This document shows positions 1 to 64,000 of a stretch of 64,000 nucleotides of DNA, one piece after another. Origin of the DNA: an uncultured Candidatus Binatia bacterium. Lineage in GTDB: Bacteria; Desulfobacterota; Binatia; UBA9968; CAXXLF01. Positions within the stretch are counted from its first letter, which is position 1, and every line of letters begins with the position of its first letter. Under the pieces are notes generated by a model, which saw only the letters and a list, made by a program, of their open reading frames with translations, was not told the DNA's origin and did not search any database. The stretch lies in NCBI GenBank assembly GCA_965218425.1, contig OZ244621.1, forward strand, positions 3,264,001 to 3,328,000, given 5' to 3'. Made by a program: the position numbers and the translations under genes.

Positions 1-404
1 GAGCCATCCACCAGATAGTGGCGGCCTTCGAGTGTGACAATAACGGTGCCGTGATTGGGACCACGGACCGTTGGCGAGGTCAGCATCGTGCCGGAGGCCC
101 TTTTCACATCAAAACCCAATGAATGTAAGAGGTCGTGCAACGCGTGGCTAACTGCCCAACAGGTGCCTCCTGTGCCGTGAGCGAGCCATTCGGTGAAGAA
201 GTCTTTTGCTGTGTGGCTGGGCATTGGCCCTAAGCCACCGGCGGAAAGGTACATTCGCTTCTGCAAGTTATCAAAAGGTACCTTGCGGCACCATCGATTA
301 AACAGGATTTCCAGACTTTTCAGATTGTTTCCGGAGTGGTTTTGAAGGCCTAACTTCTCGAGCACCCGTTCAACTAGCTCTGTTGTGATGGTCCCGTCTC
401 CCAA
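1..404 (-). CDS. Arylamine N-acetyltransferase family protein (runs off window edge; start uncertain, TTG at 404)
   Basis: Not in the ORF track. Manual translation gives VPFDNLQKR...HGTGGTCWA...GPNHGTVIVTLEGRHYLVDG, matching the NAT PFEN motif and the Cys-His-Asp triad. Confidence 0.85.
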   Translation of the reverse strand, partial: MGDGTITTELVERVLEKLGLQNHSGNNLKSLEILFNRWCRKVPFDNLQKRMYLSAGGLGPMPSHTAKDFFTEWLAHGTGGTCWAVSHALHDLLHSLGFDVKRASGTMLTSPTVRGPNHGTVIVTLEGRHYLVDG

Positions 405-1103
405 TTGCGTCGCCAGGTATCGGTATCTTATTTGGATATGGGCATATGTCAATCCGCGAATTACCCTATGGCTTCATGGCTCCAAGGTTTGTTAAATGGC
501 AGGTCGATTAGGGCTTCCAATACGAGCACCAGGGTATCAGCGAACCAGAGTTCATCCACCTTGGCATCGAGAAACCACGCTTTGTTACTGTTTACTACCG
601 CGCGACTGATGGTGATTTCAGGTAGGCCTTTTGATTTTTTGTAGGAGACCATGGAATACAGTATAAACGGATTTTTTCCAGGCGACCTAGGCGCCTTTTC
701 GCGATGATCTGGTAATCGGGATAAACGCCGGGTATGGAAGCCACAGCACGACCGTAATAGGCATGGGGGAGTATCTGGGAAGGGGACATGCGCCTTATAT
801 TGAGCTCTTGCCCGTTTTTCAGACGTATTTGCTTGGAATTGTTCTCAACGATTGACCCGAGCGATATAAAGCAGATGGAAATCAAAGTTCTCATTGGCTT
901 TGGAATGACTGAAAAGGTGGCTGGCATAATCAAAGGTACCTTTATTGACCCTGAGATAAATTTTACTGCGATTCTGAACCTGGGCAAAGGGAATTCAAAA
1001 GGTCATGGGGCTTACAGCCCATAATGCCTTGGATGATTGACAGATTGTTTGCCAATCATTACAAAGGGGGCTGAAAAAAACCAAATGGTTTAGGGGGATA
1101 CTC

Positions 1104-2045
1104 ATGAGTGAGACCGGATCTTCAACGGCAGCCTCGGCGGAGCAGGATCCCATCAAGGGAAAGGGCCCGTTTGTTTGGCTCCACATGGACCAGAAGGAAC
1201 TCGATGATGCCTACGATCAGGCCTGTTGGGCGCCCAATCGCGAGCACCTCCAGAAGCGCCGCCGTGTTGCGAGCGAACAGGCCATCGCCCGCGTGGGGTC
1301 GCCCAAGCGTGTGGCCTACGGACCCACGGAGATCGAAAAACTCGACATTTACCAATCCAGTAGACCCAATGCACCGATTAACGTCTTCATCCATGGCGGC
1401 GCGTGGCGTGGCGGCTTTGCCAGGGATTCCGCTTACATGGCTGAAATGTACCTTGCCGCTGGCGCGCATCTTGTCATCCCGGATTTCGTCTGGGTTCAGG
1501 ATGCGGGGGACAGTCTGATGCCTATGGCCGATCAGGTTCGCCGCGCGGTGGCATGGGTCTATAAGAACGCTACGAGCTTCGGTGGCGACCCGAATCGCCT
1601 CTATATTTCGGGCCACTCCTCGGGCGGCCATCTCGGCGGCGTGGTTGTGATCACGGATTGGAAAAAGGACTTTGAACTGCCAGCCGACATCATCAAAGGG
1701 GCCTTGCTGATCAGCGGCATGTACGATCTGAAGGCGGTGCGCCTCTCAAAAAGGAGTAAATACGTTAATTTCGACGACCGGACAGTGGAGGCCCTAAGCG
1801 CCGAACGCCATATCGATATGATTAATATGCCTCTGATCATTGCCCATGGTTCGCTTGAGTCGCCGGAGTTCCAGCGTCAATCTCGCGACTTTGCCGCAGC
1901 GGTGAAGGCTGAGGGCAAACCGGTGGAATTCATCGTGGGACAGGGGTTCAATCACTTTGAAATGCAGGAGACCATGGGAAATCCCTTTGGCCTGGGCGGC
2001 CGGGCCGCGCTGTCGATGATGAAGCTAAAAATCGGAGAGACTTGA
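1104..2045 (+). CDS. Alpha/beta hydrolase, arylformamidase (kynurenine formamidase)-like
   Basis: HGGAW oxyanion motif, GHSSGG nucleophile elbow, C-terminal NHF His. Confidence 0.85.
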   Translation: MSETGSSTAASAEQDPIKGKGPFVWLHMDQKELDDAYDQACWAPNREHLQKRRRVASEQAIARVGSPKRVAYGPTEIEKLDIYQSSRPNAPINVFIHGGAWRGGFARDSAYMAEMYLAAGAHLVIPDFVWVQDAGDSLMPMADQVRRAVAWVYKNATSFGGDPNRLYISGHSSGGHLGGVVVITDWKKDFELPADIIKGALLISGMYDLKAVRLSKRSKYVNFDDRTVEALSAERHIDMINMPLIIAHGSLESPEFQRQSRDFAAAVKAEGKPVEFIVGQGFNHFEMQETMGNPFGLGGRAALSMMKLKIGET

Positions 2046-2603
2046 GGCCAGACTTAGAAAAGCAATTAATAATTAATTCTTAACGATTCGGATGATTTGG
2101 GGATTGTTTGGTAGCCCAATCAAACCCTCAAAACCCTGCCCCGACGCTTGAACGATAAAGCAGGTTTGCAGCGGATCCGCCAGAGAGGTTATTCCGGAAA
2201 GGAATATGCCACCGATGGCAAAGCGGCCTACGATTGGTTTGAAGTGTTGCCCTAGTGACCTAAACGATAACGGCGACTTATTGTCGAATGACCGATCCCT
2301 AAGCAAATGCCAGACGCAGTATACCGAGACGGTAAAAAGAACTGGTATGATAATTTTAATGGATTCAGTGTAAGTCTGAGCAACAGCGTAACTCTCTCAG
2401 TTAAAACCCTAAGTGCTTGATCTCAATCTCTAAATACCGGTTATATTCTTGTTCACATTCCTGATTTTAGGGCGGATTGTGCTGCTGTTTTGATGGTTAG
2501 CAATAAAAAAACTTAAGGGTGAGTGAGTATGTGATCTTATAACGTTGAAAGTGGGGGTCTTTGGTTTGAGAAGTTGTATTATTAAACAGATTACCCGTGT
2601 CTG

Positions 2604-3842
2604 CTAGCGCGCTATGAAGCGTGGGGTGGAGGTGCCGCCTTTCGTTGCAGGCAATGCCATTACGATTGCCAAGGTCACTCCGAACATCACCGCTGCCAAG
2701 TAGAAGGTGGCGATGATACCTGCCACTGCCGCAAGCGCGCCTGCCAGGACTGGTGCTGCGCTCCCGAGGGCCATTCCTGTGAGGAACTGTGCAGCCGTTA
2801 CCGAGCTGTGAAGTTCCCGTGGCGCGATATCCAGGCCCAGGGCGCCTAACAGCACGGCTGAACTGAACAGAAAGAGACCTATGAGGCTCACCACGGCCAG
2901 CAGCGACCATGGGCCGTCCACCAGCGCAAGAAGCGGGGTCATGGACACTAGCACGATGACACCGGGCAGGAGGGTGGCCTTGCGGCTGGTACGGTCGGAG
3001 AGGTACCCAAGCACGGGTTGCGACACCAGGCTGAGCCCCATCAAAAGGGCGAGCAAGACCCCGACGAAGCTAGGCCCCAGACCCAAGTTGTCCCTCGCAT
3101 AGATGGGCACAAATGTTAGAAGGATGTTCTGTCCCGCCGATCTCGTGGCCGCAGCCATGATCGACAGGAGCAGTGGCCGGTGTCCCATGGCCTGGCGCAG
3201 TGCGTTGAAGTAGCCGGACAACGAAACATGGCCCCGTTTATCCCCAACGCCGGTGCCTCGCACCACCAAAAAGAACGCACTCGCCAGGACAATGGCAGGC
3301 GGCAAGCTGGCCTGGAAAATTTTGTCCCGCGAAACGATGAGTAAGAGTGCGCCTACAACCAATGGCCCGGACAGGTCACCCACGCTGGCGCCTATGCCGT
3401 GGATGGCGATCACCGATCCACGTCGGGTGGGAAACTGAGTGGACAGAAGTCCCACCGCTGGGGGATGCCAGAGGGCGGGGGCGACTCCCAGGACCGCCGC
3501 GAAAATAATGATCCACGTTTGATTCGGTGCAATGCCGATGAGAAAGTACGCCCCTCCGTACCAAAGCAAACTCGCAGCCATGAACTGCGTGCGGCGGTGG
3601 GCGTACCGATCCGCCACCATCCCCATGGGAATGTTGGCCACCGCGCCGGAAAGGCTGCGCATACCCATGATGGTTCCCGCGGCCAGGGGGCTGAGTCCCG
3701 TGCTGGCCACGAGTTCAGCCAGAAGCAGGGGAAACGCTTGTGTAAACCAGTGAACAACCGCGTGCCCGCATGCGATACTCCCCAGCAGAGTCAGGTTGCG
3801 CGGGCTGGTGAGGCTGGTATCTTGCTCCTGGGTGTTATCCAT
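2604..3842 (-). CDS. MFS transporter
   Basis: About 12 hydrophobic segments with GMVADR and GYLSDR loop motifs. Start moved to ATG at 3842 to avoid overlap with the upstream gene. Confidence 0.88.
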   Translation of the reverse strand: MDNTQEQDTSLTSPRNLTLLGSIACGHAVVHWFTQAFPLLLAELVASTGLSPLAAGTIMGMRSLSGAVANIPMGMVADRYAHRRTQFMAASLLWYGGAYFLIGIAPNQTWIIIFAAVLGVAPALWHPPAVGLLSTQFPTRRGSVIAIHGIGASVGDLSGPLVVGALLLIVSRDKIFQASLPPAIVLASAFFLVVRGTGVGDKRGHVSLSGYFNALRQAMGHRPLLLSIMAAATRSAGQNILLTFVPIYARDNLGLGPSFVGVLLALLMGLSLVSQPVLGYLSDRTSRKATLLPGVIVLVSMTPLLALVDGPWSLLAVVSLIGLFLFSSAVLLGALGLDIAPRELHSSVTAAQFLTGMALGSAAPVLAGALAAVAGIIATFYLAAVMFGVTLAIVMALPATKGGTSTPRFIAR

Positions 3843-3889
3843 GGTGGAAAAGGGCAGCGGACCAAAAGATCCGTGACCGTGAGGCTTGC

Positions 3890-4369
3890 CTACTGTAGCG
3901 GTAAATGGGTATGCACTTCCAGCAATCGAGTATCCAGTACGACCCGTCGCTTTTGAAATAGCCATGAGCCATTGGTTCCCACGACCTCGTCCTCGCTGTG
4001 ACCCACCGCATATAAACTCGTCCTTCCCGCCTCGGTGGTACGGTAGACCACGAAATTTGACCTAGCCGTTGCAGCTTTACCACGGAGGTTTATATGGATG
4101 TTCGACACCATATGAATTCGCTTTGCCGTATCAAGCACATAATTGGGCACCAGGGTCATTCTCTTTACCAGCTCATCTTTGTTGAGCTTTATCATGTAAT
4201 CGTCGACACCGCCTATTTCCTTGTTATGAAACAACATCTCGTATCGTGCTGTTTCTGTGAAGAGTTCAGTCCATTCCCCGACTCGTCCTTCGTCGAGCAA
4301 ATGAGCTGCGCTAAAAAGTAGCGCCTCTACTGCGTGATAGGACGCCCAGTCTGATGGTGCGGCTGCCAT
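3890..4369 (-). CDS. Ring-hydroxylating oxygenase small (beta) subunit, SnoaL/NTF2 fold, MsmB-like
   Basis: LLDEGRVGEW, HMVSNI, ARSNFVVYRT and RRVVLDTR motifs. ORF is open to 4438; ATG at 4369 preferred on size. Confidence 0.85.
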   Translation of the reverse strand: MAAAPSDWASYHAVEALLFSAAHLLDEGRVGEWTELFTETARYEMLFHNKEIGGVDDYMIKLNKDELVKRMTLVPNYVLDTAKRIHMVSNIHINLRGKAATARSNFVVYRTTEAGRTSLYAVGHSEDEVVGTNGSWLFQKRRVVLDTRLLEVHTHLPLQ

Positions 4370-4492
4370 GGAGAAATTCGCCAATGCCAATAAAGCGGAT
4401 TTTTCGCTGAAAGGATAGCCAAGAGTTTTGCCGCTCATGTCTTATCGAAGAGACCACCGAGCGAGGCCAGCGCCTTCCAGGGAATCCAGCGA

Positions 4493-4522
4493 CTTATAGT
4501 TCTGATCCCAGGGCAGTGTCAA
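4493..4522 (-). promoter_or_regulatory. Putative sigma70 promoter for the beta subunit/MFS unit
   Basis: Minus-strand TTGACA (4522-4517), 18-nt spacer, TATAAG (4498-4493). Confidence 0.4.
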
Positions 4523-4659
4523 GGCTCACGGGTCAGGCATTTGAGAATCTTGAGTGTTCATTTACATTTTGGTGTATTACAATAACGCGATAACCAACAG
4601 CCGACTGCCCCTGTGAAAGCCAACCACTGCGGGCTGGCCTTGGAAGGGAGGTATCTTAT

Positions 4660-5901
4660 ATGAGCTTTGACGGGCGAGGTGTAAGACCTGAGAAGGTCCC
4701 CAATCTGCCTCGGACTCATTTTATCGATACTCGAATCTATACCGATCCAATAATTTTTGAAGAGGAGCGGTCAAAGATCTTCGCCAATGTATGGAATTTC
4801 GTGTGTCATGAAAGTGAGCTTCCCGACCCGGGGTGTTTCCGGACAGCGATCATTGCCGATTTTCCCCTGTTAATTGTTCGGCAGGAGGATGGGGGTATCA
4901 AAGGTTTCTACAATATTTGCAGGCATCGGCAGGCACAGGTGGTGAGGTCGTGCAGCGGCCAGGCTAAAGCCTTTCAGTGCTTTTATCATCTGTGGACCTA
5001 TGGGTTAGATGGTCGGCTCTTGGGGGTGACGTTGCCAGAGGGTTATGAAAACACCGGGTTCCATGCGGCGGATTATGGCTTGAGGGAGGTCCGGGCTGAA
5101 ATGGTGGCGGGACTGGTCTTTGTGTGTCTCAGTGACGAAACGGAATCTCTGCGGGAGTATTTGGGAGAGGTCGCCTCGGTGCTTGAAAGGTATGCTTCCC
5201 CTGAGGGGTTTGAGGTGTTTCACCTCCACCAGTCGGAAATCAAGACCAATTGGAAGCTTTTTTTCGAAAACAATTCGGAAAGATACCACACGGCTCTCCA
5301 TTGGGCACACAGGAATCGGGCCAATTGGGGTAAACCGGGGGGACCTGCGGATGGGTGGACCTTCGTTGGGAACGGTCATAACTACACCCCCTTTGATCGG
5401 GGTAAACACATGGGGCAAAGCAAGAGTATCGGGCTTGAAGAGCGGGATAGGTTTACCCTACCTGGGCACCGGGGAAATGTAACTAGCTCTCATCATCTGT
5501 TCCCTGACCTGCTGCTGGTTACCATAACCACCGTCCTCAGGATCGATCATCTGATACCTTTAGGTCCAGGCCGCACCTTAGCCGAGTGGCGCGGGCTCGG
5601 AGTGAAAGGGGAGCCGCCGGAAGTTCGAAACCTTAGGATCAAGCATCACAATGAGTTTTGGGGTTACTCGGGCGCAAATTTACCCGAGGATATTTCGGCT
5701 GCAGAATCGCAATGGCCCATGATGGCTGCAGGCGCGGTAAGATACAGCGTTATTGCAAGGGAGGGAGAATCCTTCAGCGACGAAGCCTTGCGCCATTATT
5801 ACAAAGAGTGGAGCCGCCGCATGGGCCGGAGTTATTGGGATCCGTTCGGGGAGCTTAAGGATTCAAGTCCAATGGGTTTCAAGGCATCAACCAATGGGTG
5901 A
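4660..5901 (+). CDS. Rieske ring-hydroxylating oxygenase large (alpha) subunit, methanesulfonate monooxygenase MsmA-like
   Basis: Rieske motif CRH-x17-CFYH; mononuclear Fe motif NSERYHTALH and NLPED; RBS GGAGG upstream. Confidence 0.88.
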   Translation: MSFDGRGVRPEKVPNLPRTHFIDTRIYTDPIIFEEERSKIFANVWNFVCHESELPDPGCFRTAIIADFPLLIVRQEDGGIKGFYNICRHRQAQVVRSCSGQAKAFQCFYHLWTYGLDGRLLGVTLPEGYENTGFHAADYGLREVRAEMVAGLVFVCLSDETESLREYLGEVASVLERYASPEGFEVFHLHQSEIKTNWKLFFENNSERYHTALHWAHRNRANWGKPGGPADGWTFVGNGHNYTPFDRGKHMGQSKSIGLEERDRFTLPGHRGNVTSSHHLFPDLLLVTITTVLRIDHLIPLGPGRTLAEWRGLGVKGEPPEVRNLRIKHHNEFWGYSGANLPEDISAAESQWPMMAAGAVRYSVIAREGESFSDEALRHYYKEWSRRMGRSYWDPFGELKDSSPMGFKASTNG

Positions 5902-5954
5902 CCGGTGAGCCCCACCCAGGTGGAGCCGCCAATGGTTGTGGCTGACAGCGACGT

Positions 5955-7073
5955 TCAGTCACGGATGTCCTGGAGAAACCATTGGGTGGGGAGCTCACGT
6001 CCAAGTCCGGCCTCGCGAGCCTTTCGATAGACTACGGATCCAACCGCCGCAAACTGAAGCCCCTGGTTTCCACCGTTCAGATACAGGGTGATGTCGTCTG
6101 CTGACTGGCGTGTTCCGCCTTTACCCGCCACCAGGTCAGTGAATGTTGGGTAGCGCTCGGCGACTCCCATTCGTCCCAATTGATGCCCAGGCTCCGGCAA
6201 CCGAGCCATTTCCCGATCGTTACCGGCTACGTAGGCCACAGGGCTATGGCCCCGACCGTACTGAATACGCGGGTTGTCCTCCGCGAGCCTTGCACCGCCC
6301 ACACCCTGGCGAATGATGGCCGTGGCCCGCTGAAAGACTTCGTCATCGAGCTCGTACCCGCCGAGGTTAGTGACGTGCATGCCGGGCGTAAGCCACTGGC
6401 CCTTTAGCACCGGCGACATGGTGTCCGTGCAGGTGGAGACAATGTCCGCGCCGCGTACCGCGCTCTCGGCATCGCCCACTGGCTCCACCTCGATGTTGAG
6501 CATTTCACTCATCTGTGAGGCGTAGTTCTCTCTATGGTCTTTGGTGGGACTGAAAACGCGAACCTTGCGGATGTCTCGCTCGTTGCAAAACGCTGCGAGG
6601 TAAGTGCGGGCCATGCCACCTGAGCCGAGCATCGCCACCACCCGGGAGTCTTCTCGCGACATGTACCGCACTCCGAGGCCGGCACCACCCCCAACCCGCA
6701 TGTGCTGCAGATGGCCGTCATTGATCATGGCCAGGGGCTCACCGTTCACGGTGCTGAAAAGAAAGATCAGCCCGCAGTAGGTGCCGGGCTCAACGCAATA
6801 CTTCTCCTCGGTCCAGTTGCCCGCCCTGTCCACCGGCCACGAAATCACGTCCGACTTCATACGGATGGCGAAGACGCCGAGGTCGCGGCTTGCGCCTTCC
6901 ATGGTGCCCCAGCGGTAATAGTCTTCCTCACGACCCGTGGGAACATAGACGTCGATGCGAGGGCGGTGGATGGAGCCGCCGTCCACGAGTCCTCGGAACG
7001 CTTTGTCTAAGGAGTCGATGGTGTCGGAGATGTTCAGTATCTGACTAACGGTCTCGTTGTCTATGAACAGCAT
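5955..7073 (-). CDS. Ornithine cyclodeaminase/mu-crystallin family protein
   Basis: LQHMRVG motif, GSGGMA Rossmann loop, ADIVSTCT, PGMHV. Confidence 0.9.
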   Translation of the reverse strand: MLFIDNETVSQILNISDTIDSLDKAFRGLVDGGSIHRPRIDVYVPTGREEDYYRWGTMEGASRDLGVFAIRMKSDVISWPVDRAGNWTEEKYCVEPGTYCGLIFLFSTVNGEPLAMINDGHLQHMRVGGGAGLGVRYMSREDSRVVAMLGSGGMARTYLAAFCNERDIRKVRVFSPTKDHRENYASQMSEMLNIEVEPVGDAESAVRGADIVSTCTDTMSPVLKGQWLTPGMHVTNLGGYELDDEVFQRATAIIRQGVGGARLAEDNPRIQYGRGHSPVAYVAGNDREMARLPEPGHQLGRMGVAERYPTFTDLVAGKGGTRQSADDITLYLNGGNQGLQFAAVGSVVYRKAREAGLGRELPTQWFLQDIRD

Positions 7074-7135
7074 CGCCTCGGACCTCCTTCATCTGCTTTT
7101 CTGGACCTGTCCAACTAGACTCCGGAAAAATTCAG

Positions 7136-8647
7136 TTACGCCACCTCTTTGACAGAATCCGATAACCGCTCACCGATCATAATCGAGGTGAGGTTGGTGT
7201 TGGCGTGGCTCACGGTGGGCATGATGGAGGCATCGCCAACCCACAGGTTCTCCATGCCGTGGACCCGAAGCTTTTCATCCACCACCGCCATGGGGTTCGA
7301 AGCGGGACCCATCATGCAGGTTCCCGCCCCGTGGTGGTAGCTGTCGTATGTGGAGCGTGCGAATTTGCCCCATTGGTCATCGGGCCCGGGTTGAATGAGG
7401 GGGCCGTAAAATTCCGTCGCCGGCCCTTTGTGTACCATTTCATCGATGAAGTGCATTGCTTCCACCATGGCTTTCAAATCTTCTGGATGTTCCAGCATTT
7501 GTGAGTCCACGCCGGGTAGTTCGTCGGGGTCCTTGCTTTTAAGATAAACCCGACCGCGATTGCGCTGCTCCAGTAAATAGGCGGTAACGGGCATCATGCG
7601 CTTAATACCCGGGATCTCCGTAGATGGCCGCATAATAATGTGAAAATTGCCGCAGTCGTAAATAGGATTCTTTTTGATGATGAGACGAAAGCGTGGGACT
7701 ACCCAATCCGCATTGAAAGATTTCGGCCCCTCGAAGGTCATGACCACCCCGGGATGATCGTGATAGTTTTCTCCGATGCCCGGCATGTCATGGACCAGCG
7801 GGATGTCATGCTTTTTCAGCTCCGGATGGGGTCCTACGCCGGAGAGCATAAGGATTTGCGGAGAATGGTAGACTCCGGCGGTCAGCAGAATTTGCCCACC
7901 CATGACGGTGTGCTCTCGGCCGTCTTTTTTATAGCAAACGCCTTCGGCTTTCTTTCCGGATAGCACCAATGACTGTGTGAGAGCCCCGGCAACGATGGTC
8001 AGGTTCGGCCGATTCCGTGCGCTATCGAGGTAAGCCACCACCGTGGACTGACGCTTCCCATCCTTAATGTTGTAGGGGGACTCACATACGCCGTAGGGTT
8101 CGGGCACGTTCAAGTCCGGGCATTTCGGCAAACCCATGGCGTAGGCGCTGGCGAGATAGGCTTCCACGGGTGGGGTCGTGGGCATGTCCAGCTTATAATT
8201 GCGTTTAACATAGAGGGGTCCACTATTGCCGTGGATTGGACTATCTGGATAATCCTGATCCGATTCGATCCGCTTCATGACCGGCAAACATTTTTCATAG
8301 GACCAGTCGGGATTTCCCAGCTTCACCCAGTTTTCCAGATCGGCTTTCATGGGGCGTGGCGCCGACATTACATTAACCGAGGAGCCGCCCCCCATGATTT
8401 TCCCTGACAATGCGTAGTAGGTGCTGCCGTCCACGTGTCGTTCACCGGGATACATGCGTAAAAAATCAGATTCCAACAATAGACGCGTCTGCTTGTCCGC
8501 ATCGGCCACTAGCTCGGGCAGGGGCCAAGGATCCGGGCCAGCTTCCAGCAGTAAAACCTTTCTTTTGGGATCCTCCGAAAGCCGGGTTGCAGCCACGCAA
8601 CCCGCCGATCCTCCCCCCACAATGATCACGTCATATGCATCCGCCAT
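7136..8647 (-). CDS. GMC oxidoreductase (choline dehydrogenase-like)
   Basis: GGGSAG FAD loop, GGGSSVN, SPQILMLSGVG, active-site YHHGAGTC and ANTN. Confidence 0.92.
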   Translation of the reverse strand: MADAYDVIIVGGGSAGCVAATRLSEDPKRKVLLLEAGPDPWPLPELVADADKQTRLLLESDFLRMYPGERHVDGSTYYALSGKIMGGGSSVNVMSAPRPMKADLENWVKLGNPDWSYEKCLPVMKRIESDQDYPDSPIHGNSGPLYVKRNYKLDMPTTPPVEAYLASAYAMGLPKCPDLNVPEPYGVCESPYNIKDGKRQSTVVAYLDSARNRPNLTIVAGALTQSLVLSGKKAEGVCYKKDGREHTVMGGQILLTAGVYHSPQILMLSGVGPHPELKKHDIPLVHDMPGIGENYHDHPGVVMTFEGPKSFNADWVVPRFRLIIKKNPIYDCGNFHIIMRPSTEIPGIKRMMPVTAYLLEQRNRGRVYLKSKDPDELPGVDSQMLEHPEDLKAMVEAMHFIDEMVHKGPATEFYGPLIQPGPDDQWGKFARSTYDSYHHGAGTCMMGPASNPMAVVDEKLRVHGMENLWVGDASIMPTVSHANTNLTSIMIGERLSDSVKEVA

Positions 8648-8681
8648 AATGGACCCTCCTCCATTGGATTCGAGCCGCCCA

Positions 8682-9128
8682 CTAATCGGCGAGCCCTTTA
8701 TTCAAGCGCCGCGCGAACTCCTGGAGTATCAATGTGGCCGTTGCCCTGAGAATCATCTCACCGAGAATGGCAAGGCGGCCATTGATTTTCACGTCGGCTT
8801 TATAGTTCATCTCCGTATTGTTTGCCGCAACTTTGGTCAAATCAACCGTCATATCGGCGGTGACATTGCTCTTTGTGACCGAATCCGTTCCTTCCGTTCG
8901 GACCGCCATCCGCTCCGGTGGTTGACTGTCCAGAATCGTGGAGCGGAAGTTGAACTTCCCCGAAATAGGTCCCACCGTGGCCGCCAACGTGCCCTCGAAG
9001 GTTTTGTCGTCAATTTGCCTGACCTCTTCGATGCCGGGCAAGCAGGTGGTGAATTTGTCGATATCGATCAAGAAGTCCCAGACGTTTTCTATGGCAACCT
9101 CGATGTCAATCTTCCCTTCGAAATTCAT
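8682..9128 (-). CDS. coxG: CoxG/SRPBCC family protein
   Basis: VWDFLID...CLPG, VGPISGKF and GRLAILG pattern; 148 aa. Confidence 0.8.
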   Translation of the reverse strand: MNFEGKIDIEVAIENVWDFLIDIDKFTTCLPGIEEVRQIDDKTFEGTLAATVGPISGKFNFRSTILDSQPPERMAVRTEGTDSVTKSNVTADMTVDLTKVAANNTEMNYKADVKINGRLAILGEMILRATATLILQEFARRLNKGLAD

Positions 9129-9453
9129 GGAACTTGCACTAATATCCGATAAGCCACGATGGTGTCAAACCAGGCGTCCTCGTATTTCCCCGGGCAAAGA
9201 TCCCATCGTCTAGCTTGGCCGTCAGAACCTTGAGCCCAAACTCCTTGCATTGTGATCGTACTCGTCACTGGCATCCACGTACTGGGCTCCCATTTCGGCA
9301 TGGAGACCATCGGCAAAGGAATCGCGGTAGGTTCTGACCCTTCCGCCTGCCGGCTGCGGGCCTCGAGGACAGTGACTCCAAAACCGGCTTTATGGAGCTC
9401 ATAGGCCGCTGTCCCATGCGGTGTCGGATTGCAAGACCTGAGACCGGTTACTC

Positions 9454-10281
9454 TTAACTATGGTTCTTCACCCAGGAAAGAATGACGTTGTTGGTTTCTT
9501 CTGCGGCCTGCCAGAAGAATCCGTGGGACTGTCCATTCAGAACCTTCATCTCCGCATTACGAATCCTCTCTTTCAACACTTGCGATTGTGCGATGTGATT
9601 GCTCCCCACCGTGTCAGCCGCGCCGATCAGTACCAGTGTGGGTGCTTTTACGTCACCCAGACGGTGCGTGCCTTCAAAATTGTGGCGTGCGATGCACAGG
9701 TGAAGGTATTCCGGAAGCTTTGCATGAGTCGCCCAGGCAAGTTTGTAAAATTGCTCAACCTCGGCGCGATGGCTTGTACGGTAATCTTTTGTAAAAAAGG
9801 TATCCGATTCGACGATCTCGTTGTAAATACGCTTCTCGAAACCCTTCTCAACCAATTCCACCACCAGTCGGTGCGGTAAACCCGGAATGCAGTCCGGACC
9901 TGATCTGGCCGCTGGCCCGGAGCCGCTGGCTGCCATGATCAAGCTCTTTACCCGCCCCGGAAAATTCTGCGCTAGCGACAACGCAATCCGACCGCCCATG
10001 GAGTGGCCGATCAAATGGGCCGAGGAATACTCGAGATGATCCATCAGCGTCACGATATCCAAGGCCATCTGTTCGATTGTGTAAACGCTTTGCTCCGCCA
10101 CTGAGCGGCCGCAGCCGCGCGGATCGTGAAAAATGACGTTAATCGATTCTGCCAGCGGCATCTGAGACGGTTTCCAGACCTCACCGGAATAGGCCGTCGA
10201 TGGAACGAAGATCAGCGGCTCGCCCTGTCCGTGGGTTTCGTAATAGAGATCCAATCCAGTTGGTAAACTGACATTGGGCAT
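9454..10281 (-). CDS. Alpha/beta hydrolase
   Basis: DPRGCGRS, GHSMGG, GAAD and QSHG triad motifs. Confidence 0.9.
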   Translation of the reverse strand: MPNVSLPTGLDLYYETHGQGEPLIFVPSTAYSGEVWKPSQMPLAESINVIFHDPRGCGRSVAEQSVYTIEQMALDIVTLMDHLEYSSAHLIGHSMGGRIALSLAQNFPGRVKSLIMAASGSGPAARSGPDCIPGLPHRLVVELVEKGFEKRIYNEIVESDTFFTKDYRTSHRAEVEQFYKLAWATHAKLPEYLHLCIARHNFEGTHRLGDVKAPTLVLIGAADTVGSNHIAQSQVLKERIRNAEMKVLNGQSHGFFWQAAEETNNVILSWVKNHS

Positions 10282-10376
10282 GAGGTAGTCCTCCTATTAC
10301 GAATATTAGTGCGGCAACCAACGCACGGCTGCAATGTATTGTATTGCAAGATTTGACCCCGTCCGTTCGACTTCGA

Positions 10377-11249
10377 TTACCCCGTTTTAATAAAGTTTGT
10401 TAAGACCGTGTTGAAATCCTCAGGATGCTCTCGAAAACTGTGGTGGCCGGCCCGGCTAAATATATGCATTTGCGCACGGGTTGAGTGCGCGCTAATCAAT
10501 CTGAAGAGGTTGAGCCCAGAATCGAGAGGAGCAGACGGGTCGTTAAGTCCCCAGATGACAAGGGTAGGGACCCGAAGCCGTCCTTCCCGTATCCAACCCA
10601 AAGTCTCCGCCTTGGCCAGCTCGAAATCAGCGAGGAAAGACGCTCTCAGTTGTCTTATTTTTTCTTTTATCTCGGAGAACTTCGGCAATCGCGCCATCTC
10701 CTCCATATTATCGAGCCACTCCTTGGTTATATGCGAGGGCGAAAATGCATGGGCGGCATATATAAATCGGATATGTTCCCTTGTACCCACAGGGGCGGAG
10801 TTTTTTTCAGCAAGGTCTCTGTTAAAGGAACTTTTCAGCGCGTCGTTTGGCGCCATTGATCCGCTGTCAACAATTACGAGGTTCCTGGCCATCTCAGGAT
10901 GTTCCAAGGCGAGGCGCGTGACAAGGTAGCCCCCTCGGGATTGACCGACTAGGTTCGCCTGATCTAGCCCTAGGGTTTGCATGAAGTCATAAGCATGATT
11001 TACTACGGCGCCGATAGTGTAATCGCTATTAGTTTTAGGATTGTCGGTGTAGCCCATTCCTAGTTTATCCACGGCGAAGACGTGGAAAAATTTCGCCAAA
11101 CCCTCGATGTTGAGGCCCCAGGCCTCGGCGTTCATCATGTTCGCGCTTCCAAATTCTGCTCCGTGAAATAAGACCACGGGTTCACCTGATCCTGCTTCGA
11201 TAAAGCGAGTATTGACGCCCTTTACATTCGCAAATCTGATATTTCTCAT
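10377..11249 (-). CDS. Alpha/beta hydrolase, meta-cleavage-product hydrolase-like
   Basis: DKLGMGYTD, GQSRGG, WGLND and AGHH motifs. Confidence 0.85.
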   Translation of the reverse strand: MRNIRFANVKGVNTRFIEAGSGEPVVLFHGAEFGSANMMNAEAWGLNIEGLAKFFHVFAVDKLGMGYTDNPKTNSDYTIGAVVNHAYDFMQTLGLDQANLVGQSRGGYLVTRLALEHPEMARNLVIVDSGSMAPNDALKSSFNRDLAEKNSAPVGTREHIRFIYAAHAFSPSHITKEWLDNMEEMARLPKFSEIKEKIRQLRASFLADFELAKAETLGWIREGRLRVPTLVIWGLNDPSAPLDSGLNLFRLISAHSTRAQMHIFSRAGHHSFREHPEDFNTVLTNFIKTG

Positions 11250-11313
11250 GGTCTCGTACTCCTTGAGAGTTTCAACGCTAACATTGAATCACGCCTGGGC
11301 ACCGTTAACGAAA

Positions 11314-12489
11314 TCAGATCACACCCTTTTTTTTGAAGTCCGCGATTGTCCTCTCTTCATAGCCGAGGGTCTTGAGAATCTCGTCGTTGTGTTCGCCTAA
11401 CTCCGGTGGTGGGGTAGGGTGCGGTATCTTTGTCTCGCTGTAATCCACGGGGAACTTGACGGTGCGAATGTCCGGCTTATCCCGCCTTTCGATTTTGATC
11501 TCCATGCCCATGTGTTTGATCTGAGGGTCCTGGAACACTTCGGTGATGTTGTAGACGGGGGTGCAGGGCACCTCGTTGGCATCGAGTTTTTCCAGCCAGT
11601 AGGAACGTGGCTTTTCCTTGAAATACTGGCGGAAGGTTTTATTCAGTTCCCAGTAGTTCTTCCTGCGGTTGGGCCGCGTGTGGAAGCGCGGGTCGTCGAT
11701 CAGCTCGGGATGCCCCACCGCTTTACACAATCCCTCGAAGAATTTTTGCGGTGAGGACAAGTGGATAGCAAAGGGCAGGCCGTCTGCCGCGGAAAAAGCA
11801 TGGGTCTGGGATGCAACGGGACGGCTGTAGGGACCCGGAGCTGTGCCGGTGGCAAGGGTAGAGGTGGCGGGGCCAATGAGAAACCCAAGGATGGACCCGG
11901 CCATTGTGGCGTCCACCCGCTGGCCCTGGCCGGTTTGTGCTCTCGCCACCAAGGCTCCCAACACTCCCACGCAGGAAAATAAGCCGCTCAGACTGTCGGC
12001 GTAGTTGGGACCAATGGGCCGCGGGTTGTCAGCCTCCATCAAAAGACTCAGCATGCCGCCGAGTCCCTGTCCCACGGTGTCATAGGCGGGTCGATTCTTA
12101 TAGGGACCCGTGGGTCCCGTTCCCGTGATGGAGCAATGGATGATCCTTGGATTCAGCACGCGGAGGGATTCGTAGTCGATTCCCAGCTTCTTCATCACAC
12201 CGGGTCTGAAGTTTTCCAGGACCACGTCGGCGGTTTCAGCCAGCCCTAGAAATATTTTCTTGCCCTGTGGAGTTTGCAGGTTCAAGGTGATGCTTTTCTT
12301 GCCGCGGTTGAAGGCCCAGAAATTGGGTTGGTCCCCCCCCAAGTCCCAGCCGCGGAACGGGTCGCCGCCTTTAGGATTTTCCACCTTGATCACTTGGGCT
12401 CCCATGTCCGCAAGCAAACAGGCCCCATAGGGGCCGGAAATAAAATTACCAAGCTCCAGAACCTTGACTCCCTCTAAAGCGCCTTTCAT
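11314..12489 (-). CDS. Family III CoA transferase (CaiB/BaiF)
   Basis: LADMGAQVIKVE, NRGKKS, ENFRPG, AYD motif, PPPELGEH. Confidence 0.93.
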   Translation of the reverse strand: MKGALEGVKVLELGNFISGPYGACLLADMGAQVIKVENPKGGDPFRGWDLGGDQPNFWAFNRGKKSITLNLQTPQGKKIFLGLAETADVVLENFRPGVMKKLGIDYESLRVLNPRIIHCSITGTGPTGPYKNRPAYDTVGQGLGGMLSLLMEADNPRPIGPNYADSLSGLFSCVGVLGALVARAQTGQGQRVDATMAGSILGFLIGPATSTLATGTAPGPYSRPVASQTHAFSAADGLPFAIHLSSPQKFFEGLCKAVGHPELIDDPRFHTRPNRRKNYWELNKTFRQYFKEKPRSYWLEKLDANEVPCTPVYNITEVFQDPQIKHMGMEIKIERRDKPDIRTVKFPVDYSETKIPHPTPPPELGEHNDEILKTLGYEERTIADFKKKGVI

Positions 12490-12531
12490 GGGTCACTCCT
12501 TCCCAGAGGATTCATGGTGTTCAATTCAGCT

Positions 12532-13080
12532 CTAGCGAAATTTGGCAGGATACTTGGCTTCGCTTGGAAACCATCCGCCGAGCCGGTGATAAGCCTTCAA
12601 GTAACTGATCTGTCCTTGATTGGTCATGGCGTTTTCCAACACGCTGATGAGGCGGATGGCTACGGTGGGGTGCGGTTGATATTGAGGCTCCTCCAGTTGC
12701 CGTGTTAACTCCTCTTCGGTTGCCGTGGTGAGATACGCATTCATTCGCCCGTAAGTGGCATCGTGATACGCCAGTATCGATTCCGCTGAGGCGCGAAAGG
12801 CTCGCACCTGCTCGCGGGTGTGAGTCACCGATCGCCCGAAATCCGCGGGATCGGGTGGCATGCCGAATCGAGCGGCCCAACCATCTCCGATCCAAAGCTG
12901 CTCCTGGCCCGAAAGCCGCGATACGTTGTTGTCCATGACCCGGGTGAGGCGCCAGGCAAGCCATCCCATGGGCGGATGGGGCTCCCGGGTAAGCTCCTCC
13001 TCGGTGAGTTCAGGCAGAGTCTGGTGCAAGGACTCTTTTACTCGCGTGAAACCGTCCAGTAAAACGTCAGCCGCTAACAT
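12532..13080 (-). CDS. DinB-family protein (atypical)
   Basis: MGWLAWRLTR...QGQISYL pattern of the DinB/DUF664 four-helix bundle. Confidence 0.7.
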   Translation of the reverse strand: MLAADVLLDGFTRVKESLHQTLPELTEEELTREPHPPMGWLAWRLTRVMDNNVSRLSGQEQLWIGDGWAARFGMPPDPADFGRSVTHTREQVRAFRASAESILAYHDATYGRMNAYLTTATEEELTRQLEEPQYQPHPTVAIRLISVLENAMTNQGQISYLKAYHRLGGWFPSEAKYPAKFR

Positions 13081-13352
13081 TGTAGACCACCTTTCTTCGG
13101 GACTGTGTTGTCGATTCCCGCGCGATCCAGTTCTTTACCGACTCCAGAGCGAACCAATGGCTGTCGGTTTGGGCCGGATTTTAGCGCGACTCCTAGACCT
13201 TAACAAGGGTTGATTGAGGCCCGGCGGCGCAGATCACAATGCCAGCTTCGTGTGACGAGGTTAGCGATGCGTAATAATTTGGAAACGAAGGGGTGGAGGG
13301 CGTCCAGCGGTAGCGAGGCCGATTCAGGCGGTCGGTCTGTTTGCGTTGTAGG

Positions 13353-14069
13353 TCACCGACGAGTCCACTTCCCTGCAAAGACGTCCAGCAAGAAAGTGAT
13401 GAACATTGCCCATGCCGCCTCGGCCGATTCGTGGTGATAGGTGTGTGACTTGAGGTTGAGCCAGGCATGATCCGTGTCACGAAAAATTCGTATCTGATAG
13501 CCTTGCCGTGTTGCTCCATCTCGTTCCTGAAGCGACGGACATTTTCCAGGGGGCACCCGCGGGTCCCGCTCCCCAAAGGCCCCAAGCACAGGACAGGACA
13601 ACTTAGGAATAAAATTGCCGATGGGCTCCTGCCCCGCAAAGGAGCCGTCAAAGTCACGCGTATAGACCCCGCCATGAAACATCGCCACGGCTTTTGCGTC
13701 GCGTGCCGCGGCGTAGGGTGCAATGCGCCCGCTCATGCAGAACCCCGCCCCGCTCGCCGTCCACGTAGGGAAGGGTTCTCAGGTATGTAATGGTTTGTCC
13801 AGTTCAGCCAGGTACTCCGCGTCGCCATAATCGATGCGTGATTCCTGGGCTTCGATGAGCCTACGATCCCCTGTGAATCGATGGTAAAGGTCCGGGACGC
13901 ATCCCACGAAGCCGTCGCGCGCGAGCCTTTCCACTCTGTCCCAGTTGCCATCCACATCGATAGGCCCCCGTCGTCCATGCATAATAATGACGGCCGGCCG
14001 TTTCATAGCCGAGTCGGGACGCGCGCACCAGATCTTCATGCCGCTAGCGAGGGTTAGTTCATTAAGCAT
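13353..14069 (-). pseudogene. Dienelactone hydrolase family pseudogene
   Basis: VPDLYHR, GFCMSGR, FGERD and DHAW motifs are spread over alternating frames (about four frameshifts). Confidence 0.8.
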
Positions 14070-14114
14070 CCGGACCTCCTTGCGACGTTGTTGGTCATAA
14101 TGGCCCCAGATGCT

Positions 14115-14942
14115 TTACTCTACGTCTTGTCCCCGATCATTATCGGGGTGGTTGATAGTGCCATTTTTCCAGTAACCGTGGGTGAGGGCATGGGCTCGAT
14201 CCACCCCCTGATCGCTCAATAAGTGGCGACGGATAATGCGCATTACGCCGGCTTCACAGCCTAACCAAACCCTGCCGTTGCCCTCTGGGAACGGGAAGTT
14301 GTATACGGACTCTGCCAATTTGCGTCCCACCTGTCCGGCCGCCCGGCCGTGGTGCAACCAGGTAATTTGAAACCGGGCCGGTGACTCCATGTCTAGCTCC
14401 TCGTCCTCGTCTCCCACCTCGACGAAGACATGGGCAATGCAGGATGTCGGCAGTGCCTCGAGCAGCGTTCCCACGGCGGGCAGTGCCGAATCGTCGGCCG
14501 CTATCAAGTACCAGTCAGCTTCGGTATCAATTTTGTAAGCGCCCCCCGCTTGCCCCGACACAGCTACCACCTGGCCCGGTTTGGCCTGTTGCGCCCAGGT
14601 GGAGCCAGGCCCTTCACCATGGAGCAGGAAGTCGACGGTCAGTTCCCTCGCCTTTGGATCCCATCGTCGCGGGGTGTAGGTGCGATTCAAAGGTCGTTGT
14701 TGACCTTCCTGGAGGATCGGACCATCGGGCCCCCATTCAGGAAGCAATACATTTGATTCACCTGCGGGCGGCAGGAATACCTTCAGATGTTGCGCGGGAC
14801 CGTTGGTCGTCATTCCATCCAGTTCCTCCCCGGCAACAACGACGCGGATCATATGTGGAGTGAGGCGCTCAACCCGGACGACTTGAACCTGACGCGGCTT
14901 TGGGCGCACACGGCGAGGTTTCTGAGGGTGGGATGAATTCAT
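14115..14942 (-). CDS. Siderophore-interacting protein (ViuB-like FAD-binding reductase)
   Basis: RTYTPR, VDFLLHG.GPGSTWA, DDSALPA, GYWK. Confidence 0.9.
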   Translation of the reverse strand: MNSSHPQKPRRVRPKPRQVQVVRVERLTPHMIRVVVAGEELDGMTTNGPAQHLKVFLPPAGESNVLLPEWGPDGPILQEGQQRPLNRTYTPRRWDPKARELTVDFLLHGEGPGSTWAQQAKPGQVVAVSGQAGGAYKIDTEADWYLIAADDSALPAVGTLLEALPTSCIAHVFVEVGDEDEELDMESPARFQITWLHHGRAAGQVGRKLAESVYNFPFPEGNGRVWLGCEAGVMRIIRRHLLSDQGVDRAHALTHGYWKNGTINHPDNDRGQDVE

Positions 14943-15026
14943 TTAGGCTCCTTAAATCGTTGGATCACGGCAATGGAAATGATTATCGAACCGGAACTAA
15001 TTGTATTCTGTGGGTACCACCGCCGG

Positions 15027-16169
15027 TTATTCGTATCGCATGTTGGACGTCACGCCGCGCTTTCGGCATTCTTCCTCGAACAGCGCCCGGACTTCCGGCT
15101 GCTCGTTCTTGAACTCGATCTGAATGCTGGGCGATTCCTGCCGGCTCTTGCCCTGCGGTCTTTGCCCTTCCCGAAGGCCGAATAGAGGGTTGCCATAGCG
15201 GAGCACCAGGTAGCGTGCGGCTTCACCGCTGGGATTGAAGTGCTGATGGCCTGCGTGGCCGTTTGTCATTAGTGAATGCTTCTTGAAGTTGAACTGTTTG
15301 AACTCGACTCCTGGTCCCGGCATGACTCCCGAAGCCCACTGCAGGTCGTAGCCGTCGCCGCTGAGGAAGAGGTAGCTGTTCTCGTTGATGAGCCCGGTCC
15401 TGCTGGGCCCGCCGGTGGCCGCCCCACCGGCACCAAAGCCGTGCGCCTTCTTGTACGACGCCGGGGGGAATTCGGATACGTGGCAGACGAACCTCCCGCC
15501 GGCCATCAGGACATGCGTGTTGGTGCCCGGACCGCGGTAGCTATAACCGTCGAGCGATAGCCGCGTAACGCTGGGGACGAAGTTCGACCGCAGGAGCCGG
15601 TCCTCCAGCTTTGTGGCCTCGCGGCTGAAATACTCCTCGTCGTTGGGATCGAATCGATCGTTGAAGGTGTTGGCGCAGTTGAAGACGAACTCGGGGCTGC
15701 CGTAAAGGTTGAATGGGGTTGGCATGTTGGTGGCGGCGTAAAGCCTCACGCTCTCCGAACCGCTCCCATTGTGGATTTCGTGCCACGTGTTCAGGGGTAT
15801 GGCAAAGACGGCATCTTCCTCCCATTCGAAGGTTAGTTTAGGGGAGCCCTCGTTCCACACCTCGGTGGCGCCCCGTCCCTTCAAAACATAAAAGATCTCT
15901 TCGTACATGTGCTTTTCCGGCTTGAAAGTGCCCCCCGGAGGTATTTCCACGAGATAGCGGGTAGTGCCCTGGTTGTTGATCATGACCTTGTCCGAAGGGT
16001 CCTGGGTCATATCCAGCAGTGCCCCGAGGCAGCCCGTTTGCTTCCATGGTTCCAGCTCAACGGCCAGGACGTCGGGAACCGTGTGAGTCGTGATGACTTT
16101 CAATCCTTCGGCCTGAACCCACTGCTCGAAAGGGGTCAGTCTTACATGAGAAAAACGCGAATAGTCCAT
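15027..16169 (-). CDS. Bicupin-domain protein (gentisate dioxygenase-like superfamily)
   Basis: HMYEEIFYVLKGRG and IPLNTWHEIHN cupin motifs; second cupin with KKAH and HQHFN. Confidence 0.75.
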   Translation of the reverse strand: MDYSRFSHVRLTPFEQWVQAEGLKVITTHTVPDVLAVELEPWKQTGCLGALLDMTQDPSDKVMINNQGTTRYLVEIPPGGTFKPEKHMYEEIFYVLKGRGATEVWNEGSPKLTFEWEEDAVFAIPLNTWHEIHNGSGSESVRLYAATNMPTPFNLYGSPEFVFNCANTFNDRFDPNDEEYFSREATKLEDRLLRSNFVPSVTRLSLDGYSYRGPGTNTHVLMAGGRFVCHVSEFPPASYKKAHGFGAGGAATGGPSRTGLINENSYLFLSGDGYDLQWASGVMPGPGVEFKQFNFKKHSLMTNGHAGHQHFNPSGEAARYLVLRYGNPLFGLREGQRPQGKSRQESPSIQIEFKNEQPEVRALFEEECRKRGVTSNMRYE

Positions 16170-16419
16170 GCTTCTTCCACTCCAGTGATAGAAATTTCCC
16201 TTAGATGTCCACCGTTCACACGTGATAACTCAACTGATGGACAATATCCGATAAGGCCTTGTCCTGTCAAACTTGGGGCGGCGATTCTCCTTTTATACGG
16301 TTATACGGCCACAAACGAACTTGACCCGTTCCAAATCGTGTGCTTTGAAATGAAAACGAACAGGATAGTCATTTGATGATTCGCTGACACGAGATTCGTT
16401 CCATGAAATGAGGTGTGAG

Positions 16420-17502
16420 ATGAACGAAGATCAGTATGTCTACTTCATCGACAACAAAGTCCAGCACCAGGTGCTGGACGCTGAGGCCTGCATAGAGGCA
16501 ATCGAGAACGGGTACCGCGCCTGGGGCAGGGGGCGCGCGGCCATAAACCCCAAGACGGAGCTTCACGTCTACAGGGAGGGTGGCTACTACAATTTCGGTC
16601 TGATCCACGGCGCGGTGGAATCCATGGGCGTAGCTGCCCTGCGCATCAAGTCGGACAATTTCACTCAAACCGGGCCCACCTCCTATGGCGACAAGCATGC
16701 CGGCATTGAGGGGCGCTTCTGCGGGCTGGTGTTGCTGTTCAACACCACCAACGGTCTACCATTGGCCATCCTCAACGACGGTCATATCCAGCACATGCGG
16801 GTTGCCGCGGCCGCCGCCGTGGCGGCCAAGTACCTGGCGCGGGAGGACTCGGAAACCCTCTGTATCCTTGGCTCGGGCGGTATGGCTCACGCCCATGCGG
16901 AATCCCTTTGCGCGGTACGGCCCGTCAAGACCATCCAGGTGTACAGCCCAAACCAAAAGCACCGCGAAACCTTCGCACGTGAGATCGGAGAACGGCTCAA
17001 AGTTGAGGCTCGGGCTCACGTTCGTCCGGAGGATACTATCAAAGGCAGCGATATCGTCGCATGCTGCACGAATTCGAACCGCAAGGAGGTCATTTTAAGT
17101 GAATGGTTGGAGCCTGGCATGCACGTCACGACGGTGCTGGGTGCGGAGCTGGGGCGAGCTGCGGCGCAGCGAATCGACCACGCGGTGAAAAATCAACCGG
17201 TGCGCGACTTGCAGAACCACTTTTCCGTGGCGGGAAGGCCACCGCAAGGTGTGGTGCCGAGGCCCCAGGGCTGGAAGCCGCCTGCGGTGGCCCCCGGGAT
17301 GCCACTCCTGTCCGACGTTATCCTTGGCAATGCTCCCGGCCGTACTTCCAGCCGCCAGATCACCTATTTCAGCAACAACGAGGGGACCGGCATTCAGTTC
17401 GCCTCTGCGGGCGCAAAGGTGCTGGAACGGCTCGCGCAACAGGGCTTTGCCGGTGTGGCCAAGGTTCCCCTCGCCTGGTTTGTTCAGGATATAAGGGACT
17501 AA
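16420..17502 (+). CDS. Ornithine cyclodeaminase/mu-crystallin family protein (paralogue of 5955-7073)
   Basis: NDGHIQHMRV, GSGGMA, PGMHV; shares the C-terminus WFxQDIRD; RBS GAGGTG before ATG 16420. Confidence 0.9.
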   Translation: MNEDQYVYFIDNKVQHQVLDAEACIEAIENGYRAWGRGRAAINPKTELHVYREGGYYNFGLIHGAVESMGVAALRIKSDNFTQTGPTSYGDKHAGIEGRFCGLVLLFNTTNGLPLAILNDGHIQHMRVAAAAAVAAKYLAREDSETLCILGSGGMAHAHAESLCAVRPVKTIQVYSPNQKHRETFAREIGERLKVEARAHVRPEDTIKGSDIVACCTNSNRKEVILSEWLEPGMHVTTVLGAELGRAAAQRIDHAVKNQPVRDLQNHFSVAGRPPQGVVPRPQGWKPPAVAPGMPLLSDVILGNAPGRTSSRQITYFSNNEGTGIQFASAGAKVLERLAQQGFAGVAKVPLAWFVQDIRD

Positions 17503-17729
17503 CAGCTGAAGCGCGGTCTAGCCGCGCGAAACCGCCTGTAATTATAACGTCCAAATAGAACGGACGGGTTGGCAACAATGATCCGCTGGAGTCATTTTCG
17601 GCGCAGCAAGGTTGCGTTTTGTCGGAGGAAATAAGATGCTTGACTCCCTTAGCCCATGTGCTAAAGAGTCTTTCTTTCAGATCTAGAGACCAGCGATGGT
17701 CAATATCCAGTACGAGGAGGGTACGTGCA

Positions 17730-18941
17730 ATGTTTGGAGTACTTCGTTCCTTCGAGTGGGTGCAACTCAGGGATAAATTTTCACCAGTGAGTCTGCTGGC
17801 GATTCTGTTGACGGCGCTGTTGATTCCTACAATGGTGGCCCCGGCCGGCGCCGACAAGTGGGATGAGACACTCGCGAAGGCCAAAAAGGAAGGAAAACTG
17901 GTCGCGGCCCTGGGCGGCTCGGCGTCCCGTAACTACCGGCCAATCTTCAAGATATTTGAAAAGAAGTTCGGCATCGAGGCCGTGGTTTCCACTGGCGGCG
18001 GGGGCTTGCAGGCGGACCGGCTCCTGGCGGAGCGTCGAGCCGGCAGGTACGCGGTGGACATTTTCATGGTGGGCCCCACCATCGGAAATAGCCGGATCAT
18101 CGCCAACAACGCAGCCGATCCCATCAAAGATCTCTTGTTTCTCCCTGACGTCGTGGACCAGTCCCTGTGGTACAGGGGTAGGCACCAATACAGCGACCCA
18201 CAGCAGAAATACATCTTCGCCGTCTCGGGTAACGCCGAATTTGCCCCCATCGGCATGCGCTTCAATACCAACAAACTATCCATCAAGGACGCCAAAAAGA
18301 TCAAATCTTCGTGGGAGTTCCTGGACAAGCGTTTCGCCGGTAAGGTGGTCGCCCTTCCGCCCACTTCTGCGGGTGCCCTCGGTACCTACGTCACCGTCCA
18401 GTTCCATCCGGATTTTGGGGAAAAGTTTCTGCGGCGCTTCTTTGACCCAGAGGTGAACGTCCAGTTCACCCACGATTTTCGACAGCTTGCCGACGGGGTT
18501 GCCAAGGGAAAATATACTATGGCGATCTTCGCAGGCTCGGCCGGACGCGATATCGACAGGCTCGGAAGGCGGGGATTGCCCGTGGCCAACTACGGCCGGC
18601 TGCTTAAAAAGCCGATTAAAGAACGCCCCCTCCTCCAGGGGAGCGGGTCCAGCAATAATCTTATGGTGATCAACCGGCGGCCCAACCCGCACGCCACAAC
18701 GCTATTTGTCAACTGGTTTCTCTCCAAGGAGGGCCAAACCGTTATGCAAACAAAGAGCGCGCGCACTCCTGACCAGTCGTTCCGGGAGGACAATACGGAA
18801 ATGGGCAAGGTAAACCCGGCCGAAGTTCGCAGGCCGGACGTTGATTACATGACCTTCTCCCATAATCCTGAGGTGTTGCAAAAGCAGAGTTGGGCGTTGA
18901 AGAACGCGGCGAAGCTTTACCGGCAAATCCGGGGGAAATAG
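17730..18941 (+). CDS. Extracellular solute-binding protein (Fe3+/thiamine-type ABC SBP family), copy 1
   Basis: Signal peptide, AKAKKEGKL, PNPHATTLFVNWFLSKEGQ; RBS GAGGAGG before ATG 17730. Confidence 0.85.
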   Translation: MFGVLRSFEWVQLRDKFSPVSLLAILLTALLIPTMVAPAGADKWDETLAKAKKEGKLVAALGGSASRNYRPIFKIFEKKFGIEAVVSTGGGGLQADRLLAERRAGRYAVDIFMVGPTIGNSRIIANNAADPIKDLLFLPDVVDQSLWYRGRHQYSDPQQKYIFAVSGNAEFAPIGMRFNTNKLSIKDAKKIKSSWEFLDKRFAGKVVALPPTSAGALGTYVTVQFHPDFGEKFLRRFFDPEVNVQFTHDFRQLADGVAKGKYTMAIFAGSAGRDIDRLGRRGLPVANYGRLLKKPIKERPLLQGSGSSNNLMVINRRPNPHATTLFVNWFLSKEGQTVMQTKSARTPDQSFREDNTEMGKVNPAEVRRPDVDYMTFSHNPEVLQKQSWALKNAAKLYRQIRGK

Positions 18942-19103
18942 AGTCCTTCGCGGGAAGGTTAGCGAATCCGAGGCACAAAAACACGCCGCCCGACTGAGAG
19001 TAGAACTATTCCATCATCAGGCCGCGTGTTAGATCCCTGTTGCCCATGGAAACTTATTCCATAGCCTGTCAACCGCCCGACCCTAAAAGGAGATTTGTCA
19101 CCC

Positions 19104-19567
19104 CTGGATACGCAGGCAATCTTTGGACTACAGTTTTTGCTGAGTCTCATTGTTTAGGGCGTAATCGCGAAGTGCCTGTTGTCTCCCGGTTAGGGGCAAA
19201 ACCCACACACGAAGCTCTTTTTTGATTAGTCCTGCCCCATGCCTTTCGCCACATCGGCATGGTCTTCCTTGTCCCTAACGTCCTGGCGCGTCCGCGCTAC
19301 CGGATGTCTTTGCCGTACCGGCTGTCTATGGAGACCTGGCCAGCGGTATTGCTAGCACTGCTCGCCCTTAGAACCGGGACGGCTGGTGCATTGGTGCTGG
19401 TGTGGATCTTCAATCTAGTGGGTACAGCGGACCTCCTCAATGCGCTACGTCGTGTGGATGTGGCTCAGAGTTTTGGGGCGGCCTGGTATATTCCGACGTT
19501 CCTTGTGCCGTTACTGCTTGTGGCTCACTTCATGATATTTGTCCGGCTGCTAAAACGCGGCGGATAA
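19104..19567 (+). pseudogene. Degraded small membrane-protein gene
   Basis: After RBS AAAGGAG: CTG-DTQAIFGLQFLLSLIV, TAG (19155), frameshift, HEALF, TGA (19223), LVLPHAFRHIGMVFLVP... then hydrophobic helices to 19567. Confidence 0.65.
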
Positions 19568-19581
19568 AACTGATTAACGAC

Positions 19582-20238
19582 TCACCTCCTGCAACACTCC
19601 TTTTCGCGAATACAGCGACAGCATAGAATCGCAATATTAGCGCCAATAAGCGGAGCCAGGACATAGATCCATACTAGTGTGATATTGCCGCTGACGATCG
19701 CGGGAGCCAAAGAACGAGCAGGATTCATGGACGCCCCGGAAACAGGTCCGGCGAAGAGGGCCTCCAGCCCAACCACGGCTCCTATGGCCACTCCGGCTAC
19801 AATTCCCTTTTCCTTGGCACCGGTAGCTACATTGATAATGGTGAGCATTAGAATAAAGGTTAAAATAATCTCCAAGACAAAGGACTGTGTCCATGAGCCC
19901 GACGGTAGCGTGGCACCGAGAGTTTGGTGGTCTGAAAATAACAGATAAACCATTAAACTTGCGGTAACGGCTCCTAATATTTGGCTCATTATGTAAAAAG
20001 ATGAATCCCTTCCGGAAATACGACCGGCTTGCCAGAATGCGACGGTGACCGCTGGGTTGATGTGCGCACCTGAAATATCCCCGACGGTGTAAATCATGGC
20101 AGCCACCACAAGGCCGAAAACCATTGCAATGCCAACATGAGTGATCACTCCGCCGCTAGTGTCGTTAATCACGATTGCAGAGGTGCCTGCAAAGACCAGG
20201 ACAAACGTGCCGATGAATTCTGCAAAAGGTTTTTTCAC
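19582..20238 (-). CDS. MIP family aquaporin/aquaglyceroporin with Cys-rich C-terminus
   Basis: AEFIGTF, SGAHINPAVT and ASMNPARS (two NPA boxes); GTG start. Confidence 0.93.
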   Translation of the reverse strand: MKKPFAEFIGTFVLVFAGTSAIVINDTSGGVITHVGIAMVFGLVVAAMIYTVGDISGAHINPAVTVAFWQAGRISGRDSSFYIMSQILGAVTASLMVYLLFSDHQTLGATLPSGSWTQSFVLEIILTFILMLTIINVATGAKEKGIVAGVAIGAVVGLEALFAGPVSGASMNPARSLAPAIVSGNITLVWIYVLAPLIGANIAILCCRCIREKECCRR

Positions 20239-20306
20239 AATCTATTCCTTATGGTCTCTTAATTATTTTACTCAAGACACATCGCGCCAAAAATCATCGG
20301 TGCTGA

Positions 20307-20543
20307 TTAGGTTTTCTTCTTTATCCCACCTTCTGTGAGCACACCGTACCCGGATTTGAATTTTTGGAAGATTCTTTCAACTTCTTTTAGTTTTGTAATG
20401 CCTTCAAGGTTCTCCAACAAGATTGTCAGCAAGTAATTATTGCCGTATCCATGCTTCTTTTTCAATGCCCTGAGATTACTGTAGGTTTTATTGGACAATG
20501 CCACGTTAAAACGTTTTAGCAAAGGGTATCGTTTTGCACTCAT
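20307..20543 (-). CDS. Small basic hypothetical protein, possibly ribbon-helix-helix DNA-binding
   Basis: 78 aa; KRFNVALS strand followed by two predicted helices. Confidence 0.45.
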   Translation of the reverse strand: MSAKRYPLLKRFNVALSNKTYSNLRALKKKHGYGNNYLLTILLENLEGITKLKEVERIFQKFKSGYGVLTEGGIKKKT

Positions 20544-20987
20544 CTTGATTGATGATTCGTTCCTGTTGTACTTGATAATTGTGGATTCAAATTTACCGCG
20601 AGTTCAATGGCTTAACAAGTGATCAACCCTAATGATGTGACCCCAAGGAAGTCGTAGCACATTGCGCAATGTAATAAGCCTGAATCGGTGCAATTCCTGT
20701 GTTGTTTGTTGTGTCTCGCCCTGAAATCGACTCTCCTTGACAGTCGGTTTCCATATGATATGGGTTTTTTCGAAGAGCTTCCCCCCAGATGTGACGTTGT
20801 AGAAATGAAAGTGAGGCCAAGTAGCGGAACTTAGAGGTTTCTTGGGGGGGAGGATGAGGAAATTCCAGCCAGTGCCCTTTTGCCATGTGTCAATGGGTGT
20901 GCTGGCTTCATTGTTTCTAGCCCCTTACGGGTGACAACCCTAAGAGGTATGGGTGAGCTGATCCAATTCCAGAGGAGGAAAACCAGG

Positions 20988-22199
20988 ATGCGTAGAAAGA
21001 ATCGTTATGGATTAGTAACGCAAATGAGAAACCCTTTCAGCTTCGTCGACCCGATGGTCTTTTTCTTGACGGTACTGTTAGTCATGGCCATGGCAAGTTT
21101 GTCCGGTGCCGATACGTGGGACGAGACACTGGCGAAGGCCAAAAAGGAAGATAAACTCGTGGCCGCCCTGGGCGGCTCGGCCTCCCGCAACTACCGCCCG
21201 GTTTTCAAATATTTCGAAAACAAATTCGGTATAAAGACAGTGGTCTCCACGGGTGGCGGAACGAGACAAGCGGACCGGCTCTTTGCGGAGAGGGGGGCTG
21301 GCAAGTACAAGGTGGATATCTTCATGGTGGGCCCCACCACCGGGAATAGACGGATCATTGCTAACGGTGCGGCGGATCCCATCAAGCCGTTGTTGTTTCT
21401 CCCCGACGTCATAGACCAGTCCCTGTGGTATCAGGGCAAGCACCACTACAGCGACCCTGAAGAGAGGTATATCTTTGCCCTCTCGGCCAACGCCGAGTTT
21501 TCGCCCGTCTCAATGCACTTCAATACGAACAAACTGTCAATCAAGGAGGCTAAGAAGATCGACTCCGTGTGGAAGTTCTTGGACAAGCGGTTCGCCGGCA
21601 AGATCGTCGCCGTACCGCCCACGACGGGCGGCTCGGCCGTAACCTATCTCGTAGCCCAGGTCCACCCGGATTTGGGGGAGAAGTTCCTACGGCGCATGTT
21701 TGACCCGGAGTTGAACGTCCAGTTCCTTTTGGATTTTCGCCAGCTTGCCGACGGCGTTGCCAAGGGAAAGTATACTATGGCGATCTTCGCGGGCTCCGCC
21801 GGACGAGACATTGACAGGCTCGGCAGGCGAGGTTTACCCGTGGCGAACTTTGGACGGCTCCTGGACAAGCCGATTAAGGAACGTCTCCTCCTCCAGGGGA
21901 CCGGTTCAGGCAATAACCTTATGGTGCTCAACCGGCGCCCGCACCCGTACGCAACGAAGCTTTTTGTTAACTGGTTTCTCTCCAAGGAGGGCCAGACCAT
22001 CATGCACACAAAGAGTGATCGACAGCCCGACCAGTCGTTCCGTAACGACATAACGGATATGGGCAAGGTGAATAAGGACGAGATACGAAGGCCGGACATT
22101 GATTACATCACCTTGGCGCATGACCCTGGAGTTGCAAAAATACAGACCCGGTTACTGAAGAAGGCGGAGAAACTTTACCTGCAGAGTCGGAAGAAATAG
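20988..22199 (+). CDS. Extracellular solute-binding protein, copy 2 (close paralogue of 17730-18941)
   Basis: Same motifs and same 1212-nt length from the RBS-supported ATG at 20988. Confidence 0.85.
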   Translation: MRRKNRYGLVTQMRNPFSFVDPMVFFLTVLLVMAMASLSGADTWDETLAKAKKEDKLVAALGGSASRNYRPVFKYFENKFGIKTVVSTGGGTRQADRLFAERGAGKYKVDIFMVGPTTGNRRIIANGAADPIKPLLFLPDVIDQSLWYQGKHHYSDPEERYIFALSANAEFSPVSMHFNTNKLSIKEAKKIDSVWKFLDKRFAGKIVAVPPTTGGSAVTYLVAQVHPDLGEKFLRRMFDPELNVQFLLDFRQLADGVAKGKYTMAIFAGSAGRDIDRLGRRGLPVANFGRLLDKPIKERLLLQGTGSGNNLMVLNRRPHPYATKLFVNWFLSKEGQTIMHTKSDRQPDQSFRNDITDMGKVNKDEIRRPDIDYITLAHDPGVAKIQTRLLKKAEKLYLQSRKK

Positions 22200-22295
22200 A
22201 GCATCAAGTACTTGATCCCTTTATCAAGTACGAATTTAGCAAACTTTATCGCCGACCTCGGTATTGCGTATTCACGCTGATGTTGACTTGATACT

Positions 22296-23045
22296 CTAGT
22301 CTAGAACTGTAACACTGTCCCCGCGTTTAATTTCGCCTGGCGCGAGGACTTCCGCATATACGCCGAAATGCAGATCCGCCTCTTGCGAAAGGAACTCCAA
22401 TATTTTGGAATTGTAGGGTAAATCCGCCTGTTCAGAGGCCACCATTCCACACCGCTCTGTTGACTCGCAAACTCGCAGCCTGACTGCCTCGCCAATGGCC
22501 AGTATCTTCCCAAGCCAACTTCGTTCGACTTGCGTTACTCCAGGCAGATCAATTAGGAGGTTGGGACGGAACCGACGTTCGTCGATTGAAACATTAAGTA
22601 ACCCAGCCTGCAACCACGCGAGGGACGCAGTCGTCAATAAATGTACTGGACCGGCGTCCAAGTGCGAGGTGGCAGCCTCCGGCGCGAGTGTGACCGGCTG
22701 TCCTAGAGCTCTGGACAGGGCAGTGTGAACCTCAGAATTGTCTCCCCTCAAAATCCGGCCGTCCGGGAAGAAGATGATTGGCACATTGCCCTCATAGACC
22801 GCCTGGAATCCGAGTAACCCGTCGATGCAGAGAAAACGGTTCGTGGTCTTGCCGCTCCCGAATTTCCCATTGATATCCCGTAGTGCAAAGAGTCGGTCAC
22901 TTTCAACACCACGGGTGTTAACAGTAATGGACTCGCACTGCTCACCTCGCAATGATTTCACGGGGTAGCGCCACAGCTGTGCCACGATTCCTGCCGGGTA
23001 CGTGCCATGTTTTCCTAGTTGCGAGTTGGTCGGCAGGTTTTGCAT
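22296..23045 (-). CDS. MOSC domain protein
   Basis: LWRYPVKS, DRLFAL, RRFRPNL and conserved ERC cysteine. Confidence 0.88.
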   Translation of the reverse strand: MQNLPTNSQLGKHGTYPAGIVAQLWRYPVKSLRGEQCESITVNTRGVESDRLFALRDINGKFGSGKTTNRFLCIDGLLGFQAVYEGNVPIIFFPDGRILRGDNSEVHTALSRALGQPVTLAPEAATSHLDAGPVHLLTTASLAWLQAGLLNVSIDERRFRPNLLIDLPGVTQVERSWLGKILAIGEAVRLRVCESTERCGMVASEQADLPYNSKILEFLSQEADLHFGVYAEVLAPGEIKRGDSVTVLD

Positions 23046-23192
23046 GGCCGCACCTTCAAGACGAGACGAAGAATTTCCGTCTCACAGCCCAGCATTGACC
23101 GATGGGGGAATCTGCTTTTTCCACAGATCCAGCAGCTCCAGAATTGTGCAGCCGTGCATTCGAAGCTTCCACGAGAGAATCATCCAGATAGA

Positions 23193-23540
23193 TTAGGATC
23201 TGGGCTCCTCCTTGACATGCGCATGAGCGGAAGCTAAGGACTCTTCTTGAAAGACTACGCTGTCTATTAAACCGACGCCTTCGAGTTGTTCCGAATACGG
23301 CTCGGGATCGAGGGCGAAAAAGTCTGTGAAGGTGGCATAAGCAGGCCGTGTGATCATCGAATACCCTTTCAACGAAAGGCGGTTCTTGAGCATGCGGTGG
23401 ACGACGATCACATCGAAGCCGAATAGCTTCTCGAAGCCCTGTATCGGCTCGATTGACACTTCCCCAAAATGGAGTACTTGTTTGAGACGCAGATTGCCAA
23501 TGGTGGTACAGGCCTCGCAAACGCACGCGGGAAGTCTCGT
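23193..23540 (-). pseudogene. 5'-truncated DUF2652 (nucleotide-cyclase-like) gene fragment
   Basis: Frame reads CVCEACTTIGNLRLKQVLHFGEV...KLFGFDVIVVHRMLKN; in-frame TGA at 23543-23541 upstream and no N-terminal half. Confidence 0.65.
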
Positions 23541-23612
23541 TCATCTGGTACCGCCAATCTTTAACACACCGCCACCGGTGAATCCATGTAAATTGTTGAA
23601 ATTAATGTTTAA

Positions 23613-23634
23613 AGATCTCTAGCTCCAGAGATCT
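23613..23634. terminator. Hairpin, possible intrinsic terminator
   Basis: AGATCTCT-6nt-AGAGATCT perfect inverted repeat flanked by A/T runs. Confidence 0.35.
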
Positions 23635-23817
23635 AAAAACCACTTATCCAGCCACAGGTAGGAGCTACGCTGCTGAGGCGGGAATTGAATTGGGAGCACA
23701 ACATTCACAAAATCCATTACCCTCGCTAAAGAGCCCCCTTGAAATTCGAGGAAAAAATGTCGTATAAAAGCCGGCTTGCCTATCACGGAGGTCTCTGGCG
23801 GTTAAAAAGGAGGTTTT

Positions 23818-24078
23818 ATGCGAAATCAGGGTTCTCTCATGTCCTTGTTGCTCGGCGCTGTGTTAATGTCATCCGTATTTTTATTTATGGGCGCCAGTAA
23901 AGGGAATTTCGACGGAAGGTATCAGCTGACCGTAACACGGGATGGACTGTACGTGATTGACAGCAGGACCGGTCAAATTAAAGTGATTAAAACCCTTCAA
24001 ACGAAGTGGGAATCGGGCACCACAGTACTGGATTGGAAGACAAATTACACCGAGCTGAAAAGCTACAAAGAAAAATAA
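23818..24078 (+). CDS. Small exported/membrane-anchored hypothetical protein
   Basis: Strong RBS AAGGAGG, N-terminal hydrophobic helix, GRYQ...YVIDSRTG beta-rich segment. Confidence 0.65.
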   Translation: MRNQGSLMSLLLGAVLMSSVFLFMGASKGNFDGRYQLTVTRDGLYVIDSRTGQIKVIKTLQTKWESGTTVLDWKTNYTELKSYKEK

Positions 24079-24140
24079 TCCATGCCTGAGTATCAGGGTG
24101 TTTTTTAGCGTAAGTGGCGTTACAACAGAGAAGCGATGGG

Positions 24141-25292
24141 CTATGAACCCCAAAGTTTTCGTGTGGCCAGACGAGCACCCTCCGCCATGGCCTCAAACTT
24201 CGCCCAAGCGATCTTGGGATGACCTACCCTTGTACCTAAGCCGCAATCGGTGCCGGCGATGACATTCTCGCGACCCACCACATTAGCAAATCGTACCAAT
24301 CGCTGCGCTACCAGCTCTGGATGCTCCACCATGTTGTGTATGTGGCTGACAACACCGGGAATGAGCAACTTTCCCTCGGGAAGCTTCACATTTTTCCACA
24401 CCTGCCACTCGTGTTCATGGCGTGGATTTGCGGCTTCAAGGGAATAGGCCTCCACAGGGATTTTCAAGATAAGATCCACGATGTCGCGAAGGGGGACGTC
24501 GTATTTGTGGGGACCGTGGTAACTGCCCCAGCATACATGTAAACGTACCCTCTCCGGCGGGATTCCTCGCAGCGCATGGATAATCGCATCCACCCGAAGA
24601 GCGGCGTATTTACGATACTCAGCCAGATCCATATGAGGATGCATCTGCCACGCATCCGGTAAGTCCGGGTCGTCAATCTGAAGGATAAACCCGCCGTCCA
24701 CTATGGCCTTGTATTCTTCGTGCATCGCGTCCGCAATGGCCAAGAGAAAGGCCTCGTCGTTGGGGTAATAGTCGTTTTTTAACCAATGCTCCATGGTGCC
24801 AGGCGCCACCGCGGGCAAAAAGGCCTCCTCAACGTTGACCCCCTGGAGCGCTATTTTAAGGTTTTCCGTATCCGATTGGATGGCGGCCTGCCCGATATAC
24901 TCAAGCGGCGCATTGCAGTAAAAGACCCTTGTGTGTAGCCCCCGGCTGGCTTTACCCAGATCAAAAAACTCCGGAAAGTCTTTGATATCGCGCCCAAAGA
25001 TCATTGTCGGTTGAAAATCGGGTTTCGGGGCCTGTTCAATAAAGCCTCTCAGACGCTCTCGAGTATAGCGTGAGAAATTTGTCTTTCCAAACTCGCCGTC
25101 GTTAACGATATCGATGCCGCAGTTCACTTGCTCCTTTACTACTTGAGCGACAGCGCTCCGGAGACGCTTGGCATAGGCCTCTTGATCGTAGCTTTGCCCT
25201 TCAAGCTTCGCGTTTAGCATATTCAACAAGTCATCCGGTCTGGCGAGGCTTCCTACGTGGGTGACGAGTATTCGGTCGGTGCTTCGCTTCAT
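24141..25292 (-). CDS. Cobalamin-independent methionine synthase II / epoxyalkane:CoM transferase-like protein
   Basis: THVGSL.RP, DGEFGK, Zn ligands HVC and TDCG, VEHPELVA. Confidence 0.9.
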   Translation of the reverse strand: MKRSTDRILVTHVGSLARPDDLLNMLNAKLEGQSYDQEAYAKRLRSAVAQVVKEQVNCGIDIVNDGEFGKTNFSRYTRERLRGFIEQAPKPDFQPTMIFGRDIKDFPEFFDLGKASRGLHTRVFYCNAPLEYIGQAAIQSDTENLKIALQGVNVEEAFLPAVAPGTMEHWLKNDYYPNDEAFLLAIADAMHEEYKAIVDGGFILQIDDPDLPDAWQMHPHMDLAEYRKYAALRVDAIIHALRGIPPERVRLHVCWGSYHGPHKYDVPLRDIVDLILKIPVEAYSLEAANPRHEHEWQVWKNVKLPEGKLLIPGVVSHIHNMVEHPELVAQRLVRFANVVGRENVIAGTDCGLGTRVGHPKIAWAKFEAMAEGARLATRKLWGS

Positions 25293-25371
25293 CGCAACCT
25301 TACATCCCGTAACGTTGCAAGGTTAGGTATGGATTTGTAGAGCAATGGAAACTGATTTGATCTTGAAGTCA

Positions 25372-26019
25372 CTACCAGGGTCCCTTTCCCATGGCCCATC
25401 GGTCTAGACTGGCGAGGTACTCGCGAAAGAGTACCATACGCATGGCCACGGCCCGGCGTGCCACGTCCTGCTTTTCAGGTTCCGTTGCGTAGCGCTTCAG
25501 GATTTGCTGGGGAATACTGCCGTGACCCTCTTCATCGCCGGTGATCCGTCGATAGGGTTGTTTGATCCAATCCGGCACGGACTGGTCTCGAAGGGACATT
25601 TGCGTCAGATAGGCTGCAACCGATTCTCCCGCCAGGGAGAACCCGGTAATTCGCTGGCAGGTATTCGTTAGTCCCTCCAGTGCGTTGAACATCGCCGTTT
25701 GGGCGGGGAGTGGCCGGTAGTCGAATGGCTCGTGTCCCAGGCCCGAGATTCGATCCGCCAGAAGCTCTGCATGGACCATTTCCTCGTGAGCCGATTTCGC
25801 CAGCAGGGCCTTAATCTCAAACTCCGGTGTTGTTCTTAGCCAGGTACCAAAGAGGTCGGCCGCGCGGAGCTCGTTGAATAATCGACTCTTCATCACGCGA
25901 ATCCGCTCTTCGTCAGTTTTCAGAGGAATGTAACAGTAGGCAGGTGGTTGGGCGTCTAGCGTTCGGCAAAAGTCTCTTACAATGCCCAGTAATTCTTGTA
26001 CGAATTCTTGGCTCTCCAT
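25372..26019 (-). CDS. Ferritin-like (di-iron) domain protein
   Basis: NE...EEMVH...GE...DEEGH paired E/ExxH ligands; RBS GGGAG before ATG 26019. Confidence 0.7.
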   Translation of the reverse strand: MESQEFVQELLGIVRDFCRTLDAQPPAYCYIPLKTDEERIRVMKSRLFNELRAADLFGTWLRTTPEFEIKALLAKSAHEEMVHAELLADRISGLGHEPFDYRPLPAQTAMFNALEGLTNTCQRITGFSLAGESVAAYLTQMSLRDQSVPDWIKQPYRRITGDEEGHGSIPQQILKRYATEPEKQDVARRAVAMRMVLFREYLASLDRWAMGKGPW

Positions 26020-26288
26020 TACAAATCTCCCGTTATTCGACACTGTGACAAGAGTTCTCTCCCTATCACACGAGAAAAAGGTGTCAAGGTTGCGGTTGAA
26101 AAAGCCAAATCAGAATTCATCCAGGGTTCCGAAACTTTCTGATGGCTGGCCCCCGTTGCAAACCGGGTGCTCCCCGGTGAACGCGGGTAATCGGGAGTGA
26201 GGTTGGCCGACCTAAATGAAAATTTTACCGAGTTAGATTGCTAAAAGATAATTCTAGCCGGTTCAGGGAAGCGTGATCTTGCACCGAA

Positions 26289-26307
26289 GGAACCCGTAGA
26301 GGGTTCC
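26289..26307 (-). terminator. Hairpin just downstream of the GMC gene
   Basis: GGAACCC-5nt-GGGTTCC, 16 nt past the stop codon; weak U-tract. Confidence 0.35.
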
Positions 26308-26323
26308 CTGATGGTAGGTTATC

Positions 26324-28006
26324 CTAGCCGACCAGCTTCCCGTTGGATTTGATATACTGCGCAGTGCGGTACGCAAGGGCACTCACTGTGGGCGTGGCGG
26401 CATAGCCAGTCATGGTGGGAAACACCGCAGAGCCCACCACAAAGAGATTTTCCACGTCGTGAGTCTGGCAGTAGCCATTGACCACCGACTTTTTCGGATC
26501 ATCGCCCATGCGTGTTCCGCCGGCCCAACGGCTGCCACGGTTACTTGGTTTTGTCCAAACATGGCTCGCGCCTGCCTCCCGCATGATTCCTTCCGACTTT
26601 TCACCGATGTAGCGCCACACGCGGTGCTCGTTGTGGTGGAAGTCGAAGGTAACACGGGGCAGTGGAACTCCCCAGGCGTCTTTTCGCACCGGGTCCAGGT
26701 CCACAAAGTTGTCCTTATGGGCGAGGGTCTCGGGGTGTATGCTTACATCGAAGCCCCGGGTGTAGTAGCGAGCGAGATTTTCTTTGTACTTTTCCCCCCA
26801 ACGGGGCCAACCCGGTGGAATGACATCGCATCGCTCGATGGGTGCACCGCCGCCACTGGTTCCGATTGTGCCTCCGCGGATAAATCCCAGGCCGGCATGG
26901 TCGAAGTTATTGCCGTTGAAGTCATCCAATCGCATGCCGCCGTTGGGGCCAATAAATCCGTTGATAATGGTATCGTCAAATAGACCCGTGGTACGGACAT
27001 CCCCATGGGCCATAATACAACGGCCCAACATCCCGCTGGAATTAGCGAGGCCCTTTTTCCCCTCTCCCGAGAGCAGCAGTAACCGGATGTTTTCGTAGAG
27101 AAAGCCTGCCAGGATAATCACCTTGGCGGATTGTTCCACCACTTTACCGTCTGGGTCGAAATAGGAAACGCTATTGGCCCGTCCATTGGGGCCGGAGTTG
27201 ACCCGAAAGACCTTGCATCGTGTGCGCAGGTCCAGGTTCCCTGTTTCCAGCGCAGCCGGGATCACGGTGAAAGGCGAGGAAGTCTTGGCATGCACATGGC
27301 AGCCGTAGTTGTTGCAATGACCGCAATAAACGCACCCTTGGCGCTCGGGTATACGTTGATCGTATGGCGCTGGAGGTTTGTAGGGCTGCGACAGGATGCC
27401 CTGGGGGGTCTGGTAGGCATGGTATCCGAGACGCTTGCAGGCGTCGCCGAATAGTTGCGTACGGGTACTCGGACGCAATGGAGGCAAGGGGTAGCCTTTT
27501 TTGCGAGGGCCTTCGAAAGGATTGGCGCCGGAATTACCCGAAACACCCATTTCCCACTCAAAACGTTCATAATAGGGCTCAAGGTCGTCGTAGGTGATGG
27601 GCCAATCGGCGATATTGTAACCTTTCAGGTCAGCGCCGGCTCGTTTGGCAACCCCTCCGCGTACGTCGTTGCTATAGACTTTGAAGTCGTCCGGCATAAA
27701 TCGTGTTGCACTACCTGTCCAGATCATCAGTCCGCCACCAACACTGTTACTCGGAGAGGTGGTGTATTGGAGCCTTGTCTTGGCGCCACGCTCAGGCCGG
27801 ATGCTGATGGGTTCGTGCTTGACCTTTTCCTCGAGTTGTCGTCTGGCAATGGCACGTATGGAGTCCTTGTAAGCGTAGTCCTCGAACTCGAGAAGCGGGC
27901 CCCGCTCGAGCCCTGCCACTTTCAGTCCGGCGGACGCGAGCTCCTTTGCCATGATGCCGCCCACCGCACCCATGCCCACGATGCAAACGTCAACGGGATT
28001 TGGCAT
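26324..28006 (-). CDS. GMC oxidoreductase, gluconate 2-dehydrogenase flavoprotein-like
   Basis: GMGAVG FAD loop, WPITYDDLEPYY, CVYCGHC-x3-C cluster, GGTRMG; RBS GAGGAG before ATG 28006. Confidence 0.9.
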   Translation of the reverse strand: MPNPVDVCIVGMGAVGGIMAKELASAGLKVAGLERGPLLEFEDYAYKDSIRAIARRQLEEKVKHEPISIRPERGAKTRLQYTTSPSNSVGGGLMIWTGSATRFMPDDFKVYSNDVRGGVAKRAGADLKGYNIADWPITYDDLEPYYERFEWEMGVSGNSGANPFEGPRKKGYPLPPLRPSTRTQLFGDACKRLGYHAYQTPQGILSQPYKPPAPYDQRIPERQGCVYCGHCNNYGCHVHAKTSSPFTVIPAALETGNLDLRTRCKVFRVNSGPNGRANSVSYFDPDGKVVEQSAKVIILAGFLYENIRLLLLSGEGKKGLANSSGMLGRCIMAHGDVRTTGLFDDTIINGFIGPNGGMRLDDFNGNNFDHAGLGFIRGGTIGTSGGGAPIERCDVIPPGWPRWGEKYKENLARYYTRGFDVSIHPETLAHKDNFVDLDPVRKDAWGVPLPRVTFDFHHNEHRVWRYIGEKSEGIMREAGASHVWTKPSNRGSRWAGGTRMGDDPKKSVVNGYCQTHDVENLFVVGSAVFPTMTGYAATPTVSALAYRTAQYIKSNGKLVG

Positions 28007-28523
28007 GCCACTCCTCCTCGGTTGAAAAGGGCCGGTCCACTGCCACTGGCTCAACATCCACGCGCTGGTTGATGTACTGATGGGAATAACCAAATTGATG
28101 ACCGGGGAAGCCCACCAGTCGCCAGCCTACCATATCACGGTTCCCCCCGTATGCAGGCTCGCCGAGGACACCCTCCATGGTGTGGTCCCGAAGCATCTCA
28201 AAGAAGTCAGTGGCTTGTTTGAAGTCGGGGACCTGGTCCGCCTCGAAATCCGCAAGCACTAAGTCCCGGTCAGTTACGGCTATGCGTAGGAAGCCAACGC
28301 CGAATCGGCGTTTTGCGTGGCGATTCAAGGCGCGGCACCCGCTCCGGTAAAGGGAGGCGAGCTCCGGGAACGCTTCACCGAGCAACCGTTGGATGTAATT
28401 AATTACTCCGGCTTCGGTGGCACCAGGAGTTTCAGTGGTGGGAAAAATTCGCGCAGCGGCCGCTTCCACTACGGCCGCGTGCATTTTGATCAATACTGGA
28501 CTCGTATCTCGGTTGTCGCTCAT
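27990..28523 (-). CDS. Gluconate 2-dehydrogenase subunit 3 family protein
   Basis: RIFP...PGATEAGVINYI, TMEG...PAYGGNRDMVGWRLVGFPG; overlaps the flavoprotein start. Confidence 0.9.
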   Translation of the reverse strand: MSDNRDTSPVLIKMHAAVVEAAAARIFPTTETPGATEAGVINYIQRLLGEAFPELASLYRSGCRALNRHAKRRFGVGFLRIAVTDRDLVLADFEADQVPDFKQATDFFEMLRDHTMEGVLGEPAYGGNRDMVGWRLVGFPGHQFGYSHQYINQRVDVEPVAVDRPFSTEEEWHAKSR

Positions 28524-28644
28524 AATGGCGCGCAGGATATGCGAAAACGAGGGGGCTGTCAATCGGCCGCTAGGGTTAGATTATTTGATGGCTTGACAGG
28601 TCGGCTGCCGCCGGTATTTTTTACTTTTTGAGAGGTGCATCTTT

Positions 28645-29214
28645 TTATCTGCCTTTCTTTTTCTTGGCGTCAAAATACCCCCACAACAAATTTCGCGAGA
28701 CCCAACCTTCGTCTCCTTCGTCGGTTTGCACCTTGACCCAATCGCCCTGTTTGGCCAGAATTCGAAAAGCCACACCCTTGTCGGCGGTCAGTATGATGGG
28801 GTGACGGGTGCCGGGACCCTGTCGGACATTGGCCCTGGGCACCTTTACTGCGGCAGCAGGCTCCTTGTCCGTCAGCGGACCATAGATCCAATCCTCGAAC
28901 CCTTCAAAGTCCCTCACCTTCAGCCAAGAACCTTTCCGACTGATTACCCGGTAGGGATAATTCTCCGGGACCTTTCCTACTTTATCGAATTTTTTTCCAG
29001 GTCCGGATCGGATATTAGCGGTTTTCACCTTGACTCGCACCATATCCGCCGCCCAGGATAGTCCTTCCAACGAGACCAAACAGATGAGAGTGCTTGCTAT
29101 AAAAACCGCGATCAGGCGACCGTGGCTCAATGAAGCTAGAGTGCGATTTGGGTAAGTTCTATGTTGTCGGTTCATATGGTCAAATCCTTGAGAGATCATA
29201 ACATTAATTTTCAT
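28645..29214 (-). CDS. Exported tandem bacterial SH3-domain protein
   Basis: Signal peptide plus two ANxRxGPG...WxKV...GW repeats; true start may be about 29175. Confidence 0.88.
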   Translation of the reverse strand: MKINVMISQGFDHMNRQHRTYPNRTLASLSHGRLIAVFIASTLICLVSLEGLSWAADMVRVKVKTANIRSGPGKKFDKVGKVPENYPYRVISRKGSWLKVRDFEGFEDWIYGPLTDKEPAAAVKVPRANVRQGPGTRHPIILTADKGVAFRILAKQGDWVKVQTDEGDEGWVSRNLLWGYFDAKKKKGR

Positions 29215-29298
29215 TCTGCAGTAAGAATATATTGTTGTGTTTGGTTCCCTGCCAACCTCATCCGTCTATATGAATTGTTCGATAAAAATCCCATTTTC

Positions 29299-30075
29299 TC
29301 AAGTCCAACCACACACTTGCATAGAATATTTACATCTATTCCGTGCCCCATGCCACCTGTGCTTCCATGGGGTTTGAAATGGTTCCTTGTATGGCGACTT
29401 CACATCTCCCGTGGAGACCTTTCTTACGGTCCCACCACTCGTTTTCATAACCGTTAAGCCATTGTTCCAGAGTTTTTTGAAGAAATCCCAGCCAAACTTA
29501 CTGGAAAGGGCCTCTACTGTATCGAGAGTTGACCACGAGTAGTTGGGAGCTGGTATTGCAATTTGGCCCTTCCATTTATTGTCGAGGAGGTTCATCCAGT
29601 CTTTAGGTGACTGGTCGGGACTGACCATTTTCGTGTTATAGGTGATGCCCATGTTCAGGATTCTACCTACGGTGAAGAAACCGTCAGGATCTTTGTAGAT
29701 GGATGGAATCACAGATGCGTTGGGCGAGGTATACTTCAAAAGCAACCCTTGTTCCTTTAGGTCGATAAAATACGCGGGGTCGGCCGCCCATATCAGGTTG
29801 GCCTTAACTCTCCCGGTAGATTTAAGGTCGGATTTTACTTTGACGATGATCTTGTTGGTTCCAGATCGGTAACCCCGGAAGTTAATATCTGGATTGAGCT
29901 GGTCAATTTGCTTTATAATCGGTAGGATCACGCTGTTGGGTACTGACGTGTAGATGGTCGACGGCGTTTCTCCATAGGCTGTTGCCGGTAGCAGCAGCAA
30001 AAACATAATGGTGGATCCAAGGGCGTACTTCCCAGTTCCCATGCCTCTCCTTCCCACCAACGATTCTCCCTTCAA
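29299..30075 (-). pseudogene. 3'-truncated Fe3+-type ABC solute-binding protein
   Basis: IYTS, YKDPDG, YNTK, PKDWMNLLDNKWKG motifs; similarity stops near VSTGDV and the C-terminal third is missing. Confidence 0.65.
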
Positions 30076-30261
30076 TACGATAACATCGAGGCTTAGACGC
30101 CCGATACTGCTCTTGATCTGCTTGTGAACAGCTGGCTCTCTGAGGTCAAGCTCGTAGCCTCCTCCAATGGACCCCCATAGACATGGCGGTGACCTTATAA
30201 TATAGTGCCCCTGCTAACGGGGTGATCCGTAATTTAACTCATCCAGGGAGGAACCTGACGA

Positions 30262-31227
30262 TTGGGTAGTGGCAAAGCGCTTCATGTTGCAACTCATTCC
30301 GGCTGGTACCGCTTTGAAAACAACGGTGGCGTTTATAAGGAGACCGGCAGGGCGCTTACCTACTGGACTTTAAGCTGCCTTGCCGTGGATCCAGAAGATC
30401 CTCAGACCGTCTATGCGGGCACTGATCACTCGGGCCTGTTTTTCTCACCTGACGGTGGTGTCTCGTGGTTGCGAGCAAACCCCGGCATACCCCATCTGAA
30501 CTTGTTTTCATTACTTGCCTTACCTGGATCACTCCTGGTGGGAACACGGCCGGCAGCCGTGTACCGTGGCATTCCAGGTGGCGACTGGCTGGAACTAGAG
30601 GGGGTGCGGACTGAGAGTGCCGGTGGAGTGTTTCCCCCTAACCCAGAACTCAGCCCACGGGTCCGCGCCTTGGCTGAAGATCCAGGTTCGCCCTCTCGCA
30701 TATATGCCGGGATAGAAGTCGGTGGGTTGCTGGTAAGCGACGATGGGGGCGAGGCATGGCAACCTGCAAACGACGGTCTCACCGATCCCGACGTGCACCA
30801 GATCTGCCATTGCGGTTACAACCCGGAATTGGTTCTTGCGGCCTGCGGTGAGGGAGTTTTTCGTAGCGTCGACCGTGCTTCCCACTGGGCAGAGGTTACG
30901 CCACAGGGGTCAAGGACCTATGGAACTACCATTGCTGAGGCGGCTGGCGGGATGATGTATCTGGGAATTTCTTTGGGCCGGCCCAACACCTGGCTCGGAA
31001 CAGGAAGAGCCAACTCTGCAATTATTCGAAGCCGTGAAGGGGGTCTTGACTGGGAAGTGGTAGCGGAAGGCCTCCGTGGTGGTATCATGGACACGACACC
31101 CGACCCAGACAGTGACGGAATTATCGCCGCAACCTCAGAGGGCGAGCTACTTGCCATTGAGGGGTCTGAATGTCGAACCCTTATAAGCGGCCTTCCCTGT
31201 ATTTCCGCTGTCGTATTTGGTGGCTGA
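30262..31227 (+). CDS. BNR/Asp-box beta-propeller protein
   Basis: Repeated SxDGGxxW boxes (SPDGGVSW, SDDGGEAW, SVDRASHW, SREGGLDW); RBS GGGAGG and TTG start. Confidence 0.82.
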   Translation: MGSGKALHVATHSGWYRFENNGGVYKETGRALTYWTLSCLAVDPEDPQTVYAGTDHSGLFFSPDGGVSWLRANPGIPHLNLFSLLALPGSLLVGTRPAAVYRGIPGGDWLELEGVRTESAGGVFPPNPELSPRVRALAEDPGSPSRIYAGIEVGGLLVSDDGGEAWQPANDGLTDPDVHQICHCGYNPELVLAACGEGVFRSVDRASHWAEVTPQGSRTYGTTIAEAAGGMMYLGISLGRPNTWLGTGRANSAIIRSREGGLDWEVVAEGLRGGIMDTTPDPDSDGIIAATSEGELLAIEGSECRTLISGLPCISAVVFGG

Positions 31228-31249
31228 CCGTCGCTAGATGTTAAAGACC

Positions 31250-31732
31250 CTATCTGCGGGCATAAATTTGCATCCCACCGTTCCGGTCGAAGCCAATGAC
31301 GTTGTATGGCTGAGGGTTGGGACCCTCCATTCCGGGCGAGCCTATGGGCATGCCCGGTACGCCCAAGCCGGTGAGGGATGTACTCTCGTTTAATAGTTTC
31401 ATTATGAGATCGGCAGGGACATGACCTTCGATGACATATGTGCCAATGAGTGCGGTGTGGCACGAATATAAGGCGGGGGGAACGCCATGCTTTACCTTCA
31501 CCGTTTGAAGTTGAGACTGCGATAGCTCTTTGATCGTAACACGAAAACCATTCTCTTCCAGGTGACCCACCCAGCTGGAACAACAACCTCAACCCGGGCT
31601 TCTGTAGACCGTAATCTGCGGTCCAGCGGGGAGATTGGGCTGGGAGTATAGAACGGTAGCAGCAACCACAACTCCTATGGCGATGCTCATCAGTGAGAGC
31701 AATCGCAACCTTTTGATATTCATTTTCTTCAT
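31250..31732 (-). CDS. Exported DUF411 (CopG-like) metal-binding protein with in-frame TGA; candidate selenoprotein
   Basis: RBS AGAGG + ATG 31732, signal peptide, then VYRSPG-TGA(31591-31589)-GCCSSWVGHL in frame with SCHTA, IEGHVPA and PGMPIGSPGME; 160 aa with readthrough. Confidence 0.8.
31556..31580 (-). promoter_or_regulatory. Putative bacterial SECIS element
   Basis: mRNA +9..+33 after UGA: UUCCA/UGGAA stem, 4-nt bulge, GGUG/CACC stem, GGU apical loop at +22..+24. Confidence 0.55.
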
Positions 31733-31742
31733 TTTCCTCTAG

Positions 31743-33205
31743 CTAGTTCTCACTGAAAAACTACCGTTTGTAGATGACTCTATGGCCCTGACACTCACAT
31801 CAGGCATTTCATTGCCGAGAAGGTGCGGTCCTTACCACCATCTTTTACCTCCTGCTGCCACAGATTGTATGCAAAAATGACCCATCCCGTCCAGATCGCC
31901 GTGCCTGGAGCTCCCCTAGCCAGTACTCGACCCAGAGAAAACTTGCCTTTGAGCATACCGATCCCCGCTTCTATCCCGCAGCCGACCCCTTGCATTGCCC
32001 TAAACCACTGTTTCCCCTCATGGCGGCTTTCCCTCATACTCAAGCCACCAACCTCCGGGATACCTACCCTCGCTATACCGGCCTTGCCCAACTTCCCGAC
32101 GTTATCGGCGCCTTAGTATCCTCGGTCCGCTGCCACCTCCTTAGGCTTGACCCCCAGACGCTTTTCACTTTGGCTCACCACACAAAGCAGTTGAGTGCTG
32201 TCGTTAGGATTACCACCATGGACCTCATCGTGAACGATGACTCCACAACTGTCGTGCACCAGTTGCAACGTGCGCCCGAACTCCACGGGCCTGTTGAGCT
32301 TGCCCTTGCAGGTGGCTCGTGCCTCGGCATCGTGGAACGAAACGATCCTATCGGGTATCGACTTCTTGCCCTGAAGCTTGTGCTCGGTCTGGCTCACAAT
32401 CCTCTCGGCCACCTCAATTTGTTCCAAATACTTCTCCTTGTCCTTACTTGGCTCCGACACCGTAGCACAAAGTCGTTCAAAGACCTTGCCGCTCTCGTGT
32501 ACCGTATGCTTGGCCAGCTTGCCCCATGCTTAACAATCTTCCCTCCCTTTTCCTTGCCCCCCTTGGGCTTCTCCCTTCCAGCCCCACTACAAGCAAACAG
32601 GGCTCGCTTGGTGCCACGTACATGCTGCCGTGCGGGTAAGCGTGTTGACCGCCCGGTCAACAACACCGACATCGTTGGGATAACTGATGTGAACTTGCAG
32701 CGTGGCCGAGTCGATACGAATGCGCCGGGCCTTGATCGATCGGCTCTTAACCAACGATCTGACCAGCTCCTGATTGAGCTTGGCCACCCGCTGTCGGCCA
32801 AATCCGTGGTTGAGCTTGATCAAGGTGGTGGCCTCCGCTACGGCATCCATGAGCGACCAATGGCAGAAATAACGCCACGGAACTCTCTCTCACTCACTTC
32901 CCTCTCAACCTCTTCGTAGCTCAAACCCCAGCGAAACTTCAGATACATCATTCGAAGGTAAATCCCTACAGGAGTGCCACGACGACCCGGCTCTCATGGA
33001 AAACCTTCTCGAAAGGCTTAAGCAATCGGGGATTATTCAAAAGCTTCTCAGCCTTGTTAACCTCCTCATCCAGTGCATAAAGAGAGGGGTGGATAAAGCC
33101 GTCGCCAGAACTGAACTGCTGAGATATGGGTGTACGCATGGTCTTATTTGTACCACGAGTCGCTAGAGATGACCCAGAAAAAATGACTTTTTCAGTGAGA
33201 ATTAG
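31743..33205 (-). mobile_element. IS5/ISNCY-family insertion sequence with fragmented transposase
   Basis: Terminal inverted repeats CTAGTTCTCACTGAAAAA (31743-31760) and TTTTTCAGTGAGAATTAG (33188-33205), 17/18 match. Fragments YLRMMYLKFRWGLSYEEV, RIDSAT, GKLNRPVEFG, ADRGY and GIEAGIG lie in broken frames. Confidence 0.88.
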
Positions 33206-33217
33206 TTAAGATGATTG

Positions 33218-33868
33218 TCAAGGGAGTTTTTGTCCGAAGAAGGGTACGTGCAGGCTAATATGCTCTTTCACAAGGAACTGCCCCTTGGGACCCACCCCGT
33301 GGATGTGGACCAACTTTGCGCCGTAATGGCCGGCAAGACCGACCATCACGACCGATAGCAGCAATAGAACCGTGGTAGAAGCCTGCAAGCTGAACCGCGA
33401 AAAGCGACGTGTGCAAGTCAACGTCCCTAATGGCACAGCAATTGCCATGAGATATAGAGTTAGGCTGGCAAAGAGGTCATGGCTCCACAACGCGTTTTGT
33501 GAGGCGGCAGTCAATCCAACTGTGTGAGGGTGGAAAACGTAACCGGCCAATAAGGCCCCTAGAAAGCCAAAAAAAGCCAAAACTATACCGGATCGTCTCA
33601 GGATCATTTGCCGGCGCAGCATTCCCAATAAGTAAAAGGGAAAAGCAGCAACGGTAAGTACAATGGGGAAATGTACGATCAAGGGATGAAAAGTGGGAAA
33701 ACCCTCCCTTGCTAAGTTTTCTTCCGTATGCCCTAGTTCTTTTTGGTCGACTACCTTAAGTTTCGTTGACGGTTGGTTCTCTTGATTATGTGTACCATCG
33801 CTTGGGTGAAGGACGGAGGCGGAGAGAAAAAAAGCAAAGATCAAGACAAAGAACGGAGTGCTGAGCAT
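33218..33868 (-). CDS. DUF2231-type His-containing membrane protein
   Basis: HPLIVHFPI, about 4 TM helices, AGHYGAKLVHIHGVG. Confidence 0.8.
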   Translation of the reverse strand: MLSTPFFVLIFAFFLSASVLHPSDGTHNQENQPSTKLKVVDQKELGHTEENLAREGFPTFHPLIVHFPIVLTVAAFPFYLLGMLRRQMILRRSGIVLAFFGFLGALLAGYVFHPHTVGLTAASQNALWSHDLFASLTLYLMAIAVPLGTLTCTRRFSRFSLQASTTVLLLLSVVMVGLAGHYGAKLVHIHGVGPKGQFLVKEHISLHVPFFGQKLP

Positions 33869-33873
33869 AGTGC

Positions 33874-34578
33874 TTAAAATTTCTCCGACCAGGGTCGCAG
33901 CTCGATGTAGGATGCCCAGGTGCTACGGTGTTGGCGGTGAAGGTGAAGATAGGTTTGAGCGATGGAATCCGGCTGGAGCATCCCGTCCGGGCCGCGTGCT
34001 TTGATCCGCTCTTGATCGCCGGCAGGATTGTAGATTCCGCCGTCGATTACAACTTGTGCCACATGGATATTCTTCGGCTGGAGTTCACGTGCCATGCTCT
34101 GTACCAGGCCGCTGAGACCAAACTTACCCATGGCATACATGGAAGAATTGGCAAAGCCCTTGATGCCTGCAGAGGCACCGGTATAGAGGATGGTTCCCCT
34201 CCCCGCTGGGATCATTCGTTTGGCTGCCTCCCGGCCGATCAAAAATCCCCCGTAACAAGTTACTAAAATGGCCTTTTGTACCTCGTCAGGATCAAGTTCC
34301 GTAATGGGCCCTCGGACTCTACGGCTCGCGTTGTAAACCACAAGGTTGGGTTCTCCGAGATCCTTGGTCACAGATCCAAACAAGCTCTCCACATCCTTAG
34401 GAACAATTGCATCACAAGGATAGGCTCGGCCACCGATCTCCTTGATCAGGCCGTCCAATTTGCCGGGATTGCGGGCCGCCACGGCCACCTTCATCCCTTC
34501 TTTGCTGAACAGTCTGGCAAGTGAGGCGCTGAGTCCCAGACCGGTTCCGACAACTAGTGCGATTTCTTGGTTGGCCAT
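33874..34578 (-). CDS. SDR family oxidoreductase
   Basis: GTGLGLS, YNA, TGASA, YAMGK, ELRPWSEKF. Confidence 0.9.
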   Translation of the reverse strand: MANQEIALVVGTGLGLSASLARLFSKEGMKVAVAARNPGKLDGLIKEIGGRAYPCDAIVPKDVESLFGSVTKDLGEPNLVVYNASRRVRGPITELDPDEVQKAILVTCYGGFLIGREAAKRMIPAGRGTILYTGASAGIKGFANSSMYAMGKFGLSGLVQSMARELQPKNIHVAQVVIDGGIYNPAGDQERIKARGPDGMLQPDSIAQTYLHLHRQHRSTWASYIELRPWSEKF

Positions 34579-34646
34579 ATTAATCCTCCCAGGGATAACG
34601 ATCCATTTTCTATTAGTTCAACTAAGGTTGGAATACAAAGAATGCC

Positions 34647-34946
34647 TTAGCGGCAGTTCTCGTACTGGTCGTCACCTCAAATTACGCAGAAATCCGGCTG
34701 GAACTCATCGAGTGCTTTCCGAGCCAGGCGAAAGCGGTCAATCATTGCCTGGCGATGCTCAATGGAAGGGGCCTCTCCTTCACCGTCCCCCCACTGTTGA
34801 CGCATGCCGTCTGGCCAATTATCAAGGGACCGCATCCGTTCAGGAAGGGCCGGGTCTGCCAGAAGTAACTTGATGCGATCGGTCATGTTCCCCTGTACGG
34901 AGAGGGCCGGATAATGAGTGATGCCAAGCCCAAATATCTGTCCCAT
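34647..34946 (-). pseudogene. N-terminal remnant of a LigB-family extradiol ring-cleavage dioxygenase
   Basis: GLGITHYP...FQPDFCVI-TGA-GDDQYEN then TAA; the rest of the gene is absent. Confidence 0.75.
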
Positions 34947-35170
34947 TGGTTCCTCCTAGACTAATGTTACACAGCAACCTTGTCCTAGAGATCTATGCGG
35001 TCCGCACCAAGGGAGCCGAGTTTGGTCCCGTAAGACAAACGATGAAGTTATATTGCGGATCCCAAATAGTGCATTAAAAATCTCCAAATGGGGCATCATT
35101 GAGAACCATGATTAACAGCCTCCTCGCCTTTTGGCAAGATATCTGAGCCAGCCGTCACCCACGTTGCTGC

Positions 35171-36143
35171 GAGCTATCATCAAAGAGTGTGGAAATAGGA
35201 GACAGGTAGGCGTACCCATTGGTAAATTCCAAACGAAAAGCTGCCTGGAGCAACAGGCAGAGAAAGGATACGCCGGTGATAGGAAAGCACAGCGGGCTGG
35301 TAGAGTCAAAGGGAGTTTTTTACGAATGCATGGAGGCATTTGCCCGGGAGAAGATTGGGGAGAAAGGGTACAGGATGTGGTGGAGCAGGAAGGAGTGGAG
35401 CGGTTGGGGAGGAACAAGAGCGAGGGGAAAGCAAGTGAAGTGGGACAGCCTGGGAATCGCAACGGCTACGGTAAGCCGCGCCGGTTCACGTTGAGCATGG
35501 GGAGCGTAGAGGTAAGAGGGGCTGGGGTAAGGAATGTGCAGGAGAGATTTAGCTTCCAGGTATTGCCGTTATTTAAGCGGCAGAGCCGCCAGGTCAGGGA
35601 GTTATTGCCGGAGCTTTATTGGCACGGTGTGGGCAGTGGGGATTTTGAGCTGGGGCTGAGGGGGCTAGTGGGAGCAGGGGCACCGCTATCGGCGTTTTGG
35701 CTTTTACGGTTCAAGGAGAAGTGGGAGGCGGACTACGAGCAGTGGGAGGCACAGGGTATGGAGGAAGAGGAGGCAGCATATCTTTGGGCAGATGGGATTG
35801 ATGTAAAGGCTGGGATAGGCAAGGAGAAGGCGGCGCTAGTATTGGTAGTGATGGGGGCGATGAGGGATGGGAGCAAGAGGTTGTTAGCATTGGAAGTGGG
35901 CTAGCGGGAGAGCAAGCAATGGTGGGCAGAGGTACTCAGGGGAGTGAAGGGGCGGGGGCTTAAGAGTGCGCGTTTTATTGTTGGGGAGGGGCATCTGGGG
36001 TTGTGGGGGGGTGCAGGAGAGATTTTTCCTGAAGCTGGGGAGCAGATCTGCTCGAATCACAAGATTCTCACGGGGTGGATGCTGTGAGTAAAAAGGATCA
36101 GGCCAAGGCCAAGGGTTATCTCAAAGCCATGATGTATGCGGAC
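35171..36143 (+). mobile_element. IS256-family remnant, copy 1 (truncated by an IS3 element)
   Basis: RNGYGKPR, LPELY.HG..SGDF, YLWADGI motifs; frameshifts and a TAG at 35902-35904. Confidence 0.85.
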
Positions 36144-37343
36144 TGACCTGCTCCCCTTTTTGTCCTCACGTATAAGTTAGCCGTGTTTCGTTATGGTCCG
36201 ATCCGGACCGGATTGCAAACTCCATCGGTGTGAGTCCGTCGAGGCTCGTGTGTGGTCTCTTGGCGTTGTAGTCGGCTCTCCAGTCTTCGATGATCTCGCG
36301 GGCATGGCGGTAGCTGGTGAACAGGTGTTCGTTGAGGCATTCGTCACGCAGAGGCCCGATGAAGCTCTCGACTAGCCCGTTCTGCATAGGCTTGCCTGGA
36401 GCGATGTAGTGCCACTCTACCCGGCGACCCTGCTGCCATCGCAGCATCACGTTGGAGGTGAACTCGGTGCCGTTGTCGGAAACCACCAACAAGGGATAAC
36501 CACGCTGTTGAGCGATGTTGTCCAGCTCTGTGGCGACCCGCTCGCCGGTGATGGAGTTGCTGAGGACGGTGGCCAGGCACTCCCGTGTGAAGTCGTCGAT
36601 CACGCAGAAAAGGCGCAAGCGCTGGCTGTCGCTCAGGGCGTCGGATGCGAAGTCCACCGACCAGCGCTGATTGGCCCCCTGCGGGATCGTCATCGGCACC
36701 CGGCTCCCAACAGCCCGCTTGCGGCCGCCTCGTTTGCGCACCGTCAACTTCTCCTCCTTGTAGAGCCGGTACAGCTTCTTGCGGTTCACCACCACGCCCT
36801 CCCGCAAAAGCAACAGGTGCACACGCCGATACCCAAACCGACGACGTTCCGCCACCAACTCCCGCAGCCTTTACCGTAACTCCCCGTCATCGGGTCTCAT
36901 CGACCGATACCGCTTACACCCGCGGCTCCATGCCCACCAGAGCGCAAGCCCGCCGCTGCCAGTGCCCTCTTTCCTTCATCGCCCGGTCCACCGCTCCTCT
37001 CCTGGTCCTGGGCGTCAGAAGTTTTTTCCCACCATCTCCTTAAGCGTCGATACGTCCAGCATCGCTTCCGCCAATAGACGCTTCAGCTTGGCGTTCTGCG
37101 CCTCAAGGTTCCCAAGCCGTTTCGCTTCCGACACCTCCAACCCACCATACTTCGAACGCCACTTGTACAACGTCGCGTCGCTGATGCCGTACTTGCGACA
37201 CAACTCCGCCACCCCACGCCCAGCCTGGTGCTCCTTCAGTATCCCGATGATCTGTTGTTCGCTGAATCGGCTCTTGCGCATGTGTCCTCTCCTCCTGGGT
37301 CAATCACTAACCTCGAGGTGAGGACATTCAAGGGGGCAGGTCA
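36144..37343 (-). mobile_element. IS3-family element (IS407-like), orfA intact, orfB damaged
   Basis: IRs TGACCTGCTCCCC...TGTCCTCAC and GTGAGGACA...GGGGGCAGGTCA; orfA 37281-37015 ends in GGAAAAAAC slippery site; DDE motifs [23 protein letters not shown] and frameshift near 36870-36920. Confidence 0.92.
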
Positions 37344-37466
37344 CTTCCTTACTCTTTTGCAAATAATGGATATTCTAAAGTTTGTAGTTCGAGCTTGACG
37401 GAACTTCGGTTTTGACTATAGTGAATGGAATAACCACAATAAAGCTAGCTTTGCCCACACAAAGTA

Positions 37467-37791
37467 ATGGAAATTTCCTCAAATAATAGAGCTCTGGACA
37501 AAATATATAAGCGTCGGCACCGCTATGAGATCCCTGATTGGCAACGCGAAGAAGTCTGGGGATACTGCTAAAAAACAAAAACTCATAGACAGTATATTAA
37601 GAGGGTGGAAATTACCAAAATTTTATTTCTTGAAAACATCTGATAATCCAGAAGAATTCGAAGTTGTTGATGGTCAGCAGCGTCTTGCAACGATTTTAGA
37701 ATTTTTTAATAACGCTCTTTCGTTGTCTGCGGAATCTTCAAAGAACTTTAAAGCGCAGTATTATCGTGATTTGGCTCCTGACGTATCCGAC
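37467..37791 (+). pseudogene. DUF262 (GmrSD/ParB-like) gene, frameshifted and truncated by IS3
   Basis: MEISSNNRALDKIYKRRHRYEIPDWQREEVW, +1 G, then LIDSILRGWKLPKFYF...VVDGQQRL; AT-rich; cut at the IS end. Confidence 0.82.
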
Positions 37792-39059
37792 TGACCTTGC
37801 CCCCTAAAACGAGTCCAGGTGAAATGTTAGGGATTTTGATTTTAGGAAGGAGGCAAGGATGGCAAGAAAGCGATTTACGGCCGAGTAGATTATCCTCAAG
37901 CTGCGTGAGGCGGAGGTGAGCTTGGCCCAAGGGAAGGCGGTGGGCCAGGTGTGCAAGCAGGTGGGGGTAACCGTGCAGACCTACTACCGGTGGAGGAAGG
38001 AATATGGAGGCCTGAAGATGGATCAGGCCAAGAGGCTCAAGGCCTTGGACAAGGAGAATGCGCGGTTGAAGAAGCTGGTGGCGGATCTATCGCTGGACAA
38101 CCAGATCCTGAAGGAAGTGTCCTCGGGAAACTTCTAGGCCCGGCGAAGAGGAGACGAGCGGTGATATGGGCCAGAGAAAGATTGGGACCTGATCGAGTCT
38201 CCGAACGCCGGGCTTGCCAAGTGTTGGGACAGCCGCGATCGACGCAACGAAGAGTCCGAGAGATCCCGGAAGAGGAAGCAAGACTAGTGGCTCGGATGAT
38301 GGAGCTGGCCAGCGAATACGGGCGATACGGCTACCGGAGGATTACGGCCATGCTGCGTGGGGAGGGGTGGAAGGTCAACCACAAGCGAGTGGAGAGGCTC
38401 TGGAGGCAGGAAGGGCTGAAAGTCCTCAGCCGTCAGCCTAAGCGAGGGAGGCTCCGGTTGACTGATGGCTCCTGCATTCGCCTGAGACCGGCGCATCGAA
38501 ACCATGTGTGGAGTTATGACTTCGTGCACGAGCGAACCGAAGACGGTCGGGCCTTTCGGCTGTTGAGCAGCCTGGATGAATACACCCGGGAGTGCTTGGC
38601 GATTGATGTGGCCAGACGGATGAATCACCGGGATGTGCTGGAACGGTTAGCGGAGCTATTCGTGGAACGGGGCGTGCCGCAGTCCCTTCGGTCCGACAAT
38701 GGCCCCGAGTTTACGGCTCAGGCTATCCGGGACTGGCTCAAGGCCATTGGTGTCAGGACACTCTACATCGAGCCTGGCAGTCCTTGGGAGAATGGCTACG
38801 TGGAGAGTTTTAACGGAAAACTCAGGGATGAGCTGCTCAACCGGGAGGTGTTTGAAACCCTGAGGGAAGCTCAGGTGCTGATCGAAAGATGGAGAAGAGA
38901 GTATAACCAGCGGCGGCCTCACAGCGCCCTGGGCTATCGTTCTCCGGCACCGGAGGCCTTTCTGCCCAGAGCGCAGGCTGGGAATTCATCCCCATGGGCT
39001 GGACTCCAGATAATTCCGGCTCTAACTTAAAGGGTGGTACCACTCCTGGGGGCAGGTCA
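37792..39059 (+). mobile_element. IS3-family element (IS407-like), orfA with nonsense codon, orfB apparently intact
   Basis: Ends TGACCTTGCCCCC and GGGGGCAGGTCA; orfA ATG 37859 with TAG at 37886; GGGAAAC frameshift site near 38125; DDE motifs [20 protein letters not shown]. Confidence 0.92.
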
Positions 39060-39178
39060 CATGAAGATAAAAGGAATTTTATATTGACATGCCATGGTTT
39101 TTATAATAAGTATTATAATGCTTCTACAAGGAGCAACAAGAAAGGAATATAAACCATAGGCCTCTGAAATCCAAGCAA

Positions 39179-40201
39179 ATGGCCATTTACACCCGTCTGA
39201 GCGAAAAGGATTGTTTACAGATCGCTGAAGAATTTGGACTTGGCGATCTCATTTCCTCAACAGGCATTCGCAACGGCTCCGTTAATACTCACTATCTTCT
39301 AGAAACCAAAAAAGGCCGCTTCTTCGTAAAGATCGACGAAATTAAAAGCGAGATGGAAGCGAAACAGGAAATCGATCTTATCCTGTTTCTGAAGCGGCAG
39401 GGGTTTCCTTGCCTCCAGCCCCTTCGAAGCAAGAAGGGGAAATACTATCACGAAATCCAATCCAAACAATTGTCCGTAAGCAAGTACGTGGAAGGAACAG
39501 AGTTGTCGGTGGATGCGTTAACTCCCGCTCAGTTAGAGATAATGGGCCATGCCCTGGCGGATCTACATCTTATTGGGAGAGGCTACAAAAAAGGCATCGA
39601 CAATCGATTCGCTTTCCCGAAAATCGTGATGATGTATCGGGAGTTCAGGAAGGATCTCCCCACCCATCTAAGAAACATTATTCGAGTCATGGACGATGAG
39701 GTCTCGTATCTGGAGAATTATCTAGATAATAATTTACCGAAAGGCGTTATCCACGGAGATTTTTTTGCCGATAACGTGAAGTTCAAAGGGTCACGGTTGG
39801 TTGGGATCGTTGACTTTGAAGCCACATGTCGGGGAAAGCTGATTTATGACCTCGCCACCGCGGTTAACGCGCTTTGTTTCCTGGATGGGCGTTACCGCAT
39901 CGATCGTTTCGAAGCCTTGATAACTGGATACGAAAATTTACGCCCGCTTTCATTGCCGGAGTGGGACTCTTTTCCCAACGAACTCCGTTTTTCAGCGATC
40001 CGGTTTACGATCACTCGAATTAAGGATTTTTATTTACGCAAGGTCGATGAAAGTCAAAGAAACTATAAAGATTTTAAAGAATTCTTTGATCGGCTCATGA
40101 TTCTTCGCAGAGAAAAAGACGGTGGAATGGAAGATCTCCTACTGGCCATGGCCACTGGCTACGATTACCGTAAATACCAGAAATCAAAACCCTCCAAATA
40201 G
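39179..40201 (+). CDS. thrB: Homoserine kinase, type II (APH-like fold)
   Basis: MAIYT, GSVNTHY, LPKGVIHGDFFADNV, GIVDF. Confidence 0.82.
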   Translation: MAIYTRLSEKDCLQIAEEFGLGDLISSTGIRNGSVNTHYLLETKKGRFFVKIDEIKSEMEAKQEIDLILFLKRQGFPCLQPLRSKKGKYYHEIQSKQLSVSKYVEGTELSVDALTPAQLEIMGHALADLHLIGRGYKKGIDNRFAFPKIVMMYREFRKDLPTHLRNIIRVMDDEVSYLENYLDNNLPKGVIHGDFFADNVKFKGSRLVGIVDFEATCRGKLIYDLATAVNALCFLDGRYRIDRFEALITGYENLRPLSLPEWDSFPNELRFSAIRFTITRIKDFYLRKVDESQRNYKDFKEFFDRLMILRREKDGGMEDLLLAMATGYDYRKYQKSKPSK

Positions 40202-40225
40202 CCCTTTTCCTAGCGACTTCTAACT

Positions 40226-40630
40226 TCAAGAGTGGTTCTTTAGGAGTCTCGAGTTGAGCCTCTTGATCTTAGATAGCGTATCCTGACGACTCAGACGGAT
40301 AAAAGCAAGGAACGTCGAAAACAGACCCAGAAAAAATAGGAGACGCCCCCCTCCCGACACCACGTAATAGAAATCCATTTTGACTCGTGACGTGTTGTAT
40401 TTTGCTCTATCCTCATTAATTCTTCTCAGTACCTCTTTGTTTTTTCGATGGTCCAGCTCTTGAAAGCTTCGATAGTTTTCCTCGAGCCCCGTTTTGGAAA
40501 TAGTTCGCATCATATTTTGATATTTGGTTACCTGCACCGCTCCCACGATCCAATTTCCAATACCCATGATTAACAGGGTCGCCGCCGTTACCAGGAGATA
40601 ATTAGAATAGAAATCCTTGGGCTTCATCAT
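40226..40630 (-). CDS. Hypothetical two-TM membrane protein
   Basis: 134 aa ORF with two hydrophobic helices around a soluble loop. Confidence 0.65.
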   Translation of the reverse strand: MMKPKDFYSNYLLVTAATLLIMGIGNWIVGAVQVTKYQNMMRTISKTGLEENYRSFQELDHRKNKEVLRRINEDRAKYNTSRVKMDFYYVVSGGGRLLFFLGLFSTFLAFIRLSRQDTLSKIKRLNSRLLKNHS

Positions 40631-40857
40631 TAAGGCTCTCTGCTAGCGACTATCAAGCTCAAGGTTGAATGTCAAATCATTTCAGGAGCTGATCAATATG
40701 ATAGTGTTCATGGCATGGGAATGAAAAATGGCCTAATTCATCGATACAATGACCTTCCACTTCGCCCAATTCTTAGCCATGATCTTCTCTCAGCTCGTGG
40801 CTTTACCTTTTAAAACGAGGCCACCTCATTCTCACTTCACAAATTACCATAATTATT

Positions 40858-41846
40858 GAGCTATCATCAAAGAGTGTGGAAATAGGAGACAGGTAGGCGT
40901 ACCCATTGGTAAATTCCAAACGAAAAGCTGCCTGGAGCAACAGGCAGAGAAAGGATACGCCGGTGATAGGAAAGCACAGCGGGCTGGTAGAGTCAAAGGG
41001 AGTTTTTTACGAATGCATGGAGGCATTTGCCCGGGAGAAGATTGGGGAGAAAGGGTACAGGATGTGGTGGAGCAGGAAGGAGTGGAGCGGTTGGGGAGGA
41101 ACAAGAGCGAGGGGAAAGCAAGTGAAGTGGGACAGCCTGGGAATCGCAACGGCTACGGTAAGCCGCGCCGGTTCACGTTGAGCATGGGGAGCGTAGAGGT
41201 AAGAGGGGCTGGGGTAAGGAATGTGCAGGAGAGATTTAGCTTCCAGGTATTGCCGTTATTTAAGCGGCAGAGCCGCCAGGTCAGGGAGTTATTGCCGGAG
41301 CTTTATTGGCACGGTGTGGGCAGTGGGGATTTTGAGCTGGGGCTGAGGGGGCTAGTGGGAGCAGGGGCACCGCTATCGGCGTTTTGGCTTTTACGGTTCA
41401 AGGAGAAGTGGGAGGCGGACTACGAGCAGTGGGAGGCACAGGGTATGGAGGAAGAGGAGGCAGCATATCTTTGGGCAGATGGGATTGATGTAAAGGCTGG
41501 GATAGGCAAGGAGAAGGCGGCGCTAGTATTGGTAGTGATGGGGGCGATGAGGGATGGGAGCAAGAGGTTGTTAGCATTGGAAGTGGGCTAGCGGGAGAGC
41601 AAGCAATGAGTCGCCCTTCTCGAGGGTGAGGCTGAGAACAGCTGCCTCCAGACGGTTTAAATCTCAGGTCAATGCCGCCTGTTTGATCTGGAAGACAATG
41701 ATGATTGCGGAAATGAGTTTTAGGAAGCTGGACGCACCGCACTGGGTGGAGAAGGTAGCTGAAGGAAGAAAATACGGAGACGGGATTGGAATCGAAAAAA
41801 CCAGGGTCGCCGCCTAGATCTTTTACCCGCTATTTGACAACAGATC
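40858..41846 (+). mobile_element. IS256-family remnant, copy 2 (internal deletion, both ends kept)
   Basis: 40858-41608 repeats 35171-35921, then jumps to the C-terminal ESPFSRVRLRT; imperfect IR (17/26) at 41821-41846. Confidence 0.85.
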
Positions 41847-42061
41847 TGTCCCTTCAGCTTTATTGCTAGGTAAATAGACCTATTAGGGGCTCCGCCACGG
41901 CCATGGGGCCGCGTAAATGCCTTCCCGAACGGCATTTATGGGTGAACGATTATGGAGGTTGACTTGGAGTATGATTCTCGGATAGTTTCTGGAACGGATT
42001 CGATTCCGGGGCGGATTTTCGCTGCCCCGGGTTGACCGTAAATCATGAGGAGGTCAAAAGC

Positions 42062-43141
42062 GTGCAGATCATAGATGCGGATACTCATATCGACGAAACC
42101 GATGCTACTTGGGAATACATGCGTACAGAGGAGATGGAGTTCAAGCCCACCACTGCCTATCCGGCGAAGTTAGACCCGTCGCGGCCTCCCATCCGTTACT
42201 GGATGATCGACGGACAGCGGCATCTACGGTTCACCAGGGACGACAAAAGGACACGCACAACCGTTGAGACTCGGGAGCTCCTGGACATACAGGCGCGTTT
42301 ACGGGCCATGGATGAGATGGGGACACATGTGCAGGTCATCTACCCCACCCTGTTTATCGTGGAAGTAACCCAGCGCCCCGAGGTTTCCGTAGCAATAAGG
42401 CATTCTTACAACCGGTGGCTGGCAAGCCGTTGCGCTGAGTCGGGGGGCCGCTTGCGTTGGGTGTGTATGCCGCCGCTTTTGAGCATGGATGAGGCCCTCA
42501 AGGAATTACGGTTTGCGAAAGACCACGGTGCCTGCGGTGTAATGAAGAAAGGGGACGTGGAGGCGGGAAAGTGGCCGGCCGACCCATACTTCTTTCCACT
42601 CTATGAGGAGGCGCAGCGCCTCGATATGCCCATTTGCATCCACACCGGCACTGGAACCCCTGACCGTCCTTCCATGAAGGACGTGTCCTTGGGGCAGTTC
42701 ATGCGCTCGCAGCTTTCCGCCATCCACGCCTTTCACACCCTGATACGCCACGACGTTCCCGGCAAATTTCCAAAGCTTCGCTTCGGTATCGTTGAAGCGA
42801 ACTCTTCATGGATCCCCTATGTTGCCTATGAGTTAAGGAGGCGTTTGAAGAGGTTTAGCGGCGGCTCCACGTTTGGTACGCTCCAATACAAGTTCCAAGC
42901 CGATTTGCTCAAGGCCAACCGGATGTATGTGACCTGTCAGGTGGATGAGGACCTGCCTGCAATCATGAAGATCGCCGGCGAGGATAATTTGATGATCGGC
43001 TCCGACTACACGCACGCTGATCAATCCATGGAGCATGACTTTCCTCGCTTGCTGCAGGAGCGTGCCGATCAAGGGGATCTTCCACCGAGCGCGGTTAAAA
43101 AAATTCTCTACGAAAACGCAAAGGCGTTTTACGGACTGTGA
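42062..43141 (+). CDS. Amidohydrolase_2 family protein
   Basis: IIDADTH, QVIYPT, ICIH, GSDYTH; RBS GAGGAGG before GTG 42062. Confidence 0.9.
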   Translation: MQIIDADTHIDETDATWEYMRTEEMEFKPTTAYPAKLDPSRPPIRYWMIDGQRHLRFTRDDKRTRTTVETRELLDIQARLRAMDEMGTHVQVIYPTLFIVEVTQRPEVSVAIRHSYNRWLASRCAESGGRLRWVCMPPLLSMDEALKELRFAKDHGACGVMKKGDVEAGKWPADPYFFPLYEEAQRLDMPICIHTGTGTPDRPSMKDVSLGQFMRSQLSAIHAFHTLIRHDVPGKFPKLRFGIVEANSSWIPYVAYELRRRLKRFSGGSTFGTLQYKFQADLLKANRMYVTCQVDEDLPAIMKIAGEDNLMIGSDYTHADQSMEHDFPRLLQERADQGDLPPSAVKKILYENAKAFYGL

Positions 43142-43153
43142 TGCCGATCCGTC

Positions 43154-45283
43154 CTACTTGGCGACGGCCAGGATGTCCACAGCGGTAGCCCCCTCACCGG
43201 CTGGTGAGATGACGAGCGGGTTGATTTCGAACTGATCGATCTCGTCTTCGAAGTCCACGGACAGACGGGACAGCTGCCAGATGACATTGGCCAATGCGTC
43301 GATATCGGACTTTGGCATGCCACGGGCGCCCTGGAGGATCTCTTTCCCCCGGATCTCGTTGATCATGTCATAGGCCACTTCGAGCCCAAACGGCGGCCGC
43401 CGAAACGAGACGTCTTTCAAAACCTCAACAAAAACGCCTCCCAGACCAAACATAACCACCGGACCGAGCCCCCGCTCCGTGGTGATCCCCACGATGGCCT
43501 CCGCCGTCCCACGGATCATCTTCTGCACCACCACCCCCTCTACCGTAGCGTTTGGGACCTGCCTCTTTGTTGAGTCAACGATCCGTTGAAAGCCCTGCTT
43601 TAAACCGTCGAGGGATTGGATGTTGAGAATCACACCTCCCACATCGGTTTTATGAGGCACATCCGGCGAGGCAACTTTCAGCGCAATCGGAAAACCGGTC
43701 TTAGCCGCTATGGTTTCGGCGGCGTCGGGAGTTGTGGCAAGGCCACCCTGGGCCACCGGCACTTGGTATAGCGATAGCAGCTCCATCCCCAGTTGGTAGG
43801 GCAGGGACTTTTGGTGATGCTTCGCTATGGTCGCCCTCAATGAGGAGAGACGATGGTCCGACTTGGGAAGATTATTATTTTCACTGGCGCTGCGCCGGCA
43901 AAGCTCTTGGTAGCGTAACCACGCCTTGATCGCCTTCAACCCCTTTTCGTATTCCTGCACGAAGGGGATCCCCAGCTCGGCGAAATACTCAAGCCAATTG
44001 AGATCGATCCCTTCTGACGCTCGCGTCATGAAAATCACGAGCTTTTGATTGGCCGTGGCGAACTGGGCGATGCGACGGCAGTCCTGTTTCGATTCGTCAG
44101 TGGGGTTGGAGGGTAGGTTCAACCGGCAGCAAATAATTTCGAGGGGAGGTTCGGTGATGAATAGTTCGATGGAATCGTAGAATCCCGCTTCGTTCTGGCG
44201 CCTTAGGTTTTCAATGTCCAGAGGATTGCCCAGGAGAGTGGTCTTACCCAGATACTCGCCGATCTTTTGGCGTTTGTGAGGTGAAAGCTCCGGTAGCCGG
44301 ACGTCTAATCGCTCGCAGAGGTCGGACAGAAACGAACAGTCCCCTCCTGAAATGCTGATGAGTCCAACCCCTCCTTGCACCATGGGCCGGGGTGCTTTCA
44401 GTCCAGAGAAGAGGACGATGGTTTCCAGGAATTCGTCGAAGTTGGCAACGAGGGTCACGCCCATTTGCTGCAATATGGAATCCCAAGCCCTACCCGTCGC
44501 CGCAAGGTTACCCGTGTGGGCGGCAACGTTGCGGCGGGAGCGGTCGGTTTTACCCACGCGCATGGCGATCACCGGCTTTCCCAGCTCCAGGGCCCGGGCC
44601 AACGCCTTGAGGAGGTCACGAGGTCTAGTGATGGCTTCGATGTAAAGCATGATCACATGGGTCCCCGAGTCCTCAACGATATTGGCTAGATAGTCTTCCA
44701 GAGCGAGAGATGCCTGGTTACCCGTGGATACGGCGATGCGAAAACCTAGGTTGCGTAAGGGTATCTGTTTGAGAAATAGGGACAACGCGCCGCTGCTTTG
44801 GAAAACGGCACTGATGTTACCCGCGGGAAAGAAGACGGGGAGATCGGCGGACCAAAGACCTAGGTTGTGTCCCGGCACCACGTAGCCCATGCAGTTTGGG
44901 CCGCATATGAGAAAGCCGTGGGCTTCCGAGATCTCGGTAATTTGTTGCTGAAGTCGGTCTCCCTCCTCTCCCGCCTCGGCGAAACCATCCGCAAAGATAA
45001 GGGCCCCTTTGACGTTTTTCTCGATGCACTGCTGAACGGACGGAAGGACGTTGTCTCGGTTGGTGGCAATGACTGCTATGTCCACTGGTTCGGGCAGTTC
45101 GAAAATATTTTTAAAGCACGGTAACCCGAACACGTGACTCCGGTTGGGATTGATTGGAAAGAGGCGGTCGTGGGGAAAACCGAAGCGCTCCAGGTTTCTG
45201 AACACCCCGGCCGCTCTGCTTCGTTCCGATGCGCCGATGACTGCAACGGTGTTACCATTGAGCAAGGGAGTTGGATCCTTCAT
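43154..45283 (-). CDS. ADP-forming acyl-CoA synthetase (fused alpha/beta, ATP-grasp)
   Basis: VAVIGAS, GPNCMG, phospho-His AHTG, HKTDVGGV, FGLGGVFVE, EINPL. Confidence 0.92.
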   Translation of the reverse strand: MKDPTPLLNGNTVAVIGASERSRAAGVFRNLERFGFPHDRLFPINPNRSHVFGLPCFKNIFELPEPVDIAVIATNRDNVLPSVQQCIEKNVKGALIFADGFAEAGEEGDRLQQQITEISEAHGFLICGPNCMGYVVPGHNLGLWSADLPVFFPAGNISAVFQSSGALSLFLKQIPLRNLGFRIAVSTGNQASLALEDYLANIVEDSGTHVIMLYIEAITRPRDLLKALARALELGKPVIAMRVGKTDRSRRNVAAHTGNLAATGRAWDSILQQMGVTLVANFDEFLETIVLFSGLKAPRPMVQGGVGLISISGGDCSFLSDLCERLDVRLPELSPHKRQKIGEYLGKTTLLGNPLDIENLRRQNEAGFYDSIELFITEPPLEIICCRLNLPSNPTDESKQDCRRIAQFATANQKLVIFMTRASEGIDLNWLEYFAELGIPFVQEYEKGLKAIKAWLRYQELCRRSASENNNLPKSDHRLSSLRATIAKHHQKSLPYQLGMELLSLYQVPVAQGGLATTPDAAETIAAKTGFPIALKVASPDVPHKTDVGGVILNIQSLDGLKQGFQRIVDSTKRQVPNATVEGVVVQKMIRGTAEAIVGITTERGLGPVVMFGLGGVFVEVLKDVSFRRPPFGLEVAYDMINEIRGKEILQGARGMPKSDIDALANVIWQLSRLSVDFEDEIDQFEINPLVISPAGEGATAVDILAVAK

Positions 45284-45350
45284 TGCTTTCCCGTTCCCGG
45301 GCCTTTACCAAAGAGACCCATTAGCAACTTTACAGTAAAATTTATTGCGT

Positions 45351-46082
45351 TTATTGAGGCAAGGGCCATTCCCGGAGTAGCCGCCCTCCACCCTCAATGT
45401 GAAATTTCAGATCTAGTTTAGTCAGAATATGCCATAGCATTGCCGGGTTGCTTGCAACCGTTGTGGTCTTTAGGTCGTGCTCGATGCGTTCCAAGACGGG
45501 CAGCGGGTCGAGGCGACCCCCCTGAAAGTAGATCCCATCTGCCCCTGAGTTGGCGGTGAGCTCACGCTTTGCGAGTGCGAAGACCTCGTCTGGAGCCGCC
45601 GCGGCAGCGGCTTCGATGCTGGTAAAGTATCTTGTGGGTAATAGCGGCTGTATGCCGGACTGGCTGAGATAAGCTGCCAGGCGTTCGTTCAATGGTGCAT
45701 CGAATGGTGTTAAGAGCAGGGGCCTTCGAATGAGCAGGGCGCGCATTGCCGCGATACTCGCCTCCAAAGCGGTGGTTACGGGAATTCCTATGGCATCCCG
45801 GATCCGCAGGATCGCCTCGGGGTAAAGGAGCTCATTTGGAGCCACGGGCAGCGCAATGGCGTCCCACTTTCGTTCCCCCACTAGGGTTGCGGCCCTTTGG
45901 ACGTACTCATGGACTATCTGCAGTTGGGGGCGATGTGATTCATGCCACAAGCTGAGTCCCTCCACTTGCAGTTCAACTCCCCTCGGCACCAGGGCGAGCA
46001 GGCCTTCGTAGTGACGTGCTCGGGTACCGCCGGTTCCACGACCGCTGAGAAATGCGATGGTTGTCTGGTGTTGCCGCGTCAT
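45351..46082 (-). CDS. Maleate isomerase/arylmalonate decarboxylase (Asp/Glu racemase superfamily) homologue
   Basis: IPVTT, LLTPF, ADGIYF, VASNPAMLW, GGGRLL; no Cys in the protein. Confidence 0.75.
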   Translation of the reverse strand: MTRQHQTTIAFLSGRGTGGTRARHYEGLLALVPRGVELQVEGLSLWHESHRPQLQIVHEYVQRAATLVGERKWDAIALPVAPNELLYPEAILRIRDAIGIPVTTALEASIAAMRALLIRRPLLLTPFDAPLNERLAAYLSQSGIQPLLPTRYFTSIEAAAAAAPDEVFALAKRELTANSGADGIYFQGGRLDPLPVLERIEHDLKTTTVASNPAMLWHILTKLDLKFHIEGGGRLLREWPLPQ

Positions 46083-46553
46083 GACAATTCCCTCAGGTGA
46101 AGGCGGGAAACCAACCCTGACCGGTCTCCGTAATTCGCACGCAGATTACTCTTGGGCGATCGATATTGTCAACCACCACTCATCGCTCCTCGGGGAGCGA
46201 TCCTCCGGCCGCGGGCAATAGGCCGGTGATTATCCGAAGCGGAACGTTCGATGCCCACGGCCTTACGTCTCGCTCCCCTGCGTCGCCTTCCGGATTGGGG
46301 CGCAGGGGACCTGCCTCGAAAAAAGGAAGACGTCCGATACTGGAGGCTCCAATCACATTAGCATGCCGGATGAAATGACGAAGCCTCGAGGCAGAGGCCC
46401 ATCGGCTCCCGTTGAGGGGCGGGCCCCCAGCCCCTTTTATTATTAATGATCTGCTTCTCAGGCGTTGAAACCTTCGCTGTCTTCACATACCAGCAATCAT
46501 CCTATATAAAGGGTCATTCGTCGGTAATGATTACTTGAGGAGGATATAGAAAA

Positions 46554-47654
46554 GTGATGAAATTTATTGATGCTGACGCCCACGTGGAAGAGTCTGATGA
46601 GATGTGGAAGCTGCTGGATCCGGCCTTTTCCTCACGACGCCCTATCCCCGTGAGCCTTCCCGAGGACACAACCTTCGGTAGATTCAACGCCTTCTGGCTT
46701 ATCGACGGGGAGGTCTTCCCCAAAATGTACGGTAGGGTTTATTTTACCTTCGGTTCGCCGCCCATCTCCGATGTCGCAAAAGCAAAGGCCGTTACGATTC
46801 CTTCCCAAACCCTGGCGGATGTACCCGCGCGTATCAAAGACCTCGATGCCATGGGGATCGAAACACAGGTGGTTTTCCCAACTTTGTTCCTCGCCCCCGT
46901 GTGTGAAGATGTGGAATATGAGGCGGCTCTGTGCCGGGCCTACAATGATTTCATGGGTGCGGCTTCCCAGAAGAGTGGAGGAAGGATCCGGTGGGCGGCG
47001 GTGCTGCCCGTTCGAGATGCCCGCAGAGCGGCTGACGAAATAAGCCGGGTGAAATCTCAGGGTGCGGTGACCACGATCCTTCTGAGTTTCGTATGGGATT
47101 TGCCACTGGATAGCCGGCAGTTTTATCCATTTTATGAGGCATGTGCGGCAGAGAACTTTCCGGTTTCCATCCACCTTGGATGGGGGTCGCCATCCATAAA
47201 CCGGCTCTTCGACACCAGGACCCAGACGCGCTACACCTCATCGGCCAATTCCGTTCCCCTGCTCATGGCGTTCAATTCCATGACGGCGGGTGGTGTTCTG
47301 GATGACGTGCCGGGGCTCAGAGTGTCGTTCCTCGAGATTGGCGTCGAGTGGGTGTCCTATGCCACCAGATTTGGCAACCGTCGGCGGCGGGCGGGAGAGG
47401 GGCGCGCCCAAAAGCCCCTTGAAGACTATTTCCGGGACGGGCAGGTTTATATCAGTTGCGAGCCCGACGAGGATATTCCCTACGTCATGCAGCGCATTGG
47501 GGCGGATGGACTGATGCTGGCTTCGGATTATCCCCACGAAGATCCCATGGCCGAGGGGAATCTTCTCGCGGAATTGACTAGGCGGGAGGATCTATCTGAC
47601 GAGATAAAGAATAAGATTCTAATGGAGAATCCCGCCCGATTTTACGGCCTCTAG
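46554..47654 (+). CDS. Amidohydrolase_2 family protein
   Basis: IDADAH, QVVFPT, VSIH, ASDYPH, NPARFYGL. Confidence 0.9.
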   Translation: MMKFIDADAHVEESDEMWKLLDPAFSSRRPIPVSLPEDTTFGRFNAFWLIDGEVFPKMYGRVYFTFGSPPISDVAKAKAVTIPSQTLADVPARIKDLDAMGIETQVVFPTLFLAPVCEDVEYEAALCRAYNDFMGAASQKSGGRIRWAAVLPVRDARRAADEISRVKSQGAVTTILLSFVWDLPLDSRQFYPFYEACAAENFPVSIHLGWGSPSINRLFDTRTQTRYTSSANSVPLLMAFNSMTAGGVLDDVPGLRVSFLEIGVEWVSYATRFGNRRRRAGEGRAQKPLEDYFRDGQVYISCEPDEDIPYVMQRIGADGLMLASDYPHEDPMAEGNLLAELTRREDLSDEIKNKILMENPARFYGL

Positions 47655-47668
47655 ATCTTTTTACTTAT

Positions 47669-48340
47669 ATGTGCGGTCGCTATACACAGACGGCAAGTCC
47701 TGAGGACCTGATCTTCCGCTTTGGTTTTAGCATGCAGGAGGTCGTCCTAAAGCCGCGCTACAACCTGGCGCCGGGGCAGCTCGCCCCAGTCATTGTAAAT
47801 GAAGGACCCAAGATGCTGGTTATGATGCAGTGGGGATTGGTGCCTTCCTGGGCCAAGGAACCCTCCATCGGCTATAAGATGATCAACGCCCGTGCCGAAA
47901 CACTGGCTGAAAAGACCAGTTTCAAGAGACTGCTGCCGAGCAGGAGATGTCTGATCCTCGCCGATGGCTTTTACGAGTGGGCCAAGCTGAAAGGGGGCAA
48001 GGCGCCCGTGCGATTTTTTCTGAAGGGCGGTGCACCCTTCGCCTTCGCTGGTCTGTGGGATCGGTGGAAAAAACCCGATGGAAATGAGCTCAGGACCTAT
48101 ACCGTTATCACCACCCAGGCCAATGAGTTGCTTAAGCCGGTTCATGACAGGATGCCGGTCATCCTCACTCAAGAGAACGAGGAGAAATGGCTGGATCTGG
48201 AATGGAAAGATTCGCAAAAGCTGGGGGAGCTGTTGAAACCTTACGAAGCAGTCGAGATGGAGTCCCATTATGTCTCGCCCATGGTAAACTCGCCGAAGAA
48301 TGATCTGGCCCAGTGCATCCAGCCGGTGGACGGTCCCTGA
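47669..48340 (+). CDS. yedK: SOS response-associated peptidase (SRAP/YedK abasic-site protein)
   Basis: N-terminal MCGRY, RYNLAP, INARAET, GFYEW, HDRMPVIL. Confidence 0.93.
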   Translation: MCGRYTQTASPEDLIFRFGFSMQEVVLKPRYNLAPGQLAPVIVNEGPKMLVMMQWGLVPSWAKEPSIGYKMINARAETLAEKTSFKRLLPSRRCLILADGFYEWAKLKGGKAPVRFFLKGGAPFAFAGLWDRWKKPDGNELRTYTVITTQANELLKPVHDRMPVILTQENEEKWLDLEWKDSQKLGELLKPYEAVEMESHYVSPMVNSPKNDLAQCIQPVDGP

Positions 48341-48509
48341 TGGCACTTCCCGAATCCTCGAGTTGAATCCAGAGTTACAGCTAAAGAATCTCCCCTAGAA
48401 ATCTAGTCCTACGGCTTAGCCTTGGGGCGGCGTTCAATCTCAAGGACTCTGGCTCGCCGTTCGACCGACACTAGGTCATGGTTTTTCCCCGGACCACGAG
48501 CAGAGCAGG

Positions 48510-49514
48510 TTAAGCTGCGAGAAGCCGGTCCACCGCGCGGTTTTCGATGACCTCCAAGCCACACTTCTCGAGGAGCTCACGGAGCTTTCGGACCTCCTCC
48601 GGCCTGGGCTTCGGCATGGGAGGGCGCATGAAAGGCTCGGGGATGAGACCGCGTAACCAGCAGGCGATTTTGTAGCGGGTGTGCAGTCGATAATCTTCGC
48701 CGAAACCGTAGACGTACTCGTGCAACTCAGCCATTCCCGAATTCCAGATTTTGCGCGCCTTTTCTATGTCGCCTCTCCGCCACGCCTCGATGTGATCGAT
48801 CATGGGTTCCATGGCGTAATTGAAAGAGCCGGTGACGGTGCCGTCCACTTGTCCCGTGGCCCAGAACTCATGAAAGCACACAGCCGAGGCGGCCAGAATG
48901 GCCACGCGTCGGGGGAGTTGGCGCAGGCCGCGGGCGATGACCCGATAACCGTTGTAAGGATAAGTCATCTTCCAGCCGATGATCTGCGGAATATCAGTGC
49001 ACATCTTTATCGTTGCCGACAGAGGCAGCCCGTGCCCGAACTTGGGAGTGGTGGAGGAGACGGGGTGGGTGATGGCCGGGAGGTCCACGGCATCACAGAC
49101 TTCCTTGGCCATATCTACCCAAACGTCCGGATATCGTTCCGCGTTCCAAGAACCGGTCACATCCATGGCTCCCATGGGTGGAATCAAGAAGACCCCATTG
49201 GCCCCCGCCGCCTTGGCGTCACGGGCATCCTGAACGGTGTCTTTGGTGGTGGGTGCGATTACACCAGCAAATACGGGTACCTTTCCGCCACACTCTTCGA
49301 TGGCGATTTCCACGTTGCGTCGTTTTTCCTCCCGCGATAGGTAGAAAACCTCACCGGCTTCGGGGTTAATCACGATTCCCCCGCCCGCATTCACAAACTT
49401 TGGCTGCATGAAATAGCGTAGGAATTCACGCAGCCCAGCCTCATCGATGTCGGTGGTTCCCGGCTTATAGGGCAAACATACCGCGACGTATAGACGTTCA
49501 AGGTCATTGGCCAT
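48510..49514 (-). CDS. Dihydrodipicolinate synthase/N-acetylneuraminate lyase family protein (divergent)
   Basis: AGEVFYLSREEK, GKVPVFAG, Schiff-base Lys in IIGWKMT. Confidence 0.82.
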   Translation of the reverse strand: MANDLERLYVAVCLPYKPGTTDIDEAGLREFLRYFMQPKFVNAGGGIVINPEAGEVFYLSREEKRRNVEIAIEECGGKVPVFAGVIAPTTKDTVQDARDAKAAGANGVFLIPPMGAMDVTGSWNAERYPDVWVDMAKEVCDAVDLPAITHPVSSTTPKFGHGLPLSATIKMCTDIPQIIGWKMTYPYNGYRVIARGLRQLPRRVAILAASAVCFHEFWATGQVDGTVTGSFNYAMEPMIDHIEAWRRGDIEKARKIWNSGMAELHEYVYGFGEDYRLHTRYKIACWLRGLIPEPFMRPPMPKPRPEEVRKLRELLEKCGLEVIENRAVDRLLAA

Positions 49515-49550
49515 GGCAATACCTCCGTTGAATGATGCTCGGAGAAAGTT

Positions 49551-49626
49551 AAAACGTTTTTTAGTCGAAACGTTTATTTAGGAGCTATCTTGACCCGAAA
49601 GTACCCAATTAAAGAAAATCTGTCAA
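49551..49626 (-). promoter_or_regulatory. Sigma70 promoter with two LacI-like operator palindromes
   Basis: Minus-strand TTGACA (49626-49621), 17 nt, TACTTT (49603-49598); AAACGTTT at 49552-49559 and 49568-49575. Confidence 0.55.
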
Positions 49627-49709
49627 CTTATGGCGGGGTGTGGTACGGCGAATTCGGTTCCGTGAGCCGAGAGCTTCAGCCCTGGTAAAAGTGTGGGAAT
49701 GTTCTTACA

Positions 49710-49878
49710 GGAACTGGCGTCCCTTCGCTACAGTGGCCCCTCGGCGGGAAGCCTTAGTTGCTCGCTTCGGGCAGCCTCAAAATTCGTTGCGCTCAAACAG
49801 TCGATGCGGCTTTTCCTCAGCTTCGCAGAGGCTTCCAACGCCTCAGGACCAATCTTTCGCTTAGGGACGCCAGCTTCC
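49710..49878. repeat. Nested inverted-repeat non-coding element
   Basis: CTGGCGTCCCT/AGGGACGCCAG (11 bp) encloses GGAAGCCT/AGGCTTCC (8 bp) and inner hairpins. Confidence 0.6.
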
Positions 49879-50067
49879 ATTGGGTCGAAAGTGTCCCTAC
49901 CTTTGGACTTGGCCTCCTTCGCACGAGTCCGGCACGCGACGAAGGGGAGTGAGGGGGAAGGCCGTGGACATCGAACGTGTAGCTTCAGATATCCACTGGC
50001 CTATTGCCCGCGGCGTGAACGAAGTTCAAACGGCAATAATGGAGAATGTGTGTTCTCCGACAATTGA

Positions 50068-51021
50068 TTAGGTATGTGAACCGTGACCAAAAGTGCTTTC
50101 GTAGTCCGGTCGGCGCTCCTCTGTCAAATATTGCTTTTCCAATTCTTTGATCTTGTCCATTTCAAGAAGCGGTGAGCTGTGGCGGGGAACCGCACCCCAG
50201 CGACTTGCCCTGCCTCGTTCAGCCCACTCCTGTAAGGCAACCGGTCCTCGTTCCTTGAACTCGTTCAGGAAATCCCACGTGGCCTGGAGACCAATGGAAG
50301 TGGTGAGGGCAGGGTAGAGGATGCCCGCTGCTCCCATGGCCTGGTACTCTTCATGGGTGGGGGACGGGGGTGGTCCGTAATAGGGAGCCAGCACTGGTGC
50401 GGGGATGCGCCGGCAGGCTTCTTTGATCTCTTCCCGGGTTCGTAGGGTGTTGACCCATACGGCGTCCACCTTTGCCTCCTTGACGTAGGCGATGCACCGT
50501 TCAATGGTTTCCCCAAAGGTTCCTCCCACGGTGCCAATGAGGTCGCATCGAGCAATGATGACAAAATCAGGGTCCAGTTCATTCCTTGCGGCTACGGCGG
50601 CCTTATACTTACCAATAGCTTCTTGCTTCGAGATACAACTACGACCTGCGGAGGTTCCGGATTTTTTAGGGGCCTCCTGATCTTCGATGTGAATTGCTGC
50701 GACTCCTGCCCGTATGAATTGCTGTACGGTGTAGTAAACGTTCACCGCGTTTCCATATCCGGTGTCGGCATCGGCAAAAATGGGAATACTGCAGCTTGAG
50801 GCTAGACGTCGACTGTTGTCCACCATGTCGTTGAGGGTGATGATTCCCACATCGGGAAGCCCGTGGACGAAGGCAGCGGTCTGGGACCCTGCCATAAAAA
50901 AGGCCTCAAAGCCGATCATTTGTGCCATCCTGGCATGCAGGGGACTAAATCCACCGGGAATAATGAGAAGTTCTTTTCCTCCGAGTCGTTCGCGAAATCG
51001 ACGGGCCATTTTTTCAGCCAT
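50068..51021 (-). CDS. Isocitrate lyase/PEP mutase family protein
   Basis: GLPDVG, ADADTGYG, IHIEDQ, IIARCD; RBS GAGGT before ATG 51021. Confidence 0.9.
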   Translation of the reverse strand: MAEKMARRFRERLGGKELLIIPGGFSPLHARMAQMIGFEAFFMAGSQTAAFVHGLPDVGIITLNDMVDNSRRLASSCSIPIFADADTGYGNAVNVYYTVQQFIRAGVAAIHIEDQEAPKKSGTSAGRSCISKQEAIGKYKAAVAARNELDPDFVIIARCDLIGTVGGTFGETIERCIAYVKEAKVDAVWVNTLRTREEIKEACRRIPAPVLAPYYGPPPSPTHEEYQAMGAAGILYPALTTSIGLQATWDFLNEFKERGPVALQEWAERGRASRWGAVPRHSSPLLEMDKIKELEKQYLTEERRPDYESTFGHGSHT

Positions 51022-51347
51022 GGGGACCTCACTTTCCATCTGATATCATGGGTTGCTTGAACTGAAGGGGAGGGTATCCGATATCGCTTTACTCTGTCAA
51101 CGAAACAGGGACTTTTGTGGTTCAAATCAGTTCCTGAGCCCCCAATTTTGAGCTTGGGAACAGATGACTCGGATCCCCCTTGCCAGGTTCACTCTAACAT
51201 ATTGGCTATTCCAAATATCTCGTTGTCTCTTCCGGTTGACATCTCAATGAGACTTTACTAAGTAGAAATTCTTCCTTGGCCCCACTCGGGGCAAAGGAAT
51301 CCCATCAGCTGGTATGCGAGACCGGCCATACATCGTTAGGAGGAACC

Positions 51348-52343
51348 ATGATCATCGATGCGCACAATCACGTTGTGGCGGGCAGGGAGTTGGGCGCCTA
51401 TCAGTCAGGGTTGTTGAACGGGCGCGGGTTTCACGGCAAAGGGAATCCGGGGATTACTGAGGATAGTATTGCACGAGCAAAATGGCAGGGTTACAAGCAT
51501 TCTGAAGTTTTGGATGAAGTGGGGACGGATATGGCTTTCATATCACCTCGGCCGTACACCATGATGCATTCCGAGAAACCAGAAAAGATCGTTCACTGGT
51601 ACTGTGAGGCGACCAATGACGCCATCGCCATCGCGGTGAAGCTGGAGCCTAAGCGGTTTAAAGGCATCGGAGGGCTTCCGCAGTGCGTGGGAGTGAGCCC
51701 CAGCAATACTTTTGACGAACTGAATCGTTGCGTTAAGGAGATGGGTTTCGTCGGAGTCATGATCAATCCGGATCCAGGAGAAGGAGATGGTTTGACGCCA
51801 GGGATGGGTGATGAATACTGGTATTCTCTCTATGAAAAGATGGTGGAGCTCGACGTGGCGGGACTGGTGCACCCGGCCAGTTGTCGCAACCCTCGTGAGT
51901 CCTTTCATGGTCACTTCATTACCGAGGAGTCCATCGCAATCCTGTCCCTCGCTCATTCGAAGGTGTTTGAAGATTTTCCTGAGCTCAAGCTAGTGATTTG
52001 TCACGGTGGAGGGTCCATACCCTACCAAGTAGGACGTTGGCGCTCACAGCTCCGGGGCCCCAACAACACCGAGACTTTCGACGAGCACCTCAAGAAACTC
52101 TATTTTGATACCGCACTTTACAACACTGAATCATTGGATTTGCTCTTCAAAATTGTTGGCCCGGATCGTTGCCTTTTTGGCACCGAGCGGCCGGGGGCAG
52201 GTTCAAAAATCAATCCGCGTACGGGGAAATGGTACGATGACGTGAAGCCTTTGATTGAAGGCATTTCGTTTTTAACTGCTGAGGATAGGGAGAAAATCTT
52301 TCATAAGAACGCAGAACAGGTGTTTGCGAAAGTAGGACTGTAA
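51348..52343 (+). CDS. Amidohydrolase_2 protein, 4-oxalomesaconate hydratase (LigJ)-like
   Basis: MIIDAHNH, ISPRP, INPDPG, HGGGSIPY..GR, FGTE..G...INPRTG..YDD; RBS AGGAGG. Confidence 0.8.
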   Translation: MIIDAHNHVVAGRELGAYQSGLLNGRGFHGKGNPGITEDSIARAKWQGYKHSEVLDEVGTDMAFISPRPYTMMHSEKPEKIVHWYCEATNDAIAIAVKLEPKRFKGIGGLPQCVGVSPSNTFDELNRCVKEMGFVGVMINPDPGEGDGLTPGMGDEYWYSLYEKMVELDVAGLVHPASCRNPRESFHGHFITEESIAILSLAHSKVFEDFPELKLVICHGGGSIPYQVGRWRSQLRGPNNTETFDEHLKKLYFDTALYNTESLDLLFKIVGPDRCLFGTERPGAGSKINPRTGKWYDDVKPLIEGISFLTAEDREKIFHKNAEQVFAKVGL

Positions 52344-53123
52344 CCACAGAATCGTCGCGGACCTGGCCCTCCCATTGAATCAAGATTGGGGAGAGGAGAT
52401 AGCCTGACACCTTCAGCGATGAACCTGGTCCATTGGTGCAATCCCATACGGGACGAGTTGGCGATTCCTCCGTGCTTGCAGCCTTCGGAGAAATGGACTT
52501 ACGCCTCGCCTGTCGCCATGTAGATAGCCTTAAGGGCAATCTAGGGATCGGCTGAGCCGCTTTCTCCGGTTCACGCGCGATCTCAGCGCAGGCCTCGCAT
52601 GCCTTTATATCCAGTACTTCGCTCAATACGTGGAAGCGGACCTACCTTTTGCTCCACAACTGTCCACGAAATAACTCCACCAGTGGCCAGCAGCCTTCTT
52701 TATATTTCTCAGTGGGGGTTATGAATGGGGCAGCAACGATTGGCGAGGATCCGAATGGACCCACATAAGACTTTGAAATTGAGGCTAACGCAGAGGGGAT
52801 GTCAGACGATTTTCTCAATCTGATTTCCCAGCCGCCGGTCAAGATCTCCCTCTGGTTGCTGTCAACTGCAGCAGCATTCGTTCCCGGAATGGCATTTTGC
52901 CGTTAGTCGACCCAGAAGAGCTTCGCTAGGCATAGATATTGCCTCATCAGGCAACCTATAAATTATTACTAAGGCTTCGCCGTTTTTTATGTCGTTTGGA
53001 TTCCACGGAGACTTTTGTGTCCAGAGGCCTCCAAGCAAAAGTCCTTCAATTCCAGCACACGGTGTGGCACGCTAGTTATTGTATACTTGTATCCATAGAG
53101 ATTGTTCGCTCGAGGAAGCAATT

Positions 53124-54155
53124 ATGGCTAATCGTAGGGGCATGAACCTTGGGAACCTGGAAAAAAAGATGGTTGAATGGCTGCAGTGGGGCAAGGGTGC
53201 TCCGAATGAGGACCTCTTGGCAGAAATAGCCCAGAGCGTCCTGAAGTTGGCGAAGGATGAAGCCAGTCGAGGTGATCTAAAGATTCTCAGTCGTTCACTC
53301 AAGGAACTCCGGTATGCCTTCAAAATCTTTGCACCTTACCGGTCGGTACGGAAAGTGAGCATATTCGGCTCCACCCGAGTCAAGGAAGATGATCCCTATT
53401 ATCATGCTGCCACAATTCTGGGTCACAGGCTGGCCGAAGAGGGTTTAATGGTGATCACGGGTGCAGGAGCGGGGATCATGCAAGCGGGTCATGAGGGAGC
53501 AGGAAGGGCGCAGAGTTTCGGGGTCAATATACTTCTTCCCTTCGGTCAGGAGGCGAACCGTTTTATCCGGGACGACCGCAAGTTGGTCACCTTCCACTTT
53601 TTCTTCACTCGAAAGTTGATCTTTGTAAAAGAGACGGACGCCGTAGTCTTTTTTCCCGGCGGTTTCGGCACCCAGGACGAGGCTTGGGAAACCCTCACAC
53701 TCGCGCAGACCGGCAAGAGCCAGATCGTTCCATTCCTTTTTGTGGACCTGCCAGGTCAAGGATACTGGCGGGAATGGGAAAATTTTGTCCGCAAGCGGAT
53801 GTTGCATCAAGGTTTTATTTCCGAACAGGACATGAGTCTCTATAAAATCGTTGAAGATGTTGAAATGGCGGTTCAGGAGATCAAAAACTTTTATCGGAAT
53901 TATCATTCCTACCGTTATGTGAATGGAAATTTGGTGCTCCGCATGGTTCATCCTCCCACGGATGAGCTCATTCAACGATTGAACAGCAATTTTAAAGACA
54001 TCCTCACCGAGGGTGAAATTAAAAGGACTGACTCCCTATCCGAGGAGTCAGATGACCCCGATACCCTACCGCTCCCTCGTCTGCTGGTCCCCTTTAGCCG
54101 CGTTGATTATGGTCGATTACGTCAAATGATCGACGTCATCAACGCCCAGTCTTGA
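53124..54155 (+). CDS. LOG family (TIGR00730-type) nucleotide phosphoribohydrolase
   Basis: VSIFGS, ITGAGAGIM, FFFTRK, PGGFGTQDE. Confidence 0.9.
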   Translation: MANRRGMNLGNLEKKMVEWLQWGKGAPNEDLLAEIAQSVLKLAKDEASRGDLKILSRSLKELRYAFKIFAPYRSVRKVSIFGSTRVKEDDPYYHAATILGHRLAEEGLMVITGAGAGIMQAGHEGAGRAQSFGVNILLPFGQEANRFIRDDRKLVTFHFFFTRKLIFVKETDAVVFFPGGFGTQDEAWETLTLAQTGKSQIVPFLFVDLPGQGYWREWENFVRKRMLHQGFISEQDMSLYKIVEDVEMAVQEIKNFYRNYHSYRYVNGNLVLRMVHPPTDELIQRLNSNFKDILTEGEIKRTDSLSEESDDPDTLPLPRLLVPFSRVDYGRLRQMIDVINAQS

Positions 54156-54266
54156 CACAGACCCAGGGTACAGTTATTGAGTGCGTTGGCGCTTAGAGCG
54201 TCCAGGGGATGGATTTGTCCTGAATGTCGGTGTAACCCGTCAGTATGGCAATGAAGGGAGAGGAAA

Positions 54267-56048
54267 ATGGCCAAGCCGGATCCCAGGAGCGAGAAGAAGC
54301 AAGCAGAATTCGGGTCGGATGTTGTTGTGGATTTGATGAAGTCGTTCGATATCGAGTATGCAGCGTTTATTCCAGGAGCGAGCTTCCGTGGAATTCATGA
54401 CTCCATCGTCAACTACGGTGGAAACTATAAGCCCGAGATTATCTTTTGTCACCACGAGGAAATTTCGGTGGCCGTTGCCCACGGATACGCCAAGGCCAAG
54501 GGAAAACCCATGGTGGCCATCGTTCACAATATCGTCGGCCTACAGCATGCAACCATGGCAATCTTCAACGCCTGGTGTGACAGGGTGCCGGTCATCGTAC
54601 TCGGCGGGGCGGGTCCAATGGCCGCAAATCGACGACGCCCCTGGATCGACTGGATTCACACGGCCCAGGTTCAGGGGACGCAGATTCGCGAATACGTGAA
54701 ATGGGATGATCAGCCTACGAATTTGGCTAGCGTCCCGGAATCCTTCATTCGTGGTTACCGGATTGCAACCACGGAACCCATGGCGCCGGTTTACATCAGC
54801 TACGATGCGGATCTACAGGAGGATAAAATTCGAGAAAGCATCGAGGTCCCAGACGTTACCCGGTTTGCTCCCTCGGCACCCATCCAGGCGGGTCACGAAC
54901 CCCTGGATCGGGCGGCGGGGCTTCTGGTTGATGCCCAATCACCCCTGATCGTGGCAGACGCCCTTGGGCGTAATCCCAATACCGTCAACCATTTGGTGGA
55001 ATTGGCCGAACTTCTGGCCATTCCCGTCATCGATAAGGGGCGCCGATTCAATTTTCCGAACAATAATCCCTTGGATGTGACGGGTGCGGCGCAGGAACTC
55101 ATCAAAAAGGCGGACGTGGTGCTGGGGCTGGATGTATTGGACTTTTATGGTTCCCTAACCACCATCGATCGAACCACCCGTGTGAGCTCTCCGGTGACCT
55201 CGCCTTCCGTCAAGGTCATTGATATTTCCTTGAGGGATATGCTGGTGCGTAGCTGGGCCGCCGATTACCAGCCTTTACAGGAGGTGGATGTCCCCGTAAG
55301 CGCGGATACCTCGGTGGCGGTGCCGGAGTTGACGAAGCTATGCCGCGAGAGGATGGCAAATGGAGGTAACGTTAAGGAACGAGTAGAAGCTCGGTTCAAC
55401 GAGATCAAAAAGATTCACGATCAATCCAGGGCAAGGTGGTTGGAACAGGCGCGTGCCACAGCCAGTCAAAACGAGATTGCCGTTGCTTTCCTCGCCCACG
55501 AGCTTGGCGAGGTGATCAAGAACGAAGACTGGATCTTGGTCAACGGCAATCTCAACGGATGGGCGCGTAGGCTTTGGGACTGGACCAAACCTAACCAGTA
55601 TCTGGGACCCAGTGGTGGGGCGGGACTGGGTTATGGCATGGGGGCTGCTGTTGGGGCCGCTTTAGCGCACCTTGGTAGTGGAAGGATTTGCGTGAACGTC
55701 CAGGCCGATGGTGACCTCATGATGACACCGAGTGCCCTTTGGACTGCAGCTCATCATAAGATCCCGCTGTTAACGGTCATGTACAATAACCAGTCCTATT
55801 ACAACTCTGAAGATCATGCCATCAGTATGGCGAAGTCTCGGGGCCGGGCGCTGGAAAATGCGGGCATTGGAACCCACGTGGACAATCCGCCAGTTGGATT
55901 TGCGAAGATGGCAGAGTCTTTTGGCGTCCATGGTGAGGGTCCAGTGTTGCGACCGGGGGATCTCCGGCCGGCGCTGGAGAGGGTCCTCAAGGTTGTGAAG
56001 GAGAGAAAACTCCCAGCTTTGCTGGACGTAATATCAGAGGCTCGATGA
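54267..56048 (+). CDS. Thiamine-pyrophosphate-dependent enzyme (acetolactate synthase-like superfamily)
   Basis: PGASFRG, catalytic HEE, AHGYA, TPP motif ADGD-x-YNN. Confidence 0.9.
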   Translation: MAKPDPRSEKKQAEFGSDVVVDLMKSFDIEYAAFIPGASFRGIHDSIVNYGGNYKPEIIFCHHEEISVAVAHGYAKAKGKPMVAIVHNIVGLQHATMAIFNAWCDRVPVIVLGGAGPMAANRRRPWIDWIHTAQVQGTQIREYVKWDDQPTNLASVPESFIRGYRIATTEPMAPVYISYDADLQEDKIRESIEVPDVTRFAPSAPIQAGHEPLDRAAGLLVDAQSPLIVADALGRNPNTVNHLVELAELLAIPVIDKGRRFNFPNNNPLDVTGAAQELIKKADVVLGLDVLDFYGSLTTIDRTTRVSSPVTSPSVKVIDISLRDMLVRSWAADYQPLQEVDVPVSADTSVAVPELTKLCRERMANGGNVKERVEARFNEIKKIHDQSRARWLEQARATASQNEIAVAFLAHELGEVIKNEDWILVNGNLNGWARRLWDWTKPNQYLGPSGGAGLGYGMGAAVGAALAHLGSGRICVNVQADGDLMMTPSALWTAAHHKIPLLTVMYNNQSYYNSEDHAISMAKSRGRALENAGIGTHVDNPPVGFAKMAESFGVHGEGPVLRPGDLRPALERVLKVVKERKLPALLDVISEAR

Positions 56049-56090
56049 TATCACCCCTAAAGCTGGCTGAATCAGTGTGCGGGGGGTGGG

Positions 56091-58340
56091 CTACGCCTTG
56101 ATACTAGGGGATCGAGTTGCCGCTCTGAAGTTGAAGGCAAAGGACATGGTCAACCTCAAATCCTTCCAAAGGGCGGTACAGAGCAAACCTGGGCGAATCT
56201 GCCAAAATCTGAGTTTCCTTACGTTCTGCACTGTTTTTCCCCAAAACCTCTGTACGTCTTGCCTGGAATAGAAGGCTTGATTGCTTAAGGCATCAAAGCT
56301 CACATGGGGAAGCCGTAATTTAGAGGGGAAACCGCGCTTGAGGCGAGAATAGTGCTCCTGCCATTCACGTATTCGGTTTCCCGGTTTGATGCTCTCGTGA
56401 AGCCGGCTCAGCTCGTCTAACCACCTCTGGACCGACTCTCCCTCTACGCCGAGGCCGTGACGGAGTTCCCGAACCTTCACCTGGACCTTTCCCCATTGCT
56501 TGAGAAAGCGGTTCAGGTCTTTTCGGGTCAGCAGGATTTTGGTGGATAACTCTTCAAAGGGGTCCAGTAGGGCCTTGGCCTTGGCGGGAAGTGCTTCCTT
56601 GGCGTTGCCGTAGGTTTTGCGCCATTCATGGATCCTTAGGGTTTGCCAAATCTCCCCCTGGATCTTTTGTATCTCTTCCAGCCATCTCTCTTCCACCTCG
56701 CTCTTCCTACGGGTCTGGAGCCAGATGTCCTCCATCTCCTTGAGGAGGCGTGCCCAGGCCACGAAGAGACGGTAGATCTCTTTCGTCCGTTTCCATAAAT
56801 GGACCGGCAACGGGTCGATGGCAAAACCGGGTCTGCGAGTGGTACGGTCCTTCATAATGAAGAAACCGGCGATCATGGGGTGCTGCTTTTCGATGAGGGC
56901 GGCATTTTTGTACCAGAATAGATTGGACATGGTGGCCCAGTAAACATGCGGGTTGTGGCTCCAGCGGGAGAGAATGCGGATGAGATTTTCCTTGCCATAG
57001 AAAGCCTTCCAAGCATCCTGGTACGCCTGAGTCCATTCTTCCGCCGACATTCGCGGATGTTTTATGGTGGCGTGGAAGGAGTCTCGCTTGTTAAAGTCAG
57101 GATCCATCCAATCTCCGCGTTTTTTCATCTCCTTATGGTCTTGGGAACCGGGCAGAGGCGTCATCATAAAAAATGATGCCATATCCGGCTGGAGGGTCTC
57201 GGTGAGGTACTGGATGTCCTTAGTGGTTTGCTCTCTCGTGTCATGGGGTAGGCCGATGATGTAGCCCGTATGGACCGAGACGTCCACGTCGTGCCACTCC
57301 TTGACGATGTCAGCGTATTGTCGGACATCGTTCTGGGCCTTGCCCTCGGCCTTCAAATTCTCGGGATTGACGCTCTCCATCCCGATGAATACATGGGAAC
57401 AGCCCGCCTCGGCGGCCAGTCGAACAAAGTCCTTTGGCTTGCGCGCCAGGTCCACCTGCATGAGAAAGTCAATTTCGATGCCTTCCTCTTCGCGGAGCCG
57501 AATCAGGGCCTCAAAGGTCTCGCGCCAATATCTCTTTCGGGCGAAATTGTCATCTGTGAAAAAGTAAAAATGGACCTTATGCTCGAGGTAGTTTCTACGC
57601 ACAATTTCAGCGACGCTTTCGGGACTCCGCTCTCGCATCTTGCGACCCTGGACATTGATAATGGTGCAAAAGCTACAGGCAAAAGGGCAGCCGCGGGAGG
57701 TATCCATGGTGCCGAAGGTAGAGTAGGCAAAGTGCTTCATGGTCTTATGGCTTATCACTGGTGCGGGCGCATCCCCCAGGTCCACGAGGTTTTGCAGGTC
57801 CTGGGCATAGGAATAAATCGGTTTCAGTTCTCCCCTTAGAGCGTCCGCTAGAATATCCTCCCATCTCCCTTCCACCTCACCGGATACTATGGAAATGGAT
57901 TCGCCAATCACTTCTTGAATGTCCGGCTCCTGCTCGCTGAGCATGTTGATGGTTCCGCTGGTATGGAAACCACCCATGATAACATCGATCCCCGCCCCCC
58001 GGAGTTGCCGGCCCAATTCCAATGCCCTGGGGAACTGGTTGGTTTGAACCCCCACCAATCCCACCACTAGTTTGGTTTCAGGCTCTCGGCTCCAGCGAAT
58101 GATTTTCTTTAAGGGAATCTTTTGAGTAGTTTCGTCGAAGGTGGCTATCTCAATCTTGAGATCGCCAAAGATGCGTCTACTCTTCACGTCTTCGGTGAGA
58201 CCGTTGAGGACGCTCAGGGTGTTGCTAGGAAGGACTCCCTTCCAAAATCGAATGATGTAACCCTCGTCGTCGTACTTCGATGGTTTAATGAGGACGACTC
58301 TTAATTTTTTGTAATGGTTTTGTATCATGGAATTAACCAC
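56091..58340 (-). CDS. B12-binding-domain radical SAM protein with long C-terminal extension
   Basis: N-terminal VIMGGFH, SRGCPFACSFC, FTDDNF, IGMES, YIIGLP.DT, TPLPG. Confidence 0.9.
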   Translation of the reverse strand: MVNSMIQNHYKKLRVVLIKPSKYDDEGYIIRFWKGVLPSNTLSVLNGLTEDVKSRRIFGDLKIEIATFDETTQKIPLKKIIRWSREPETKLVVGLVGVQTNQFPRALELGRQLRGAGIDVIMGGFHTSGTINMLSEQEPDIQEVIGESISIVSGEVEGRWEDILADALRGELKPIYSYAQDLQNLVDLGDAPAPVISHKTMKHFAYSTFGTMDTSRGCPFACSFCTIINVQGRKMRERSPESVAEIVRRNYLEHKVHFYFFTDDNFARKRYWRETFEALIRLREEEGIEIDFLMQVDLARKPKDFVRLAAEAGCSHVFIGMESVNPENLKAEGKAQNDVRQYADIVKEWHDVDVSVHTGYIIGLPHDTREQTTKDIQYLTETLQPDMASFFMMTPLPGSQDHKEMKKRGDWMDPDFNKRDSFHATIKHPRMSAEEWTQAYQDAWKAFYGKENLIRILSRWSHNPHVYWATMSNLFWYKNAALIEKQHPMIAGFFIMKDRTTRRPGFAIDPLPVHLWKRTKEIYRLFVAWARLLKEMEDIWLQTRRKSEVEERWLEEIQKIQGEIWQTLRIHEWRKTYGNAKEALPAKAKALLDPFEELSTKILLTRKDLNRFLKQWGKVQVKVRELRHGLGVEGESVQRWLDELSRLHESIKPGNRIREWQEHYSRLKRGFPSKLRLPHVSFDALSNQAFYSRQDVQRFWGKTVQNVRKLRFWQIRPGLLCTALWKDLRLTMSFAFNFRAATRSPSIKA

Positions 58341-58505
58341 AGCGGGTTCTTAACTGCACTTAATTCCCCGCTTGTAAGTTGTGACAACTTTCCTTATATA
58401 TACAGGTTGGACACAAAAGTAGAGCTTAAAAAAACAGTACCAATTCCCTACTTTCATGTCAAGCTCATTTCTGCAACGGACTCTCTCCCCTAGCAGCCCT
58501 GTTCA

Positions 58506-59192
58506 ATGATCCAACTCTTTCGTGTCTCCAAGGTCTATCCTCCCGACTATGCTGCCCTCACCGACATTCAGCTTCAGGTGGAAAAGGGGGAGTTTGTTTT
58601 CCTTAGCGGACCCAGTGGAGCGGGGAAAACTACTCTTTTAAAGCTTCTCTTTCGGGCGGAGGAGGCCGCCGGGGGGCAGATCATTGTTAGTGGCCGTAAT
58701 ATCACACGGCTAAAGGGAGCAGGTCTCGCCCGACTGAGACGAGAAATCGGGTTGGTCTTTCAAGATTTCAAGCTCATCCCTTATATGACTGCCCTGGAGA
58801 ACGTGGCGTTGGCCGCCGAGGTCATCGGGAAATCGAGACGGGAGAGCAGGAGTAAAGCATTCCATTTGCTTCGGGAGCTGGGGTTAAAGGACAGATACGA
58901 TACTTTCCCGCAGGCTCTTTCGGGCGGAGAACAGCAGAGGGTCGCCATCGCCCGCGCTCTGGTGAATGATCCGCCATTGGTCTTGGCCGATGAGCCCACC
59001 GGCAACCTGGACCCGGAAATGGCCGAGGAGATCATCCGCCTCTTTCTTAGGATTCAAGAAAAACAGACCACCATTTTAATTGCCACTCACGACACACGAT
59101 TGATGAAGCAGTTTAAGCAGCGGGTGGTTTTGCTCCAGCGGGGACGAATCATGGAGGATTCCGATTTGGTGGAGCCGGAGCACGCCCCGTGA
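58506..59192 (+). CDS. ftsE: Cell division ATP-binding protein FtsE
   Basis: [33 protein letters not shown]; overlaps ftsX. Confidence 0.95.
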
Positions 59193-60106
59193 CGCTATCA
59201 CAGGCCTCTTTTGTATTGCGGCGAGTCTTCGGGAGCCTGAAAGATTTATTCTGGACCCATTTTTTGACATCCGGGACCATGGCCATGACTCTGTTCGTCT
59301 TTGGCGGCTTCCTCCTCCTGCAGGAAAATCTCTCACGGCTCTTTAGCGGGTGGAGTAATCAACTCCAGATATTCGCCTACCTGGAGGAAGGTGTTAAGGA
59401 TTCGGAACTGCAATCGGTTCGAAGGCGACTGAAGTCCTATCCGGAGGTGGAAAGTATACGGTACGTTTCAAAAAAGGAGGCTTGGGAAAACTTTAAAAGG
59501 GATCTAGGGGCTCAATCCGGTGTGCTGGAAGGATTGGAGGATGGGCTGCTGCCGTCCTCCATGGAAATCACCCTGCGAACCCAATACCGAGATCGGCCAC
59601 AGGTAGAATTTTTGGCCAATCGCCTCAGGGCAGAGAAGGGCATCGGCGCCGTGGAATATCCTGAGGAGTGGATTGAGAAGCTAAGCATCCTGTTACTGGC
59701 AGTTCAGTGGGCGAAATGGATCTTTGGGGGGTTTCTCTTTATGGCTTCTCTTTTGATTGTGGGGAGCACGGTGAAGCTGGCCATCATGGCACGCAAGGAG
59801 GAGATTGAAATTATGCAGCTAGTGGGAGCTTCACAGGGAATGATCAAGGCACCTTTCGTCATCGAAGGTATGATCCAGGGTATGGTGGGTGCCTCCTTCT
59901 CGATCCTCTTTCTCTGGTTGCTTCTTCTGGTTCTCGGAGCACGCCTTCCGTCCTCTTTGGGGATTTTCCTGCCAACGGGGCAGCTTCATTTCCTGGATCC
60001 GTGGCACGTGGTTTACCTCTTGTCGCTGGGGTGGGTATTGGGGGCCGTGGGAACTCTGTTTTCTCTGTGGAGGCTCCAAAAACATGAAAAGGCTCCGCCA
60101 AATTAG
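59189..60106 (+). CDS. ftsX: Cell division permease FtsX
   Basis: Four TM helices, large periplasmic loop, RKEEIEIMQLVGA...PFVIEG. Confidence 0.93.
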   Translation: MTLSQASFVLRRVFGSLKDLFWTHFLTSGTMAMTLFVFGGFLLLQENLSRLFSGWSNQLQIFAYLEEGVKDSELQSVRRRLKSYPEVESIRYVSKKEAWENFKRDLGAQSGVLEGLEDGLLPSSMEITLRTQYRDRPQVEFLANRLRAEKGIGAVEYPEEWIEKLSILLLAVQWAKWIFGGFLFMASLLIVGSTVKLAIMARKEEIEIMQLVGASQGMIKAPFVIEGMIQGMVGASFSILFLWLLLLVLGARLPSSLGIFLPTGQLHFLDPWHVVYLLSLGWVLGAVGTLFSLWRLQKHEKAPPN

Positions 60107-61244
60107 CCTAGTCTTGTTGTCAATTTTGTATCTCCTGATGGTTCCTCTGGTCCATGGGGCTGACGTGCGGCAGGAGTTAAAGGGGATCGAAAAAAAGATA
60201 AAAAAGGAAAAAGAGGGGATTGCAAAGGTTCGTCGAAAAGAAGGATCCGTGCTCAAAGCTATGGAAGCAATCGAACAAGACCTGAACCGCAAAAACCGAA
60301 AACTGGAGGGCATCAGTCGGAGAATGGATTCCATCCTTCAGGGACTTCAAAAAACAGAGAATGAGCTGAAATCAGCGGAACTTTCTCTCCAAGCGAGAAG
60401 GAGGCTGCTAAAAAAACGGGCAAAGGCCCTCTATAAATGGCAGAGGGGGGGAAGCCCGTTTATCCTTCTTAACGGTGGAGATTCCATTGGAGAATTGATG
60501 CGTCGGAGACGCTACCTGGAGTTGATGCTGGCTAAGGATCAGGACCTCCTGCATAATCTACTCAAAGATTCCGCCCGTCAGGAGGCCTTGAAAGAAGACC
60601 TGGCGGCCAGGAAAAAGCATCTCGACAGGGAGCGCAGGGCCCTGGTGAAAGCAAAAGAAGCCGTGCGCAGGGATAAGGAAAAAAAACGGAGGTTGCTTGC
60701 CAAATTAGGGGGAGAAAAAGAGATGCGTACCCAGGCCCTTAAGGAATTAGAGCAAGCGGCTCGCAGGCTTCAAAGGATGATCGATGAAATTGGTCGCAAC
60801 AGCAACGTGAAATCCATGGAGGCGTATCCTTGGAGAGGATTTGGGGCCCTCAGGGGCAAGCTTGACCATCCTATCAAGGGAAAGGTGGTGGTGGGCTTCG
60901 GGGCCGGCAGGCATCCGGAGTTTTCTGAGGACCTGTTTCGTAACGGGATTGACATTAAGGCTTCTGTGGGCGAACAAATCAGGACCGTGGAGAGGGGTAA
61001 GGTGATCTTTGCCGACCGGTTCTCAGGATACGGGAAGATGATGATTATTGACCATGGGAAAAGATACTATACAGTTTATGCTCACCTTTCCAAGCTTTTA
61101 AAAGAACCGGGAGAAACGGTCAAAAGGGGCGAGCCCATTGCCCTTGCGGGGGGAAGCGGGTCCCTCCAGGGCTCCGGACTTTACTTCGAAATCCGTAAAG
61201 ACGGCAAACCCCTAAACCCCCTCCCCTGGTTTCGGAAGCGATAG
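60084..61244 (+). CDS. envC: Murein hydrolase activator EnvC (coiled coil + degenerate M23 domain)
   Basis: Signal peptide, long coiled coil, NGIDI, YAHL, LYFEIR; follows ftsEX; ATG 60084. Confidence 0.9.
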   Translation: MKRLRQISLVLLSILYLLMVPLVHGADVRQELKGIEKKIKKEKEGIAKVRRKEGSVLKAMEAIEQDLNRKNRKLEGISRRMDSILQGLQKTENELKSAELSLQARRRLLKKRAKALYKWQRGGSPFILLNGGDSIGELMRRRRYLELMLAKDQDLLHNLLKDSARQEALKEDLAARKKHLDRERRALVKAKEAVRRDKEKKRRLLAKLGGEKEMRTQALKELEQAARRLQRMIDEIGRNSNVKSMEAYPWRGFGALRGKLDHPIKGKVVVGFGAGRHPEFSEDLFRNGIDIKASVGEQIRTVERGKVIFADRFSGYGKMMIIDHGKRYYTVYAHLSKLLKEPGETVKRGEPIALAGGSGSLQGSGLYFEIRKDGKPLNPLPWFRKR

Positions 61245-61299
61245 ATATTTGATAGGTTTTCAGATACACTAAGAGTCATTCAATCAGAGGGGAAATTGC

Positions 61300-62646
61300 A
61301 TGAGTTTTTTGAAGAAACATGTAGCTGTGGTCCTCCTTGTGTTGCTCTGCGTCGGAGTAGGCTTTTCCCTCAGCGGTCAGGCAGTGACCAATGTTTTGGC
61401 GCTTGCTAAGAGCGAATATGAGACCATAGAAACCTTCACAAATATATTGGCCATTGTCCGGAAAAATTATGTGGACAATGTGAAAACGAAGGATTTGATT
61501 CTGGGTGCCATTGAGGGGATGTTAAATTCCTTGGATCCTCATAGCGCCTATTTGACCCCGGACATCTACAAAGAGCTTCAAATGGAAACCCAGGGCAGGT
61601 TTGGCGGCTTGGGCATTGAGATCACGGTTCGGCAAGGGGTCCTGACCGTAGTCTCCCCCATTGAGGACACGCCTGCGTTCAACGTCGGGATCAAGGCTGG
61701 GGACATGATCATTAAGATTGAAGGTGAATTTACCAAGGATATGACCCTCATGCAGGCGGTGAAGAAGATGCGGGGTGAGAAGGGGACTAAAATTACCATC
61801 TCGGTCAAGCGAGAAGGGGAGTCCAAGCTTTTGGACTTTACCATCATGCGTGACACAATTCGGATCAGAAGCGTCCGTTACCGAGCACTGGAGGACCAGT
61901 ATGTCTACCTCCGCGTGGCCCAGTTCCAGCAGCAGACCAACCGAGACTTGCGCAAGGCGCTGCAGGATCTGAAGGACAAGGCGGGAGGAATCAAGGGGCT
62001 TGTGCTTGATCTGCGCAACAATCCAGGCGGGCTGCTTACTCAGGCCGTGGAAGTGTCCGATCTCTTCCTAGATTCCGGTTTGATTGTTTACACAGAAGGA
62101 CGTTTGGACCACCAGCGACAAAAGTTCTTTGCCCATAAGAGGGGATCCTGGACAGAATTCCCCATGGTGGTGTTGGTCAACAGCGGGAGTGCCAGTGCTT
62201 CCGAAATCGTGGCTGGTGCCATGCAGGACCACAAACGGGCTATTGTTTTAGGGACTCAAACCTTTGGGAAAGGGTCGGTGCAGACCATTCTTCCCTTGGA
62301 CGATCATTCAGCTTTACGATTGACCACGGCTCGATATTTCACCCCCAAGGGTCGTTCGATTCAAGCCAAGGGAATCGTACCAGATATTGTCATGGATAAT
62401 CCCTCCAGAGGGGAGGCCCGGGCGGAGAGGCCGGGGTCCAGGGCGAGGGAGGAGAACCTCCGCGGTCATCTAGAAAGTCAGGAGAACCCGAATGCTCCTG
62501 AGACCTCAAAGGAAACAAAAGAAAAAAAATCCAATCTGCAGCGGAAAGTTGGAGACATCGAGAATGATCCCCAACTCAGGCGCGCCCTGGAGCTATTAAA
62601 GGGCTGGGAAGTGTTCAAGCAGCTTGTGGAAAAGCGGTCTGCCTGA
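61300..62646 (+). CDS. ctpA: Carboxyl-terminal processing protease (S41)
   Basis: LDPHS, PDZ GGLGI, DLRNNPGG, SASASE, FGKGSVQ. Confidence 0.95.
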   Translation: MSFLKKHVAVVLLVLLCVGVGFSLSGQAVTNVLALAKSEYETIETFTNILAIVRKNYVDNVKTKDLILGAIEGMLNSLDPHSAYLTPDIYKELQMETQGRFGGLGIEITVRQGVLTVVSPIEDTPAFNVGIKAGDMIIKIEGEFTKDMTLMQAVKKMRGEKGTKITISVKREGESKLLDFTIMRDTIRIRSVRYRALEDQYVYLRVAQFQQQTNRDLRKALQDLKDKAGGIKGLVLDLRNNPGGLLTQAVEVSDLFLDSGLIVYTEGRLDHQRQKFFAHKRGSWTEFPMVVLVNSGSASASEIVAGAMQDHKRAIVLGTQTFGKGSVQTILPLDDHSALRLTTARYFTPKGRSIQAKGIVPDIVMDNPSRGEARAERPGSRAREENLRGHLESQENPNAPETSKETKEKKSNLQRKVGDIENDPQLRRALELLKGWEVFKQLVEKRSA

Positions 62647-62928
62647 TTTACCGAATCGCAGCAAAGTTCGCCCGATGGGCTTTCAGTATTGAAAGATAGC
62701 CGTCTGAGGGAATTCCTAACTTCATTTTGGCTTTGCAATTGAGGGTCCCTTCTCAGCGCAGGGGGTACCCCACATTCAATCCACCAACGCCAAGCAATCC
62801 AACACCACGTTGAAAGCCGGCGTTACTTTTTACAATGATCTCCGTTCTTACGCTTGTTGTTGGGCGGATGGTGTTTGGGATCGCTGTGGGCGTGTTCCTA
62901 AGGACCTATTTTGTTCCAGGAGAAACCA

Positions 62929-64000
62929 ATGAAAAAAGATTCTGGGCCACCACTCTTCGATGAAACACGCTCCATTCTGACCGTGAGCGAACTAAACGAA
63001 ATCGTCAAGGGAACTCTGGAAAGGGAGCTGGATTATTGTTGGGTCGCGGGAGAGATCTCCAACTTTCGAGTGCCACCTTCAGGTCACTGTTATTTCACCC
63101 TCAAGGACGATAATTGCCAGCTTTCCGGGGTCATGTTCCGTAGTTACGCTCAGGGCCTTGGCTTTCAACCTGAGAACGGGATAGAGGTGCTCTGTTTTGG
63201 GCGTGTGAGCCTCTATACGGTCCGAGGGGACCTGCAGCTCTATGTGGAAACCGTGGAGCCCAAGGGCAAAGGGGCCCTCTATTTGGCCTTCGAACAACTC
63301 AAGAAACGCCTCTTAGAAGAGGGCCTGTTCGACGAGGAAAGAAAAAGGCCGCTTCCCATTTTACCCCGCACCATCGGGATTGTGACCTCGGCCCGGGGGG
63401 CTGCACTTCGGGATATGCTCCGAATATTGGGGGATCGATTCCCGCAACGTCGGGTGGTCATTCGGCCGGTGAAGGTCCAGGGGGAGGGGGCTGCACAAGA
63501 GATTGCAGAGGGGATTCGAGATGTGGTTGAGTCTCGATTGGTTGAAGTGGTCATCGTTGGTCGAGGGGGGGGGGCTCTGGAGGATCTTTGGGCGTTTAAC
63601 GAGGAGGTGGTTGCCCGGGCCATCTTCGCTTCAACCGTTCCAGTGATCTCTGCGGTGGGTCATGAGATTGACTTTACCATTGCCGACTTTGTAGCCGATC
63701 ATCGTGCGCCCACCCCCACAGCAGCGGCTGAAATGGTGGTCCCACGCAAATCAGACCTCATGGCCCAGAACCAGATTTTCCAGGGGCGCGTCATCAGGGC
63801 ATGTCAGGGAGCGATTTCACTTCAACGGGATCGATGGGAGCGCTTGGCGCGTAGGCTGGTGGACCCCACACGACGCTTGAGAGAGAACCAGATTCACCTC
63901 GATGAGCTTTCCCTGAGCCTGTGGCGCCGATGTCAGAATACTCTGGGCCGTTTTAAAGATCGCTTGGCGCCCCTGGCTGGACGCCTAGGGAGTCTCAGCC
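62929..64000 (+). CDS. xseA: Exodeoxyribonuclease VII large subunit (runs off window edge)
   Basis: Not in the ORF track. Manual translation: LTVSELN, GEISNF...SGHCYFTLKD, GRGGG.LEDLWAFN, SAVGHEIDFT..DFVAD.RAPTPTAAAE. Confidence 0.95.
   Translation, partial: MKKDSGPPLFDETRSILTVSELNEIVKGTLERELDYCWVAGEISNFRVPPSGHCYFTLKDDNCQLSGVMFRSYAQGLGFQPENGIEVLCFGRVSLYTVRGDLQLYVETVEPKGKGALYLAFEQLKKRLLEEGLFDEERKRPLPILPRTIGIVTSARGAALRDMLRILGDRFPQRRVVIRPVKVQGEGAAQEIAEGIRDVVESRLVEVVIVGRGGGALEDLWAFNEEVVARAIFASTVPVISAVGHEIDFTIADFVADHRAPTPTAAAEMVVPRKSDLMAQNQIFQGRVIRACQGAISLQRDRWERLARRLVDPTRRLRENQIHLDELSLSLWRRCQNTLGRFKDRLAPLAGRLGSLS

Follow-up and report, generated by a model that had tools for sequence, protein, structure and literature searches.

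CopG of Pseudomonas aeruginosa (DUF411, PF04214) is a periplasmic, thioredoxin-like protein that binds a tetranuclear copper cluster through a CxCC motif and two methionines and has Cu(I)/Cu(II) oxidoreductase activity in the anaerobic state, as described in the available text of PMC7558416, PMC8456105 and PMC8872213. Together with CutG of Rhodobacter capsulatus, it is the closest described system to the gene analysed here. Two groups of selenoproteins offer further comparisons in the available text of PMC13188914. Catalogued thioredoxin-fold selenoproteins of the UxxC type (Trx, Grx, DsbG-like and Prx-like) carry selenocysteine (Sec) as the N-terminal residue of a CxxC motif and have an in-frame hairpin 16-37 nt from the UGA, and predicted metal-handling selenoproteins (a P-type ATPase with UxxC, the SO_0444 Cu/Zn efflux transporter with UxC, a mercuric transport protein and a CopZ-family 2Fe-2S protein) have Sec at the position of a presumed soft-metal-binding Cys.

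The locus examined here lies in a 64,000-nt stretch of the genome of an uncultured Candidatus Binatia bacterium (contig OZ244621.1), hereafter the window. Its predicted product is like CopG and CutG in sequence, predicted fold, the position of the CxCC motif, the SCHT, EGHVP and Met-x6-Met motifs and a predicted N-terminal export-type segment, whereas its first Cys codon is TGA, a hairpin with a G-led loop follows 3' of this codon, and no copper operon was found around the window copy among the 11 nearby ORFs scanned. With the catalogued UxxC selenoproteins it would share both the placement of Sec and a downstream in-frame hairpin, but it belongs to a separate family and has an extra Cys (U-G-C-C) as well as a C-terminal His/Met metal-binding part. 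Its predicted Sec likewise replaces a presumed soft-metal-binding Cys, as in the metal-handling group, whose members fall into other Pfam and NCBIfam families and none of which is described with a multinuclear copper cluster in the available text of PMC13188914.

Judging from sequence comparison, we regard it as very likely that at the family level the TGA is read as Sec, yielding a selenoprotein variant of CopG. For the window gene itself, we assign a probability of roughly 0.7 to the reading that it is an intact CopG-family gene whose TGA specifies Sec and whose product, predicted to be exported, would bind and redox-cycle copper in the manner of CopG. PF04214, CopG and DUF411 are absent from the 119-family table in the available text of the 2026 review (PMC13188914), the family is not mentioned in the four supplements searched of deep-Sep (PMC12013277), and a literature search linking DUF411 or CopG to selenoproteins or selenocysteine found no report, with Haft and Tolstoy 2025, Deng et al. 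2026 and BSepDB Table S2, any of which could name the family, outside its coverage. With this family, the known set of bacterial selenoproteins would gain a widespread member.

A CopG-family gene with a single in-frame TGA

The gene occupies window positions 31732 to 31250 on the reverse strand and comprises 160 codons followed by a TAG (31252-31250), encoding 160 aa if the TGA is Sec. An earlier note on this DNA, made from the letters alone, had described one TGA and no other lesion, and this is what we find: from ATG 31732 to the TAG, the frame is open except at 31591-31589 (codon 48), where the translation reads VYRSPG, TGA, GCCSSWVGHL. Based on the sequence and its homologues, codon 48 is a predicted Sec at the first Cys of CxCC. 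A plain ORF list makes only the last 106 aa visible (31570-31250, from a GTG), as the note had remarked, and its expectation that annotation would truncate such genes is borne out by the databases, in which 106-aa calls from the same downstream codon account for 17 of the best 120 protein matches, one of them this gene, and in which the GenBank entries of close homologues are fragments of 103-106 aa.

The read-through protein matches Pfam DUF411 (PF04214) with an E value of 2.5e-23 and 82 bits against a cut-off of 27; an NCBIfam scan of the same protein returned no family (best E 0.078). In a 90-row alignment, conservation in the first-Cys column of CxCC reaches at least 90%, and the second and third Cys never vary. 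Provided that the TGA is decoded, both CxCC and Met-x6-Met are present, as U48-G-C50-C51 and M128/M135. The U-G-C-C motif (31591-31580) is placed by alignment and model as a UxxC opening helix 1 of a glutaredoxin-like fold, and the alignment further identifies C91-H92 of the invariant SCHT motif (31462-31457), H104 of the invariant EGHVP motif (31423-31421) and the M128-x6-M135 pair (31351-31328), which the available text of PMC8456105 describes as copper ligands in CopG/CutG.

The start proposed in the earlier note stands in part. An RBS-like AGAGGA is present at 31740-31735, immediately after the end of an insertion sequence (IS), but it is only 2-3 nt from ATG 31732, and ATG 31723 is a second candidate start. 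Residues 1-29 (31732-31646) are basic and then strongly hydrophobic (best 11-mer Kyte-Doolittle score 2.74) with an unclear cleavage site, from which hydropathy predicts an export signal or membrane anchor. A hydrophobic N-terminal stretch is found in 121 of 124 TGA homologues, 28 of which have a lipobox-like motif.

TGA occurs at the same codon in homologues from several phyla

The homologue search suggested in the earlier note revealed TGA at this codon in relatives from more than 100 other bacterial genomes across several phyla, which makes it likely that Sec is encoded, although kin are not independent in this or any of the homologue and carrier counts below. Among four other genomes of the same family, one (G002) has a homologue that is 59% identical and shares the TGA codon, and past the TGA, the two genes differ with dS 2.3 and dN 0.28. 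The same-genus genome G001 has no copG match, and a sample of 400 genomes of the phylum yielded no clear homologue and just two weak matches. The genome under study (G000; 4.46 Mb, 97% complete) has a second copG copy at 4453727-4454209, which is not counted as independent because it is identical and lies inside a 13-kb repeat reaching the contig end. Window positions 25962-39061 are repeated (99.95%) up to the contig end and 37792-42887 at the contig start; the sequence indicates that this repeat of window 25962-42887 is likely an unresolved repeat or an assembly overlap.

Matching the DNA pattern Y-x-x-P-x-TGA-G-C-C-x-x-W against GTDB genomes gave at least 120 matches, and 111 of the 120 listed were identified as DUF411 with TGA at this codon by an HMM built from 91 Cys homologues, the other nine being chance matches. 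By label, the pattern matches come from Acidobacteriota, Gemmatimonadota, Chloroflexota, Rokubacteria/Methylomirabilota, Binatia, Betaproteobacteria, Desulfuromonadales, Tectomicrobia, Pseudomonadales and one Helicobacter. The last is a cultured isolate labelled Helicobacter brantae (L111) that has the TGA form and selB; nearly all other carriers are metagenome-assembled genomes.

Three further samples, not chosen by the pattern, were centred on single lineages. In 201 Gemmatimonadota genomes (the phylum of G410), 15 of the 150 matches listed out of 165 contain a stop, in each case a single TGA and in all 15 at this codon; three of these 15 genomes were already among the pattern matches, and the tallies include the unpublished G604, on which alone no conclusion depends. 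Among 136 genomes of a betaproteobacterial family (that of G409), one TGA is present in 79 of 92 DUF411 matches and TAA or TAG in none, and all 26 of the 79 that were read have the TGA at this codon. TGA is thus the majority form in this family, yet annotation leaves a 106-aa fragment that lacks the active-site motif and the export signal. In the order of G430 (201 genomes, with 117 DUF411 matches in 98 of them), TGA was found only in the pre-selected centre; selB was detected in 20 of the 201, and none of the 85 DUF411 genomes without detected selB has a stop. A position control with TGA at the last Cys, run on a different collection, returned at least 116 metagenome matches, and none of the 116 listed is DUF411.

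Three genomes (G414, G596 and G615) encode DUF411 twice, once with TGA and once with Cys, and these pairs are a possible selenium-dependent backup arrangement. Tandem two-domain DUF411 proteins of 230-279 aa were also observed (P0002, P0003 and P0005).

Selenocysteine machinery in the genome and among carriers

The earlier note had proposed a genome-wide search for selA, selB, selC and selD, and all four were recovered: selA, selB and selD score above curated cut-offs, selD having one internal TGA, and there is one tRNA-Sec (76.5 bits), the sole tRNA with a UCA anticodon at default settings.

Of 50 TGA carriers tested for Sec genes (G002 and 49 of the 111), 47 have them, with selB above cut-off in 42, selA in four of the other eight and tRNA-Sec in one of the last four; three draft genomes (G428, G452 and G453) have no Sec gene with the queries used. 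For comparison, Sec users make up 21.5% of bacteria according to the available text of PMC5029168, or 16,621 of more than 64,000 genomes according to that of PMC13326102. Within two of the sampled lineages, the co-occurrence is a weak test since the baselines there are 80-85%: all 15 Gemmatimonadota TGA genomes have selA against 161 of all 201, and in the G409 family selB is found in 67 of 74 TGA genomes against 116 of 136, with five more having selA or tRNA-Sec and two drafts (G677 and G711) having no Sec gene with the queries used.

A hairpin downstream of the TGA

A SECIS-like hairpin at window positions 31574-31558, supported by the minimum free energy (MFE) fold and a register test, has a 7-bp stem (+15 to +21 with +25 to +31) and a GGU loop at 31567-31565, 21 nt past the UGA. 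At -10.5 kcal/mol, it lies within the published bSECIS constraints (PMC13188914), and we infer that SelB would bind it and bring Sec-tRNA. The GGU loop at +22 to +24 and the GGUG/CACC pairing of the earlier note are present in the MFE fold, but its UUCCA/UGGAA lower stem is not the conserved register, which is instead the upper stem from C15-G31 to G21-C25. The stability of the hairpin is not unusual against 200 shuffles (z -0.02), and a loose sliding-window scan under generic bSECIS criteria does not separate the two kinds of gene, passing 101 of 124 with TGA and 32 of 37 with Cys.

When six pairs and G22 were required in a fixed register, 24 of 31 Gemmatimonadota TGA genes fitted against 2 of 37 Cys genes of the same phylum, and G22 plus G/U23 alone gave 24 of 31 against 0 of 37, a contrast that is partly fitted since the register was picked after the TGA genes had been viewed. 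The register also fits 25 of 26 TGA genes of the G409 family, but just 59 of 124 TGA genes overall. Covariation was seen in the 91 of 134 TGA contexts that are in register, where the synonymous position +27 tracks +19 (+19:+27 being A-U in 16, A-C in 4, G-C in 66, G-U in 1 and other in 4) and +21:+25 is G-C in 49 and A-U in 10; across all 134 contexts, +15:+31 is G-C in 75 and C-G in 13, including this gene. In a synonymous-shuffle test, the full set of TGA genes gave a significant result (0.364 against 0.136, p 9e-4), but Gemmatimonadota alone did not (p 0.17). A Vicinamibacterales clade of TGA genes lies off the common register (L037, L058, L070, L094, L098, L099, L112, L113, L134, L135, L140 and L142), and in eight TGA genes the best fold is a hairpin with a 7-nt loop, GGUCUCA or GGUCUUG. 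SECIS shape seems to vary among lineages.

The W-V-x-H codons of Cys genes already supply most of the hairpin stem. As the stem is mostly pre-encoded by W-V-x-H-L codons, switching between Cys and Sec was probably eased. At residue +8, Asp is found in 20 of 37 Cys genes, in contrast to Gly or Val in 23 of 30 Gemmatimonadota TGA genes. The family also offers a view of how a SECIS element can emerge within a conserved coding motif, with both an amino-acid change and covariation tracking the hairpin.

Probable repeated changes between Cys and Sec

On a FastTree phylogeny of 250 rows with the site masked, 28 Cys/Sec changes were counted against a shuffled mean of 84; database 'Cys' proteins were used as recorded. 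An AU test on 64 hand-picked rows, in which the hairpin-coding residues were also masked, rejected a single Sec clade (p 0.0019), which implies more than one switch, with gains indistinguishable from losses; the underlying tree has 111 columns and low support, and its starred branches force just three changes. The family would be one that moves between Cys and Sec in repeated steps.

Predicted fold and a possible role in copper handling

Among PDB sequences, CopG alone matches (6WIS/6WJE; E 4e-30). Residues 39-160, with Cys substituted for Sec, give an AlphaFold model with a pLDDT of 94.6 that superimposes on 6WIS with Z 21.2 and an rmsd of 1.2 Å over 119 residues, the next folds being glutaredoxins and NrdH at Z 6-7. 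The identification of DUF411 with CopG fits the earlier note's suggestion of an exported copper- or metal-handling protein, in which export and the copper role are predictions from sequence. In the proposed mechanism, the hydrophobic N-terminal segment would direct the protein out of the cytoplasm, and the mature part is predicted to adopt the fold of P. aeruginosa CopG. U48 would then be the nucleophilic, N-terminal residue of a glutaredoxin-type UxxC, and the conserved Cys, His and Met residues are all kept. By analogy to CopG, the protein would bind several copper ions and interconvert Cu(I) and Cu(II) or pass copper on, and selenium at the copper site could provide a ligand or redox centre that is softer and more reactive. 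A bolder proposal is that Sec is a direct ligand of a multinuclear copper cluster, which would make this a natural extracytoplasmic copper-selenium protein that became established in several phyla through repeated switches on a hairpin pre-built in the codons; we hold this tentatively, at a little under even odds.

The alternative that survives best accepts Sec but views the protein, in most hosts, as an exported, glutaredoxin-like thiol/selenol oxidoreductase of the UxxC type, unconnected with copper and possibly with DUF2231 as electron partner. It is consistent with the glutaredoxin and NrdH folds that follow CopG, with Sec at the N-terminal position of UxxC, which is typical of redox selenoproteins (available text of PMC13188914), and with the lack of effect of Rhodobacter CutG Cys/Met mutants on CutO activity (available text of PMC8456105). 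Genomic context bears on both sides. The genes around the 88 TGA loci that have flanking sequence were clustered and representatives scanned for 39 of the 45 largest clusters, singletons being left out, and recurrent copper neighbours were found at a minority of the loci, so that most lack them, as this alternative would predict. On the other hand, betaproteobacterial TGA copies lie amid copper genes (multicopper oxidase, outer-membrane efflux protein, cupredoxin and CusF, at 4-5 loci each), and a P-type ATPase occurs within the fetched flank at 6 TGA loci. The TGA genes also retain Cys-His-Thr/Ser in 121 of 124, EGHxP in 121 of 124 and Met-x6-Met in 114 of 124, and DUF2231 adjoins copG solely in G000 and G002, for which reason its candidacy as a general partner of copG was dropped. 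On balance, we consider an oxidoreductase without a copper role unlikely and favour a CopG-like copper protein containing Sec. Since the structure of CopG is solved and its copper activity described, comparing the Cys form with the Sec form could directly address the role of selenium at a copper site.

An insertion sequence upstream of the window copy

In G002, genes for a short-chain dehydrogenase, a DUF2231 membrane protein and copG are contiguous. The same order is kept in the window, with the dehydrogenase at 34578-33874 and the DUF2231 gene at 33868-33218, both on the reverse strand and identified by scan and synteny, but here a broken IS intervenes before copG. This element, which may be IS5-like, spans 31743-33205, has 14-bp terminal inverted repeats at 31747-31760 and 33188-33201, and was delimited from the sequence and a related copy at G000:876592-877583. 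Its flanks are CTAA and CTAG, and the related copy is shorter; none of its three ORF pieces has a Pfam match. No copper gene was found beside the window copG among the 11 nearby window ORFs scanned.

Because the IS ends 11 nt before the copG start, expression of the window copy is uncertain, and a further possibility, which is compatible with the Sec reading of the family, is that this copy is silent or decaying, its promoter cut off by the IS. The IS separates the DUF2231 stop (33218) from the RBS (31740) at a junction that is seamless in G002, many IS remnants lie close by, and G001 has no match to the gene, all of which would suit a silent copy. Against this, the frame, the motif residues and the hairpin are intact, and copG and the IS ORF share one orientation; a promoter scan also found a weak promoter-like site upstream at 31893-31864, albeit at chance level (2 found against 2.4 expected). 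We judge silence of the window copy to be improbable, though by no means negligible, and retain the reading of an intact gene.

Other explanations of the TGA codon

Another explanation is that a changed code or a suppressor tRNA lets the UGA be decoded as Cys or Trp. Cys-inserting tRNA-Sec-like species exist in some deltaproteobacteria, and several JGI records show W at the site (P0012, P0014 and P0124-P0128). The latter look like gene-caller artefacts in which TGA was apparently called as Trp: a 43-aa member of the cluster (P0122) stops precisely there, and a second W record overruns its C-terminal stop. In addition, the only tRNA with a UCA anticodon in the genome at default settings is tRNA-Sec, the neighbouring DUF2231 gene ends in TGA, and Trp would cost a nearly invariant Cys, such that we consider this explanation very improbable. 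Least tenable is a pseudogene that arose by a single Cys-to-stop mutation, for although TGY to TGA is one substitution and broken elements abound in the region, the codon has been retained over saturated synonymous divergence and several phyla, and every stop read falls at this codon with none in the 85 DUF411 genomes of the G430 order without detected selB and none at the control Cys, so that this idea is effectively refuted at the family level.

Other candidate selenoprotein genes in the genome

A first genome-wide scan for TGA plus hairpin was too noisy and was dropped; a dicodon-filtered scan for TGA read-through did better, giving 365 candidates, from which 11 were chosen by eye among the 110 listed and 10 of these scanned. 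Nine of the 10 are members of families already known to include selenoproteins and have the TGA at the family motif (GrdA, GrdB, two OsmC-like, DUF3179, deiodinase-like, peroxiredoxin, Prx-like and DsbG-like), and the tenth is an FAD oxidoreductase. In five of the 10, a hairpin with a G-led loop lies 17-23 nt past the UGA, matching in form the copG hairpin with its GGU loop at 21 nt. No Sec-type formate dehydrogenase (formate dehydrogenase-N) was found above the TIGR01553 cut-off, and Sec use in this genome is therefore not centred on FdhA.

Four of the TGA genes lie within 10 kb (G000:C1, 2280113-2289605) and encode DUF3179, the FAD oxidoreductase, a GrdB-like protein and GrdA (L345, L349, L350 and L353), and the DsbG-like, peroxiredoxin, two OsmC-like, deiodinase-like and Prx-like genes are additional read-through genes on that contig (L344, L346, L347, L348, L351 and L352). 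The FAD oxidoreductase gene (L345:325-1692, forward strand; TGA at 2282341) encodes a PRK06370-type FAD pyridine-nucleotide disulfide oxidoreductase that scores above the NF004992 cut-off, and its TGA falls on the second active-site Cys (C-V-N-T-G-U). The codon is TGA in the same-genus G001 (91% identity) and TGC in G004, and the hairpin is not clearly canonical. This CxxxxU form, which does not appear in Table 1 in the available text of PMC13188914, may be another unlisted selenoprotein.
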